64,000 nucleotides of DNA from Halothiobacillus sp. Its GTDB lineage: Bacteria; Pseudomonadota; Gammaproteobacteria; Halothiobacillales; Halothiobacillaceae. Positions 1 through 64,000 of the stretch are shown here, piece by piece. How positions within the stretch are numbered: the stretch's first letter is position 1; each line of letters starts with the position of its first letter. The notes under the pieces were generated by a model. That model ran no database searches and had not been told where the DNA came from. It saw nothing but the letters and a program-made list of their open reading frames with translations. A program made the translations under genes and the position numbers. The DNA lies in assembly GCA_020061705.1 (NCBI GenBank), contig JAGUXT010000035.1, positions 2,345 to 66,344 of the forward strand, in the 5' to 3' direction.

Positions 1-163
1 GCAACGCAAGATTCGACACCTGAAGCATAAACATCCTATTCCGCATTAAAGTTGTGGCGCATAGTAAATCAACACCAGCCATGTGATGCATTGCACAGAC
101 AGTAAAAAATGGCGCGCTCGTTGATGAGCCATTTCATAAACGCCTTGATCTAAAGATTAAGCC

Positions 164-199
164 CATAAAAAGGCCTCCGCATACGGGAGGCCTTTTATG
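164..199. terminator. Bidirectional intrinsic terminator-like hairpin downstream of the patatin gene
   Basis: CATAAAAAGGCCTCC-gcatacg-GGAGGCCTTTTATG; A and T runs on both sides. Confidence 0.75.
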
Positions 200-257
200 A
201 CCCGTGCACTCACTTTGCTTGGTACAAACCAAATGCTTTTGCAGGCTGCTGAATGTT

Positions 258-1463
258 CTACTTTGAACCCTGAACAAATCCTGGAGGAGTATTCATCCAG
301 TCATAGCCTTTTATGGCCTGATCGTAACCACGCTGATATAGAGCTTTCATATAGGCCGAATTGAATACCCCAGCATCCGGATGATTAAAATCCGCCGGAA
401 TATAGGCAAGATTAAAATTGAGAGCATCTTGCTGTGCAGTCACATAAAGTCGATAAAGGTCACCCACGCCCTGATTATGTATCAGCGCACCTACAGCACG
501 TCCGCCAATATTGAAAATCCTGCGCTCGGTTTCGGCCCACTCGGTGTCGATGCGCTCATTCATAATGATATAAAGATTGCGCTTGCGAACGAAACCATTG
601 GCCTTGGACATTTCATCCAACTTGATTGACGACGGGTAGATAAACACCTGCGCCATGGTGCCGCCATCGACGTGCATCTCTTGATAGATTTTTCCGTCTA
701 CTTCAACTTCAATCATTACTGGAGGGAATGCCACAGGAATTGATGCCGAGGCAAGCATAATGTTTTGAAACAACTCCAGGGCCTTCGGATCCTGACTGGC
801 CGCAATCTTGGTCATATTCCACATGACCCCCCTGGTGGCATCGATATTGGTTGTACCAATAAGCAAAATCCGCCCTTTCTGATATTCGGCGGCCACTTCA
901 TCAAGAAAGGCACGCGTAATCTGCTTGTTGATAATGGCGCGCAATGGCGCGGTATCCAAAACCGAATCCTCGGAAACAAGCGCCAAAATACCTCGTGCCT
1001 CAACCAGATCCTTACTTGAGGTATTGGTATACATTTCCTTCAGCTCAGCATCATGTGCCGAACCCAAAAAAGCATACGGCGCAATCAAGGCCCCTGTACT
1101 GATGCCGGTCACCAGATCAAACGTCGGGCGCGTACCTGCAGCTGTCCAGCCGTTGAGCAGCCCAGCACTATAGGCACCCTTGTCGCCACCGCCAGAGAGC
1201 GCGAGAAAATTTGCTGGCGGCAGATTGTCAAGCGACACGCCCTGCGACTTCAAATAAGCCTGCTTTTTGGGCAGCAAATCAATTACATCAAGCTTCATTC
1301 GCTCCATGTCACGCGCATTGCCAGAGATGTAGCGCACATCGCTCAAACCGGGGACAAAGGCCTTGCTGGTTTCAGCTGCAGGAACCGCAGGCTGGCGTGG
1401 CAAAGCTGAACAACCCGCCAAAATGGCAAGAGAGAGACATACAAATATGCTGCGTTGAATCAT
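258..1463 (-). CDS. Patatin-like phospholipase family lipoprotein
   Basis: GGGDKG oxyanion loop, GISTG nucleophile motif, DGG catalytic Asp, lipobox LAGC; start chosen at M43 of the ORF track. Confidence 0.85.
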   Translation of the reverse strand: MIQRSIFVCLSLAILAGCSALPRQPAVPAAETSKAFVPGLSDVRYISGNARDMERMKLDVIDLLPKKQAYLKSQGVSLDNLPPANFLALSGGGDKGAYSAGLLNGWTAAGTRPTFDLVTGISTGALIAPYAFLGSAHDAELKEMYTNTSSKDLVEARGILALVSEDSVLDTAPLRAIINKQITRAFLDEVAAEYQKGRILLIGTTNIDATRGVMWNMTKIAASQDPKALELFQNIMLASASIPVAFPPVMIEVEVDGKIYQEMHVDGGTMAQVFIYPSSIKLDEMSKANGFVRKRNLYIIMNERIDTEWAETERRIFNIGGRAVGALIHNQGVGDLYRLYVTAQQDALNFNLAYIPADFNHPDAGVFNSAYMKALYQRGYDQAIKGYDWMNTPPGFVQGSK

Positions 1464-1666
1464 GGGAAAAATACTCCTGAATTTGGCCTTGAATGGGTGC
1501 GTTTGGGTGGTATTGCTCATGCAAAAATACTGAGCCTGCACCCCAGCGATTCTACACAACGGGAAGGATTTTATTGACGCAACGCCCACGACCTACACAA
1601 TTATGGATCATCAAGCGTTAGAATCAACGCAGAAAACCCTACTTCAACCATATTCAAGGAGAATAT

Positions 1667-2323
1667 ATGAAACCCAACCTTATCGCTCTGCCCGTCCTCG
1701 TGGCCACCCTAGCCCTTGGTGGCTGCGCCTCGACGCAGCAGACCATTCAGGACAACCCCAATACCGCAGCAGGTGTCGGTATCGGTGCTGTTGGCGGCGC
1801 GTTGATTGGTAGCGCAGTGGCAGGCTCAGGCCGCCGTACGGAAGCTGCTGTGATTGGTGCTGTCGTCGGCGGTTTGGCCGGCGGCCTGATTGGCAACCGC
1901 ATGGATGAACAGGAGCGCGCCCTGCGCCAGCAAATGGCCAATACCAACGTGGATGTCGAACGTCGCGGCGATAACATCGTACTGGTCTTCCCCGACAACA
2001 TCACTTTCGCCACCGGCAGCTCGCAGGTCAAGCCGGAGTTCATGAGCGTACTGGATAGCGTTGCCCAATCCTTGCAGCAATACCCCGACACGCGTATTCA
2101 GATTGCCGGCTTCACCGACAATGTCGGATCGCCGAGCGCCAACCAGCGCCTGTCCGAAGACCGTGCCTTCCGTGTGCGTGACTACCTGAGCACACGCGGT
2201 GTGGCCGTTCAACGCATGACCCCAATCGGTTATGGTGCGAGCCGTCCGATTGCGAGCAATGACACCGCAGCAGGGCGTGCCCAGAACCGTCGAGTGGAAA
2301 TCACCATCCAGCCGAATCAGTAA
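1667..2323 (+). CDS. OmpA-family lipoprotein with glycine zipper (YiaD-like)
   Basis: Lipobox LGGC, repeated GAxxG zipper, C-terminal OmpA-like domain (GFTDNVG, NQRLSEDRA, AQNRRVEI). Confidence 0.9.
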   Translation: MKPNLIALPVLVATLALGGCASTQQTIQDNPNTAAGVGIGAVGGALIGSAVAGSGRRTEAAVIGAVVGGLAGGLIGNRMDEQERALRQQMANTNVDVERRGDNIVLVFPDNITFATGSSQVKPEFMSVLDSVAQSLQQYPDTRIQIAGFTDNVGSPSANQRLSEDRAFRVRDYLSTRGVAVQRMTPIGYGASRPIASNDTAAGRAQNRRVEITIQPNQ

Positions 2324-2327
2324 TGCT

Positions 2328-2366
2328 CTAGCAGCCAGATCGTCTCTAGTCCGACAGGCTGCTGGC
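2328..2366. repeat. Internally deleted copy of MITE family A
   Basis: CTAGCAGCC...AGTCCGACAGGCTGCTGG matches the ends of the 51075-51168 element. Confidence 0.65.
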
Positions 2367-2378
2367 TACATCGATTTC

Positions 2379-2402
2379 AACCCGCCGCTGGCGGGTTTTT
2401 CA
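2379..2402 (+). terminator. Intrinsic terminator of the OmpA lipoprotein gene
   Basis: AACCCGCC-gct-GGCGGGTT followed by T-run. Confidence 0.8.
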
Positions 2403-2406
2403 CTTT

Positions 2407-2514
2407 CAGGACTTACGCAATACAAGCTTTAGCCCCCTCGGCTTTGCCTCTCCCGCTTGATGGGGGAGAGCTCAGCAGGGGGCAAGGTTAAATCCACTCG
2501 CTGCGTAAGTCCTG
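2407..2514. mobile_element. MITE family B, copy 1 (108 bp)
   Basis: Perfect 13-bp terminal inverted repeats CAGGACTTACGCA/TGCGTAAGTCCTG; hairpin-rich non-coding interior. Confidence 0.8.
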
Positions 2515-2516
2515 CT

Positions 2517-3191
2517 TCAAATCACCCCGCGCTCGGCCAACGACACAGGCTCACCATCACCCACCACAAAATGATCGAGCAGGCGCATATCCAGCAAGGC
2601 CAGCGCGTCTCGCAAACGGCGGGTGATCGCTTCATCAGCCGCGCTTGGCTCGGCCACGCCGGAAGGATGGTTGTGCGCCACGATCAAAGCCGCCGCATTA
2701 TGCTGCAAGGCGCGGCGCACCACTTCACGCGGATGCACACTGGTTTCGGCAATCGAACCCAAAAACATCTCCTCCGCCGCCAGCAAACGATGGCGTGTAT
2801 CGAGAAACAACACCAAAAACACCTCACGCGGTTGGTCGCGCAAGCGCGCCGACAAATAGGCGCGCACCGTATTTGGCGAACTGAATGCTTCACCCCGCTC
2901 AAGGCTTTCGCGCATGTGCCGCCGCGCCATTTCCAGCACGGCCTGCAACTGGGCGTATTTGGCATCACCCAGCCCCAGTCCGGTGCAAAAATCCGAACGC
3001 GAGGCTTTCATCAGGGCACGCAAGCCGCCGAAGGTGGTCAGTAACTCACGCGCAAGATCCACCGCTGATTTGCCCGTCACCCCGGTGCGCAGGAAAATGG
3101 CCAGCAATTCTGCATCGGACAAGGTAGACGCTCCTTGTTTAAGCAATTTCTCACGCGGTCGTTCATCTTCCGGCCAGTCGGTAATTGCCAT
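2517..3191 (-). CDS. radC: RadC/JAB-domain protein
   Basis: [13 protein letters not shown]-terminus, [30 protein letters not shown] motif, LLDHFVV. Confidence 0.95.
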
Positions 3192-3254
3192 CTAACGCGC
3201 TCTTTTTGCAGCTGATTGCTGACGAGTGTAGTCGTGACCCGCTAAACTGCTCGC

Positions 3255-4461
3255 ATGAATCTTACCCACAAAAAAATCCTCCTCGGCATCGCGGGCGGCA
3301 TAGCAGCCTACAAAGCCTGCGAACTGGTGCGTCGTTTGCGTGACGCAGGCGCAGACATTCGCGTGGTCATGACGGAAAACGCCACGCGCTTTGTCACTCC
3401 GCTGACCCTGCAAGCACTGTCCGGCAATCCGGTGCGCGTGTCGTTGTGGGATGAGGAACACGAAGCCGCCATGGGTCATATCGAACTGGCGCGCTGGGCG
3501 GATGCCATTCTGATCGCTCCGGCCAGTGCCGATATGATGGCGCGCCTGGCCGCTGGTATGGCCGATGACTTGCTCAGCACCTTGTGTTTAGCTTCCGAAG
3601 CACCGTTGTTGCTTGCCCCGGCCATGAACCGGGTCATGTGGGCGCACCCGGCCACACGAGCCAATGCGCAAATCCTGCTTTCACGTGGTATCCAATTGTT
3701 CGGCCCGGGCAGTGGGGCACAGGCCTGCGGCGAGTTGGGCGAAGGACGAATGCTGGAGCCGCTGGAGTTAGTGCAGCGGCTTGCCGTCGCCATATCCCCG
3801 CCCTCCAATCCCATTGGGGATGCAGCGCTTTTCGGCAAGCGTGTGGTCATCACCGCCGGAGCCACCCGCGAAGCCATTGACCCGGTGCGTTTTATCAGTA
3901 ACCGCAGCTCCGGGCGCATGGGGTATGCCGTGGCTGAAGCCGCCCGCGATGCCGGCGCCGAAGTGGTACTGATTAGCGGAGTGACCTCCCTGCCCGCACC
4001 ACAAGACGTCACCCGCATTGAGGTTGAAACCGCCCTGCACATGCGCGAGGCGGTCATGCAAGCCATGCCCTGCGACATTTTTATCGGCACGGCTGCTGTG
4101 GCCGACTATCGCCCGACTGAAACCGCCTTGCAAAAAATCAAAAAAAACGCCGACACGCTTACTCTCGAACTGGTAAAGAACCCCGACATCCTCAGTGAGG
4201 TCGCCGCTCTTGCCTTGCGCCCATTTACCGTTGGATTCGCAGCTGAAACCGAGCATCTGCTTGACCATGCGCGCGCCAAACTGCAACGCAAAAAGCTGGA
4301 TATGATTGCCGCCAATCTGGTCAGTGAAGGTCGCGCTTTTGACCAGGCAGACAATGCGCTGACCATTTTGTGGGGCGACTCCCAAATCGAACTGCCGCAG
4401 GCTGATAAGCGCCTGCTGGCGCAACAACTGATTCAAATCATTGCCCAAAGAGTCACACAAC

Positions 4462-4469
<8 letters not shown>
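3255..4469 (+). CDS. coaBC: Bifunctional phosphopantothenoylcysteine decarboxylase/synthetase
   Basis: [50 protein letters not shown]; divergent from radC as usual. Confidence 0.97.
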
Positions 4470-5851
<1,382 letters not shown>

Positions 5852-5856
5852 TCCCG

Positions 5857-6603
5857 TTATTTTATGGGTGCACCGCTGTCTTCAGACTTTGGCGATGGAG
5901 GCGTAGGACTTAAGAGCAGGAACGTATCCGATACTGGCACTGAGGGTGCAATTTTTGGATTCAAGCTCTCGTGGCGCGCCTTGGCGATGCGCCATCGGGC
6001 TTGAAGCTTGTCAAAATGGGCGTTGACTGCTTCCTTTTCCGCATCTACCTGTTGAATAGCTACCCTTTCTGCCGCAAGGCTCTTCTTGAGTTCAAGAAGC
6101 TCCTTGCTTTGTGGCTTACCTTGGGCTGCCTGCTCCAACAAAAACTCAATGCGTGCTTGAATGCTGCTTGCATTCATTTCGTGAAATTTGCGTTTGCCTT
6201 CAGTAGTTTGCAGCATGGATTCGCGTGCTTCCTTAATGGCATCTTCACTGCCGTAAAGCTGCAATAACAAACTCTCTCGGCGCATCTGCTCATCAGCCAC
6301 ACGCTTGGCCGCCTCTTGAGCCGCGCGCTGACGCTCCTGTTCAGCACGTACTTCAGCACTGACCTCAGGAGCCACCAGATTCTTTTCGCGACCCTGACTA
6401 TCCAGAACGCCATAACCTTTTTTGGCTTGCGACGGCGGTACCTGATCGGTGTAAATCACTTTCCCATGCTCATCTGTCATGCGATAAAGATCTGCCGCGT
6501 GCAGGCTTGGCATAAAGCACAAGACAAGCATCAGAGACGCATGCGCCCGCCCACTCGCCCCACTGCTTTCATCTCCCAAGTCAAGTCCCCGCAAGCCAAG
6601 CAC
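5857..6603 (-). CDS. Exported DUF4124-like protein with coiled coil
   Basis: YRMTDEHGKVIYTDQVPP matches the DUF4124 pattern (Y.W.D..G...YTD.PP); AAGGAG 6 nt before GTG. Confidence 0.7.
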   Translation of the reverse strand: MLGLRGLDLGDESSGASGRAHASLMLVLCFMPSLHAADLYRMTDEHGKVIYTDQVPPSQAKKGYGVLDSQGREKNLVAPEVSAEVRAEQERQRAAQEAAKRVADEQMRRESLLLQLYGSEDAIKEARESMLQTTEGKRKFHEMNASSIQARIEFLLEQAAQGKPQSKELLELKKSLAAERVAIQQVDAEKEAVNAHFDKLQARWRIAKARHESLNPKIAPSVPVSDTFLLLSPTPPSPKSEDSGAPIK

Positions 6604-6747
6604 TCATGACTCCTTATCTAAATTGCATTGTGTTTGAAGAATAGCTGATAAAGCCCCTTAGTAACCACATTTTGAGCCACCATGCACTAAACAACCGTGC
6701 TTATCCCACCCACATTCGGGAGCATATCTTCCTGTCGAATGCAATAT

Positions 6748-6756
6748 TTATACACA
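6748..6756 (+). promoter_or_regulatory. DnaA box
   Basis: TTATACACA matches the TTWTNCACA consensus. Confidence 0.5.
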
Positions 6757-6936
6757 AGCAAATCCAATTTCATCTAACTCATTGATTTGACTTGAATACA
6801 TTAAATTCCAACCAACTAATAAACTCAACATATTGATTTATATGGATTTATGTTTTATGGCTAAAATATGACCAGAACACCTCGCACCCCGATTGAATGC
6901 GGGATGGGCGCGTTCAATCGCAATACACTCACAGTT

Positions 6937-6959
6937 TTATCCACAGCTTTTGGGGATAA
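6937..6959. promoter_or_regulatory. Inverted pair of DnaA boxes
   Basis: TTATCCACA (6937-6945, perfect) and TGGGGATAA (6951-6959, one mismatch, opposite strand). Confidence 0.55.
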
Positions 6960-7101
6960 AAGCCTGTGCTGCGATTGAACAATCACTTACGTCATTCCTT
7001 GCAAATTTTCCCTTGAATTTGTGTTGCAACCGAATGGTGTTTTTTCCTCATGCCAAGCCCTGCCAGATGCTCTCGGTGAAGCTGCCTTATACCTAAAGCA
7101 A

Positions 7102-7127
7102 ATCATTTAATTGTATTATTGAACGAT
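7102..7127. promoter_or_regulatory. Probable ArsR/SmtB-type operator
   Basis: Imperfect palindrome ATCATTTAAT-tgtatt-ATTGAACGAT directly upstream of an ArsR-family gene. Confidence 0.5.
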
Positions 7128-7174
7128 TGAGCATTACGATGTGCACAATTTCCAGCCCACGACTCAAAACCACC

Positions 7175-7840
7175 ATGCCCGGCTTCAAACAAGACCTCAA
7201 CGACCAGTTCGCGCGCATTGGAAAAATGCTTTCCAACGGACGCAGGCTGGAACTGCTTGAATATCTGGCACAAAGCGAGCGCAGCGTGGAGCAACTTGCT
7301 GCGGTCAGCGGTCTGAGTGTGGCGAATACCTCCCAGCACCTGCAACAGATGCGTCAGGCCGGTCTGGTGAATGCACGACGCGAGGGCAAGCAGATTCTGT
7401 ATTCTCTGGCAGGCGATGATGTGATTCATCTGTTGGATGCGCTGCGCCGTGTGGCCGAAGGGCGGCTGGCTGAAGTGCGCGAGATGGTGGCCAATGTGCT
7501 CACCGCCCGCGACAGTCTGGAGCCGATCCAGGCCAACGAGTTACTGGAACGCTCACGCATGGGGCTGGTCACGGTGCTGGATGTGCGCCCGGCAGAAGAA
7601 TATGCGGCAGGCCATTTGCCCGGCGCCATCAATATCACGCTGGCCGAGCTGGAACAGCAACTGGATCGCCTGCCCGCCGACAAGGAAGTGATTGCCTATT
7701 GTCGGGGCGCCTACTGCGTACTCTCGTTCGAAGCCGTCGCCCGCCTGCGCGAGCATGGCCTTCAGGCGCGGCGTCTGGAACAGGGCTACCCGGAATGGAA
7801 ACTGGCCGAAAAAACCCAGCACGAAACGAGGCCATCATGA
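7175..7840 (+). CDS. ArsR/SmtB HTH regulator fused to a rhodanese domain
   Basis: RRLELLEYLAQ..SVEQLA...SVANTSQHLQQMR..GLV (ArsR HTH); LDVRPAEEYAAGHLPGA and AYCRG (rhodanese active-site Cys). Confidence 0.9.
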   Translation: MPGFKQDLNDQFARIGKMLSNGRRLELLEYLAQSERSVEQLAAVSGLSVANTSQHLQQMRQAGLVNARREGKQILYSLAGDDVIHLLDALRRVAEGRLAEVREMVANVLTARDSLEPIQANELLERSRMGLVTVLDVRPAEEYAAGHLPGAINITLAELEQQLDRLPADKEVIAYCRGAYCVLSFEAVARLREHGLQARRLEQGYPEWKLAEKTQHETRPS

Positions 7841-8193
7841 GCATTTTGATTATTTTCAACCGTGAGCCCTACGACAACACCGATATCACTTGGAATGGGC
7901 TGCGTCTGGCCGAGCAACTGCGCGCCACAGGGCAGGCGGTGAGGTTGTTCCTGATGAACGATGCTGTGGATATGGCACGCGACGCTTGCGTACCGCCGGC
8001 GGGTTATGATCAGGACCTGGCGGGGATGCTCAAGGAACTCATTGCCAAGGATGTGCCGGTGAAAGTATGTGGAAGCTGTATGGCGCGCTGCGGCATTTAC
8101 AAAAACCAGCCCTATTTTGCAGGTGCGGAACAATCCACCATGGCTGCCCTGGCTGAATGGGTTGTGGACAGCGACAAGGTCATGACCTTTTAA
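7837..8193 (+). CDS. DsrE-family (YchN-like) sulfur-relay protein
   Basis: LFLMNDAV, CGSCMARCG Cys motif, LAEWVVDSDKVMTF; ATGA overlap with the upstream gene. Confidence 0.85.
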   Translation: MSILIIFNREPYDNTDITWNGLRLAEQLRATGQAVRLFLMNDAVDMARDACVPPAGYDQDLAGMLKELIAKDVPVKVCGSCMARCGIYKNQPYFAGAEQSTMAALAEWVVDSDKVMTF

Positions 8194-8194
8194 C

Positions 8195-8298
8195 CAGGAC
8201 GTACGCAAAACCGTCCCAGCGGCGTTAAGGCGCTTTGCCGTACTTGAAGTACTGGCATCAAAGCCTTGCCTTGCTGGAACATTTTTTCGTACGTCCTG
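8195..8298. mobile_element. MITE family B, copy 2 (104 bp)
   Basis: Ends CAGGACGTACGCA / TTCGTACGTCCTG; interior homologous to 15856-15959 (CCCAGCGGCGTTAA.GCGC..CGCCGTACT..GTACTG). Confidence 0.8.
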
Positions 8299-8324
8299 AT
8301 GACAACCAAAAATCCGAGAACACC

Positions 8325-9278
8325 ATGAACGAAATGACCCCGCTGCATGCTCTGCGCAGCTATCTTGAAAGCGTCATTGTGGGCCAACACGACCTGCTCG
8401 ACCGATTATTGATTAGCCTGCTCACAGGCGGACATGTGCTGGTCGAGGGCTTGCCCGGCCTGGCCAAGACCACCGCCATCAAAACGCTATCCGAAGGCGT
8501 TCATGCCAGCTTCCAGCGCATTCAGTTCACGCCCGACCTTTTGCCATCCGACCTGACTGGCGCAGAGATTTACGACCCGGAAACGCACCAGTTCAACTTC
8601 CGCGCCGGGCCGCTGTTTCATGAAATCGTGCTGGCCGATGAAATCAACCGCGCCCCCGCCAAGGTGCAAGCGGCCTTGCTCGAAGCCATGCAGGAACACC
8701 AGGTGACAATCGGCGGCGTGTCCTACCCCTTGCCGGACTTGTTTATGGTCATGGCCACGCAAAACCCGCTCGATCAGGCCGGAACCTATCCGCTGCCCGA
8801 AGCGCAGCTCGACCGCTTCCTGCTGCATGTTGTGCTTGATTACCCCAGCGAGAGCGAAGAGCTGGAGGTTTTGCGCCGTCACCGCGCGGGCACGCACGCG
8901 CGTGCAGAGGCTCCGCAGATTGATGTCGCCTGGGTGCTGAATGCACGTCGCCGCGTGGATGCTGTGCATATCGCGCCTGAACTCGAGGCCTGGATCGTGC
9001 GCCTGGTGGCCGCCACCCGCAACATGGTCGCTCACGTCCCCACAGCCGCCGGACAGATCGAATGCGGCGCGTCACCGCGTGCCTCACTGGCCTTGGCTCA
9101 TGCCGCGCAAGCCCTGGCCTTTCTGCGGGGACGCGACTTTGTCACCCCCGAAGATTTGCTCGACATCGCCCCCGATGCCCTGCGCCACCGCCTGCTGCTC
9201 AGCCCGGTCGGCCAACTCGCCCGCGTCAATCGTGACGCACTGATTGCCCAGTTGTGTGATGCGCTTCCCATTGTCTAG
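8325..9278 (+). CDS. moxR: MoxR-family AAA+ ATPase
   Basis: EGLPGLAKT, RIQFTPDLLPSDLTG, LADEINRAPAKVQAALLEAMQE, ATQNP, LPEAQLDRF. Confidence 0.95.
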   Translation: MNEMTPLHALRSYLESVIVGQHDLLDRLLISLLTGGHVLVEGLPGLAKTTAIKTLSEGVHASFQRIQFTPDLLPSDLTGAEIYDPETHQFNFRAGPLFHEIVLADEINRAPAKVQAALLEAMQEHQVTIGGVSYPLPDLFMVMATQNPLDQAGTYPLPEAQLDRFLLHVVLDYPSESEELEVLRRHRAGTHARAEAPQIDVAWVLNARRRVDAVHIAPELEAWIVRLVAATRNMVAHVPTAAGQIECGASPRASLALAHAAQALAFLRGRDFVTPEDLLDIAPDALRHRLLLSPVGQLARVNRDALIAQLCDALPIV

Positions 9279-9328
9279 CTTCTTTGAGTCAGGACTTATG
9301 ATTACAAGATGTGGATTGTTTTTTAAAT

Positions 9329-9386
9329 GTAGGTGCGAATTCATTCGCACAATTCAGGAGCGCTTGTGCGAATTTGTCGCACCTAC
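9329..9386. repeat. GTAG-family REP doublet (REPIN-like)
   Basis: GTAGGTGCGAATTCATTCGCAC ... GTGCGAATTTGTCGCACCTAC, inverted pair. Confidence 0.8.
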
Positions 9387-9487
9387 AAAAATCAATCGTT
9401 CCTGCTGGATGGGCTTTCCCTTTGTTTAGGCTCAATGGACTCAAGCCTTTTGGGTTTGAAGAATTCGGCTGGCATCGTCCAAAGGCC

Positions 9488-10393
9488 GTGCCTGCCCTCT
9501 ACGCCCCACTGCTTAGCGACCAAGAACTTGCCGAAATTGCCGCGATTGCCAGCGAAGCTCCCGCAGGACGACGCATGAGCGAGCATCTGCAACGCGGCGA
9601 ACAGGCCTCGCGTTTTCGTGGTGCGGGCATCGACTTTGAAGACCTGCGCCCCTACCAGCCCGGCGACGACCCGCGCCGGATCGACTGGCGCGTGACGGCA
9701 CGTTTGCGCAAAACCTTTGTGCGTATCTACGGCGAAACCCGCCAGGCCGCTGTGTGGGTGATCGTTGATCGCGGCGCGAGTATGCGATTTGGCACCCGCA
9801 CACGTTTGAAATCCGCCCAGGCCGCACGCCTCGCAGCGCTGATCCTGAGCGGTGCGAATCGCTCGCATGACGCGCTCGCCATCACTTTACTGGACGGCGA
9901 ACGGCATATCAGTCACCCACCCCGCGCCGGGCGTGCACCGCTCTACAACGCGCTCGAAGCACTGCGCGCACCCTGCCCACCCGCGCCTGATTCCGAACCC
10001 AGCCGCTGGACGAACCTGTTAGCCGAGCTTGAAATCAGTCTGCCGCAGGGTTCACGCCTATGGATTTTTTCTGATTTTCTGGGTTTGAGTTCGTCGGATG
10101 AACGCCTGCTCGGACGCCTCGCCGCGCGGTCTGACGTGCGTCTGGGCTTGATTGAAGACACGGTGGAAACGGACTTGCCCAAACTGGGCTCCATCCGCCT
10201 GATGGCAGGTGGCGCTGCACTCGCGGTGGATACAAGTGCCGCCGCATTACGCAACGCCTACGCGGAATATCACGCCGAACACCATGCGCGTTTGCAGGCG
10301 CTGGCCTTGCGTTTGCGCGGGCATCTGCTTATGGCAGGCACCGATGAAGCCTTGCCGCAACTCGCCACGCGCCTTTTTGAGCATAGTTCATGA
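9488..10393 (+). CDS. DUF58-family protein of the MoxR operon
   Basis: GIDFEDLRPYQPGDDPRRIDWRVTAR, VDRGASMRFG; start reassigned to GTG 9488 because the upstream extension runs through a REP. Confidence 0.88.
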   Translation: MPALYAPLLSDQELAEIAAIASEAPAGRRMSEHLQRGEQASRFRGAGIDFEDLRPYQPGDDPRRIDWRVTARLRKTFVRIYGETRQAAVWVIVDRGASMRFGTRTRLKSAQAARLAALILSGANRSHDALAITLLDGERHISHPPRAGRAPLYNALEALRAPCPPAPDSEPSRWTNLLAELEISLPQGSRLWIFSDFLGLSSSDERLLGRLAARSDVRLGLIEDTVETDLPKLGSIRLMAGGAALAVDTSAAALRNAYAEYHAEHHARLQALALRLRGHLLMAGTDEALPQLATRLFEHSS

Positions 10394-10403
10394 GTGGCCG
10401 CAC

Positions 10404-10919
10404 ATGAACGGCATGGCCGACATTATTCCGCCCGTTCCTGCGCATGATGGGCTTGCCGCCTTGCTTGCACCGGCCTCCGCCTCAAGCGGTTGGCTGTTTG
10501 CGTTCACCCTTTTGATCGTGCTCGCCCTGCTGGTGTCCGCATGGCTCATGCGCCGCCGCCTCCTCGCCCGCCTGCGTCTCGCGCAAGCCAAACGCAGTCT
10601 GCGTGCCTGGCGTGCTGATGGAGTCGAAATGTTGCTACGACAACATTATGAGCTGACGCAGTTGCATCCAGCCAAACCACCCTTGGGCGTGGATGCTGCC
10701 TGCTGGCGCGCCTTGGTCGAGGGACTGCATGAGATACGTTTTGGTGGTCGAATGCTTGATGTTCATGTTCTCTGCGACCTGCTCAAACATGCCTTTCTCC
10801 CTGATTCCTCTGCGTATAGGCGCGACAAATTCGCACCTCCGTCGCGTCATCCGCTCGTATCCTGTTGGAATAAATTCCAACCTACAAAAAGTGGCACAGA
10901 CCAAGGCTCACACCCATGA
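10404..10919 (+). CDS. Small membrane protein (DUF4381-like position in the operon)
   Basis: Single TM segment followed by RRR; lies between DUF58 and vWA genes; stop overlaps the next ATG. Confidence 0.65.
   Translation: MNGMADIIPPVPAHDGLAALLAPASASSGWLFAFTLLIVLALLVSAWLMRRRLLARLRLAQAKRSLRAWRADGVEMLLRQHYELTQLHPAKPPLGVDAACWRALVEGLHEIRFGGRMLDVHVLCDLLKHAFLPDSSAYRRDKFAPPSRHPLVSCWNKFQPTKSGTDQGSHP
10816..10885. repeat. Hybrid GTAG-family REP doublet inside the 3' end of the ORF
   Basis: ATAGGCGCGACAAATTCGCAC ... GTTGGAATAAATTCCAACCTAC; left unit is nearly the reverse complement of the right unit at 9366-9386. Confidence 0.7.
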
Positions 10920-11878
10920 TGAGCTTCGCCCACCCTTGGCTACTCACCCTCCTGCCCCTCGCCCTCTGGCTGGGCTGGCATTTGCGCGTTGGTGCGCCCG
11001 CCGCCTTCAGTCGCCCGCCAATCACCCTGCGTCACCCCATCCTCGCCCGTCTCAACCTGGCACACACCCAAACCGCCAGCACGCCGCGCCTGTGGCTTCC
11101 ACTGGTCGCCGCCCTGCTCATCCTCGCCGCCGCACAACCGCAAAGCGAAGGTGGCTGGCTGCCACCCATCGGGGAAGGGCGCGACATCCTGCTGCTGATC
11201 GACACCTCGCCCAGCATGGCGATTCAGGACATGGCGCTCGACAACAAAACTGTGCCACGCATGGACATTCTCAAGCACGCCGCCCAAGGCTTTATCGAGC
11301 GCCGGACGAATGACCGCCTCGGCATGATCGTATTCAGTGACCACGCCGCCACCATTATTCCGCTGACCCACGATCACGCGGCCGTACAAGCCCTGCTTGC
11401 CCGCCTCAGCTCCGGCAACACCGGCGCAGCCACGGCCATCGGCGAGGGTTTGGGCGTGGCACTGCGACAGATCGAAGCCAACCCCACACGCCCGCCCGTG
11501 CTGGTGCTGTTTTCAGATGGCGACAATACCGGCGGCATCCTGCGCCCGCGTGAGGCGCTGGCCTATGCTGAACATCTTGGGCTGCATCTGTACAGCGTGG
11601 CGGTCACGCCCGATGCAGCTCAACCCGCTGCACAGGCTGACGGGCTGCGTGAACCCAGTCTGAGCGAAATGAGTGAACTCACGGGCGGACGCGCCTATCA
11701 AGCGGGCGATGCCTCCAGCCTGCAACGCATCCTCAGCGACATCGACCAACGCGAGGCCGCCCATACGCCGCCGCCCAGCGAACGCGCCAAAATCGAATGG
11801 TATCCGCTACCGCTGGGCCTGGCCTTGCTGCTGCTGGCGCTCGGGCAGTGGTTTGAATTGCGCGGAGGCTCACGATGA
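10916..11878 (+). CDS. vWA-domain protein (BatA-like)
   Basis: FAHPWLL N-terminus, MIDAS DTSPS, DRLGMIVF, TAIGEGL, FSDGDNT. Confidence 0.92.
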   Translation: MMSFAHPWLLTLLPLALWLGWHLRVGAPAAFSRPPITLRHPILARLNLAHTQTASTPRLWLPLVAALLILAAAQPQSEGGWLPPIGEGRDILLLIDTSPSMAIQDMALDNKTVPRMDILKHAAQGFIERRTNDRLGMIVFSDHAATIIPLTHDHAAVQALLARLSSGNTGAATAIGEGLGVALRQIEANPTRPPVLVLFSDGDNTGGILRPREALAYAEHLGLHLYSVAVTPDAAQPAAQADGLREPSLSEMSELTGGRAYQAGDASSLQRILSDIDQREAAHTPPPSERAKIEWYPLPLGLALLLLALGQWFELRGGSR

Positions 11879-13632
11879 CGATGTTCACCGAGCTGCAATG
11901 GCAATGGCCGTGGGCATTTCTGCTCATGCTCCTGCCGCTGGCTGCAATTTTGTTCAATCTGTATCAACGCAGCCGCGTGCTCGACTACGCCGACCCCGCG
12001 CTGCAACCGTGGGCACTCATTGAACGTTCGCAGGCCGGACTTGGGCGCATGGGATTGCACCTCGCTGCATGGTTATTGCTCGCCGCTGCGCTGGCCGGCC
12101 CGCGCTTACCCGTTACAAATCAAAATGCTGCGACGCCTGATCGTCATGATGTGCGCGTCATGGCCTTGCTGGATGTCTCCGACTCCATGCACGCCACCGA
12201 CATTGCCCCGTCCCGCGCAGAGCGTGCGCGCTTGAAACTGCATGATTTGCCCAATGTTTTAGCGGGTGAATCGCTAGGCTTGGCCGTCTTCGCAGGAACC
12301 GCAGGCGTCGTGATGCCGCCAAGCACGGATGCCTCCGTGTTTCGCTATGCTCTGGAACACAGCACGCATGTACTTGACGATGCGCCGGGTAGCGAACTGG
12401 CCGTCGCACTCGATGCCGCTGCACGCGGCCTGCCCAAGCCCGACCAGTCCAGGTCTGGCACGTCTGGGCGAGCCATCCTGCTTGTCACCGACGGTGAAAG
12501 CGAAATGGTGCGTGGCAATGCCGTGCTTAATGCCGTGGAAAAACTGCGCGAGGCGGGCATTCACTTATTCATCCTGGGGATGGCCACGCCACAGGGCGCG
12601 CCCATTCCCAATGGCGCAGGTGGTTTCCAGCAACTCGACGATCAGGTTTTCCAAAGCCGCATGGACAGCAGTGCCCTAGCCGAAATGGCACAGCGCACCG
12701 GCGGCGTGTTTGTCCCCGTCAGCGATGGTGACGATGATCTGCGCACGCTGGCCAAGGCCATTCACGCACTGCCCAGCCAGCCCGCGCCCGGCACAAGCCA
12801 AACATGGAATGAGCTGTTTTATTGGCCGCTGTTGCTTGGTCTAGGCTTGTTGCTTCTGGCCTATGTGCCACGTTTTAGCTTCAAAGCCCGGCATGCGGCA
12901 CTGCTTCCAAGCTGTTGGCTGCTGGCTCATAGCCTGACGTTCACCCCCGATATCCAGGCCGCAACCCAGCCGCCTGTCGCCAGTCCGTCTGCGGCTTACG
13001 CGGCATGGCAACGCGGAGACTTCGTGCAAGCGCAACTGCTCTACGCCCGTTTGCCCGGCACACAGGCACGCATGGGTGAAGGCGCGGCGGCCTATCGACG
13101 CGGTGACTTCAACCATGCGGCACAGGCTTTCACCAGTGCCTGGCTGTTGAGCGACAGCGACCCCGCCCGTGCCGATGCACTCTACAACCTCGGTAATGCC
13201 GAATTGCAAGCCGGACGCAGCGAACGCGCCATTGCGGCTTACGAGCAGGTTTTACGCCTGCGTCCGGCTGATGAAAACGCCGCCAGCAATCTATGGCTGG
13301 CGCAACAACACGCCGAACAAAAACGCATGAAAAAAAGCCGTCCGGAAGACCCGCCGGGACGTAAACCGACTGATTTCGCACGTTATAACGAGGACGTAAC
13401 CCCCGACTTCCCGCCCGATGATCCCAAAAGCGGCGGCGATCTCTCGGCAGGTGGGGCCGGTGCGGGGCAAAAACGTCCGGCAAGTGAGCCTGCTGCGTTA
13501 AGCTTAAACGAAGCCGACCGCCTCGCCGCCGAGAAAAAAATGGAGCTGCTCGACGACCGACCCGCCCCGGCCTGGCGCGCCATGCTGCGCCGCGATACAC
13601 CGGAGCGTAAAAGCGAGGGTCTGCCGTGGTGA
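11875..13632 (+). CDS. vWA + TPR fusion protein (BatB/BatC-like)
   Basis: MIDAS DVSDS, LLVTDGE, second TM, TPR repeats (ALYNLGNA, AYEQVLRLRP..ENAASNL). Confidence 0.88.
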   Translation: MTMFTELQWQWPWAFLLMLLPLAAILFNLYQRSRVLDYADPALQPWALIERSQAGLGRMGLHLAAWLLLAAALAGPRLPVTNQNAATPDRHDVRVMALLDVSDSMHATDIAPSRAERARLKLHDLPNVLAGESLGLAVFAGTAGVVMPPSTDASVFRYALEHSTHVLDDAPGSELAVALDAAARGLPKPDQSRSGTSGRAILLVTDGESEMVRGNAVLNAVEKLREAGIHLFILGMATPQGAPIPNGAGGFQQLDDQVFQSRMDSSALAEMAQRTGGVFVPVSDGDDDLRTLAKAIHALPSQPAPGTSQTWNELFYWPLLLGLGLLLLAYVPRFSFKARHAALLPSCWLLAHSLTFTPDIQAATQPPVASPSAAYAAWQRGDFVQAQLLYARLPGTQARMGEGAAAYRRGDFNHAAQAFTSAWLLSDSDPARADALYNLGNAELQAGRSERAIAAYEQVLRLRPADENAASNLWLAQQHAEQKRMKKSRPEDPPGRKPTDFARYNEDVTPDFPPDDPKSGGDLSAGGAGAGQKRPASEPAALSLNEADRLAAEKKMELLDDRPAPAWRAMLRRDTPERKSEGLPW

Positions 13633-14873
13633 AAACCTGTTTACGATCTGAGCCTTTTCAACTCCCCCCTTTGGAAAAGGGGGGCGGGGGGGATTTTAAT
13701 CGTATTGAAGAATGTCTCACGGCCAGCAAATCCCCCCTAGCCCCCCTTTTCCAAAGGGGGGGAAGATATGTTTCAGGGCTCACACTGCTACTAGCACTCT
13801 TCGCCGTCACGCCGCTGACCCATGCCGACATCAGCGTCCGGGCTCATATCGACAACCCCAACCCCTGGGTACGCGAAGAAACTTTGCTCACGCTTGAAGT
13901 CAGCGATGACCGCTCAATCATCGAACAAAAGACCGCACCCTGGGCACCACCCGGCGTGAGCCTGCGCCCCCTCAACGCCAGCGAGGAACGCGTGCAAACC
14001 GCCGACGGCATCCGCATCCTGCGACGCCAACACTGGGCGATCATGCCGCTGTACGCCGGTGAATTAAAGTTACAACCGCCGACCATCGAAGCCCGTGTAA
14101 CCGGCCAGGGCCGTGTAAGCCTCACTCCAGAGGCAATGCTTCTTGAGGTGCGCCCGCTCAACCCCCTGTTGCCCACCGACGTGCCCGTCAGCGCGCTACA
14201 AATCAAGCTCGCTCAACCGCCCGAAGCCGTGCCACGCGGTCGACCATTCGACCTGAACCTAAGCATCCGGGGCAGCGGGCTCTCCACACGCGGCCTGCGC
14301 CACTGGCTGGATGAAAGCCTGCGCATCACGAATGCTTTACGCATCTACCCGCCCGACATTCGTCTCAGCGACAATATCGACCCGGCACAGCCACTTCTCC
14401 AGCAAGCCGACATCCGCCTGACGTTTGAATCCCAAGCCAGTGGTCAGCTCGCCCTGCCAAGTATCATCCTGCCGCATGTCAACCCACAGGATGGCGGTAT
14501 CCAACACGCCATCCTGCCCGCCATCAACGTGCGCATCGAACACCCGCTCTGGCTGGCTCTGCGCCCGTGGCTACCGTGGGGCATGGGTGCGATTGCGTTG
14601 ATTGTGCTGCTTATCGGTACATGGAAATACACACACCCACGCTGGCAAGCCGCAAGGCAACGCCGCGCCTGGCTGCGTGCGCTCCAGGCCGCCGATTCAC
14701 CCAAGGCATTGCGCCAGATATTGCGCCAGAAATGGCAACACATTCCCGCCACACCAAGCAGACACGCCTTGGCCCAACAACTTGATGCCGCCTGTTACGG
14801 CAGCGAACCTATCAGCGCAACCGCGTTTAACGACCTGAAAACCCGGCTCATCAAACACTATTCAGGACTTTGA
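13629..14873 (+). CDS. BatD-like exported protein
   Basis: Last gene of the MoxR-vWA operon; signal peptide LLLALFAVTPLTHA, beta-rich body, C-terminal TM; GTGA overlap with the upstream stop. Confidence 0.75.
   Translation: MKTCLRSEPFQLPPLEKGGGGDFNRIEECLTASKSPLAPLFQRGGRYVSGLTLLLALFAVTPLTHADISVRAHIDNPNPWVREETLLTLEVSDDRSIIEQKTAPWAPPGVSLRPLNASEERVQTADGIRILRRQHWAIMPLYAGELKLQPPTIEARVTGQGRVSLTPEAMLLEVRPLNPLLPTDVPVSALQIKLAQPPEAVPRGRPFDLNLSIRGSGLSTRGLRHWLDESLRITNALRIYPPDIRLSDNIDPAQPLLQQADIRLTFESQASGQLALPSIILPHVNPQDGGIQHAILPAINVRIEHPLWLALRPWLPWGMGAIALIVLLIGTWKYTHPRWQAARQRRAWLRALQAADSPKALRQILRQKWQHIPATPSRHALAQQLDAACYGSEPISATAFNDLKTRLIKHYSGL
13663..13763. repeat. CCCCCTTT..AAAGGGGG-type REP doublet within the 5' end of the BatD-like ORF
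   Basis: TCCCCCCTTTGGAAAAGGGGGGCGGGGGGGATTT (13663-13696) inverted with AAATCCCCCCTAGCCCCCCTTTTCCAAAGGGGGGGA (13728-13763). Confidence 0.85.
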
Positions 14874-15832
14874 TCCTCTAGCGGATTGCCAAAACCATCA
14901 AACCCCGAGCCCGCCAACTGCACACCAATGCGCTGCAAGCCAGCCACCAGAGCATCGGCATGTGCCAAACGCCAACCGTGCAGCTCAGCCAGAGCCTCGG
15001 TTTCCTCCTCCAAAGCCCGCGCGCACACTGCCCGTAAACCTGCCCACGATGGCGGCATATTCCACGTCGGCGCAAGCTCCATATCCAGCGCCAAGCGCAC
15101 GTCCGCCTCCACCTGCTGCCCCATCAACATACCGACGTAATGCGGCAAAGCCTCACGCAACACCTGCATGTCATTAACCCGCCCCAGCGCATCCTGACCA
15201 CGGCGCAGCACCTGCATGACATCCTCCGCGCCCAAGGCCTCGACCATCGGCTCCAGCAAATAGCGCAATTGCTTGCCAACCAGACGCACCGCGTGCAAAT
15301 TTTCCGGCAGATGCGGCACATCCTCGATCAAAAACGCCGCCACATCCATCCAGTGCTCAGCCAGCCACGAACCCATTGGCTCATCATGCGCCTCCAGAGG
15401 ATGCAAACTTTTCAACGCGTGCGCCGCACCCGCCAAGGCCTCAGGCAAGGTTTCCAACAACGAAGCACGCTTCTGCTCAAAGTCCTCATGTAAAAGCGCG
15501 AGCAAAGCCTGCTGTCCCAACTGCTCAGATTCTTCGAGCTGCAAACCCGCCAGCCAGGCCAACTGCACCTCCATATCTCGCACAGGTGAACTCTCGCGCG
15601 CAAACGCACGCAAGGCATGACGATCCTTCTGCCCAACCGCCACCACATCCTCCGCCAGCTTCAACCACACTCGCGCACGCCGAATCGCCACCCGCGCATC
15701 ATGCAGCGCCTCATCGGCTTGCGGCGCGTCCAATAGCGCCTGTCCACGCACCACAAATTCATGCAAACGCAGGCGCAGCACATGCGCACAGCGTTCCGAC
15801 ACCGGTCGAGCAAGTTCATCCAGCCTTAGCAT
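14858..15832 (-). CDS. CHAD-domain protein
   Basis: EALHDARVAIRRAR, RDMEV, LHAVRLVGKQLRYLLE, QDALGRVND; start at M82 of the ORF track (the extension lies in a MITE). Confidence 0.9.
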   Translation of the reverse strand: MLRLDELARPVSERCAHVLRLRLHEFVVRGQALLDAPQADEALHDARVAIRRARVWLKLAEDVVAVGQKDRHALRAFARESSPVRDMEVQLAWLAGLQLEESEQLGQQALLALLHEDFEQKRASLLETLPEALAGAAHALKSLHPLEAHDEPMGSWLAEHWMDVAAFLIEDVPHLPENLHAVRLVGKQLRYLLEPMVEALGAEDVMQVLRRGQDALGRVNDMQVLREALPHYVGMLMGQQVEADVRLALDMELAPTWNMPPSWAGLRAVCARALEEETEALAELHGWRLAHADALVAGLQRIGVQLAGSGFDGFGNPLEDQSPE

Positions 15833-15855
15833 CTTGGTCTCCTCCCTAACAGGAT

Positions 15856-15959
15856 CAGGACTTACGCAAAAACACCCCAGCGGCGTTAAAGCGCGTCGCC
15901 GTACTAGGTGTACTGTCTTCGTCGCTTTGCCTTGCCCGGGCGCTTTTGCGTAAGTCCTA
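15856..15959. mobile_element. MITE family B, copy 3 (104 bp)
   Basis: Ends CAGGACTTACGCA / TGCGTAAGTCCTA; interior homologous to 8195-8298. Confidence 0.82.
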
Positions 15960-16080
15960 AGGATGTTTAAAAAGGGCTTTACTGCCCTTTTTAAAGCGCC
16001 ACGTTCGGCACACGTCCGTGCGTGGCTACGACAAATCAGATACTTGCGTATTTGATTTGCGTGCGTGGCATCCATGCCTC

Positions 16081-16118
16081 GCCATTATCAGGGTGTATTT
16101 CAACACCCTGATAATGGC
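16081..16118. other. Perfect 16-bp stem hairpin downstream of ubiC
   Basis: GCCATTATCAGGGTGT-atttca-ACACCCTGATAATGGC. Confidence 0.75.
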
Positions 16119-16166
16119 GTTGATGTAAAAGTTACCGCGCCCAAGCTGCACCTGCATGACACCGCA

Positions 16167-16643
16167 TCAAGCACGAAACGGCGGCACAGCCGCCATAAAA
16201 TCCTCATATAACAGCACCCGATGCCCATGCACCTTGAACACACTCCAACGACGCCAGGGCAATTCCGGTGAGCGCAGTCCAAATGTTCGCACCACACCCC
16301 GCCCCTCGCAGCGCGAACCACGCTTAAACAACACCTCGCCCAAAGGCCGCTGCCCCAACCGCCGCAATCCCAAACGCAGCACACCCGCCCGTTCCGCAAA
16401 GCTCACCGCATGAACATAGGGCTGTCCTTCGCAGCGCAAAACCACCTCACGCCGCCACACCCACATACCACACCGCACACCCAAAGCCCGCGCCTCAACA
16501 CGCTCGACACGCACCCAACCCTCCGCCAGCACGTCGACGCACAACGTCCCCAAACACACTCGACGCAGCTGCTTTGTCAACGATCCCGGCGCAACCAACC
16601 ACGCACGCGGCGCGCGTTGTTTCAACATACCAAACCCCACCAA
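16167..16643 (-). CDS. ubiC: Chorismate-pyruvate lyase
   Basis: WL..PGSLTKQL, WRREVVL, LGQRPLGEVLF, RRWSVF, LLYEDF. Confidence 0.85.
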   Translation of the reverse strand: MVGFGMLKQRAPRAWLVAPGSLTKQLRRVCLGTLCVDVLAEGWVRVERVEARALGVRCGMWVWRREVVLRCEGQPYVHAVSFAERAGVLRLGLRRLGQRPLGEVLFKRGSRCEGRGVVRTFGLRSPELPWRRWSVFKVHGHRVLLYEDFMAAVPPFRA

Positions 16644-16786
16644 ACTAACCGTTCAATACAACAAAGCCTACACCGAAGCGCATTAAGACTAACGCTTTGT
16701 CATCAAGAATAAACAAAACTAATCCATAAAGTGCGAGCTTTGCATAAAACAACCAGCTTGATAAACCACAGTACGGAGATTGATCC

Positions 16787-18709
16787 ATGAACCCACGTTT
16801 GCTTGCCCTGTTCCCAGTAAGCGCTGTTGCGCTTGCCGTTGGTGTTGCCCTTACCGGCTGCGGTGGTGATGATGCCGAATTCGTTCCAGCCACCTTTGAA
16901 AAGATCGAATTCAGCAGCATGCCGGCTCCTACCACGGATGCCGACATGCTGAAAACCTACTCCACTTCCGTTGCCACCGTCACCATGACCGACGGCAGCA
17001 AGAAGACCTATCCGCTGAGCTACAACACCCTGTTCAAAAACACTGACGTCATCAGTGAAGTCAACGGCAAGAAATACGCAGCGGCTCAGCTCTTTGACGT
17101 AAACATGAGCCCGCTGAAAGACCCGAACGGTGACGCAGTGATTGCTGAAACCGCCGACTCCAACAGCCTGCTCAAAGTAGGCAGCAAGCTGTTCCTGGTC
17201 AACCATTGGGAATACGACGATGTCCTCGCCGATGGCCAATCCGCCTACAAGGTTGCCAACTGGTACAGCCGTATGCCGATGGAAATGAACCTGTCCAGCA
17301 TCGCGCAAGACTCCGCAACCGGCAAACTGAGCGTAACCAGCCAAAAGGCGGTTGATTTTAAATCCGTTAACGGCGGCTGGATTTTCTGCTTTGGTGGCCC
17401 AACACCATGGAACACCCACCTTGGTGGCGAAGAAGACTATGACCTGTACTTCGTGCCTGGCGAGAAGTCCTACACCACCACCGCAGCGGGCCTGAAGGCC
17501 ATGACCGAGGTCTACTTCAACGGCACTAAAACCGCCAACCCATACCACTATGGCTACGCTACTGAAGTGGCTGTGAAGGAAGATGGCAGCTACGCTGTGA
17601 CCAAGCACTATGAAATGGGTCGTGGCACATGGGAGATGGCGCGCTTTGCCGCCGATGGCCGCACCGCCATCTTCGGTGATGACGGCGCCTACTCCGGTCT
17701 GTTCATGTTTGTCGGTGACAAGCAGAACGATCCGAAAGCCGGTGGCAGCCTGTACGCCGCCAAGTGGAATCAAACCTCTGCCGACGGTACTGATGGCGGC
17801 ACCGCTGACATTACATGGGTCAAGCTTGGTTCAGCCAACTATGATGAAATCAAAAAGATCATCGACAACGGCACGACCATTGGCGACATCTTTGAAACAT
17901 CCATGACTGAAGTCGCTGGATATATTCCAACCCGCGCCGGTTCAGCCGAAACCATCTGGTTGAAGCTCAAGCCCGGCATGGAAAAGGCAGCGGCCTTCCT
18001 GGAAACCCGTCGTTACGCCGCCTATCTTGGTGCAACCACCGAGTTCACCAAGGGTGAAGGCGTAGCATTCAACGAAAAAGACAAGAAGATGTACTACGCC
18101 ATCAGCTACACCCAAAGCTCGATGCTGGCTAAGGATGGCGGCCCGGTTGACCATATCCGCTTGAAGGGCAACAACGCTGGCGCGACCTACACCTTTGATC
18201 TGGCCAGTGGCCAGAAGGACACCAAGGGCGCAGCCATCAACTCAGCTTATGTAGCGACCAAGGCCTATGTTGAGCCCATGTTGCTCGGCAAGCCGATTAC
18301 TGCCGATGCCAACGGCAACATCGCTGACGTAAACACCATCGCCAACACCGACAACGTGCATTACTCCGAAAAAATGCGCACCCTGTTCATTGGTGAAGAC
18401 TCCGGCACCCACGTCAACAACTTCATCTGGGCTTACAACGTCGATACCAAGAAGCTGAGCCGCATTTTGAGCGTCGCAGCAGGTGCCGAAGCCACCGGCC
18501 TGCAAGTGGTTGATGACATGAACGGCTATGCCTACATCATGGCCAACAACCAGCATCAGGGTGACTGGATTAAAACCCAGAACAAGGACTTGACTGCCCG
18601 TCTTGACACCCTTGCCAAGAGCACCTACGGCGTGAATAACCGTGGCACCTCTAACTACCGTTTGACCGCACATGTTGGTTATATCGGCGGTATGCCAGCC
18701 ATCAAATAA
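16787..18709 (+). CDS. phoX: PhoX-family alkaline phosphatase (DUF839), lipoprotein
   Basis: Lipobox LTGC; motifs C.GG.TPWNTHLGGEE, MGRGTWE, GDDG, TKGEG, NTDN, LFIGEDS, GAEATG. Confidence 0.88.
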   Translation: MNPRLLALFPVSAVALAVGVALTGCGGDDAEFVPATFEKIEFSSMPAPTTDADMLKTYSTSVATVTMTDGSKKTYPLSYNTLFKNTDVISEVNGKKYAAAQLFDVNMSPLKDPNGDAVIAETADSNSLLKVGSKLFLVNHWEYDDVLADGQSAYKVANWYSRMPMEMNLSSIAQDSATGKLSVTSQKAVDFKSVNGGWIFCFGGPTPWNTHLGGEEDYDLYFVPGEKSYTTTAAGLKAMTEVYFNGTKTANPYHYGYATEVAVKEDGSYAVTKHYEMGRGTWEMARFAADGRTAIFGDDGAYSGLFMFVGDKQNDPKAGGSLYAAKWNQTSADGTDGGTADITWVKLGSANYDEIKKIIDNGTTIGDIFETSMTEVAGYIPTRAGSAETIWLKLKPGMEKAAAFLETRRYAAYLGATTEFTKGEGVAFNEKDKKMYYAISYTQSSMLAKDGGPVDHIRLKGNNAGATYTFDLASGQKDTKGAAINSAYVATKAYVEPMLLGKPITADANGNIADVNTIANTDNVHYSEKMRTLFIGEDSGTHVNNFIWAYNVDTKKLSRILSVAAGAEATGLQVVDDMNGYAYIMANNQHQGDWIKTQNKDLTARLDTLAKSTYGVNNRGTSNYRLTAHVGYIGGMPAIK

Positions 18710-18740
18710 ACTGACCTGATAAGGGTTTAAGTTTTAACTT

Positions 18741-18768
18741 CAGGGCTGGGGATCATTCTCCAGCCCTG
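18741..18768 (+). terminator. Hairpin after phoX
   Basis: CAGGGCTGG-ggatcattct-CCAGCCCTG followed by CTTTGTT. Confidence 0.6.
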
Positions 18769-18839
18769 CTTTGTTGATAGCTACTTGAAACATTTAACTC
18801 AGGCATTTATCAACAAAGCCTCTAAGCTTGGAATACATC

Positions 18840-20927
18840 ATGAATATCAATCGACTGATTTTTATTGCACCCGCCACAATTATTGCGTTTATTGCCATCG
18901 GAGCAGCAATGATGTCGTGTGGAGGAGGAGGCTCATCCGATACTGCTCCATTACCTGGCACGCCAATTCCGACACCCGAAACACCCACACCACCTCCGAT
19001 CATTTCCTCTGCTCTCATTGGACTTGCTATTGACCGAAGCACGTTTCCCAACCCTCACGCCCACATCCCTGCGCAGTGCTATATCGAAACCAGTCATGGC
19101 GCACAAAATGCCTGCATGTTTTGTCATACCGACGGCGTATCGAATCTGAAACTCGGCAACAACAACCCCATGGCGGGAGCCAACCCCAATGTGGGCAATC
19201 TTCAGGCCGAATATGCGTTTGGCGTGGTTAATTACCCCTATGTGGTCAATTCAAGCATCACCCCATGGATCAATACCCTGAAACCCGAAGAGCTGCGTAA
19301 AGCCGTGGATGCCCAGGGCTACAAGCCTGAAGATTGGGATATGCAGGCCTATATTCGCCAGGACAACTGGAAAGCGGCCTTTGAGCAACGCCCTGGCTCA
19401 GTCAAGGACTGGGATCCAAAAATCAATTCAGCCTTTCGTTTGTTTCCCGGCCTAGCGCCCGAGGATCTACCCGCGCAAGCTGATGGATTTGTGCGAAGCA
19501 GTTCTGAAGCGCGCGGATTCTTCAACGATGGCCAGGGCCAGGGCGATGGCAAGAGCTGGAATACCGGCTGGCGCGCCGTCAACTTCATGCCCTACGGAAT
19601 TTTCACCCCCATGGCGGGCAGTGTTTCCGGCATTTATATCCGCCTGCCCTCCGTGTTAATGCAGCGCGAGGATGGAAACTTCGATCTCGCCACCTATAAA
19701 ACCAACCTTGACCTTGTCGAGCGCAATATCCAGGATCGACTCAGCGGTGAAACAAACTATGTTGGTGCAGCTAAAGCGATAAGTATCGTTCGTGGTCAAT
19801 ATCCCCTGGGCACGGAGTTTGCCCACCCGCTGCACTATGTTGATGTTGAAGCCGATGGCAGCATTCCAGGCGTGAGCGCATTCCCCGGCACACGCGCCCA
19901 GCGGGTTAAAGAAATTCGTTACATGTACAAAGCCCAGCCGTGGTACCCGGAAGAATTTGGTATGGCGCTCAAGGATGAGGGCGCTCCGGTGTATGCCAAT
20001 CGTGAACAGGGCTGGATTGAAAACGGCGTCGGCTGGATTCTTGCTGGCTGGATTGAAGATGCCAAGGGTGCCCTGCGCCCGCAAACGCCCTCTGAACTCA
20101 CTCAATGCGTAGGCTGCCACTCCGGCAATGTGCGCCAGGCGGAAATTGGGCAAAATGCCACCTACACCTCTGGCGTCGGCAACACCATTGATTCCACTTG
20201 GGCATTACCGCGCAAATTCTCCGGCGACGCTGGCTGGAAAGAAATGAATTACCTCGGCTACACCGCCAAGGCACAAGCCCTGATGGATGAAACCCCAGGG
20301 TTCATGACCGAAAAAGAGCCGCAAAATCGCTTCCTGAATAAAGGTGAGTTCCGCGTATTCCTGGATTATGTCGTCGGTGCCTCCCTGTACGGCGACATGC
20401 CGAAAACCGTTGAAACCTATCTTGCTGCGCAAATCAGCAAAAAGAATGGCTACCCGGCCGACTGGCCTGGTCTGGAACCCCTCATCGCCAACAAGGACGC
20501 AGACGGTATCAAGCAAGCCCAAGCCTTGCGTTTGCAACTCATGCGCGACTTCACCGCGCGCAATGAACATCTGGATAGCGCTGGCCGCATTCGTCCCGAG
20601 CTTTTCCTGCCCACCCGCCAGAACGCCCTGGCAGGTGCAGGACGATATCGCCAGGTTGTAGTGACCCAGCGTTATGATTTTGGCAAGGACGTGTTCCCCG
20701 AAACTCCATTCACCCTGCGCTATCTGCGCACGGCCGATGTTGGCTTTGCCCATCAGGACGGCAAGCCCTACCAGCTCGGTGATGTCATTACCGACCGCCC
20801 CATCAATACCACTGTGGGTGAGTTCACCTATGGCATGGGCATTACACCGACCCTGATTGATGAAGAACTGCCCTATGCGCAGGGTGGCACCTTCCTTTCG
20901 GACTACGTGCCCTTGCTCAAACCCTGA
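18840..20927 (+). CDS. Uncharacterised lipoprotein with two c-type heme motifs
   Basis: Lipobox MMSC, Pro/Thr linker, CMFCH (19113-19127) and CVGCH (20106-20120). Confidence 0.8.
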   Translation: MNINRLIFIAPATIIAFIAIGAAMMSCGGGGSSDTAPLPGTPIPTPETPTPPPIISSALIGLAIDRSTFPNPHAHIPAQCYIETSHGAQNACMFCHTDGVSNLKLGNNNPMAGANPNVGNLQAEYAFGVVNYPYVVNSSITPWINTLKPEELRKAVDAQGYKPEDWDMQAYIRQDNWKAAFEQRPGSVKDWDPKINSAFRLFPGLAPEDLPAQADGFVRSSSEARGFFNDGQGQGDGKSWNTGWRAVNFMPYGIFTPMAGSVSGIYIRLPSVLMQREDGNFDLATYKTNLDLVERNIQDRLSGETNYVGAAKAISIVRGQYPLGTEFAHPLHYVDVEADGSIPGVSAFPGTRAQRVKEIRYMYKAQPWYPEEFGMALKDEGAPVYANREQGWIENGVGWILAGWIEDAKGALRPQTPSELTQCVGCHSGNVRQAEIGQNATYTSGVGNTIDSTWALPRKFSGDAGWKEMNYLGYTAKAQALMDETPGFMTEKEPQNRFLNKGEFRVFLDYVVGASLYGDMPKTVETYLAAQISKKNGYPADWPGLEPLIANKDADGIKQAQALRLQLMRDFTARNEHLDSAGRIRPELFLPTRQNALAGAGRYRQVVVTQRYDFGKDVFPETPFTLRYLRTADVGFAHQDGKPYQLGDVITDRPINTTVGEFTYGMGITPTLIDEELPYAQGGTFLSDYVPLLKP

Positions 20928-22973
20928 TCAAACCTTTGCAAGCTCGATTCCAGCACCAATCCAGCGCTGAATAAGCGGTTCGACCACTTGCGGGTAGTCG
21001 CGCAGCACCCGATCGGCCGCCTCACGCACTTGGGGAATCAGCGCACCATCACGCGCCAGATCGGCAAAGCGCATCCGCGCCAGCCCGGTCTGCTGCGTAC
21101 CCAGAAACTCGCCCGGCCCACGCAGCTCCAGATCCCTTTCCGCGATCAGAAAGCCGTCATTACTCTCGCGCATCACCGCCAACCTCTCCTTGGCAGTCGC
21201 TGACAACGGCGGGCTGAACAGCAGTACGCAACTTGATTCAACTGCGCCGCGCCCCACCCGACCGCGCAACTGGTGCAACTGCGCCAAGCCCAGCCGCTCG
21301 GCGTTTTCAATCACCATCAGCGACGCATTCGGCACATCCACGCCGACCTCAATCACCGTGGTGGCCACCAGAATATCCAGCTCGCCCTGTTTGAAGGCAC
21401 GCATCACCGCCTCTTTGTCACGTGGTTTCATGCGCCCATGCACCAGCCCCACGCGCAGATCAGGCAGCGCCGCGCACAAGGTTGTATGCGCTTCCTCGGC
21501 GGCCTTGGCCTCCAATTTTTCACTTTCCTCCACCAGCGTACACACCCAATACGCCTGCCGCCCGGCACGGCAGGCTGCACCCAGACGCGCCATCACCTCA
21601 TCGCGTCGGCCATCCGGCACGGCGGCAGTCTGCACCGGCGTGCGCCCCGGCGGCAGCTCGTCCAGCACCGACACATCCAGATCGGCATACGCGGTCATCG
21701 CCAGCGTGCGCGGAATCGGTGTGGCAGTCATCACCAGTTGATGCGGGTGACGCTCGCCCTGACAACCTTTTTCACTCAACGCCAGCCGTTGCTGCACGCC
21801 GAATCGGTGCTGCTCGTCGATCACGATCAACCCAAGCTTGTGAAAAACCACGCCTTCCTGAAACAGGGCATGCGTTCCAGTGACCACCCTGGCATAACCT
21901 TGCGCCACCGCCTCCATCGCCTTGCGCCGCGCCACACCCTTCAGGCTGCCGGTCAAGGCCACCACCGCCACACCCAAAGGCTCGAACCATGCCGCAAGAT
22001 TGCGCTGATGCTGTTCGGCCAACAGCTCGGTCGGGGCCATCAAGGCCACCTGCTGCCCGGCTTCCAATGCGGCACAGGCCGCCAAAGCCGCCACCACCGT
22101 CTTGCCCGCGCCCACATCGCCCTGCACCAATCGGCGCATCGGGCGCGGCCTCGCCATGTCTTCGGCAATCTCATGCAACACCCGCGCCTGCGCCCCGGTC
22201 AGCGCATAGGGCAAGCTCGCGCACAAACGCTGCGCCAGCGCCGCCTGCTGCGGCAAGGGGCTGGCTTGATGGTTTTCGGCACCACTTTTCCAGCGCCGCA
22301 TCGCCAATTGCTGCGCCAACAATTCCTCGAACACCAGACGCTGCCGCGCCGCCTCCGCGCCAGTCTCATGCGGCGACGGCTGATGCAAGCGCAACACCGC
22401 CTCGCGCAAGCTGCCCATGCCGTGCGCCGCCCGCAGCTCGTCGGGCAGGTGCTCCGCCAATAATTGCGCATCACGCGCCCACAGGCTCAAGGCCTCGCTC
22501 ACCACACGGCGCAACAGCGTTTGCGACAACCCCGCCACCGACGGATACACCGGCGTCAACGCCGTGGCCAACGGCGCGGGCAGGCGAATCAGCTCCGGGT
22601 GCGCCATATCAAAACCCACCAAGCCACCCTTCACCGAACCAAACACGCGCACCGCCTGCCCCGGCTGTAGCGCCGCCAACACACCCGGCGGCGGATTGAA
22701 GAACCACAGATTCAACACGCCGCTGTCATCCGCCAGACTCGCACGCCAAGTGGTCTGTCCAGCCCGATTCTTCTGGCCTTTGTCCACGCTTTGGACCACC
22801 CCTTCCACCAGCGCATCTTCACCATGCTGCAAACGATCGATCATGCTCAGGCGGGTGCGGTTTTCATAGCGCAGGGGTGCATGGAGCAGCACATCACTCA
22901 CACTGCGCAACCCCAAACTGTGCAGACGCGCCAGGGTCGCCTCGCCCACACCGCGCAAGGCCGTCAATTGCAT
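20928..22973 (-). CDS. recG: ATP-dependent DNA helicase RecG
   Basis: QGDVGAGKT, MAPTELLAEQH, DEQHRFGV, MTATPIPRTL, GLAQLHQLRGRVGRG. Confidence 0.98.
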   Translation of the reverse strand: MQLTALRGVGEATLARLHSLGLRSVSDVLLHAPLRYENRTRLSMIDRLQHGEDALVEGVVQSVDKGQKNRAGQTTWRASLADDSGVLNLWFFNPPPGVLAALQPGQAVRVFGSVKGGLVGFDMAHPELIRLPAPLATALTPVYPSVAGLSQTLLRRVVSEALSLWARDAQLLAEHLPDELRAAHGMGSLREAVLRLHQPSPHETGAEAARQRLVFEELLAQQLAMRRWKSGAENHQASPLPQQAALAQRLCASLPYALTGAQARVLHEIAEDMARPRPMRRLVQGDVGAGKTVVAALAACAALEAGQQVALMAPTELLAEQHQRNLAAWFEPLGVAVVALTGSLKGVARRKAMEAVAQGYARVVTGTHALFQEGVVFHKLGLIVIDEQHRFGVQQRLALSEKGCQGERHPHQLVMTATPIPRTLAMTAYADLDVSVLDELPPGRTPVQTAAVPDGRRDEVMARLGAACRAGRQAYWVCTLVEESEKLEAKAAEEAHTTLCAALPDLRVGLVHGRMKPRDKEAVMRAFKQGELDILVATTVIEVGVDVPNASLMVIENAERLGLAQLHQLRGRVGRGAVESSCVLLFSPPLSATAKERLAVMRESNDGFLIAERDLELRGPGEFLGTQQTGLARMRFADLARDGALIPQVREAADRVLRDYPQVVEPLIQRWIGAGIELAKV

Positions 22974-23035
22974 GTTGTCCCTCCGCCGCTTTGCATTGCC
23001 TGAACATGGCCAGTATCCATTAAACGACAGGCAAT

Positions 23036-23063
23036 AAAAAACCCGGGGTGGGCACCCCGGGTT
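23036..23063 (-). terminator. Terminator of the 5'-nucleotidase gene
   Basis: AAAAAACCCGGGGTG-g-GCACCCCGGGTT; T-run on the minus strand. Confidence 0.7.
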
Positions 23064-23088
23064 ATCTCTTGAGTAGAACGGTTACGGA

Positions 23089-24942
23089 TTACTGTTGCAG
23101 CAAGCCGTTCTTGTCATAGATCGCCTGGGTCGAGTATTCACTGACCGGCAGGCGGCTCAGGGTCTTGACCTTCTTGGTGTAGTCCACGAAAGACTGCGCA
23201 TAATCAAGGTAGGTGTCCAGGAAGCGACCGCTGTCGGCAACTTTCTTGAAGGTGGCATAACCATCGCTGCCCTGAGCAAGGAAGTTGTTGGTCACGACCT
23301 TGTAGCTGGTGCTCATGTTCAAGGCACTCCAGGCGCTGTCCTTCTTACCCTTGTATTCCAGGTTGCTGAAACGTGAACCGGCGGGCTTGGACAGATCCAC
23401 CGTCCAGCGCAGGCCGGCGGCATACGGATAGGCACCGGTCGAACCGCCAGTCTTGACGGCGTATTCAACCGCTTCTTCCAGCACCGCCTTGATTTCCGTA
23501 CCGGTCATGTCCAGCTCGGTCAAGGTGTTGGCGAAGGGCAACAGGGTATAGGCCGTGCCGATGGTGATGTCGCCCGCCGGAACGTCAATGCGCACGCCAC
23601 CCGCGTTCTGGATGGCAATCTGCGAGGTGATGCTCATGTCGCGGAAGGCATAGGCCACCAGGTTGGAAATGTCGCCGCCATGCGCATTGGTAGCTTCCTT
23701 ACAACCAGGCGTTTTGGAATAACCCATACCCGGAATACGCTCAAGGCAGAGCAACTCGGTCGCTGTTCCGATCACTTCCTTCTTCAGTACGTCTACCTTA
23801 TCTGAATAGACTTTTAGAACAGCCTCGGCATTGGCATTCGGCTTGAGCGACCAGAGCTGTGCATCCTTCGCGATAATGCCCTTGACCTCATCCAGCTCGG
23901 CACCACTCAAGGTGTAGTCCTTGCCGTCGGCACCCTTGCGCTTGAAGGTCTCACCCAGCAGCAAGTGTTCCTTGCCCGAGCAGCTGTCCACGCTTTGCTT
24001 GGCATTGAAGTTGACGGTCAGCTCGCCCATGGCCTTGGCATATTCCCAAGCCTGCACGATACAGACATTGTCGCCGTCCTTGTTCTTGGCCATGGTTGCA
24101 TAGCTGCCAGAGGACGAGGTGATACCGTAAGCAGAAAAATCACCCAGCAAGGTGTGCGAATCGCCGCCGACGATGACGTCCACATCGGTCAGCTTGGCGG
24201 CAATGCTCTTATCCATGCTGTAACCGATGTGGCTGAGCAGCACGATGCGCTGCACGCCCTGTGCCTTGAGCGCGTCGATGGCCTTTTGCGCGGCGGTTGC
24301 TTCGTCTTCAAACGCGGTAGTCGGCAGCGGGCTGGAGGAGCCCTGGGTCTTGCCCTTGATGGTCAGGCCAACGATACCGACCTTTTGGCCGCCGAAGTCC
24401 TTGATGGTATAGGGCTTGATGAAATCGTCGCTCTTGGTCGGTGCCAGTGGAGTGCCCACTTTCGGGGTCACGTTGGCAGAGAGCACCGGTGTCTTGCATG
24501 AACCGGCCTGCAGCATGGTGATGAAGCTTTTAAGGCGCTCGTCGCCCTCGTCAAATTCATGATTGCCAACCGCCATGGCATCGAAGCATACGGTGTTCAT
24601 CATGGCCGCATCGGCTTCGCCCTTGAACAGGGTGTAGTAAAGTGTTCCTGAAAGCGCATCGCCCGCGTGCAGCTTGAGAAGGTTGGGTTTGCCAGCCATC
24701 TGATCGTAGGCTGTTTTAACGCGCGCGAAACCCCCGATCTCGGCGGTGGTGTCCTTGCCGTTGAACTTGAGGCTTTGCGACAGCGCGGCGAGGTTGGAGT
24801 GGTGGTCATTGATGTGGGCAATAGTCACAGTCAATGGCGGGACAACCGGCGCAGGCAAGATGGTTGCATCATCGCCACCACACCCAACCAACACAGCCAA
24901 CGGCAGCGCCGCCAAAGCAAAGACAGGCTTGAACTTCATCAC
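23089..24942 (-). CDS. Lipoprotein 5'-nucleotidase / NAD nucleotidase (UshA/NadN family)
   Basis: Lipobox LVGC; HINDHHS, LHAGDA, GNHEFD, VGGDSH metallophosphoesterase motifs; C-terminal NAGGVR, LPFANTL. Confidence 0.93.
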   Translation of the reverse strand: MMKFKPVFALAALPLAVLVGCGGDDATILPAPVVPPLTVTIAHINDHHSNLAALSQSLKFNGKDTTAEIGGFARVKTAYDQMAGKPNLLKLHAGDALSGTLYYTLFKGEADAAMMNTVCFDAMAVGNHEFDEGDERLKSFITMLQAGSCKTPVLSANVTPKVGTPLAPTKSDDFIKPYTIKDFGGQKVGIVGLTIKGKTQGSSSPLPTTAFEDEATAAQKAIDALKAQGVQRIVLLSHIGYSMDKSIAAKLTDVDVIVGGDSHTLLGDFSAYGITSSSGSYATMAKNKDGDNVCIVQAWEYAKAMGELTVNFNAKQSVDSCSGKEHLLLGETFKRKGADGKDYTLSGAELDEVKGIIAKDAQLWSLKPNANAEAVLKVYSDKVDVLKKEVIGTATELLCLERIPGMGYSKTPGCKEATNAHGGDISNLVAYAFRDMSITSQIAIQNAGGVRIDVPAGDITIGTAYTLLPFANTLTELDMTGTEIKAVLEEAVEYAVKTGGSTGAYPYAAGLRWTVDLSKPAGSRFSNLEYKGKKDSAWSALNMSTSYKVVTNNFLAQGSDGYATFKKVADSGRFLDTYLDYAQSFVDYTKKVKTLSRLPVSEYSTQAIYDKNGLLQQ

Positions 24943-24989
24943 AAAAGCACTCCAAATAGTTTTAAGTCAACGGAGGCTAGTGGACTTGA

Positions 24990-25007
24990 GTTACAACTCC
25001 ATGACGC
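24990..25007 (-). promoter_or_regulatory. Candidate Pho box upstream of the 5'-nucleotidase gene
   Basis: Minus strand GCGTCAT-ggag-TTGTAAC (7-4-7 direct repeat), then 10 nt, then TAGCCT (-10-like). Confidence 0.5.
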
Positions 25008-25029
25008 AAGGGCAGCTTCTAAAGACGCT

Positions 25030-27009
25030 TCATCGCCACTCCACCCGATTGCGTCCATTTAACTTGGCTTGATAAAGGGCTTGGTCGGCACGTAACAGGA
25101 CACTGTTTTCACTATCGTCCGCATTTAGCGCGGCACATCCGAGGCTAATTGTTACAAAAAAACCCTCACCCCCGACGTTGTAAACATGCCCTGCAACCAT
25201 ATGCCTCACCCGCTCCGCCCAATCAAGCGCGAATTCAAAGGTGGTGTCATTCAGAAGAACCGCAAATTCCTCCCCACCCACGCGTCCAACCACATCCGTC
25301 TGACGCGCGTTTTGCCGCAAGATTTCCGCTAATCCTCGCAAAACCTCATCACCCACGGCATGACCGTATGTATCGTTGACAATTTTGAAATGATCGCAAT
25401 CCAGCATGATCACACAGGCATTTTCACCAAAACGCTTGACGCGCGCTATGCCCTCAACCAAACGACTCAGGAAATAGCGTCGATTATGCAGCCCTGTTAA
25501 CGCATCCGTGGTCGCCAACTCTACCAGTTGCGCCTCCATGCGCTTGCGCTCGCTGATATCGGTAAAAATCACCACTGCACCATCCATCACTTGGTTGTTG
25601 ATCATCGGTGTCACCAAAACTTCTGCCGGAAAGCCTTCACCATTTTCACGCCAAAACCACTCTTCACTTTTGCGCACCTGTCCATCCTGCAGGGTTTTCC
25701 ATGTTGGGCAATCCTCATGGGAGTAAATTCGACCATCAACATAATGATGATGAAACAGCGCATGTGGCGAGTGCCCCAACACCGCTTGCTCGGAGGTATG
25801 CAAGAGTCTTAACGCACTGGGATTGATAAAGCGGCATCGCCCCTTGGTATCCACGTGATACACACCCTGCCCCAGGGACGTGAGAATGAGCTGACTGAAT
25901 TGCCGCGCCTGGTGTTCACGCCGCCATACCACAAACACACTTAAACTCAAGAAAATAATCACAACGACCGAAAGCAAACCTGCAAGCAATAGCTCCTTCC
26001 AGCGCAACAGCACATCCCATACTGTGAATTCCGGCGCATGATCATAAGGTGGCAAACGCAAGCCACGTGCCAGTTCCTCAACACGGGTATAATCTCTGGG
26101 CACTGAATAACCATAAACTCCAGCCTTAATGGCCGTTGGATCATTCGCCTCCAGCGCAAACAAAGCCGCCGCCACATGCCCGACATGACGTTCGTTCACG
26201 TGCGACAAGGCAAACAACGGCCAGCCCGGATAGGTTGGCGTGGTATGTGTGTAAAGACAGCGCGGATGGGTTTTAGCAGCAATAACTTTTAACGCACCCA
26301 TCGGAATGCGCCCAGCAGCTTCCATATTTTCCAGGGTTCCTGCGCGCACGAACCCAACATCCGCAACATATTCCAGCACCGCCTGTACCACCGCCTCATG
26401 CGTTTTCAACTCGCGGATAGCGCGCACATCCTGCGGAAGATGAATCCCGGCTTTTAACAGCTCATATTGCTGGGTACGAAAAGCACCAAAATTATCCATC
26501 CCCGGTGCAGCGACGATGCGCCCACTCACGTCAGCCAGCTTTTGGATGTCATGGCGGTTGGCGCGGGTAAAAATTACACCGGCAATACATGGCGCGGGAC
26601 GGCCTTGATGACTTTCGATCAAAGAAGCCATCACTCCCGCCACCTTGTCGCTTTGACGCAGGCTCAAAAACTGAGTCGGATTGGTGGTCACAAAATCCAG
26701 CGTACCCGCCTCCATGCGCGCCTTGATAGCTTCTTGCGACAGCACCTCAAGCTGGATGCACTCGTGGGTCAGACGTTGATTCAGATATTCCACAATCGGG
26801 GTGTACTGCCTCCGGGTCACTTCATCCCCGAGGTAATTAAAAACCCCCAAAACCAGGTTTTGTTTCGCCGATTGGGTCGAGCTTTGCGCCTGAACATCCT
26901 GAGTTTCAGCCTGCGCAAACACTCCCCTTGCCACCGACGCAAGACACAGAGCGCTAATCAGCACAATCACCCACTTCAGACGACTGAAATAACTCAAGTC
27001 AACCTCCAT
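25030..27009 (-). CDS. Diguanylate cyclase with periplasmic PhnD-like binding domain and PAS
   Basis: N-terminal signal/TM, PBP-like domain (GVIFTR..DI..LADV.G...AA, DVGFVRAGTLE), TM, PAS, TDALTGLHNRR, RQTD I-site, GGEEF. Confidence 0.9.
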   Translation of the reverse strand: MEVDLSYFSRLKWVIVLISALCLASVARGVFAQAETQDVQAQSSTQSAKQNLVLGVFNYLGDEVTRRQYTPIVEYLNQRLTHECIQLEVLSQEAIKARMEAGTLDFVTTNPTQFLSLRQSDKVAGVMASLIESHQGRPAPCIAGVIFTRANRHDIQKLADVSGRIVAAPGMDNFGAFRTQQYELLKAGIHLPQDVRAIRELKTHEAVVQAVLEYVADVGFVRAGTLENMEAAGRIPMGALKVIAAKTHPRCLYTHTTPTYPGWPLFALSHVNERHVGHVAAALFALEANDPTAIKAGVYGYSVPRDYTRVEELARGLRLPPYDHAPEFTVWDVLLRWKELLLAGLLSVVVIIFLSLSVFVVWRREHQARQFSQLILTSLGQGVYHVDTKGRCRFINPSALRLLHTSEQAVLGHSPHALFHHHYVDGRIYSHEDCPTWKTLQDGQVRKSEEWFWRENGEGFPAEVLVTPMINNQVMDGAVVIFTDISERKRMEAQLVELATTDALTGLHNRRYFLSRLVEGIARVKRFGENACVIMLDCDHFKIVNDTYGHAVGDEVLRGLAEILRQNARQTDVVGRVGGEEFAVLLNDTTFEFALDWAERVRHMVAGHVYNVGGEGFFVTISLGCAALNADDSENSVLLRADQALYQAKLNGRNRVEWR

Positions 27010-27273
27010 GAATATTCTTAATTTTCAATATGTTGAACAACTTCCCGTCCGAGAATAAATCAATTCTCCTAATGACTAGGTTGCGCCTTTTTTGCCCTAA
27101 GATAAACCCCCTCTATACCCTCCCCGGCATGGGCATTTGAAGACCGATTTAATTCTCGCAATGCACCGTTCAGCGCGATTGTAGGCAGTAAAACCACACC
27201 AGTATGGTCAAGATAATAAAACCAGCCTATCTTCTTGCATCGTTTTGCCTTAACTACGCATGTTGGAGATGGC

Positions 27274-28458
27274 ATGTTTTCATTTGACCGATATTTATCA
27301 CCCCTGGGCCTTGGCCTGCTTTGCGTAACGCTGTTGACTGCTTGTGGCAAGGACACGCCAGCGCCAGCCCAGCGCCCGTCGCCAGCGGTTGAGTTACTCA
27401 CCATCGTGCCGCAAACCCTGCCCGCCGACCTGCGCTTTGTTGCACAAACCGAAAGCTCGCAGCGCGTGGAAATCATGGCGCGGGTATCCGGCTTTCTGGA
27501 CAGCATCAACTACAAGGAAGGTGGAAAGGTGAAAGAAGGTGAGTTGATGTTCCAACTCGACCCCAAGCCTTTTCAGGCGCAACTCGAAGCCGCGCAGGGT
27601 CAACTCAGAATGCAGCAGGCACGCCTGCGCACCGCCGAAGCCACTTACAAACGCATCAAACCGCTCGCCAAGCTGAATGCCGTCTCGCAAAGCGACCTTG
27701 ATCGCGCCACCGGCGACCGCGATTCTGCCAGCGCAGCGGTCTATGCTGCCGAAGCCGATGTCAAGCAAGCCGAACTTGATCTGGGCTACACCCGCATTCA
27801 TGCGCCGTTAAGCGGTATTGCCAGCCAGTCCATGCAGCGTCAGGGCGCGTATATCAACGCCATGTCCACCGACTCCAAGCTCACCTATGTGGCCGCACTG
27901 GATCCGATCTGGGTCAATTTCAGCGTGTCGCAGAACATGGATACCCGCCTGAGCGAGCTGATTGAGCAAGGCATTATCACGCTGAACAATGGTAAAAAAC
28001 TCAGCGTGGAGTTACTGCTCTCCGACAACAAGGTATACGCACACGAAGGCGTGATCGACTTTTCCGATCCGTCCTACAGTCAAAGCACCGGAACCGCGCT
28101 GGTACGCGCCGTGATTCCCAACCCAGACCATACGCTGCGCCCTGGTATGTTCGTCACCGCCAAGGTCAAGGGCGCGCTGCGCCCGAACGCGATTGTGATT
28201 CCCCAGCTCGCGGTGATGCAGGGTGAAAAAGGCCACTTCGTGTATGTCATCAAAAGCGACAACACCGCCGAAGTGCGCCCGGTCTTAGTCGGTGATTATT
28301 ACGGTGAAGCTGGCATTCTGATTCTGAACGGCCTGCTCGCAGGTGATCGCGTGGTAGTGAATGGCATGTTGAAAGTCCAGCCCGGCAAACCTGTCAGCGT
28401 AAGCGAACCACAGGCCGCCACGGCCAAGGCCTCGCCCACACAACCATCGGCCCAATAA
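27274..28458 (+). CDS. RND efflux periplasmic adaptor (MFP), lipoprotein
   Basis: Lipobox LTAC, VEIMARVSG, LDLGYTRIHAPLSG, LRPGMFV. Confidence 0.93.
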   Translation: MFSFDRYLSPLGLGLLCVTLLTACGKDTPAPAQRPSPAVELLTIVPQTLPADLRFVAQTESSQRVEIMARVSGFLDSINYKEGGKVKEGELMFQLDPKPFQAQLEAAQGQLRMQQARLRTAEATYKRIKPLAKLNAVSQSDLDRATGDRDSASAAVYAAEADVKQAELDLGYTRIHAPLSGIASQSMQRQGAYINAMSTDSKLTYVAALDPIWVNFSVSQNMDTRLSELIEQGIITLNNGKKLSVELLLSDNKVYAHEGVIDFSDPSYSQSTGTALVRAVIPNPDHTLRPGMFVTAKVKGALRPNAIVIPQLAVMQGEKGHFVYVIKSDNTAEVRPVLVGDYYGEAGILILNGLLAGDRVVVNGMLKVQPGKPVSVSEPQAATAKASPTQPSAQ

Positions 28459-28503
28459 TCAGCCATTCAATCGGCAATCCGAGCACATATTTTAGGCATA
28501 GGC

Positions 28504-31500
28504 ATGTTCACTCACTACTTTATTGCACGCCCGATTCTCTCTGCCGTCATCTCGATTCTGATCCTGCTGGCTGGTGCGATGGCCATGCTGGTCACGCCCA
28601 TTGAGCAATACCCGGACATGGCACCGCCGCAGGTCAGTATCAGCGCCAGCTATCCAGGCGCGACCGCCGATGTGATTGCCAAAACCGTGGCCGCGCCGAT
28701 TGAGGCGCAAATCAATGGCATCGACAACCTGTTGTACTTTTATTCCACCAGCGCCTCCAGCGGCAATGTCAGCATCAACGTGCTATTCACGCCGGGCAGC
28801 GACCCGGACATCAACCAGGTGAATGTACAGAACCGCGTTAGCCAGGCCATGTCGCAACTGCCGCAAACCGTGGTGCAGCAAGGCGTAACCGTGCAGACCC
28901 AATCCAGCGCCTTCATGATGGTGGTCTCGGTGTTCTCGCCCGACGGCCGCTTTGATTCGACCTACATCGACAACTATTCCAATCTGTATGTGCTTGACGA
29001 GCTCAAGCGCATACCCGGCGCCAACCGCGCCTCGGTGCTCGGTCTGCCGGACATTGCCATGCGCGTGTGGCTGCGTCCCGACCGGCTGGCGCAACTTGGT
29101 GTCACCACCCAGGAAGTCGCCAATGCCATTCAAAGCCAGAATCAGGCCTTTGGCATTGGTCAGCTCGGTAGCTCGCCTGCCCTGCCCTCGGTGCAGCAAA
29201 GCTTTGTAGTCACTGCTCAAGGGATGCTGAGCACGCCGGAAGAGTTTGAAGACATCATTATCCGCACCGACCAGAACGGCGCGGCCATCCTGCGTTTGCG
29301 CGACGTGGGGCGGGTCGAACTAGCCAAGCTGGATTACTCCATCGGCAGCCGCATGAACGGCAAAATCGCCACTACCATTGCCGTCTACCAACAGCCCGGT
29401 GCCAATGCGATTGAAACCTCGCGACTGGTACGCGAGCGTTTGAGCGAACTTAAGCAGCAATTTCCCGCCGGTCTGGACTACAAGATCGTTATCGACACCA
29501 GCGAGTTCACCCAGGAGTCCATCAACAAGGTCGAACACACCTTTTTCGAGGCGGTGGTATTGGTGGTGCTGGTTGTGTTCGTGTTCCTGCAATCCCTGCG
29601 CGCCACCATCATCCCTATCCTGGCCGTGCCAATTTCGATTATCGGTACGTTTATTGGTATGCACCTTTTGGGCTACAGCATCAATATGCTCACCCTGTTC
29701 GGCATGATTCTGGCCATTGGTCTGGTGGTGGACGATGCCATCGTGGTGGTTGAAGCCGTGGAAGAAAACATGGCAAGTCATGGCTTGTCACCATTTGAAG
29801 CCGCAAAACGCGCAATGAGCGAGATTGCTGGCGCACTGATCTCCATCGTCATGGTTTTGCTGGCGGTATTCATTCCCACCATGTTCCTCGGCGGCGTCAC
29901 GGGAACGCTGTATCAGCAATTTGCCGTCACCGTGGCCTTGTCGATCGTGATATCGGGCATTGTGGCGCTCACACTCTCGCCAGCACTGGCCGCCCTGGTG
30001 CTAAAAAACCAGCATAAGGAGAAAAAGGGCTTTTTCCTCTGGTTCGAGCAAGGTTTTGAACATGTTCGGCAGGGTTATCTTAATGGCGTGCGCTGGATGC
30101 TGCACCACAGAGCCATCGGTTTCACGCTGTTTATCGGTGTTTTGGCCAGCATCGTGTTTATGTTTAGTGTGGTGCCGTCCAGCTTCGTGCCGGATGAAGA
30201 TCAGGGTTATTTCTTTGTGGTGATGGAAGCCCCCGACACAGCCAGCGCCAAGGTCATCGGTCAGCTCTCGACCGAGGTTGAAAATATCCTGCGTAACAAT
30301 CCTGCCATTCAGGATATCGGCACAGTCAATGGCTACAGCCTGCTGGACGGGCAAGTCAAAAACAATGCGGCCTTGATTTTCGTGCTGCTCAAACCGTTTG
30401 CCGAACGCAACGACCCTTCCCTGTCGGTATTTAATGTCCTGCCACAACTCAATCGCCAGTTTTATGGCCTCAAGGGCGGTCAGGTATTCGCCATCAATCC
30501 ACCCTCGATTCCAGGCTTGGGCAGCACCGGCGGCTTTGAGTTTTATCTGCAAAACCGGGGGACAGGCGATACCCAAACCACGCAGCAGGTGTTGAACGAA
30601 TTCCTGCAGAAGGCTCGCCAGCGCCCCGAACTGCAAGGTGTGAACAGTACCTTCAAGGCTTATACCCAGCAGATGTTTGTCGATCTCGACCGTAGCAAAG
30701 CCGAGATTCTGGATGTTCCGGTAGCCGATGTTTTCCAGGCCATGCAATCGCTGTTCGGCTCGCAGATTGTCGGTCAGTTCAGTCAGTTCAGCCGCATCTG
30801 GTGGGTGGTGATGCAGGCGGATGCCGAATACCGCGCCGAGCCGGATGATTTCAAGGACGTGTATATCAAATCGCGTCAGGGCACGATGGTTCCGCTTTCC
30901 GCACTGATTACCACTCGCTACATCGCCGCGCCGAAAATACTGACCCGCTTCAATGGCTTCCCCAGCGTCAAGATCACTGGTAATGCGGCGGATGGCTTCA
31001 GTTCCGGGCAAGCGCTCAACGCCATGGAAGACGTGGCGCGTGAAGTTTTGCCTAGCAATTTTTCCTATTCCTGGGCGGGGCAGGCCTTGCAGGAAAAAAG
31101 CTCGGGTAGCACCTCGACCACCGCCTTTGTATTTGGCCTGATCGTGGTGTTCCTGCTGTTGGCCGCCATGTTTGAAAAATGGACGCTGCCACTGGCAGTG
31201 GTGCTATCCGTGCCGTTTGCCATTTTGGGCGCGCTCCTGCTCACCTGGGCTTTAGGCTTGCAGAATGATGTGTATTTCCAGGTCGGGCTGGTGGTTCTGG
31301 TCGGCCTGGCGGCCAAAAATGCCATCCTGATCGTCGAGTTCGCCATCGAGCGCGTACGGAAGGGCATGACGGTCTATGACGCGGCCGTCGAAGCGGCAGG
31401 CTTGCGCCTGCGCGCCATTGTCATGACCTCGTTCGCCTTTATCCTCGGCACCATTCCACTGGCGATTGCCACGGGCCCCGGTGCCAACAGCCTGCACGCC

Positions 31501-31632
31501 ATCGGCACCGGCGTGATCGGCGGTATGCTGGCTTCAACCTTGGTGGCCACCTTTTTCGTACCACTGTTTTTTGTCACCCTCGAAGAGCTGTCGGCCAAGC
31601 CCAGTCAGCCCAAGGAGGCCGCTGATGTTTAA
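28504..31632 (+). CDS. RND efflux permease, HAE1 (AcrB/MexF-like)
   Basis: FIARPILSAVIS, EQYPDMAPP, LAIGLVVDDAIVVVE, GLAAKNAILIVEFA, RLRAIVMTS. Confidence 0.96.
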   Translation: MFTHYFIARPILSAVISILILLAGAMAMLVTPIEQYPDMAPPQVSISASYPGATADVIAKTVAAPIEAQINGIDNLLYFYSTSASSGNVSINVLFTPGSDPDINQVNVQNRVSQAMSQLPQTVVQQGVTVQTQSSAFMMVVSVFSPDGRFDSTYIDNYSNLYVLDELKRIPGANRASVLGLPDIAMRVWLRPDRLAQLGVTTQEVANAIQSQNQAFGIGQLGSSPALPSVQQSFVVTAQGMLSTPEEFEDIIIRTDQNGAAILRLRDVGRVELAKLDYSIGSRMNGKIATTIAVYQQPGANAIETSRLVRERLSELKQQFPAGLDYKIVIDTSEFTQESINKVEHTFFEAVVLVVLVVFVFLQSLRATIIPILAVPISIIGTFIGMHLLGYSINMLTLFGMILAIGLVVDDAIVVVEAVEENMASHGLSPFEAAKRAMSEIAGALISIVMVLLAVFIPTMFLGGVTGTLYQQFAVTVALSIVISGIVALTLSPALAALVLKNQHKEKKGFFLWFEQGFEHVRQGYLNGVRWMLHHRAIGFTLFIGVLASIVFMFSVVPSSFVPDEDQGYFFVVMEAPDTASAKVIGQLSTEVENILRNNPAIQDIGTVNGYSLLDGQVKNNAALIFVLLKPFAERNDPSLSVFNVLPQLNRQFYGLKGGQVFAINPPSIPGLGSTGGFEFYLQNRGTGDTQTTQQVLNEFLQKARQRPELQGVNSTFKAYTQQMFVDLDRSKAEILDVPVADVFQAMQSLFGSQIVGQFSQFSRIWWVVMQADAEYRAEPDDFKDVYIKSRQGTMVPLSALITTRYIAAPKILTRFNGFPSVKITGNAADGFSSGQALNAMEDVAREVLPSNFSYSWAGQALQEKSSGSTSTTAFVFGLIVVFLLLAAMFEKWTLPLAVVLSVPFAILGALLLTWALGLQNDVYFQVGLVVLVGLAAKNAILIVEFAIERVRKGMTVYDAAVEAAGLRLRAIVMTSFAFILGTIPLAIATGPGANSLHAIGTGVIGGMLASTLVATFFVPLFFVTLEELSAKPSQPKEAADV

Positions 31633-33088
31633 ACACGCAAGCAAAAATCAGGCTCATATCCTGGCTCTGGCAAGTCTGATGACTCTGAGCGCCTGCACCG
31701 TCGGCCCGGATTATGTGCGTCCAAAACCGGACATGCCCGAACAATGGCGCACACCCGCCGCTGAAACAGCGGCATCAACCAGCCTGAGCAACACTGATCT
31801 TCTATGGTGGCAAGGTTTTGACGATCCTGTTTTGAACCAGCTTATTGCCGATGCCCTGCTGGAAAACAAGGATATTCGCCTGGCGGCGGCGCGGGTCGAT
31901 CAATACCTCGGCGCATTGCAAACCACCCGCTCGGCCTCGTTTCCGCAACTGGGTGCCGCTGCCGATGCCAACCGCTCGCGCAGTACCGAGGCCGGAGCTT
32001 CGCCCTTTCCTGCCGGGGTTGCCAATCCATCCAGTCTTTACAATGCACAATTCAACCTGGCCTGGGAAATCGACCTGTTTGGCCGCACCCGGCGCGCCAC
32101 CGAAGCCGCACAAGCTCAGGTACTCTCCAGCGAAGAAGACCGCCGTGCCGTGCTGTTAAGTGTCGTAAGCGGTGTTGCCTCCAGCTATATCGCCCTGCGC
32201 GCCAGTGACCGCAAACTGGAAATTGCCCAGGCGACACTCAAAAACTACGCCGAAACCCTGCGTATATTTGAATTGCGTTTTGCTGGTGGAGTCATTTCGC
32301 AACTTGAGCTGGCGCAGGTGCAGTCGCAATACCAGCTCGCCCTTGCCACCATTCCAAGCATCGAACAACAGATTGCCGCGCAGGAAAATCTGCTGTCCAC
32401 CCTACTTGGTCGCAACCCGGGCACCATACCGCGCGGCAAACCGCTTGCGCAGCTCGGCTTTCCGCCCATTCCCGAGGGCCTGCCCTCCTCCCTGCTGGAA
32501 CGTCGTCCGGACATGCTGCGCGCCGAAGCCGATCTTATGGCCGCCAACGCACAAGTGGGCGTGGCACGCTCGCTGTATTTCCCCACGCTCTCGCTCACCG
32601 GAGCCTATGGCTCGGCCAGCAACTCGCTCTCCAGCCTGTTCAGCGGTTCGGCTACGGCCTGGGGTTTGGGGGCAAACCTCGCCATGCCGCTGGCGACCTT
32701 CGGTAATATCGAGGGGCAAGTGAAGTCCGCCGAAGCCGTGTATGCACAACAAAGCATCCGTTATCAGCAAAGCGCACAGCAAGCGTTGCGCGAGGTCAAT
32801 GATGCACTCACCGGAATTGAAAAAAGCCGCGCTGCGCTTAGTGCGCAAAACAAGCGCGTCGCCGCACTCAAGGAAACCGCTTACTTCGCCCGCCTACGCT
32901 TTGACAACGGCCTGACCAGCTATCTGGAAGTTCTGAGTTCCGAAGACGACCTGTTCAATGCCCAGCTCAACAACGTCGATGCGCAAAGCGCGAGCTACGG
33001 CCAAGTTATCAACGCTTACAAGGCCATGGGCGGCGGCTGGGTCAGCCAAGCGGATGGATTGAGCGTCAAGCCTGCGGATACCAGGTAG
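31625..33088 (+). CDS. RND outer-membrane factor lipoprotein (OprM/NodT-like)
   Basis: Lipobox LSACTVGPDY, WWQGFDDPVLNQL, WEIDLFG, LLERRPD, YKAMGGGW. Confidence 0.95.
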   Translation: MFKHASKNQAHILALASLMTLSACTVGPDYVRPKPDMPEQWRTPAAETAASTSLSNTDLLWWQGFDDPVLNQLIADALLENKDIRLAAARVDQYLGALQTTRSASFPQLGAAADANRSRSTEAGASPFPAGVANPSSLYNAQFNLAWEIDLFGRTRRATEAAQAQVLSSEEDRRAVLLSVVSGVASSYIALRASDRKLEIAQATLKNYAETLRIFELRFAGGVISQLELAQVQSQYQLALATIPSIEQQIAAQENLLSTLLGRNPGTIPRGKPLAQLGFPPIPEGLPSSLLERRPDMLRAEADLMAANAQVGVARSLYFPTLSLTGAYGSASNSLSSLFSGSATAWGLGANLAMPLATFGNIEGQVKSAEAVYAQQSIRYQQSAQQALREVNDALTGIEKSRAALSAQNKRVAALKETAYFARLRFDNGLTSYLEVLSSEDDLFNAQLNNVDAQSASYGQVINAYKAMGGGWVSQADGLSVKPADTR

Positions 33089-33103
33089 TTTTGACTTACC
33101 AGG

Positions 33104-33304
33104 AGGCTGAAAAACTCAACCATGAGTTTTTCAGCCCTACCGAATCCGGTGGGCTTGCGCCAGCTTAACGCGAAGCTGACGAAGTCCGCGTTCACGCCCG
33201 GGTTCGATAGCGACAAATCAATCACATGCGTGATTGATTAGCGTGTGGGACATCCATGTCCCACAGTAACAGGCTGCTGACATGAATATTTCAGCAGCCT
33301 GTTA
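33104..33304. repeat. Cluster of nested hairpins; MITE-like with CAGGCTGCTGA-type ends
   Basis: GGCTGAAAAACTCA/TGAGTTTTTCAGCC, AATCAATCAC/GTGATTGATT, TGTGGGACAT/ATGTCCCACA, TAACAGGCTGCTGA/TCAGCAGCCTGTTA. Confidence 0.7.
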
Positions 33305-34399
33305 CAACCCGCCGCTCGCCTGGCCCAATTCTTCCAGCAATTCCGCCTGATAGGCCTGGTTCAGCGGCTCAATCACTTGTTCCAGCGCGCCTTGCATCAA
33401 CTCATCCAGCCGGTAGAGCGTCAGGTTGATGCGATGATCGGTCACCCGCCCCTGCGGGAAATTATAGGTACGGATACGCTCGGAGCGGTCCCCCGAGCCA
33501 ACCAGCTTTTTGCGCTCTGCCGCCTGTGCGCTTTGACGTTCACTGCGTTCAATATCGACCAGTTTGGCTTTCAGCCACCCCATGGCCCGCGCACGATTCT
33601 TGTGCTGCGAACGCTCCTCTTGGCATTCGACCACAATCCCCGTAGGCAAATGCGTGATACGAATCGCCGACTCGGTCTTGTTGACGTGCTGTCCACCCGC
33701 GCCGGAGGAGCGGAAAGTATCCACTTTCAGCTCGGCCGGGTTGATGTCGATTTCTTCTGCCTCATCAAGCTCCGGCAAAATCGCCACCGTGGCCGCCGAA
33801 GTATGCACCCGCCCCTGCGACTCGGTTTCCGGCACACGCTGCACCCGATGCGCTCCCGATTCAAATTTAAGTTGCGAATACGCGCCCTGCCCTTGAATGC
33901 GTGCAATGACTTCCTTGTAGCCGCCATGTTCGCCAGGGCTTTCGCTCAGAATCTCGACTGGCCAGCGCTGGCGCTCGGCATAGCGGGCGTACATGCGCAT
34001 CAGATCACCCGCAAAAATTGCAGCTTCATCACCGCCCGTTCCAGCGCGGATTTCCAAAAAGATATTGTGGCTATCAAATGGATCCTTGGGCAGCAAATGG
34101 GTTTGCAATTCCTTTTCGTAGGTTTCGAGTTGCGTCTGCAACAGCCCAATTTCTTCTTCGGCCATCTCACGCAATTCGGCATCACCCCCCGCCGCCATTT
34201 CGCGCGCCGCCTGCAAGTCGGCCTGCGTCGCATCATAAGCACGCAAGCTGGCCACCACCGGCTCAAGCTGGGCGTATTCGCGAGATAGATCACGAAAGCG
34301 CGTCTGATCGTTGATGATTTCCGGGCTGGAGAGCAGCGCGCTCATTTCTTCAAAACGCTCGGCCAAACGCTGTAAGCGTTCAAAAATAAAATCTTGCAT
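33302..34399 (-). CDS. prfA: Peptide chain release factor 1
   Basis: [27 protein letters not shown] (PxT), [26 protein letters not shown]. Confidence 0.98.
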
Positions 34400-34463
34400 T
34401 CAATGGGTTCGTTATTGTTGTTGTGAGTCGATGTGTGACCGTTTGCGCAAACGGCGTGGATTT

Positions 34464-35046
34464 GGATTTCGGTTTTGGATTTCACGTCCCCTTTGCGATG
34501 CTGCCGCGAACCAAGTTGCAAAAGTGAGGTAAAAGCGCCATGGATGGCGCATTGAGCCTCGTCGCGACATGGATGTCGCGTCGGGGCGACCTCGCTTTTA
34601 CAACTTGGTTCGCGGCTTGCCCGTAGGGCAGCATCGTTGGGGCGCATTTCTTTGGTGACTTTCTTTGTGCGAGCAAAGAAAGTTACTCGCCCGAGTCAAT
34701 GATGCTCTGTACGAAGTGCGCACCTTGAAACGGGCGAAACAATGCCACCGGCCTTGAACGGTTAGTGGATTATTTCGCCCGTCTTGACGGAACCACTCCG
34801 TAGCAGACTTACGTGGCAACGGGCGAGTCACTTTTCTTGCTTGTGCAAGAAAAGTAACCAAAAGAACACACCCCGTTGATGCCGCCCTGCGGGCAAGCCG
34901 TGAACTGACCCGCTCCAGCCGGGGCGTCTCAACGCGACATCCTGTCGCGGAGAGACTAAAAGCGCCATCCATGGCGCTTTTACCCGGCCTACACAGGCCA
35001 GTCCACGGCGGCATCAAAAGGGGACGGGAAATCCAAAACAAAATCC
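34464..35046. repeat. Large imperfect inverted repeat: two ~230-bp composite units in opposite orientation
   Basis: 34464-34693 is the reverse complement (diverged) of 34820-35046; shared submotifs GTAAAAGCGCCATGGATGGCGC, CGCGACA.GGATGTCGCG, TTTGGT.ACTTT.CTT...AAGAAAG. Confidence 0.85.
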
Positions 35047-35071
35047 TCGCATGGCGAAAGTGCCCACCCTG

Positions 35072-36328
35072 TTAATCGTGATGCAAATCAAACAACCGCC
35101 GCGTAGCCAACGCCAACTCATGCCGCCCATCCTGACTAGCCTCCCGCAAGGCGACGGTCGGCTCGTGCATTAGCTTGTTGGTCAACGCATGTGCCAAATG
35201 GCGCAAGGTATCCTCCGCTGAATGCCCATGTGCCAGTTCGCGCAGCGCACGCTCCAGCACCTCATCACGCACCTGCTCGGCATGGCCGCGTAACTCGCGG
35301 ATGACCGCCACACCACCCTGCACACGCCACCAGTCAATGAAGTGACCGACCTGGGTATCGATAATCTCTTCCGCCTGTAGCGCCGCCTCCTGACGAGAGC
35401 GTCGCCCCTCGTCGATCACCTGCTCAAGATCATCAACCGTGTAGAGATACACATCTTCCAGTGCACCTACTTCCGGCTCGATGTCGCGTGGCACGGCGAT
35501 GTCCACCATGAAAATGGGGCGACGCTTGCGGCGTTTCAATGCACTTTCCACCGCACCCTTGCCCAGAATCGGCAGGGTGCTCGCAGTGGCGGTAATCACG
35601 ATATCAGCTTCATGCAGATGCTCGCCCAGCTCACTCAGGGCAATGGCATACGCGCCCAGCGGCTCGGCCAGGGCGTGGGCGCGCTCAATGGTGCGATTGG
35701 CAATCACCATGCGTCCAATGCCGTGACTGTGCAAATGACGCGCTGCCAATTCGATGGTCTCCCCAGCGCCAATCAACAACGCGGTTTTACGGTTGAAATC
35801 ACCAAAAATCTGCTTGGCCAGGCTCACAGCGGCAAACGCCACTGACACCGGACTGGCACCAATCGCCGTATCGGTGCGCACCTGCTTGGCCACTGAAAAA
35901 GCGTGTTGAAACAGACGATTGAGCAACGGCCCCACGGCGCGCATTTCACCCGCTTGGGCATAGGCGGTTTTGATTTGCCCCAAAATCTGGGGTTCCCCCA
36001 ACACCAGCGAATCCAGACCCGATGAAACACGCAAAAGATGACGAATCGCTTCTGTTTCGTGATGGACGTAAAGAAAAGGTCGAACCTCGTCTTCACGCAA
36101 GCCGTGGGTTTCAGGGAACCAGCGCAGAACCTCCTGCTCGCCGGCTTCGCCTACGGCGGCATACACCTCGGTACGGTTGCAGGTGGAAACAATCGCGCCC
36201 TCACGCACTTGGGGCAGGCGCAGCATTTCGCCTAAAGCCTGCTGCATCCGTTCCGTAGTAAAGGCCACACGCTCGCGCACCGAAAGCGGCGCGGTGCGAT
36301 GATTAAGACCCAAGGCAATGATGGACAT
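35072..36328 (-). CDS. hemA: Glutamyl-tRNA reductase
   Basis: GLNHRTAP, STCNRTE, GLDSLVLGEPQILGQ, GAGET, DIAVPRDI. Confidence 0.98.
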   Translation of the reverse strand: MSIIALGLNHRTAPLSVRERVAFTTERMQQALGEMLRLPQVREGAIVSTCNRTEVYAAVGEAGEQEVLRWFPETHGLREDEVRPFLYVHHETEAIRHLLRVSSGLDSLVLGEPQILGQIKTAYAQAGEMRAVGPLLNRLFQHAFSVAKQVRTDTAIGASPVSVAFAAVSLAKQIFGDFNRKTALLIGAGETIELAARHLHSHGIGRMVIANRTIERAHALAEPLGAYAIALSELGEHLHEADIVITATASTLPILGKGAVESALKRRKRRPIFMVDIAVPRDIEPEVGALEDVYLYTVDDLEQVIDEGRRSRQEAALQAEEIIDTQVGHFIDWWRVQGGVAVIRELRGHAEQVRDEVLERALRELAHGHSAEDTLRHLAHALTNKLMHEPTVALREASQDGRHELALATRRLFDLHHD

Positions 36329-36511
36329 GGAAGTAATAGTGCCAGCCCGTGCGTGATGCGAATTTAAAGGACTGGCGATTTTCAAGCATTCGAAGCGTAT
36401 TGACAAGCAAACGACCATGGTTCCGACACGGAAATACAGCTCACAATCCTTGATCTGCGGAACCGCGCGCATACATCCTGCTAGAATGCGCCAGCCTCAT
36501 GAGGAATATCC

Positions 36512-38332
36512 ATGCCCAAATCTAGTGTTATATCGCTGTCACTGCTTGTCCTACTTGTTGGCGGTGCAAGCCTTGGCCTCGTTGCCTGTGCAAACAATCC
36601 GGCAGGCGATGCGTCCAGTGAAAGTGAAACACCTGCAGCGCAGGGCTATGGTGCTCATGAATCGCTGACTATCATTCCTGCATCCCAAAGTGCGGGCAGC
36701 GCCAGCGATCAACGTGCGCAGGCGTTTTATCTGCTGATGCAAGCAGAACTGGCAGGGCAACGTGGCAAGGTGGCTGAGGCGGGAAAACTCTATCTGCGCG
36801 CTGCCGAGCTGAGTCGAGACCCGCAAACCGCCGAGCGCGCCGTTAAAATCGCCCTGCTCGCCCACGACACGACAACCAGCAACCAGGCATTGGCCTTGTG
36901 GGTCAAGCTAGAACCGCAGAACTCCGCACGCTGGCCGATGGAAGTGCTGGCCGCAGTACGTCAACAAAATGACGCTCTCGCCCTTAAAATCATCACGCAG
37001 AACCTGCCTCCCCAAACTCCGGCGCGCAAGGAAGGCTATCAACAACTGCTTACGCTCTTGATTCATGAGGGCTCAAGCATCCTGCCGCTACTGCATCAAG
37101 TTGCGCAAACACACACCCAAGATGCAGAGGCATGGTTCGCGCTGGCGCAAGCCGCCATCAACTTCAAGGAATGGGACACGGCGCGCGCAGCCTTGCGCAA
37201 AACCATCCATCTGGAACCGACACGCAAGGATGCCTATTTGTTGCTGGCGGATAGCTATTTCAGTCAGAAAGACACCGCCGCCGGTGTCGATGTTCTGCGC
37301 GATATGGTGCAGCAATTTCCCAAAGACCAACGCCTGCGTATGACTTATGCGCGAGCGCTGCACGAAGCAGGGCGCACTCAGGAAGCGCGCGACCTGCTGA
37401 GCAATATGCTGCAAAAATCTCCCAATGATCAGGATTTGCGCTATGCCGTGGCGCTCATGGCTTTGGAAAGTGGCGACTTCAGCACCGCCGAACGCGAGTT
37501 AAAAATCCTGCATCGCAACAAGGAGCGCGCCACAACCGCAGCCTACTACCTTGGCCGCCTGAGTGAACAACGTGGCCAAATCGATGCTGCCTTACGCTGG
37601 TACCGCCAAACCCTGGGTGGTGCGAAAAATGGCACCCACAATGGCGAATTTGCAACCGAAGCCCTGCTGCGCATGGCACACATCGAGATGAGCGCTGGCC
37701 GCACGCAGGAAGCCCAGAATCACCTCGCACAAGCACGTAGCCTAAGTCCCACCGATGAAGAGCGCGTACGTTTTTACCTCATCGAAACGCAACTTCTCCG
37801 TCAGTCCGAACGCGTCCAGGACGCTTACAACATAATCCAACAAGCGCTCAATGAAGTACCCGGCGAACCTGATCTGCTCTATTCTCGCGCCCTGTTGGGT
37901 GAACAGCTCGGCCTTTTTGAGCAATCGGAAGCTGATTTGCGCGCCATTCTTGCCCAGGATCCGAAAAACCCCGAAGCACTCAATGCGCTGGGTTTCACCC
38001 TTGCTGAACGCAATACCAAGCTTGATGAAGCCTATACGCTGATTAGTACATCGTTGCAGCTTGACCCAAAAAGTGCCGCGACGATGGACAGCATGGGCTG
38101 GGTGCTATTTCGACAAGGCAAACTGATCGAGGCCGAGAACTATTTGCGTCAAGCCTTTGCCCTGAATCAGGATGCAGAAATTGCAGGTCATTTGGCTGAG
38201 GTTCTTGTGGCGCAACAACGCCGTGATGAAGCACGCAAACTTCTGGACGATGCTCTCAAGCGTGACCCACAAGACAAATACCTGCTCAAGCTTGATGCTC
38301 GCTTGCGCGCAGAAACACCTTTGCAACCGTGA
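36512..38332 (+). CDS. TPR-repeat lipoprotein (conserved hemA-lolB neighbour)
   Basis: Lipobox LVAC, many TPRs, ALNALGFTLAE, DSMGWVLFRQG, EIAGHLAEVL. Confidence 0.9.
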   Translation: MPKSSVISLSLLVLLVGGASLGLVACANNPAGDASSESETPAAQGYGAHESLTIIPASQSAGSASDQRAQAFYLLMQAELAGQRGKVAEAGKLYLRAAELSRDPQTAERAVKIALLAHDTTTSNQALALWVKLEPQNSARWPMEVLAAVRQQNDALALKIITQNLPPQTPARKEGYQQLLTLLIHEGSSILPLLHQVAQTHTQDAEAWFALAQAAINFKEWDTARAALRKTIHLEPTRKDAYLLLADSYFSQKDTAAGVDVLRDMVQQFPKDQRLRMTYARALHEAGRTQEARDLLSNMLQKSPNDQDLRYAVALMALESGDFSTAERELKILHRNKERATTAAYYLGRLSEQRGQIDAALRWYRQTLGGAKNGTHNGEFATEALLRMAHIEMSAGRTQEAQNHLAQARSLSPTDEERVRFYLIETQLLRQSERVQDAYNIIQQALNEVPGEPDLLYSRALLGEQLGLFEQSEADLRAILAQDPKNPEALNALGFTLAERNTKLDEAYTLISTSLQLDPKSAATMDSMGWVLFRQGKLIEAENYLRQAFALNQDAEIAGHLAEVLVAQQRRDEARKLLDDALKRDPQDKYLLKLDARLRAETPLQP

Positions 38333-38985
38333 GCCCCATGACCTTACTTACCCGCGCACTCGTATTGCTCAGCCTGTTGGCGTTAGGCGGCTGCGCGTCG
38401 CTACCTGAAGCCCCCGATAGCGGCACACTGCCCAGCACCGAAGGCGCACTAGATCGCGACGTACAACGTCTTGATCTATGGCTCGCGCGGCAGCACGCTG
38501 TGCAAAAACTCAACACGTGGCGCTGTGAAGGTCGCGCCGCAATCATCGCGCAAAACGGCGGGGGGCAAATCAGTTTCGACTGGCAGCACAGCCCCAAAGA
38601 CCAGGTGTTAAGTATCAAAACACCGCTCGGACAAAATGCCATGCAACTCACTGTCAACCCCAGTGGAGCAACCCTGATCGACCATGACGGTCAGGTTATC
38701 CAGGGTGAAAATGGCGAAGCCATGCTCAGGGAGGCGCTTGGCTGGAGTGTACCGCTTGAATCTCTGCGTGCGTGGCTACTGGGCTTGCCAGCCACACGTG
38801 AAGACAGCTACACCCTTGATCCTCAAGGCCGTTTGCTCACCATCGACAGTCAAGGCTGGACGATTGAATACAAACGCTACAGCGAGATCATCGGGCAAGG
38901 CATGAGCTTGAGCCTGCCGAGCAAGTTTGAGCTGCGCCGCAGTGAGATGAGCCTGCGCTTGGTGATTGACCGATGGACGTTCTGA
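38329..38985 (+). CDS. lolB: Outer-membrane lipoprotein receptor LolB
   Basis: Lipobox LGGC, GWSVPLESLRAWLLG, QGWTIEY; position upstream of ispE. Confidence 0.9.
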   Translation: MSPMTLLTRALVLLSLLALGGCASLPEAPDSGTLPSTEGALDRDVQRLDLWLARQHAVQKLNTWRCEGRAAIIAQNGGGQISFDWQHSPKDQVLSIKTPLGQNAMQLTVNPSGATLIDHDGQVIQGENGEAMLREALGWSVPLESLRAWLLGLPATREDSYTLDPQGRLLTIDSQGWTIEYKRYSEIIGQGMSLSLPSKFELRRSEMSLRLVIDRWTF

Positions 38986-39857
38986 CCACCCCAAAAACCT
39001 GGTGGCCTGCGCCCGCGAAACTCAACCTCATGCTACGCATCACCGGGCAACGTGCCGATGGCTATCATCAGCTGCAGACCGTGTTTCAACTGCTTGATTA
39101 CGGCGACCGACTGGCGTTTGAACTGCGCGACGATGGGCAGATCGTAAAACACACTCCGCTGCATGGTGTTGCCGCAAGCGACGGCCTATCGACACGCGCA
39201 GCTCAATTATTGCAGCAAACCTGCCACACATGCTTGGGTGTGGATATTTATCTTGAAAAGCACATTCCACTGGGCGGCGGCCTGGGGGGTGGCAGTTCCG
39301 ATGCCGCGACCACCCTGCTCGTGCTCAACCGACTTTGGGGTTGCCACCTTTCCATTGATGCACTCGCCGAGCTTGGCACGCACCTTGGTGCCGATGTGCC
39401 CGTCTTTGTACGCGGACACAGCGCCTGGGCAGAAGGCGTGGGCGATCAACTCACGCCCATGACCCTGCCCGCCACGCGCTACCTCGTGGTCTGCCCTCCA
39501 GTTCACCTCAGTACCGCCAGCATGTTCGCCGACCCTTTGCTCGTGCGTGACCAGCCGCCTGTCACTTTTGAGGATTTTCAGCACGGCGAGCGCAGCAATG
39601 CCTTCACCCCCGTGGCGCGTGCGCGCAGCACCGAGATTGACGCACTGTTTAGGCTGCTCGCCCCCTACGCCACACCGCAGCTCACCGGATCAGGGGCTGC
39701 TGTCTTTTGTGCTTTTGCCCCCGATGACCCGGCACTCGAAATCGCAGCTCGCGCCCTACCCAAAAACCTATCGCACTTTATAGCTCAAGGACTTAACTGC
39801 TCTCCGCTACACGCTATGCTGGCAGGCGCGGCGCTGGATCAAGCATCTTTTCAGTAA
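38973..39857 (+). CDS. ispE: 4-diphosphocytidyl-2-C-methyl-D-erythritol kinase
   Basis: WPAPAKLNL, GYHQLQT, GGGLGGGSSDAA, LGADVPVFV, TGSGAAVF. Confidence 0.97.
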   Translation: MDVLTTPKTWWPAPAKLNLMLRITGQRADGYHQLQTVFQLLDYGDRLAFELRDDGQIVKHTPLHGVAASDGLSTRAAQLLQQTCHTCLGVDIYLEKHIPLGGGLGGGSSDAATTLLVLNRLWGCHLSIDALAELGTHLGADVPVFVRGHSAWAEGVGDQLTPMTLPATRYLVVCPPVHLSTASMFADPLLVRDQPPVTFEDFQHGERSNAFTPVARARSTEIDALFRLLAPYATPQLTGSGAAVFCAFAPDDPALEIAARALPKNLSHFIAQGLNCSPLHAMLAGAALDQASFQ

Positions 39858-39863
39858 AAAAAC

Positions 39864-39891
39864 TTGCACAACGCCGCTCAATCCCTATAAT
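39864..39891 (+). promoter_or_regulatory. Sigma70 promoter of tRNA-Gln/prs
   Basis: TTGCAC-16 bp-TATAAT followed by GC-rich discriminator GCGC. Confidence 0.75.
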
Positions 39892-39904
39892 GCGCAACCT
39901 CAAT

Positions 39905-39979
39905 TGGGCCGTCGCCAAGTGGTAAGGCACCGGATTTTGATTCCGGCATTCCTAGGTTCGATCCCTAGCGGCCCAGCCA
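39905..39979 (+). tRNA. tRNA-Gln(UUG)
   Basis: Acceptor TGGGCCG/CGGCCCA, D-loop AAGTGGTAAG, anticodon arm CCGGA-TTTTGAT-TCCGG, GGTTCGATCC T-loop, encoded CCA; canonical ispE-tRNA-Gln-prs position. Confidence 0.97.
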
Positions 39980-40017
39980 AAATTCTTTTCTGAAAACTCT
40001 CGAAGTGGAACCGCCCC

Positions 40018-40959
40018 ATGCTGATGGTCTTCGCGGGAAACGCCAACCCAGAGCTCGCCCAGCGCGTCGCCGAAAACCTTGACCTTCCCTTGGGTCAGGC
40101 TACCGTCACCCGCTTCAGCGATGGTGAAACTTACGTTGAGATTTTGGAAAACGTGCGCGGACGCGATGTTTTCATCATCCAGCCCACCAGCCATCCCTGC
40201 AATGACAACCTCATGGAATTGATGGTCATGGCTGATGCGCTGCGCCGTGCATCTGCCGGTCGCATCACCGCCGTCATCCCTTACTACGGTTACTCGCGCC
40301 AAGATCGCCGCGTGCGCTCTGCACGCGTGCCGATCACCGCCAAAGTGGTGGCGAATATGCTTCAAGGAGTGGGTTTTGACCGTGTATTGACCATTGATCT
40401 GCACGCCGAACAAGTGCAAGGCTTTTTCGATATCCCCGTGGACAACATCTATGCCTCGCCAATTCAGCTTGGTGATATCTGGCGCCAAGCCGACAAAAAT
40501 CTCACCATCGTTTCCCCTGATGTTGGCGGAGTTGTACGCGCCCGAGCCATGGCCAAGCGCCTTGATGACGTGGATTTGGCCATCATCGACAAACGCCGTC
40601 CCAAGGCCAACGTTGCTGAAGTCATGCACATTATCGGCGAAGTCAAAGACCGCAGCTGCGTGATTATTGACGATATCGTGGACACCGCCGGAACGCTGTG
40701 CAAAGCAGCCGAAGCGCTCAAAAAGCACGGTGCCAGCAAAGTGATTGCCTACGCCACCCACGCTGTACTTTCCGGCAAGGCCATTGAAAACATCAACGGT
40801 TCAGAGATTGATGAAGTCGTTGTCACCGACAGCATCCCGCTCAGCGCCTCCGCCAAAGCCTGTTCACGTATCCGTGTACTGTCCGTCGCAGGCATGTTGG
40901 CCGAAACCATACGCCGTATTCACACGGATGAATCGGTCAGCTCGCTGTATCAGGATTAA
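40018..40959 (+). CDS. prs: Ribose-phosphate pyrophosphokinase
   Basis: [44 protein letters not shown]. Confidence 0.98.
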
Positions 40960-40989
40960 ATTTTCGTTGCTCGCCGGATATTCTCCCGA

Positions 40990-41057
40990 CGAGCAACAAA
41001 ACGACCGGGTTGGTCGCGTCCCGGTCGCCCCTCCCCGCCGCAAGGCGGGTTTTTGTT
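40990..41057 (+). promoter_or_regulatory. Structured leader / terminator between prs and rplY
   Basis: CGACCGGG-ttGGTCGCGt-CCCGGTCG hairpin, then CCCGCC-gcaa-GGCGGG-TTTTT. Confidence 0.5.
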
Positions 41058-41079
41058 TGATTAGATTGGAGTTTTAACC

Positions 41080-41682
41080 ATGAGTATTTCCTTCACCGTG
41101 AAGGCCACCCGTCGTGACGATCTGGGGAAAGGTGCGAGCCGCCGCCTGCGTCACGCTGGCCAAGTGCCTGCCGTTGTTTACGGCGGCCATGCCGAGCCTG
41201 TTTCCCTCACCCTCCTGCACAAGGATTTGTGGCACAGCCTTGAGAACGAAGCCTTTTACTCCCACATCCTCGACCTCGAAATCGACGGCAAGGTGGAAAA
41301 GGTTGTGTTGCGTGACCTGCAACGTCACCCGTACAAGTCCATTGTCATGCACGCTGACTTCCAGCGCGTTTCTGCCGATGAAGTCATGCACGCCAGCGTG
41401 CCGCTACACTTCATTAACGAAGCGACCAGCATTGGTGCGAAAAAGGGCGGCATGATCAGCCACCTTGCCACCGAAGTGGAAATCACCTGCTTGCCCGCCG
41501 ACTTGCCGGAATTCATTGAAGTTGATCTGGCCAAGCTTGATCTGGATCACACCCTGCACCTGGCCGATCTGGTTGCTCCCAAGGGCGTGAGCTTCCTTGA
41601 GCTGAGCGCGCACGACAACAACCTTGGCATCGTGGTTATCCACATGCCCAAGGGTGTAGCTGCCGAAACCGCTGAGGCTTAA
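41080..41682 (+). CDS. rplY: 50S ribosomal protein L25 (long, Ctc-type)
   Basis: GKGASRRLR, VPAVVYG, QRHPYK..HADFQR, CLPADLPEFIEVDL. Confidence 0.97.
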   Translation: MSISFTVKATRRDDLGKGASRRLRHAGQVPAVVYGGHAEPVSLTLLHKDLWHSLENEAFYSHILDLEIDGKVEKVVLRDLQRHPYKSIVMHADFQRVSADEVMHASVPLHFINEATSIGAKKGGMISHLATEVEITCLPADLPEFIEVDLAKLDLDHTLHLADLVAPKGVSFLELSAHDNNLGIVVIHMPKGVAAETAEA

Positions 41683-41711
41683 TCGTCAGTTCGATTTAAG
41701 CGAATCGCTCA

Positions 41712-42311
41712 ATGTCCATTCATGCCGCGCCCCAAGCCGATATTCGACTCATCGTCGGTCTCGGTAATCCGGGGACGCAGTACCAGGACACCCGCCACAA
41801 TGCGGGATTTTGGTTTGTGGACGAAGTCGCCCGTATCACGGGCGCGACCCTTCGTCCCGAACCCCGTTTTCATGGCTTGGCAGCCCGCGTCATGCTCGAA
41901 GGGCATGAACTCTGGCTGTTACAGCCGACCACATTTATGAATCGCAGCGGCCAGGCGACCGCCGCCCTCGCCCGTTTTTACAAAATAGCCCCCGAGCAAA
42001 TCCTTGTCGCTCACGATGAAATTGACTTGCCGGTGGGACAGATCAAGCTCAAATACGCGGGCGGCCACGGCGGACACAACGGCCTGCGCGATTGTCATGC
42101 CCACTTGGGCACGCCAAATTACTGGCGTTTGCGCCTCGGTGTCGATCACCCCGGCAACAAAGACCTCGTTGTAGACTACGTACTGCACGCACCATCCAAG
42201 GTGGATCGCAGCAAAATCGACAGCATCATCGACGAAGCGTGTCGTCAACTTCCCGCCCTGCTACGCGGCGAGGCCGCTGCGGTAATGAATCACCTACACA
42301 GTCTTAAATAG
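41712..42311 (+). CDS. pth: Peptidyl-tRNA hydrolase
   Basis: [36 protein letters not shown]. Confidence 0.98.
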
Positions 42312-42333
42312 CCAATCAATCAAGGAGTCGGTC

Positions 42334-43425
<1,092 letters not shown>

Positions 43426-43448
43426 CTGGTGTTTTCATCGTCAGGTGT

Positions 43449-43564
43449 GCATAAAGCAGAGTTAACAGGCAGCAAAGCGGAGCAAGGCACCTTGCGAAGA
43501 TGCGCGAAGCGCATGCACGGCGATTTGCGCAGCTTTAGCTGTCCTGTTGAACGACAGGTCAGAT
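43449..43564 (-). other. attC recombination site (116 bp, mutated core boxes) after the NYN gene
   Basis: Minus strand: ATCTGAC-5 bp-GTT(C)AACAGG(A)CAGC ... GCTGCCTGTTAAC-TCTGC-TTTATGC; arms complementary except for two extra bases, as in attC. Confidence 0.8.
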
Positions 43565-44307
43565 TAAACAATTGACTTTCTCTTAGCATTTCGCACGTAG
43601 ACTCGGTTTTCTTTTCTTTCAACTTCGAAAAGACCTATAGCCGTGACTAGCTCGCTCAGTTTTGAAAATCCATAATTGCGAGGGTCGAAGTCATTCGCAG
43701 TCTTGCTAATGAAGCTTCCCATTGGGCCAAGTTGCGACCACCCGGCTTCGTCGGAACAGGCGTCAATTGAAGATCTGATTAAATTCGTGAGAGTGGTATC
43801 ACCTCGTAACTCTTTTGTAGTTCGAGGTTTAATGGTGGACTCTTGTTGATCTTCTTGTTTCTTTGCGAAAACTTCGGTGTAAATAAACCTGTCGCAGGCA
43901 GAAACAAATGGCTTTGGTGTTTTCATTTCGCCAAATCCAAAGACGCGGCGTCCAGACTCTCGGATTCGAGTGGCAAGTTTTGTGAAATCACTATCACTTG
44001 AGACAAGACAAAATCCAGATGCGTGACCAGCATAAAGAAGATCCATGGCGTCAATAATCATTGCGCTATCTGTTGCATTCTTGCCTGTTGTATACCGGAA
44101 CTGCTGTATTGGCTGAATGGAGTGTTCGAGAAGAACCTGCTTCCATTGGCCTAGATTTGGTGTTGTCCAATCACCATAAATGCGCTTAACACTTGCGACG
44201 CCGAGTTTCGCAATTTCCGCCAATAAACCTTCTATGATAGACGGGTTGGCATTGTCGGCATCAATTAAGACAGCAAGCGAAGAGTTTGATTCATGAGGGG
44301 CGGCCAC
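43564..44307 (-). CDS. NYN-domain (LabA/DUF88) RNase with C-terminal OST-HTH/LOTUS domain; cassette-borne
   Basis: LIDADNA, RIYGDW, GKNATDSAMIIDAMD, VSSDSDFTKLATRIRESG, FDPRNYGFSKLSELV; AAGGAGG RBS; more AT-rich than neighbours. Confidence 0.92.
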   Translation of the reverse strand: MAAPHESNSSLAVLIDADNANPSIIEGLLAEIAKLGVASVKRIYGDWTTPNLGQWKQVLLEHSIQPIQQFRYTTGKNATDSAMIIDAMDLLYAGHASGFCLVSSDSDFTKLATRIRESGRRVFGFGEMKTPKPFVSACDRFIYTEVFAKKQEDQQESTIKPRTTKELRGDTTLTNLIRSSIDACSDEAGWSQLGPMGSFISKTANDFDPRNYGFSKLSELVTAIGLFEVERKENRVYVRNAKRKSIV

Positions 44308-44376
44308 AGAACCTCCTTGATTAATCTATCGTGTTTTATACAGCGTTATCGCCGTATAACCCAATAAAAAGTTGCC

Positions 44377-44395
44377 ATCTAACAATGTGTTCGAC
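44377..44395 (-). other. attI-like simple site upstream of the NYN cassette
   Basis: Minus strand GTCGAAC-acatt-GTTAGAT (7-5-7); GTTAGAT is a perfect GTTRRRY complementary to the cassette's ATCT(G)AC box. Confidence 0.55.
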
Positions 44396-44527
44396 ATGGT
44401 AACTCCTTGTTTTTCATAATAGTCACGCTGTTATCACGGCACCATCAGCTGACAAGCGCGGCACTTGTGCACCACGCCCGCAGACTGAAATGTGAACTTG
44501 CATTCCTGCGAAGCAGGACAGCCTCTC

Positions 44528-44875
44528 TCAACCCAGCCCCTCCACCCACTCTGCAAACCGCTCATCAAACCCGCGAATCGCCTGCACCACTGGGCGTGCG
44601 GCGACACCGTGAGGCACAAAACAATGCGCTGCGTAAGCATGAATATGGCACGCAGCCGGCGGGCGTAGCCCTACGCGCACGGTTTCACGCATTCTTGGTA
44701 TAAAAACCCATTGCAGCCACATCTCCAGTGGCATGGCATCGCAGGCAAACGGTGTGTCACTGGCCAAGGCTTCGACGGATGGTGGCTGTAGTGACCACAA
44801 ACCCATGCGGCGCAATTCGAGCTCGATCATCTCAAGCTGCGCCAACAAGGCCTGCACTTCAGTGGAGCCTGGCAT
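44528..44875 (-). CDS. yqcC: YqcC/DUF446-family protein
   Basis: ELRRMGLW...P..EALAS..PFACDAM.LE.WLQWVFIPRM. Confidence 0.9.
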   Translation of the reverse strand: MPGSTEVQALLAQLEMIELELRRMGLWSLQPPSVEALASDTPFACDAMPLEMWLQWVFIPRMRETVRVGLRPPAACHIHAYAAHCFVPHGVAARPVVQAIRGFDERFAEWVEGLG

Positions 44876-45707
44876 AGTTCACATCTCCATCGTCCTGCAT
44901 ATCGTCGTCCTCGCTGTTCCCCCAAAACAGGCGGTTCGGCATCATTTGCCCACGACCCAGTCGGTAGGCCTGTTCCAGGGTTTGCCACGTGTAATCCTGT
45001 GCTTGCTCAATTGCGGTGAGTGGTTCATTGCCATGCGCCATCAGCCCGGCAATGGCTGAAGCCAGGGTACAGCCCGAGCCGTGATAGCTTTCTGCCAAGC
45101 GCGGCCATGAATAGGTTTCGAGCAGGCGATGCCCGCCGAAGAGCATATTTTCCACCTCGTCGGTCGGCTCATGGGTGCCGGTAATCAGCACATAATCACT
45201 GCCCATTTCCAATAAGGACAAGGCGCACGCATGAAGATTGTCCGCCCCCAAAGCCAAGCGACGCGCTTCCTGGCTATTGGGCGTCAGGATGGTGGTTTGC
45301 GGCACAAGTAATTCACGCATGGCGGCAATCAATTCATCATCAGCCACATCCATGCCACCACCCGCACGCAAGACCGGGTCAAGCACCACGGGAATCTGCG
45401 GTAAATCGCGCAACAGCGTATGAATCGCCTCGACCATCCCCACGCTGCCCAACATGCCGATTTTGATGGCGGCAATCGGCATGTCTTCAATCAATGCACG
45501 CGCCTGTTCAATCACCCAAAGTGGATCTACTGTGCGCACACCCAAAAGATTGCGTGTATTTTGCACCGTCAACACCGTGGCAATCGGCGCGGCATGGCAA
45601 CCCTGGCTCACAATGGCCTCGATATCCGCCGATAATCCCGCACCACCTGTTGGGTCGAGTCCCGCAAACACTAACACCACCGGAGGTGGCTGAATTTCCT
45701 GCATCAT
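44859..45707 (-). CDS. Hydroxymethylpyrimidine/phosphomethylpyrimidine kinase-like protein (ThiD family)
   Basis: AGLDPTGGAGLSADI, TVQNT, IKIGMLG, LDPVL, TPNSQEA, YHGSGCTLASAIA. Confidence 0.92.
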   Translation of the reverse strand: MMQEIQPPPVVLVFAGLDPTGGAGLSADIEAIVSQGCHAAPIATVLTVQNTRNLLGVRTVDPLWVIEQARALIEDMPIAAIKIGMLGSVGMVEAIHTLLRDLPQIPVVLDPVLRAGGGMDVADDELIAAMRELLVPQTTILTPNSQEARRLALGADNLHACALSLLEMGSDYVLITGTHEPTDEVENMLFGGHRLLETYSWPRLAESYHGSGCTLASAIAGLMAHGNEPLTAIEQAQDYTWQTLEQAYRLGRGQMMPNRLFWGNSEDDDMQDDGDVNYARLH

Positions 45708-45796
45708 GCTGAACGTCCTCTTAGATATCTTTGAAGCATAGACACCCGCCCTTGGACGCGCAATCATGCGCCAACCCCACTCAACGAGAAACAGGC

Positions 45797-46114
45797 ATGG
45801 CTTGGTTTTATCTGCTTATTGCCGGAGTTTTTGAAATCGGCTGGCCTGTCGGTTACAAACTCACCGCACTACCTGGCATGCGCTGGACAGGCTGGATTAT
45901 TGCGCTCGCCTCATTAACTCTTAGCGCCATTTTCCTCTGGCTTGCTCAGCGCGACATCCCGATTGGCACAGCCTACGCGGTTTGGACGGGTATCGGAGCG
46001 GCGGGCACATTTCTAGTCGGCGTGTATTTCTTTAACGAACCCGCAAGTCTGATGCGTTATTTTGGGGTGTTTTTAATAGTATCTGGCGCAATTTTACTCA
46101 AACTCGCTGCTTAA
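45797..46114 (+). CDS. SMR-family exporter (SugE/Gdx-like)
   Basis: 105 aa, four TMs, [26 protein letters not shown]. Confidence 0.9.
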
Positions 46115-47340
46115 GCTTGCGTCTTAAAGCCGCCTGAAGACAGGGCGAGCAAACGCTCCCGAGCCAAAGCCCGCCCCAAAGCCGCGCCGCTCAAACCTTT
46201 TGCCAGGAGTGGCTGTACCGACACCGCTTTAATCGCCGCAAACGCCCGCCGCATCACATCAGCCTGTGGGTAAGCGCAATCCTCAAAGCCTAAACGTCCG
46301 CGTGCATCGGCCTCGCACACCAGCAAAAACTGCTCAAAACGCTGTGGGCGGCGCAAAGCGTCCACCGCCTCCAGCACCTTCAACAGCGTGGCAGGGCGCA
46401 GCTCCATCACCTTGTGCACATGCCCATGCCAGCGCGCACTCATCACTGCCAGCTCACGAAACTCATGCGGCAAGCGCAAACGTTCAGCCAGCGGCTCAAT
46501 CAAACGCGCACCACGCTCCTCATGTCCATAATGATGCGGCCACTCCTCCGGCGGGGTCGTTCCCTTGCCCAAATCATGCAATAACGCCGCCCAACGTGTC
46601 GGCACATCCGCGCCCAGGCGCACCGCCTGCTGCAACACCATCAGACTATGTACGCCACTATCAATTTCCGGGTGGTACACAGCTGGTTGCGGCACGCCAA
46701 ACAACGCATCCAACTCCGGCAGCAGGCGTTTGAGCGCGCCAACCTCGCGCAGCACCTCAAAAAAACGCGCCGGATGCTCGGTAGATAATGCCTTCAGCAT
46801 CTCCTGCCATACCCGCTCCGGCACCAGCGCATCCACCTCGCCGTTCTCGACCATCGTGCGCATCAAATCCAGCGTTTCATCGGCCACGCCAAAACCCAAA
46901 CCGGTAAAACGTGCCGCAAACCGCGCGACGCGCAAAATACGTACCGGGTCTTCAACAAAAGCTGGCGACACATGGCGCAACACCCGCGCTTCAATATCCG
47001 CCTGCCCGCCATAGGGATCAACCAGGCAGCCATCCTCGGCCTGCGCGATTGCATTGATGGTCAAGTCCCGCCGAGCCAGATCATTCTCCAAGGTCACCTC
47101 GGGCGAGGCATGCATCACAAAACCATGATAGCCGGGCGCAGATTTGCGCTCAGTACGTGCCAGCGCATATTCCTCGCGTGTTTGCGGGTGCAAAAACACC
47201 GGAAAATCCTTCCCCACCTGCTGAAATCCCTGTGCCAACATCTCATCAACGCAGGAACCCACCACCACGTAATCACGCTCATGCACCGGCAGCCCCAATA
47301 AGGCATCACGCACCGCGCCACCCACCAAATATGTCTTCAC
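46111..47340 (-). CDS. cca: Multifunctional CCA-adding enzyme with HD domain
   Basis: [63 protein letters not shown]. Confidence 0.98.
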
Positions 47341-47436
47341 ACAAAACCCTCAAAATGCGTGGCATAATCCGCAAAATAGTTTATCGAATCAGCTTGATCA
47401 TAGAGCTGAGCGCAGATGCATAAACGAGGCAAGACT

Positions 47437-48405
47437 ATGCACCACTTTTCTCAACTTATGACCCAATCCCCCTTGCTGGAAACGGTCATTCGCTCAGCTC
47501 AAATCGTGGCACGCACCGATGTCAGCGTCATGCTCACCGGCGAAACCGGCACAGGCAAAGACCTCATGGCTCAAGCTATCCACCATGCCAGCCCGCGTGC
47601 GCAACACCCGTTTATCGCCATCAATTGTGCCGCCCTGCCTGAAACCCTGGTCGAATCCGAGCTGTTTGGACACAAACGCGGAGCCTTTACCGGCGCGATT
47701 GAAGATCGTCAGGGGCATATTCGCAGCGCCCACGGTGGCACCTTGTTTCTCGACGAAATTGGCGAGCTCCCACTCGCTGCCCAAGCCAAGCTCCTGCGTT
47801 TTCTGGAGTCTGGGGACATCATACCTGTTGGCGAAAGCCACCCCATCAAAGTCGATGCCCGCGTCATCGCCGCCACCCATCAGGACTTAAGCCAACTGGT
47901 GCGCGAATCGCGTTTCCGTGAAGACCTGCTCTATCGACTGCAAGTCGTCCCCATGGACATGCCTAGCCTGCGTGAGCGCAGCGGCGACATTGACATGCTG
48001 CTCAATCACTTCCTGCTGCACTTTGCCGGCGAGCATCAGCTACCTCTGCCCAAGCTATCTCAAGAAGCTCGGACTGCACTGCGCCGTCACGGCTGGCCTG
48101 GCAATGTGCGCGAACTGCGTAACCTATGCGAGCGCCTTGTCGTCTTGTTTCATGGGCGTTCGGTTGAATTAGGTAATTTACCTGCCGAAATAACGCGAAG
48201 CGCGCCCAATGCCTTGGGTCTTTCGTTCAACCAGGGACGAGGCTTTAGCTTGCCCGAAGAGGGTATTGATCTTGAGTGGCTGGAGTCCGACATGATTCGC
48301 CAGGCTCTTGAGCGCTCGCGCGGCAACAAGAGCCGCGCTGCTCGCCTGCTTGGCATTACGCGCGACACCCTGCTCTATCGCCTCAAAAAATTCGATCTCG
48401 TATAA
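47437..48405 (+). CDS. Sigma54 enhancer-binding protein without an N-terminal sensory domain
   Basis: GETGTGKD, ELFGHKRGAFTGA, LFLDEIGE, RFREDLLYRL, WPGNVREL, Fis-HTH (NKSRAARLLGITRDTL.YR); only ~10 aa precede the AAA+ domain. Confidence 0.92.
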   Translation: MHHFSQLMTQSPLLETVIRSAQIVARTDVSVMLTGETGTGKDLMAQAIHHASPRAQHPFIAINCAALPETLVESELFGHKRGAFTGAIEDRQGHIRSAHGGTLFLDEIGELPLAAQAKLLRFLESGDIIPVGESHPIKVDARVIAATHQDLSQLVRESRFREDLLYRLQVVPMDMPSLRERSGDIDMLLNHFLLHFAGEHQLPLPKLSQEARTALRRHGWPGNVRELRNLCERLVVLFHGRSVELGNLPAEITRSAPNALGLSFNQGRGFSLPEEGIDLEWLESDMIRQALERSRGNKSRAARLLGITRDTLLYRLKKFDLV

Positions 48406-48538
48406 TCTTGCGTAAACGGATGCAAAAAATTGCTTCCTTGGTTTTTTTTCAGCTCGCTCCTCGCAACACATGTCTGCTCAGGTCATTATCCAAATCAATC
48501 ACCGCAAGCGATTGATTAGAAGTCAAGCAATCCTTGGC

Positions 48539-48586
48539 GTGCACTAAGGGATGCTGAAATACGTATTTCAGCGTCCCTTAGTGCAC
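48539..48586. repeat. 48-bp near-perfect palindrome
   Basis: GTGCACTAAGGGATGCTGAAATAC|GTATTTCAGCGTCCCTTAGTGCAC, one mismatch, no loop. Confidence 0.85.
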
Positions 48587-48715
48587 TGCAACTGTGCAAA
48601 AAAACAACGACCCCTTAGATTTTCTGGCCTTGAATGCGTATTATCAAGCAGAACAAGTCGTGCCAAAACACGATTTGCCCCCTTGCAAACACACCTACGA
48701 GATAGGAAGAACCAC

Positions 48716-49375
48716 ATGAAGAACTTCACTGCTCTGAGCACCGGCCTGTTGGCTGCTGCAATTATGGCCTCACCTGCTTTCGCCGCTGGCGAAGGCTACC
48801 CTGGCTGCCTCAAGTCTGACACTGACAAGTGCACCGCTTACGTTTACGACAGCATGGGCAAGGTTGTCCGTGATGATGTCATGAAGAAGTGCGTCCTGAA
48901 CGGTCACATTCCTTTGGAAGCATCTTCTGCCATCAAGGAATGCAACCCAGAGTTCTTCAAGGACGCTGCTGTTGAAGCACCTGTTGCTCCTACTGTTTCT
49001 GCCAAGGCGATCACCCTGAACGCTGACGCATTCTTCGACTTCGACAAGTACAACCTGAAGCCAGAAGGCAAGAAGTCACTTGACGCACTGGTCAAGGACA
49101 TGAAGATTGAGCAGGTTGAGTACATCACTGTTGTAGGTCACACCGACCGCATCGGCAGCAAGGAATACAACCAGAAACTGTCTGAGCGCCGCGCTAACAC
49201 TGTAGCTCAGTACCTTGTTTCGAAGGGCGTACCTGCCAGCAAGATCAAGTCTAGCGGTGTTGGTCTGACCCAGCCGGTCAAGGAGTGCAAAGGCACCAAG
49301 GCCACTCCAGCTCTGATCAAGTGCTTGGCACCAAACCGTCGTGCAGTGATCACTGTAGGCGTTTCTTCTAAGTAA
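48716..49375 (+). CDS. OmpA/RmpM-family peptidoglycan-binding protein
   Basis: Signal peptide ASPAFA, FDFDKYNLK, GHTDRIGS..YNQKLSERRA, LAPNRR; strongly biased codon usage. Confidence 0.92.
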   Translation: MKNFTALSTGLLAAAIMASPAFAAGEGYPGCLKSDTDKCTAYVYDSMGKVVRDDVMKKCVLNGHIPLEASSAIKECNPEFFKDAAVEAPVAPTVSAKAITLNADAFFDFDKYNLKPEGKKSLDALVKDMKIEQVEYITVVGHTDRIGSKEYNQKLSERRANTVAQYLVSKGVPASKIKSSGVGLTQPVKECKGTKATPALIKCLAPNRRAVITVGVSSK

Positions 49376-49407
49376 TACCTTCCCAGGTAGCAACTTCGAA
49401 GCTAACT

Positions 49408-49432
49408 AGGGCACCTTATGGTGCCCTTTTTT
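49408..49432 (+). terminator. Intrinsic terminator of the OmpA-family gene
   Basis: AGGGCACC-ttat-GGTGCCCT-TTTTT. Confidence 0.85.
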
Positions 49433-49481
49433 ATTGGTCAGCTTTAAGCCTCCTCTTGAATTGGAGCCTTAAACCTGGCTA

Positions 49482-51077
49482 ATGGCTCTAACGGAACTTG
49501 TTTATCATGAGACAGATCACAGTAAACGTTATGAACCTCTGAAATTCACCGGACTCTCGGACATCCTATTGATTGCCAAAACAAACAAAATAATTACGCC
49601 TTCTTCCTGCACTTTTGCGCCTGTGGGGATTTTGGTTTTATTTGTGTTGCCCTTGATCTGGCTCATCTTCAGCTTTAATCGCCCGCCGCTGGTTCTGCCC
49701 GAAGACAAACCTTCTGTTGCCGCGTCACAACTTGAAACCATCCTTGAAACGGGCATTTTGCGGGTCGCCACTCGCCAAGGGCCTTTGACCTATTTCAAAA
49801 ATGAAGAAGGGGATATCAGCGGGCTGGAGGCCGATCTTTGCAGCCTGTTTGCGGCAAGCTTGGGAGTTAAGCTCGAATTTGTGCTTGCCGAATCCATTCC
49901 CGAAATCCATGAGCTTCTGCGTACAGGTCAAGTGGACATGGCCGCTGCAGGGCTAATTCGCAGCCCCTCGCAATTTCCCGAGTTTCGTTTTGGAACGAGC
50001 TATTTGCAATTACGCCAACAGCTTCTGATGCGTGAGGACGGCGAAAAACCCAGGAAACTGGATGATATAGACAATGCATTTATCAGCGTTGTGACGGGAA
50101 GTGGACATACTGAAACTGCACGCGCCATCAGCGAACGGCATCCAGACATCGTTCCCCAGCCACTGAATGCCGCCTCGGGCATGGAGCTGGTCGCCAAACT
50201 GGCGCGTAAGGAGCTGGACTATGTGCTGATTGATTCATCCATGGCTCGTTGGGCGCAAATACGCTTTCCCGAAGTCAAATTGGCTCTCGATATTGGTGAG
50301 CCCAAAGACTATGCGTGGATATTCTCCACTTCAACCAGCATGTGTGCGCAAATGCCGCAAACCAGCCACTGCAAAGGACACGACAACGATACCTTGGTGC
50401 AGGCTGCCGAGGATTTCATGATCGCGCTCAAGCAAAGTGGCGAGCTTCAGCGGATTATTGACGGCTATTTTGATTATCTGGATACCCTGGATCCCGATGG
50501 TTCACGCCAATTTTTGCGCGCTGTGCGCTACCAACTACCTGCGTATCGCACACATTTTGTCCAGGCAGGTCAGCGCCATACGATCGACTGGCGTCTTCTG
50601 GCGGCAACGGGCTATCAGGAGTCCAAGTGGGATCCTGAAGCGGTTTCAGGCTCTGGCGTGCGCGGCATGATGCAATTTACGGCCAGCACTGCACAGAAAA
50701 TGGGCATTAACCCGCATGACCCACGCTCAAGCATCGACGGGGCGGCGCGTTATCTTAAATTGCTTGACCAGCAACTCCCGCACAACATCCCACAAAATGA
50801 GCGTCCATGGTTTGCGCTTGCTGCCTACAATATTGGCATCGGCACAGTGCTTAATGCGGTACGCATTCATCAACGCAAACATCCCAAAGACACTCTCTAC
50901 TGGCAGGATTTCAAGGATTCGTTGCTGCTGGAAAATCAGGGCAGCACCTTTACCCGCCAACGCCGAAATCTGGCGCTACATTACGTGGACAGCATACGCA
51001 GTTATTACGAGTTATTGATTTGGCTGACCGAACGTAGTCCAGAAGCCGCGCTTGCCGTTAGCAAGGGGAAAAGTTAG
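49482..51077 (+). CDS. mltF: MltF-like lytic transglycosylase (ABC-type binding domain + SLT)
   Basis: LRVATR, GLEADL, DMAAAGL, WRLLAATGYQESKWDP.A.S..GVRGMMQFT, FALAAYNIG; start uncertain. Confidence 0.85.
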   Translation: MALTELVYHETDHSKRYEPLKFTGLSDILLIAKTNKIITPSSCTFAPVGILVLFVLPLIWLIFSFNRPPLVLPEDKPSVAASQLETILETGILRVATRQGPLTYFKNEEGDISGLEADLCSLFAASLGVKLEFVLAESIPEIHELLRTGQVDMAAAGLIRSPSQFPEFRFGTSYLQLRQQLLMREDGEKPRKLDDIDNAFISVVTGSGHTETARAISERHPDIVPQPLNAASGMELVAKLARKELDYVLIDSSMARWAQIRFPEVKLALDIGEPKDYAWIFSTSTSMCAQMPQTSHCKGHDNDTLVQAAEDFMIALKQSGELQRIIDGYFDYLDTLDPDGSRQFLRAVRYQLPAYRTHFVQAGQRHTIDWRLLAATGYQESKWDPEAVSGSGVRGMMQFTASTAQKMGINPHDPRSSIDGAARYLKLLDQQLPHNIPQNERPWFALAAYNIGIGTVLNAVRIHQRKHPKDTLYWQDFKDSLLLENQGSTFTRQRRNLALHYVDSIRSYYELLIWLTERSPEAALAVSKGKS

Positions 51078-51168
51078 TAGCCTATCGGACTTGAGCAGCT
51101 GAAGCGAAAAAGTCGCCGACCGAGGGCAGATTTTGCAGCCAGTTCGCCTCAAGTCCGACAGGCTGCTA
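51075..51168. mobile_element. MITE family A (94 bp) between convergent mltF and rsmJ
   Basis: 21-bp terminal inverted repeats TAGTAGCCTATCGGACTTGAG / CTCAAGTCCGACAGGCTGCTA (two mismatches). Confidence 0.8.
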
Positions 51169-51951
51169 GACCTTAGGTGGTTTGGTGACGAAAACATCAA
51201 AGCGCACCGCCTTACCCCGATAATCGAGAGTCGGCACGCGCCCGGCAAGGTATTCAGCGTGTAGAGGTCGCTTTACCACCACGCGGCGCAGGGCGCGGGT
51301 CAAGGCGCAATCGAGCAATGCCCCTGCATCCTCATCCTCTCCCACCAAAGCATGAAACAGGCGCATTGGCTTTTTCACCAAGGCTGATTTATTTCGCTCC
51401 GGAAACATGGGGTCAAGCACGACCACGTCATACGCACCCAGGCTCGCAGGGTCGTTTAAATGTCCGGTGGCATCTTCGGCACACAAATGCATACGCGACA
51501 CGGCCGCAAGCCCTTGCTCAGCCGCGCGCCGTAATCCATCGGCCAGCAGGGCATGCACCACCGGGTGACGCTCACACAGTGTCACCTCGCAACCCAGACT
51601 GGCGAGCATGAACGCATCGCGCCCCAAGCCTGCCGTCGCATCCAGCACACGTGGCAAGGGATTACCCTTGACAGCCGCGGCACGCGCCAGCAACTCATCA
51701 CGCCGAAACCCTGCACGCTGCCTGAAACCCAGTGCGCCGCCACTAAAATCTACACGCAACGGTTCATCCCGTGGAGCATCGCAATCCAGCAAGCTCAGCC
51801 CATGCATGTCCAAAGACAACACCAAGCCCGAACTTGGCCGCGTATCCATGACCTGTGAGCCAAGTTGCGTTGCCAATGTCTCGGCCTCGGCCAATACCTG
51901 TGGATCTTGAATGAAGATACGTGTTGCATGTGGGTCTAGGAAGGAAGTCAT
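51166..51951 (-). CDS. rsmJ: 16S rRNA m2G1516 methyltransferase (YhiQ)
   Basis: VLDATAGLGRDAF.LASLG, ERHPV, LDPMFP, RVVVKRP. Confidence 0.93.
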   Translation of the reverse strand: MTSFLDPHATRIFIQDPQVLAEAETLATQLGSQVMDTRPSSGLVLSLDMHGLSLLDCDAPRDEPLRVDFSGGALGFRQRAGFRRDELLARAAAVKGNPLPRVLDATAGLGRDAFMLASLGCEVTLCERHPVVHALLADGLRRAAEQGLAAVSRMHLCAEDATGHLNDPASLGAYDVVVLDPMFPERNKSALVKKPMRLFHALVGEDEDAGALLDCALTRALRRVVVKRPLHAEYLAGRVPTLDYRGKAVRFDVFVTKPPKV

Positions 51952-51958
51952 GCAATAA

Positions 51959-53293
51959 CTAGCGCGCATCCACACCATGCGGAGCATTCAAAACCTTGGT
52001 AAAAACCTTAGACTTGCGCTGTGCGTTGTAAATAGCCTGACGCTCGACAGGTAGGTCGTTCACATGTGCAGCAGCAAAACCATGTTCGACAAACCAATGC
52101 GCAGTATGCGTGGTCAATACAAATAAGGTCTGCATCCCCCGCTGTCTGGCTTCATTTTCCATGCGTGCCAGCAAACGCGCCGCACGCCCGCCACGTCGAT
52201 ATTGCGCATTCACGGCCAGGCAAGCCAACTCAGCCACCCTGGCTTCGATAAAGAAATGCAGCGCAGCGGTAGCGATGATCTGCCCGTCCAACTCGACTAC
52301 CCAGTAACGGTCAATTTCCAATTCAAGCTGCTCGCGCGGACGACGCACCAGCACGCCCTCCTCTTCCAGAGGACGAATAAGTTCCAGAATACCCGCCACA
52401 TCGTCAATGCTGGCGCGGCGCATTTTTTCCAGCGACTCGGCAGTGAGCAAGGTTCCGCAGCCCGAGCGACTGTACAACTCCTGAATCAACGCCCCCGGGG
52501 TACAACGATCCACCAGATGCACACGCTGCACACCTCGACGCACGGCCTTGCAGGCACTTTCCAGGTGCAAGGCCATCTCCTTGCTCAGCCCGGCATCATC
52601 CAGCAGCGGCTGCGCTTCAGTCACGGTCATTTGAGCAGGTAGTTCGAGCGAGGACTCTGTCAAAAAAATCAGTTTGTCAGCCTGAAGGTACGCCGCAATA
52701 TCGACCGCCACATCTTCAGCACGCAAATTGAATACCTCACCAGTTGGCGATGCTGCCAGACAGGACTGAAGCACGGTATGCCCGGCATCCAGCAAGGAAC
52801 GCAATCGACCGGTTTCAACCTTGCGCACCTCACCCGTCCAGCCAAGATCAACCCCCTCGCGCACCCCCATTGGCCGCGCCACCACGGCATTGCTGCTCAC
52901 CACCGACAGGCGCGCGCCCTCAAGCGGCGTATTTGGCAACCCCATCGACAGACGTGCTGTCATGTCCAGCATCTGCACCGCCACGGCGCGCTTGATTGAA
53001 GGCAGGGCTTGTTCGCTGGTCACACGCATCCCAAGATGATGCTGCGTGCTCACGCCATCATCCAGCAATTCGGCCTCGATCTGCGGACGCGACCCCGGCA
53101 CCAGCACCAGCCGCACATCCAGGGACGTCAACAAGGCAATATCGGAAATCAGCGCGTCCACATTGCTCTGATCGCGATCAACAAGAGCCTCGCCAGCGAA
53201 AGCCAGCACGAACACACGATCCTGGTGTGCGTCGATATACGGGGAAGCGTCGCGCAGCCACTGCGCCATCTGAGAAATTTCAGGAGCGCTCAT
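51959..53293 (-). CDS. argA: Amino-acid N-acetyltransferase (AAK + GNAT)
   Basis: WLRDASPYI.AH, GEVFNL, ELYSRSGCGT, ILELIRPLEEEGVLVRR, ELACLAV, HWF.EHGF. Confidence 0.96.
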   Translation of the reverse strand: MSAPEISQMAQWLRDASPYIDAHQDRVFVLAFAGEALVDRDQSNVDALISDIALLTSLDVRLVLVPGSRPQIEAELLDDGVSTQHHLGMRVTSEQALPSIKRAVAVQMLDMTARLSMGLPNTPLEGARLSVVSSNAVVARPMGVREGVDLGWTGEVRKVETGRLRSLLDAGHTVLQSCLAASPTGEVFNLRAEDVAVDIAAYLQADKLIFLTESSLELPAQMTVTEAQPLLDDAGLSKEMALHLESACKAVRRGVQRVHLVDRCTPGALIQELYSRSGCGTLLTAESLEKMRRASIDDVAGILELIRPLEEEGVLVRRPREQLELEIDRYWVVELDGQIIATAALHFFIEARVAELACLAVNAQYRRGGRAARLLARMENEARQRGMQTLFVLTTHTAHWFVEHGFAAAHVNDLPVERQAIYNAQRKSKVFTKVLNAPHGVDAR

Positions 53294-53304
53294 GGCGACC
53301 TCGC

Positions 53305-54216
53305 TTAAAAGGGAACATCCAGCAAAAACTCCAACAAGGCTTTTTGCGTGTGCAGGCGATTTTCCGCCTCGTCCCACACCACACTCCAACGCCCGTCGAT
53401 CACGCCCGCTTCGACTTCCTCACCGCGATGCGCGGGCAGGCAGTGCATAAACAAGGCATCAGCGCGCGCACGCGACATCAGCTCCTCAGTGACATTGAAT
53501 CCAGAAAAATCACGCAGGCGGCGCTCGTTTTCCTCTTCCTGACCCATGCTCGTCCACACATCGGTCACCACCAGATCGGCATCGGTGCAGGCTTGCACCG
53601 GATCATGCGAAAACATGACGCGATCAGCTGCGGCTGCAAGCATCTCGACATCCGGCACATAGCCCATGGGTGAAGCAATATTCAGCTTAAAATCAAATAC
53701 CTGTGCCGCATTGATAAAGGTGTTGCACATATTGAAGCCATCACCCACCCAAGCCACCGTCTTGCCCTGAATCGAACCGCGATGCTCTTCATAGGTCATG
53801 ACATCGGCCAAAAGCTGACAAGGGTGAAATTTTTCGGTCAGCGCATTAATCACCGGAACCCGCGAATAGCGCGCAAACTCCTCAATATCGGCATGGCGAT
53901 GTGCCCGAATCATAATCACATCCACCATGCGCGAGAGCACCCTTGCGCTATCCGCAATGGGCTCGCCACGCCCGAGCTGGGTATCTCGATGCGACAGAAA
54001 AATGGCATGACCGCCAAGCTGCGCCATACCCGCCTCAAACGACACGCGTGTACGTGTTGAAGACTTCTCGAAAATCATCCCCAACACACGGTTTTGCAAA
54101 GTAAGCACCGGTTCGGAACGGGCGCGAGCATCCTTCAAACGACGTGCGCGCGCCAAAACCTGACGCAGCTCGTCATGGCTTAAATCGTCAAGCGTTAAAA
54201 AATGGCGCACATTCAT
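53305..54216 (-). CDS. argF: Ornithine carbamoyltransferase
   Basis: [41 protein letters not shown]. Confidence 0.97.
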
Positions 54217-55403
54217 ACATGACTCCCGTCTGCCAAGAACGCTGTAATCAATTCAGCCAGCGTGGCAATCAGGGTTTCAGTCTGTTCATCCGTCATGACC
54301 AAAGCCGGCAGCAAACGCACCACCGAATCAGCAGTGACGTTAATCAGCAAACCGTGCTGCAAAGCCTGCCCGACCAAAGCATTACACGGACGATCCAATT
54401 GAATGCCAATCATCAAGCCCAAGCCGCGCACTTCAAGCACACCCGGCACGTTTTGCAGGCGCGCTCTCAAGCCGTCCTGAATGCGCTGTCCAAGCTCGGC
54501 GGCGCGCATCACCAAGCCATCGCGCTCAATCACCTCCAGCACGGTGTGCGCCACGCGACACATCAAGGGATTGCCGCCAAAGGTCGAACCATGATTACCC
54601 GGTCCAAACAGCTCGGCCGCCGCACCCGCTGCCAGGCACGCGCCAATAGGCACGCCATTGCCCAAACCCTTGGCCAAACTCATAACATCAGGCGTAATCC
54701 CGGCATGTTGGAAACCAAACCATGCCCCGGTACGCCCGATGCCTGTCTGCACTTCATCGACCATCATCAACCAGCCATGTGCGTCGCAAATTTCACGAAT
54801 GCCCTGCAAAAAACTCGCAGGAGGCACGCGAATCCCACCCTCGCCCTGCACCGGCTCCACCAGAATCGCCACGATGTTGCGATCATGCGCCGCCACTTGG
54901 CGCAGTTTTTCCAAATCGCCATAGGGTACGCGCACAAAACCGCTCACCAGAGGCTCAAAGCCAGCCTGAACCTTGCGGTTGCCGGTGGCCGAAAGGGTCG
55001 CCAGGGTACGACCATGAAAACTCGACTCCATCACCACGATATGCGGGTCGGACAAACCCTTGCGATGGCCGTGAAGACGCGCCAGCTTGATGGCAGCCTC
55101 GTTGGCTTCCGCGCCGGAGTTGCAGAAAAACACCTTGTCCATGCCGGAAATCGCCGTCAAACGATCAGCCAGACTCTCTTGCCAAGCAATGCCGTAAATG
55201 TTCGAAGTGTGGATCAGAGTGCGCGCCTGATCGCACATTGCCTCGGCAATATCCGCCTGAGCATGACCCAGCCCACATACGGCCACGCCCATAATCGCAT
55301 CCAGATAGCGCTTGCCCTCGGTGTCCCACAGGAAAGCGCCTTCGCCACGCACAAAGGTGACAGGCTGACGGTTATAGGTGTTCATTAAGTGATGTGTAGC
55401 CAT
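54213..55403 (-). CDS. argD: Acetylornithine aminotransferase
   Basis: [54 protein letters not shown]. Confidence 0.95.
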
Positions 55404-55560
55404 GCTCGTATTCCTCTTGGGGAAACCCGGAATTCAAAAAAGCGGAATTCACAAATAGTAAAGACCCCAAAAGGGGTCTGGTTAGTTGGAGTTTAACCGC
55501 GCCACAAGCACTTGTGAAGTGTCATGACGCGATTAAAACCGCCTGAAAATCAAGCCAAAC

Positions 55561-56172
55561 TCAAGCCTTGAGTGCAGCGTAACGCTTGCTCACCTCGTCC
55601 CAGTTCACCACATCCCAGAAGGCGTTGATGTAATCCGGACGGCGGTTCTGGTAGCGCAAGTAGTACGCGTGTTCCCACACGTCCATACCCAAAATCGGCG
55701 TGCCCTTCACTTCGGCAATATCCATGATCGGATTGTCCTGGTTCGGGGTGGATGACACCACCAGCTTGCCCTCAGCATCGACCGACAACCACGCCCAGCC
55801 GGAGCCAAAACGGGTTGCACCAGCCGTCGCGAACTTCTCGCGGAACGTGGTGAAATCACCAAACGTAGCTTCAATATCCGCCAACAATGCGCCGGTCGGC
55901 TGACCGCCACCGTTCGGAGACAGCACCGTCCAGAACAGGCTGTGGTTGTAGTGTCCGCCACCGTTGTTGCGCACGGCAACCGGCAGCTTGGAAATATTCG
56001 CCATCATGTCTTCGATGGATTTATCTTCCCACTCCGTACCCGCGATGGCGTTGTTGCAGTTGGTCACATAGGCGCCGTGGTGCTTGGTATGGTGAATTTC
56101 CATGGTGCGCGCATCGATGGATTTCTCAAGCGAATCATAAGCATAGGTCAAATCAGGAAGTACAAGAGCCAT
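55561..56172 (-). CDS. sodA: Superoxide dismutase, Mn-type signature
   Basis: [19 protein letters not shown] (Gly-rich Mn-type pattern), [11 protein letters not shown]. Confidence 0.88.
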
Positions 56173-56347
56173 GGGTTTCTCCTTGGTAACATCAGGGGTT
56201 CAACAATCTGGGGCGGGTCTATGACGCGGCGATTGGCGCAGTCAGCGAGCAATCTCCCCAAGCCGTGCAGAATCTACGCCTTTGGCAGGCATGAATCTAG
56301 CCATCCCATATGACAAAACGCTAGATCACGCGCACATCCTAAGGAAA

Positions 56348-57268
56348 TCAGCCCGCGTCCTCCACCGGCAGCAAACCACTCAGCGTTTGAAAGGCACTAC
56401 GCCGAAGCACCTCGACAAAACCTCGACGCAGTTGAATATCATCGCTACGAAACGCGGCAAACAGCCCGCTCCATAGCCCTTGCTCTCCAATAGGCCGCGC
56501 CAGAACATAACCGCGTTCAATCTGCGCTTGCGCCGCCCAGCGCGGCAAGGCGGCCAGCCCGCGCCGCGAAGCCACAAGCTGCAAAATCGCTACCGTCAAC
56601 TCCGCTGTACGCCGCTCCAAGCTTATGCCAGCAGGTTTCAACACCCGCTGCACCACATCCAAAGCCTGATCCGGCACAGGATAGGTAATGAGCGTCTGCC
56701 CGGCAAAATCCGTTGCCGCAAGCCAGGGCTTATCCGCCAACCCATGCCCCGGCGCCAGCAGAGCCACGATTTCATAGCGAAACAGCGGCAGATAACTCAC
56801 CCCCGGCCAGTCACGCATTTCCGACACCACGGCCAAATCCGCCCGCCCATCAAGCAGCAAATCCAGCGGCTCGGGCAAAAATCCGCTTACCAAATCCAGC
56901 TCGGCCTCCGGGTGTTCGGCGCGGTAGGCATCCATCGCCGGCATCAGCCAGTCGAAACACGAGTGACACTCCACCGCAATGCGCAACTGCTCCGGAGCAT
57001 GTTGGTTCGACAGACGCAACACTTCGGCGCGCGCGGCTTCAACTTCCGGCAGTACCCGCCTTGCCGCCGTCAACAGCCGCTCACCCGCCGCAGTCAAACG
57101 CAAAGGCCGCTTGGAGCGATCCAACAAGGGCACACCAAGATAACGCTCCAGCGCGCCCAGCTGATGCGACAACGCCGATTGGGTCAGATGCACCCGCTCC
57201 GCCGCCGCCGACACCGAACCGGTCTCGGCCAAAGCCTGAATCATGCGTAGATGACGGAGTTCAATCAC
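56348..57268 (-). CDS. metR: LysR-family regulator MetR
   Basis: IELRHL, HLTQSALSHQL, LRIAVECHSCFDWLMPAMDAYR, LQLVASRRG.AALP.W. Confidence 0.92.
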   Translation of the reverse strand: MIELRHLRMIQALAETGSVSAAAERVHLTQSALSHQLGALERYLGVPLLDRSKRPLRLTAAGERLLTAARRVLPEVEAARAEVLRLSNQHAPEQLRIAVECHSCFDWLMPAMDAYRAEHPEAELDLVSGFLPEPLDLLLDGRADLAVVSEMRDWPGVSYLPLFRYEIVALLAPGHGLADKPWLAATDFAGQTLITYPVPDQALDVVQRVLKPAGISLERRTAELTVAILQLVASRRGLAALPRWAAQAQIERGYVLARPIGEQGLWSGLFAAFRSDDIQLRRGFVEVLRRSAFQTLSGLLPVEDAG

Positions 57269-57272
57269 ATTT

Positions 57273-59753
57273 TCAACCTCGTAATATCGCCACCGGTGTC
57301 GACGCCAACACCCGCCGCCCCAGCATGGGGACTAAAACCGCCACTAACAACACGCCCGCTGCCACGCCATACAACCATATATGCGAATCTAACATCATCG
57401 GCAGGTTGAACAGCTTCCAGCCCAACAGTGCGCCCAGCAACCCCGCCGCCAGCGCCGCCATCAGGCCGGTCAGTACACCCAGAACGGCGAACTCGACCCA
57501 CAGACTGTGCCAGATCTGCGCCGAACGTGCGCCCAACACACGCAAAATCGCCGTTTCGCGCAGGCGGGCGGCTTCGCTGGCGTGAAATGCGGCCAGCAGC
57601 ACCACCCATCCCGCCAGCAGGGTGAACACAAACACGTATTGCACCGCCTGACTGGCGCGTTCAATCAGTTTGCGCACCTCGCCCAGAATCCGCCTCAGGT
57701 CAAACAGGGTGACGGTGGGAAACTGCTGCAATAAGGCCTTTTGCTGCGCGATATTCGGCTCGGGCAGGTGAAAGCTGGTGACATACTGCGCCGCGCTGTG
57801 CGCCAATAATTCCGGCGTGCCGATGATGAAAAAATTCGGGCGCATCGAATCCCAGTTCACCTTGCGGATGCTGGTAATCGGCGCGCTGACCTCCTGCCCT
57901 TCCACGCTAAAGCTCAACACATCGCCCAGCTTCCAGCCCATTTGTTTCACCATATCTTGCTCCACCGACCAGCCGGGCGTGTCGAAACGCCACTGCCCCT
58001 TGAGCAGTTGGTTATCCACCGCCAGCGTCGGCGGCATCACCGACAGATTCAGTTGGCGGTCGATCAGCGACTTGGCGCGCCCCTGCACGGAAGCCGGGTC
58101 AAACGCCACGCCGTTCACCGCCGCAAGCCTCGCGCTGTGCATGGGATACACGCCTGCGCCATGAATGTTTTGCGCACGCAAGGCCGATTCCAGCGGCGCA
58201 ACCTCATGCGGCTGGATATTGATGGCAAACACATTCGGCGCATCCGCCGGTGCCTGATCGCGCCAGGCATCCAGCAAATCGCCGCGCACCACGCCCAACA
58301 ACAGCAAGGCGGTCAACCCCAGACTCAAGGCCGACACCTGCGCCGCACTCGCCCAGGGTGAACGCGCCAACCGTGCCAGTCCAAAACGCGCCATGCCGCG
58401 TGTCGGCAAGCGACGCAAGCCTTGCAACAGCAACCACACCACGCCCATGAACACCGCCAGACTCAGCAGCAATCCGCCCAGCACATACGCGGTCAGCAGC
58501 CCGTCCCGCGCCTGCATCCACACCAACAGCCCCATCGCCAGCAGCCCCGCCGCAAACAGCAGGCTCGCGGCAGGTGGCGGCGCGGCAAGTTGCTGATTCA
58601 ACACCCGCAAGGGCGGCGTATCCTGCAAACGCACCAGCGCGGGCAGCGCAAACCCCAGCAAAGCCAACAGCGCAATCGCCACCCCCAGCCCAATCGGTGC
58701 CAACGAAGGCGGCGGCAAGACAAAATCCAGCACCGCGTCCAGCAAAGCGGCCAAGCCCGACTGCGCCAGCGCGCCGAAGATAATGCCCGGCACCGCCGCC
58801 AACAGCGCCAACATCCCCAGCCGCAAGGTGTACAGCCAGAAAATCGTGCGCCGCGACGCACCAAACGCGCGCATCAAAGCCGCCGGGTCTTGCTGCACGC
58901 GATTGTATTGCTGCGCCGCCAGCAACAAGGCCGCCCCGGCCAGCAACACCGCCACCATCGCTGCCAACCCCAGAAAACGCGCGGCACGCTCAAACGCAGT
59001 TTTGAAGGCTGGCTGGCTGTTTTCCGGGCGCTCGATGGACAGACCGGCAGCAAGCTGCTCGCCCAGTTGAGCAAACAACTGCTCCCGCTGCGCCGCATCC
59101 GCCGCCAGCAACAGATGATGCTTCACCCGGCTTTGCGGCGTAACCAAGCCCGTGGGGACAATATCCTGCATATTCAACATGGCACGCGGCGCGGCCTGGG
59201 CAAAGAAATTGCCCACATCCGGCTCCCGCAGCAACACCGCCGCCACCGTGAAATGCGCCTGCCCGATCTGCACCGCATCGCCCACCTTCAGATCAAGCAA
59301 GGCCATCACCCGCTCCGCCAGCCACAGCGTCCCGGGGCTGGGGCCTTGCGCCAGCGTGGTCGGTGGCGCATCCGCCGCCATCTGGATGCTCAGCTCACCG
59401 CGCAAGGGATAGCCCTCCCCCACCGCCTTCAAACTGACCAGTTGCGCGTTGTCCCCCGCCAGCAGCACCGTCGGAAACTCCAGCGTCTGCGCCGTGCGCA
59501 ACCCCAAAGCCCGCGCCTGTTCGAGCTGGGTTTGCAACGGCTGCGGCGCATCAATCCGCCCATCCGCCGCCAAAAACTCCGCCGCCTGCGCCCGCATTCC
59601 CGCATCAACCCGGTCGGTAAAAAACCCCACCGCCGTCACCGCCGCCACCGCAACCACCAACGCCAGCAGCATGGCCGTCAGCGCACCATTCTTTAGCTCG
59701 CGCCACAACCCGCGCCAAGCAAGCAGAAGTAATCCCACGCGATTCAATGCCAT
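57273..59753 (-). CDS. ABC transporter permease, FtsX-like double domain (YbbP-like)
   Basis: 826 aa, two 4-TM blocks, PNVFAINIQP, VNWDSMRPNFFI, AILRVLGA. Confidence 0.9.
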   Translation of the reverse strand: MALNRVGLLLLAWRGLWRELKNGALTAMLLALVVAVAAVTAVGFFTDRVDAGMRAQAAEFLAADGRIDAPQPLQTQLEQARALGLRTAQTLEFPTVLLAGDNAQLVSLKAVGEGYPLRGELSIQMAADAPPTTLAQGPSPGTLWLAERVMALLDLKVGDAVQIGQAHFTVAAVLLREPDVGNFFAQAAPRAMLNMQDIVPTGLVTPQSRVKHHLLLAADAAQREQLFAQLGEQLAAGLSIERPENSQPAFKTAFERAARFLGLAAMVAVLLAGAALLLAAQQYNRVQQDPAALMRAFGASRRTIFWLYTLRLGMLALLAAVPGIIFGALAQSGLAALLDAVLDFVLPPPSLAPIGLGVAIALLALLGFALPALVRLQDTPPLRVLNQQLAAPPPAASLLFAAGLLAMGLLVWMQARDGLLTAYVLGGLLLSLAVFMGVVWLLLQGLRRLPTRGMARFGLARLARSPWASAAQVSALSLGLTALLLLGVVRGDLLDAWRDQAPADAPNVFAINIQPHEVAPLESALRAQNIHGAGVYPMHSARLAAVNGVAFDPASVQGRAKSLIDRQLNLSVMPPTLAVDNQLLKGQWRFDTPGWSVEQDMVKQMGWKLGDVLSFSVEGQEVSAPITSIRKVNWDSMRPNFFIIGTPELLAHSAAQYVTSFHLPEPNIAQQKALLQQFPTVTLFDLRRILGEVRKLIERASQAVQYVFVFTLLAGWVVLLAAFHASEAARLRETAILRVLGARSAQIWHSLWVEFAVLGVLTGLMAALAAGLLGALLGWKLFNLPMMLDSHIWLYGVAAGVLLVAVLVPMLGRRVLASTPVAILRG

Positions 59754-59812
59754 AGCCAGAACTCCGTTAGTGCCTGTTGATGAGCATTAAACATGGACGC
59801 AATAGATTGTCT

Positions 59813-59931
59813 ATCGTTCCCACGCTCCGGCGTGGGAATGCAGCCCCAGACGCTCCAGGGTCGCACCGACATGCTCAACGCGCCGCTTGAGCGGCAAGCC
59901 GTGCGTTTCCACGCTGGAGCGTGGGAACGAT
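59813..59931. repeat. REP doublet of the GTTCCCACGCTC..CGTGGGAA family
   Basis: ATCGTTCCCACGCTCCGGCGTGGGAATGCA ... GCGTTTCCACGCTGGAGCGTGGGAACGAT, inverted. Confidence 0.85.
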
Positions 59932-60009
59932 CTCAAAAACCATCATTAATTTCACCACTCCCGTGGATGCGGGAGTCTAGTTCGTTGATTTGATTGGGCT
60001 GCTGCTTGC

Positions 60010-60156
60010 TCAAGAGTTGAGCTGGGAGAATTTATCTAAATACCCTTGTGTAACTGTGCCGATGCTGCAATGCTCAGGTCGGAAGCGCTCACGCACTTGG
60101 TCAAGCGGCTTGGGCGGATGACATGCAAGTGTGTTTAATTTTGGATATGAACCCAT
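60010..60156 (-). pseudogene. intI: N-terminal remnant of an integron integrase
   Basis: PPKPLDQVRERFRPEHCSIGT.TQGYLD resembles the IntI N-terminus (K.LDQ.RE.IR..HYS.RTE.AY..W); stops after ~48 aa, no catalytic domain; divergent from the cassette array. Confidence 0.7.
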
Positions 60157-60164
60157 GCTTAGGT
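60146..60164 (+). other. Degenerate attI-like site
   Basis: TATGAAC-ccatg-CTTAGGT (7-5-7; would be GTTRRRY with a G>C change); same geometry as 44377-44395. Confidence 0.35.
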
Positions 60165-60210
60165 TTACTCCGTGGGATGAGTATTCCAACGAAGGTGGAA
60201 GAAAAGTGGT

Positions 60211-60283
60211 TTTTAACTTTCCGTTCGAGCGGGACACCTTCGCCGACAAGTTGGTTTCGCGCCCCTTAGCTTGCTCGTTAGCA
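60211..60283 (+). other. attC site (73 bp) preceding the TIR cassette
   Basis: TTTTAAC-5 bp-GTTCGAGCGGGAC...GCCCCTTAGC-6 bp-GTTAGCA; canonical 5/6-bp spacers. Confidence 0.75.
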
Positions 60284-60308
60284 TTCAATCAAGTTTGGAG
60301 ACCATGAG

Positions 60309-64000: not shown

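What the first reader, a model, noticed from the sequence alone, without database searches (positions are those of the whole stretch)
43449..44395. Solo integron cassette (NYN-LOTUS RNase) parked between ychF and yqcC, about 16 kb from the main array
Seen: GTTAGAT before the gene and ATCTGAC right after the stop, which are complementary except for one base. The 116-bp stem has exactly two extra bases (C and A on the coding strand, hence G and T on the bottom strand), the canonical attC extrahelical pair. The upstream site has attI-like 7-5-7 geometry and no integrase is adjacent. Both core boxes are mutated (AAC>GAC, GTT>TTT). Inference: an IntI-mediated insertion at a secondary or relic attI, since locked in place. 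NYN/PIN-fold RNases are plausible defence or toxin effectors.
Basis: partly seen in the sequence, partly recalled or inferred. Interest (0 to 1): 0.7.

Follow-up and report, generated by a model that had tools for sequence, protein, structure and literature searches.

The report
Fossil integron with one NYN-LOTUS cassette
Between two housekeeping genes lies the worn-down remnant of an integron: a stub of the integrase gene, its docking site and one captured gene for a predicted RNA-cutting enzyme. It is a clear but fairly ordinary example of how "orphan" gene cassettes arise.

Summary
Window 43449-44329 (minus strand) is a true integron gene cassette carrying an intact NYN + OST-HTH/LOTUS gene.

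- **Same cassette elsewhere:** a 96%-identical protein lies in at least three different attC-bounded arrays in metagenomes. It has the same 5' end (G|TTAGATTAAACAAGGAGG) and the same R'' overlapping the stop codon (TTTAATCTAAC).
- **attC test:** a covariance model built from 14 other attC sites hits exactly 43449-43564 (21.6 bits, E about 0.013).

- The GTTAGAT at 44382-44376 is not the cassette boundary. The true junction is GATAGAT at 44330-44324.
- The roughly 150 bp upstream is a relic attI, not a secondary site. In a relative it abuts an intact integron integrase; here only a dead 92-nt intI stub remains.
- The stem has three bulges, not two.

All three core triplets are mutated (GTT>GAT, AAC>GAC, GTT>TTT), and the genome encodes no IntI, so the cassette is immobile. 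Two relatives have the empty ychF/yqcC site. A third has the same relic with a different cargo. What the nuclease does is untested, and it matches no known defence system.

The parts
43426..43448 (.). 23-nt spacer between the ychF stop codon and the attC R' box. This is the distal edge of the integron relic and is homologous to the corresponding stretch in G005.
   Evidence: window CTGGTGTTTTCATCGTCAGGTGT against G005 CGGGTGTTGTTATCGACAGGGAG. It is absent from the empty sites of G007 and G016.
43449..43564 (-). attC site of the cassette (116 nt): R'' - 5 nt - L'' ... long variable stem ... L' - 5 nt - R'.
   Evidence: Covariance model R1 hits 43449-43564 over model positions 1-67 of 67, 21.6 bits, E about 0.013. 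Folds. Homologous in its R and L boxes to the 69-nt attC of the 96%-identical cassette.
43558..43564 (-). R'' box ATCTGAC (canonical ATCTAAC; A>G at 43560). It overlaps the last base of the TAA stop codon.
   Evidence: P0002 cassettes read TTTAATCTAAC at the same place. It complements the TAGAT of the cassette's 5' end.
43543..43552 (-). L'' box GTT(C)AACAGG with the extrahelical C at 43549. The second extrahelical base, A, is at 43542.
   Evidence: the same 3 bp - bulge - 6 bp - bulge pattern as in the 14 attCs of the model. On the recombining bottom strand the bulged bases are G and T.
43461..43469 (-). L' box CCTGTTAAC.
   Evidence: pairs with L''.
43449..43455 (-). R' box TTTATGC (canonical GTTATGC; G>T at 43455). 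This is the downstream crossover core.
   Evidence: in contig L042 the same cassette ends in GTTATGC.
43564..44307 (-). Intact 247-aa gene: NYN (LabA-like PIN-fold nuclease) domain plus OST-HTH/LOTUS domain. GTG start, GC 44.8%.
   Evidence: Pfam NYN 1.2e-36 and OST-HTH 1.6e-16. Acidic residues D16, D18, D80, D86, D89, D105 and D107 are invariant in 18 homologues. dN/dS is 0.022 against the 96%-identical cassette copy.
44312..44318 (-). Ribosome-binding site AAGGAGG belonging to the cassette.
   Evidence: conserved as AAGGAGG in P0002 cassettes and in the prmA-linked homologues.
44324..44330 (-). True attI/cassette junction core GATAGAT (canonical G|TTAGAT; T>A at 44329).
   Evidence: aligned with the GTTRRRY cores of 11 attI copies, and similarity stops right after it. 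P0002 cassettes begin G|TTAGATTAAACAAGGAGG.
44324..44473 (-). Relic attI site (about 150 bp). It belongs to a repeat family present 1-5 times per genome in this genus.
   Evidence: nhmmer E = 6e-39. Alignments. It abuts an intact IntI in G002:C350.
44376..44382 (-). It is an internal motif of attI (GTTACAC in most copies), not a crossover point.
44326..44397 (-). Short reading frame inside attI (23 codons, AAGGAG ribosome-binding site, ends in TAG within the junction core). In G005 it overlaps the cargo start codon (ATGA).
   Evidence: It is present with ATG or TTG in most but not all copies, so its function is uncertain.
44433..44524 (+). Dead 5' stub of the integron integrase gene (about 92 nt). 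The start codon has changed ATG>ATC, and there is an in-frame TGA at 44493-44495.
   Evidence: blastn and tblastn against intI of G002:C350. Alignment. A promoter-like site TCGACA-18-CATAAT at 44391-44420 (+) points into it.

Best explanation
This is a fossil integron.

**How it arose.** An integron platform (intI, attI, cassettes) sat between the convergent genes ychF and yqcC in an ancestor shared with species G005. A deletion then removed all of intI except its first ~92 nt. What remains is the attI docking site and, in this genome, one cassette placed there by integrase-mediated attI x attC recombination.

**The cargo.** The cassette carries its own ribosome-binding site and an intact gene for a NYN (PIN-like) nuclease fused to an OST-HTH/LOTUS RNA-binding domain. 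It ends in a 116-nt attC hairpin.

**Why it is immobile.** The conserved triplet in each of the three boxes is changed by one base (GTT>GAT at attI, AAC>GAC in R'', GTT>TTT in R'). The genome also has no integron integrase. Neutral decay is enough to explain the three hits.

**Present state of the gene.** It is still under strong purifying selection. It is probably transcribed by read-through from the co-oriented yqcC operon or from a promoter in attI.

**Likely activity (inferred, low confidence).** The product most likely acts as a stand-alone, metal-dependent endoribonuclease whose LOTUS domain selects the RNA.

**Shown versus inferred.** Shown: cassette identity, attI and intI relics, mutated cores, absence of IntI, empty sites in relatives. 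Inferred: order of events, transcription route, enzymatic role.
For: 1. **Same cassette elsewhere.** P0002 (96% identical) lies on 13 metagenome contigs in at least 3 different neighbourhoods. Each is bounded by attC sites found by the model. The 5' end is G|TTAGATTAAACAAGGAGGTTCCGTG and the 3' end is TTTAATCTAAC...GTTATGC or GTTGGGC. The window reads GATAGATTAATCAAGGAGGTTCTGTG ... TTTAATCTGAC ... TTTATGC.
2. **attC model.** A model built from 14 other sites hits 43449-43564 exactly. It gives no hit at E<1 in the empty sites or in the other 15 ychF loci. The model structure shows covariation: 84.9% of cells paired against 71.1% in shuffles, 0 of 500 shuffles as high.
3. **attI.** It is a 150-bp repeat family. 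It abuts an intact IntI in G002:C350 (487.6 bits). In six relatives the first cassette's R'' is the exact complement of the core at the end of the repeat.
4. **intI stub.** 92 nt, shared with G005.
5. **No IntI in the genome.** The best TIGR02249 hit is 78 bits against a cut-off of 265. tblastn finds only Xer-like hits.
6. **Empty sites.** In G007 the ychF and yqcC stop codons overlap; in G016 they are 6 nt apart. Both have a different yqcC C-terminus (ERV*/DRL* against EGLG*).
7. **Foreign composition.** GC 45% against 56% for the genome; GC3 40% against 60-72% in the flanking genes. dN/dS is 0.022.
8. **Gene absent from relatives.** It is missing from all 16 same-genus genomes searched.
Against: - The attC score is modest (21.6 bits; the model's E-values are rough). 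The site has a 66-nt insertion relative to the model and two broken cores.
- G005's cargo at the same relic has no recognisable attC. Exchange at this locus could therefore have occurred by homologous recombination between the conserved flanks rather than by IntI.
- How the integron platform first reached the ychF/yqcC junction is unknown.
- The assembly has 62 contigs, so an intI in an unassembled gap cannot be strictly excluded, although completeness is given as 100%.
- Nothing tests the nuclease's biological role.
Confidence: 0.85

Rival explanations
1. The cassette was inserted directly into a non-att genomic site (attG or another secondary site) by an integrase acting in trans. On this reading it is a classical SALIN, not a remnant of an integron platform.
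For: Loot et al. (bioRxiv 10.1101/2022.09.11.507474) show that such insertions are efficient, and propose them as the origin of many single-attC elements. Only one attC is present here.
Against: The 150 bp upstream of the cassette are homologous to the attI that abuts an intact IntI in a relative. They are followed by 92 nt of the intI coding sequence itself. The crossover lies exactly at the attI core. The insertion relative to the empty site includes attI and the stub, not only the cassette.
Confidence: 0.04
2. The relic is not truly locked. The orphan attI still works as a docking site for an integrase supplied in trans, for example after horizontal arrival of an integron, so the cassette can still be exchanged.
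For: G005 carries the same intI truncation and attI but a different cargo. Three other orthologous orphan-attI loci also differ in their first cassette between species.
Against: In this genome all three cores have lost GTT/AAC, and no IntI is encoded. The cargo differences between species could date from before the point mutations, or could result from homologous recombination.
Confidence: 0.08
3. This is not an integron element at all. It is a horizontally acquired gene with a terminator or REP-like hairpin, and its resemblance to attC is chance.
For: Hairpins after genes are common. The attC model E-value is only about 0.01.
Against: - Both ends of the model hit coincide, to the nucleotide, with the boundaries predicted from the homologous cassette.
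- The hairpin is not followed by a T-run, and no terminator was called there.
- The bulged bases are in the canonical positions.
- The same gene moves between attC-bounded arrays.
Confidence: 0.02

Closest known systems
SALIN / CALIN elements (single attC site, or clusters of attC sites, lacking an integron integrase; Cury et al. 2016, PMC4889954; Loot et al. 2023, bioRxiv 10.1101/2022.09.11.507474)
   Same: One CDS with one attC and no functional integrase nearby or anywhere in the genome. The cargo is not an antibiotic-resistance gene.
   Different: A recognisable attI and a 92-nt intI stub are still attached. The origin can therefore be assigned to loss of intI from a complete integron, whereas 95% of CALIN have no recognisable intI pseudogene. 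With one attC it does not meet the CALIN threshold of two or more. SALIN are defined as having no other att site nearby, and here an attI relic is present.
Sedentary chromosomal integrons with inactivated integrases (for example the Xanthomonas ilvD-linked integrons; bioRxiv 10.1101/2025.06.18.660453 appeared in the search but was not read)
   Same: A chromosomal location between housekeeping genes, decay of intI, and species-specific cassette content at an orthologous locus.
   Different: The remnant here is extreme: a single cassette and a 92-nt stub. The same attI family is also scattered over many loci per genome in this genus, rather than occupying one fixed locus.
Bacterial LabA-like NYN + OST-HTH ('LK-nuclease + OST-HTH') proteins (Anantharaman et al. 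2010, PMC2848206; Matelska et al. 2017, PMC5499597, group NYN.COG1432); eukaryotic MARF1
   Same: The same two-domain architecture, with the acidic active-site residues conserved. The LOTUS domain matches the NMR structures 2kpm and 2kzv.
   Different: No bacterial member has a tested function. This sub-lineage travels as an integron cassette, whereas 80 more distant homologues (60-79% identity) in named genomes showed no attC with this model.

Membership tests
Integron gene cassette | The ORF is followed by an attC site with R''-spacer-L''...L'-spacer-R' geometry that folds as an imperfect hairpin. | tested here: met
   Covariance model R1 hits 43449-43564 over the full model (21.6 bits, E about 0.013). 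Fold z = -3.7. The geometry matches 14 reference attCs.
Integron gene cassette | Extrahelical bases on the recombined (bottom) strand in the L box. | tested here: met
   C at 43549 and A at 43542 are bulged on the top strand (G and T on the bottom strand). This is the same 3 bp - bulge - 6 bp - bulge pattern seen in the reference sites. A third bulge (T) lies deeper in the variable stem.
Integron gene cassette | R'' is complementary to the TTRRRY at the cassette's own 5' end. | tested here: met
   R'' is ATCTGAC and the 5' end is G|ATAGAT. The intact versions in P0002 cassettes are ATCTAAC and G|TTAGAT, a 7 of 7 match. The same rule holds in six relatives.
Integron gene cassette | Conserved AAC (R'') and GTT (R') core triplets. 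| tested here: not met
   GAC at 43560-43558 and TTT at 43455-43453. This is a decayed site, so the element is a former cassette rather than a mobile one.
Integron gene cassette | The same unit is found in different array contexts. | tested here: met
   P0002 (96% identical) is found in at least 3 different neighbourhoods, all flanked by attC hits.
Integron gene cassette | Excision and integration by IntI. | not testable with these tools
   Needs a recombination assay.
Integron platform (intI + attI) | An integron-type tyrosine recombinase (TIGR02249 at or above 265 bits). | tested here: not met
   Only a 92-nt stub with a lost start codon and an in-frame stop is present. No IntI is found anywhere in G000. 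The cognate intact IntI exists in G002:C350 (487.6 bits).
Integron platform (intI + attI) | An attI next to the 5' end of intI, ending in the G|TT crossover where cassettes begin. | tested here: met
   Homologous to 11 attI copies. Similarity ends at the core, which here reads GAT instead of GTT.
CALIN | At least two attC sites without a nearby intI. | tested here: not met
   Only one attC hit lies within 16 kb.
SALIN | A CDS with a single attC, with no other att site and no integrase nearby. | tested here: inconclusive
   Single attC and no integrase: met. An attI relic is present, so 'no other att site' is not met.
NYN (PF01936) + OST-HTH/LOTUS (PF12872) nuclease | Both domains score above the Pfam cut-offs and the acidic active-site residues are conserved. 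| tested here: met
   126.8 and 60.4 bits. D16, D18, D80, D86, D89, D105 and D107 are invariant in 18 homologues. RNase activity itself was not tested.
Known anti-phage defence system | A match to a PADLOC model. | tested here: not met
   No family at E <= 0.01.
Toxin-antitoxin pair | An adjacent small partner gene in the same unit. | tested here: not met
   The cassette holds a single ORF. In other genomes the gene sits next to, but outside, Phd/YoeB-type pairs.

The most novel reading that the evidence does not exclude
In this genus the attI site may behave as a dispersed, integrase-less 'landing pad'. Three observations point that way.
- **Copy number.** The same ~150-bp attI family occurs up to five times per genome, mostly without intI.
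- **Shared truncation point.** In six independent loci the intI remnant stops within the same 5-nt window (intI nt +33 to +38). At that point the sequence AAC-GCC-GTGTTTG mirrors the attI crossover flank CAAAACAC-GTT. This gives the unit attC-like ends and suggests a site-specific origin or mobility rather than random deletion.
- **Cassette turnover.** In four of four orphan-attI loci shared by two species, the truncation is shared but the first cassette differs. That implies cassette turnover driven by an integrase acting in trans.

On this reading the window's relic is one decayed member of a one-integrase, many-docking-sites organisation.
Probability: 0.2. Interest if true: 0.65.

Novelty: new member of a known kind. 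Interest (0 to 1): 0.4.

Why it matters
- **Origin of single-attC elements.** Whether they are decayed integrons or direct insertions into the genome is debated. Here the attI and an intI stub survive, and both an empty site and an alternative-cargo allele exist in relatives. The origin, loss of the integrase from a full platform, can therefore be read directly.
- **NYN-LOTUS nucleases.** The result shows that this widespread bacterial family with no tested function circulates as an integron cassette under strong purifying selection. That makes it a reasonable candidate for functional screens.
- **Wider pattern.** The many orphan attI sites in this genus may deserve a study of their own.

Tried and rejected
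- **Rfam scan of 43300-44700:** no match at E <= 1. The attI region is not a known RNA.
- **The ~150-bp repeat as a conserved leader peptide or PIN-toxin N-terminus** (small ORF MSNTLLDGNFLL...): rejected, because the frame lacks a start codon in some copies and conservation is at the DNA level.
- **The ~150-bp repeat as the attC of a preceding cassette:** replaced by attI once the intact IntI was found next to it.
- **GTTCAAC...GTTAACT as the R boxes of a 94-nt attC:** rejected. These are the L boxes. The genus attCs and the homologous cassette put the R boxes 12 nt further out.
- **Contexts of the 89-91% homologues (P0009, P0010, P0012):** they lie between prmA and a Phd/YoeB pair with no clear attC, which is uninformative.
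- **80 named-genome homologues:** no attC by this model, so most of the family is not cassette-borne, or their attCs are too different for a genus-trained model.
- **Synteny downstream of ychF:** it varies in the genus (often a tRNA gene), so only G005, G007 and G016 are informative for the empty site.
- **Structure prediction:** not run, since Pfam and conserved residues sufficed.

Full report
**Anatomy.** The finding lies between two genes.
- ychF: 42334-43425, + strand. Pfam YchF-GTPase_C and MMR_HSR1.
- A DUF446/yqcC-like gene: 44528-44875, - strand.

Between them, on the minus strand, is one intact 247-aa ORF (43564-44307, GTG start, AAGGAGG ribosome-binding site). It has an NYN domain (1.2e-36) and an OST-HTH/LOTUS domain (1.6e-16). 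The segment is compositionally foreign. Gene GC is 44.8% against 56.2% for the genome, and GC3 is 40% against 60-72% in the flanking genes.

**The hairpin is an attC.** Downstream of the stop codon the DNA folds into a long imperfect hairpin (z = -3.7). On the coding strand it reads:

ATCTGAC-CTGTC-GTT(C)AACAGG(A)CAGC... ...GCTGCCTGTTAAC-TCTGC-TTTATGC

That is R''-5-L''...L'-5-R', with a bulged C and a bulged A.

I collected attC sites from cassette arrays of relatives and from metagenome contigs. I aligned 14 of them, leaving this site out, and checked the proposed pairing:
- 84.9% of cells are paired against 71.1% in shuffles;
- 0 of 500 shuffles reach the observed value;
- slid controls give 21-45%.

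I then built a covariance model from the alignment. Searched with filters off over the whole window, it gave only three hits at E < 1:
- two attCs of the array at 60-63 kb (62115-62178, which was in the training set, and 60211-60283);
- 43449-43564 on the minus strand, over the full model length, 21.6 bits, E about 0.013.

The model gave no hit in the empty-site loci or in the other 15 ychF loci of relatives.

**The same cassette moves elsewhere.** The protein has more than 8000 homologues. The closest, P0002 (96% identity), is found on 13 metagenome contigs with at least three different neighbourhoods. Those contigs are true arrays, each with several attC hits. In all of them:
- the unit starts ...G|TTAGATTAAACAAGGAGGTTCCGTG;
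- it ends TTTAATCTAAC-AACTC-GCTCAAGTGGGAC...CCCCTTAGC-TCCAAC-GTTATGC or GTTGGGC.

The window has GATAGATTAATCAAGGAGGTTCTGTG at the start. At the end it has TTTAATCTGAC ... CCTGTTAAC-TCTGC-TTTATGC.

So the window's cassette runs from 44329 to 43455, bounded by the cores at 44330-44324 and 43455-43449. Its attC is a longer version of the same site. The two gene copies differ at 103 of 744 nucleotides but at only 9 codons non-synonymously (dN/dS 0.022, dS about 0.95). The divergence is therefore old and under strong purifying selection.

**The upstream site is a relic attI with an intI stub.** Window 44324-44473 (minus strand) belongs to a repeat with at least 10 copies in same-genus genomes and a second copy in this genome, at C44.
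- Every copy ends ...GCGCCGTATAAAACAC followed by GTTAGGC, GTTAGAC, GTTAAGC or similar. Similarity stops immediately after this core.
- In six relatives the R'' of the first downstream attC is the exact complement of that core. This is the signature of attI x attC insertion.
- In G002:C350 the repeat abuts, divergently, a 329-aa integron integrase (TIGR02249 487.6 bits, cut-off 265). The first codons of intI lie inside the repeat.

In the window the core reads GATAGAT (44330-44324). About 92 nt of intI remain (44433-44524, + strand), with ATG>ATC and an in-frame TGA. A promoter-like site at 44391-44420 (+) points into the stub and fits a former Pint.

It resembles the true junction by coincidence.

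**No integrase, and three broken cores.** The genome (100% complete, 62 contigs) has no IntI. The best TIGR02249 score is 78 bits and belongs to Xer-type recombinases. The three core triplets are each changed by one base:
- GTT>GAT at the attI/cassette junction;
- AAC>GAC in R'';
- GTT>TTT in R'.

The attI relic is about 25-30% diverged from other copies. Three hits in three triplets are therefore unremarkable under neutral decay, and no selection for 'locking' needs to be invoked.

**Comparative evidence.** The NYN gene is absent from all 16 same-genus genomes searched.
- **G007 (empty site):** ychF and yqcC are convergent with overlapping stop codons.
- **G016 (empty site):** the two genes are 6 nt apart. 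Both species share a yqcC C-terminus (ERV*/DRL*) that differs from the EGLG* of G000 and G005. The empty state is therefore ancestral, and the insertion replaced the last codons of yqcC.
- **G005 (alternative cargo):** the same intI stub, attI and distal 20 nt are present at the same locus. The cargo is a different, LRR-like 282-aa ORF with no recognisable attC.

The truncated platform thus predates the split of the two species, and its content changed afterwards.

**Function of the cargo.** The architecture is that of the bacterial 'LK-nuclease/LabA-like NYN + OST-HTH' family. That family is predicted to be a stand-alone RNA-degrading enzyme and has no tested bacterial member.
- The acidic residues are invariant across 18 homologues.
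- The LOTUS part matches the NMR structures 2kpm and 2kzv.
- There is no PADLOC match and no partner gene.
- Two integron-defence papers that I searched do not mention the family.

A role in defence or as a toxin is possible but unsupported.

**Placement.** The element is best described as a decayed integron reduced to an intI stub, a relic attI and one cassette. Automated tools would call it a single-attC element (SALIN). It is a new member of a known kind. Its value is as a case where the origin can be read.

**By-product.** The attI family is scattered over many loci in the genus, mostly without intI. Six independent loci share almost the same truncation point, and cassette content differs between species at orthologous orphan sites. 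I could not explain the shared breakpoint.

**Limits.** The covariance model is genus-trained and only roughly calibrated. IntegronFinder itself was not available.

Noticed in passing
Relatives: L029, L033, L028/L030, L034 and G000:C44:44352-44498, L035, L157 (G003:C75): Six independent orphan attI loci keep only ~33-38 nt of intI. Homology starts within the same 5-nt window (...|GCGCCGTGTTTGTCAG). There AAC-GCC-GTGTTTG is an inverted copy of the attI crossover flank CAAAACAC-GTT. Random deletions should not stop at the same place six times.
   Followed up: partly
Orthologous pairs: window/L007; L028/L030; L034/G000:C44; L026/L027: At four loci shared by two species the intI truncation is shared but the first cassette differs (junction cores GATAGAT/GTTGGCA, GTTGGGC/GTTAAGC, GTTAGAA/GTTGGGG, GTTATGC/GTTAGGC). 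This suggests cassette turnover after loss of the cis integrase. G008:C6 and G008:C20 start with the same first cassette.
   Followed up: partly
window 60211-60283 (+) and 62115-62178 (+): The attC model hits these two sites in the '16 kb away' array. The first lies at the very start of the array, inside the minus-strand ORF 60010-60288 that another note read as an IntI-like peptide. Neither TIGR02249 nor tblastn with the genus IntI finds an intI remnant there. The array is on the opposite strand from the solo cassette and has no attI of the family described here.
   Followed up: partly
window 60309-61139 (+) and 62190-62927 (+): Two cassettes of that array look defence-related. One is a CAP12/Pycsar-type TIR effector domain (Pfam 4.4e-33; PADLOC TIR effector 9e-47). 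The other is an AAA/ABC-type ATPase resembling mad3, AriA and GajA.
   Followed up: no
G000:C44:44352-44498 and downstream: A third integron relic in the same genome. An attI copy lies directly after glnS, followed by a 382-aa ORF, a 204-aa ORF and an attC (GTCTAAC...GTTAGCC). It is orthologous to G002:C247 but has different cassettes.
   Followed up: partly
window 44326-44397 (-); L007 1872-1952: A short reading frame with a strong ribosome-binding site lies inside attI. In G005 it overlaps the cargo start codon (ATGA). From memory, it recalls the short ORF in attI1 that helps translation of cassettes lacking their own ribosome-binding site. It is not conserved in all copies.
   Followed up: no
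L036-L041 (metagenome contigs): 89-91% identical NYN-LOTUS genes sit 14 nt after prmA and 100 nt before a Phd/YoeB toxin-antitoxin pair, in front of ahcY. No attC is recognisable. This may be another fixed former cassette pair.
   Followed up: partly
L009, L011, L013, L015, L020, L024 (ychF loci of relatives): In most species of the genus ychF is followed by a promoter and a tRNA gene, not by yqcC. The ychF 3' flank is therefore a rearrangement point in this genus.
   Followed up: no
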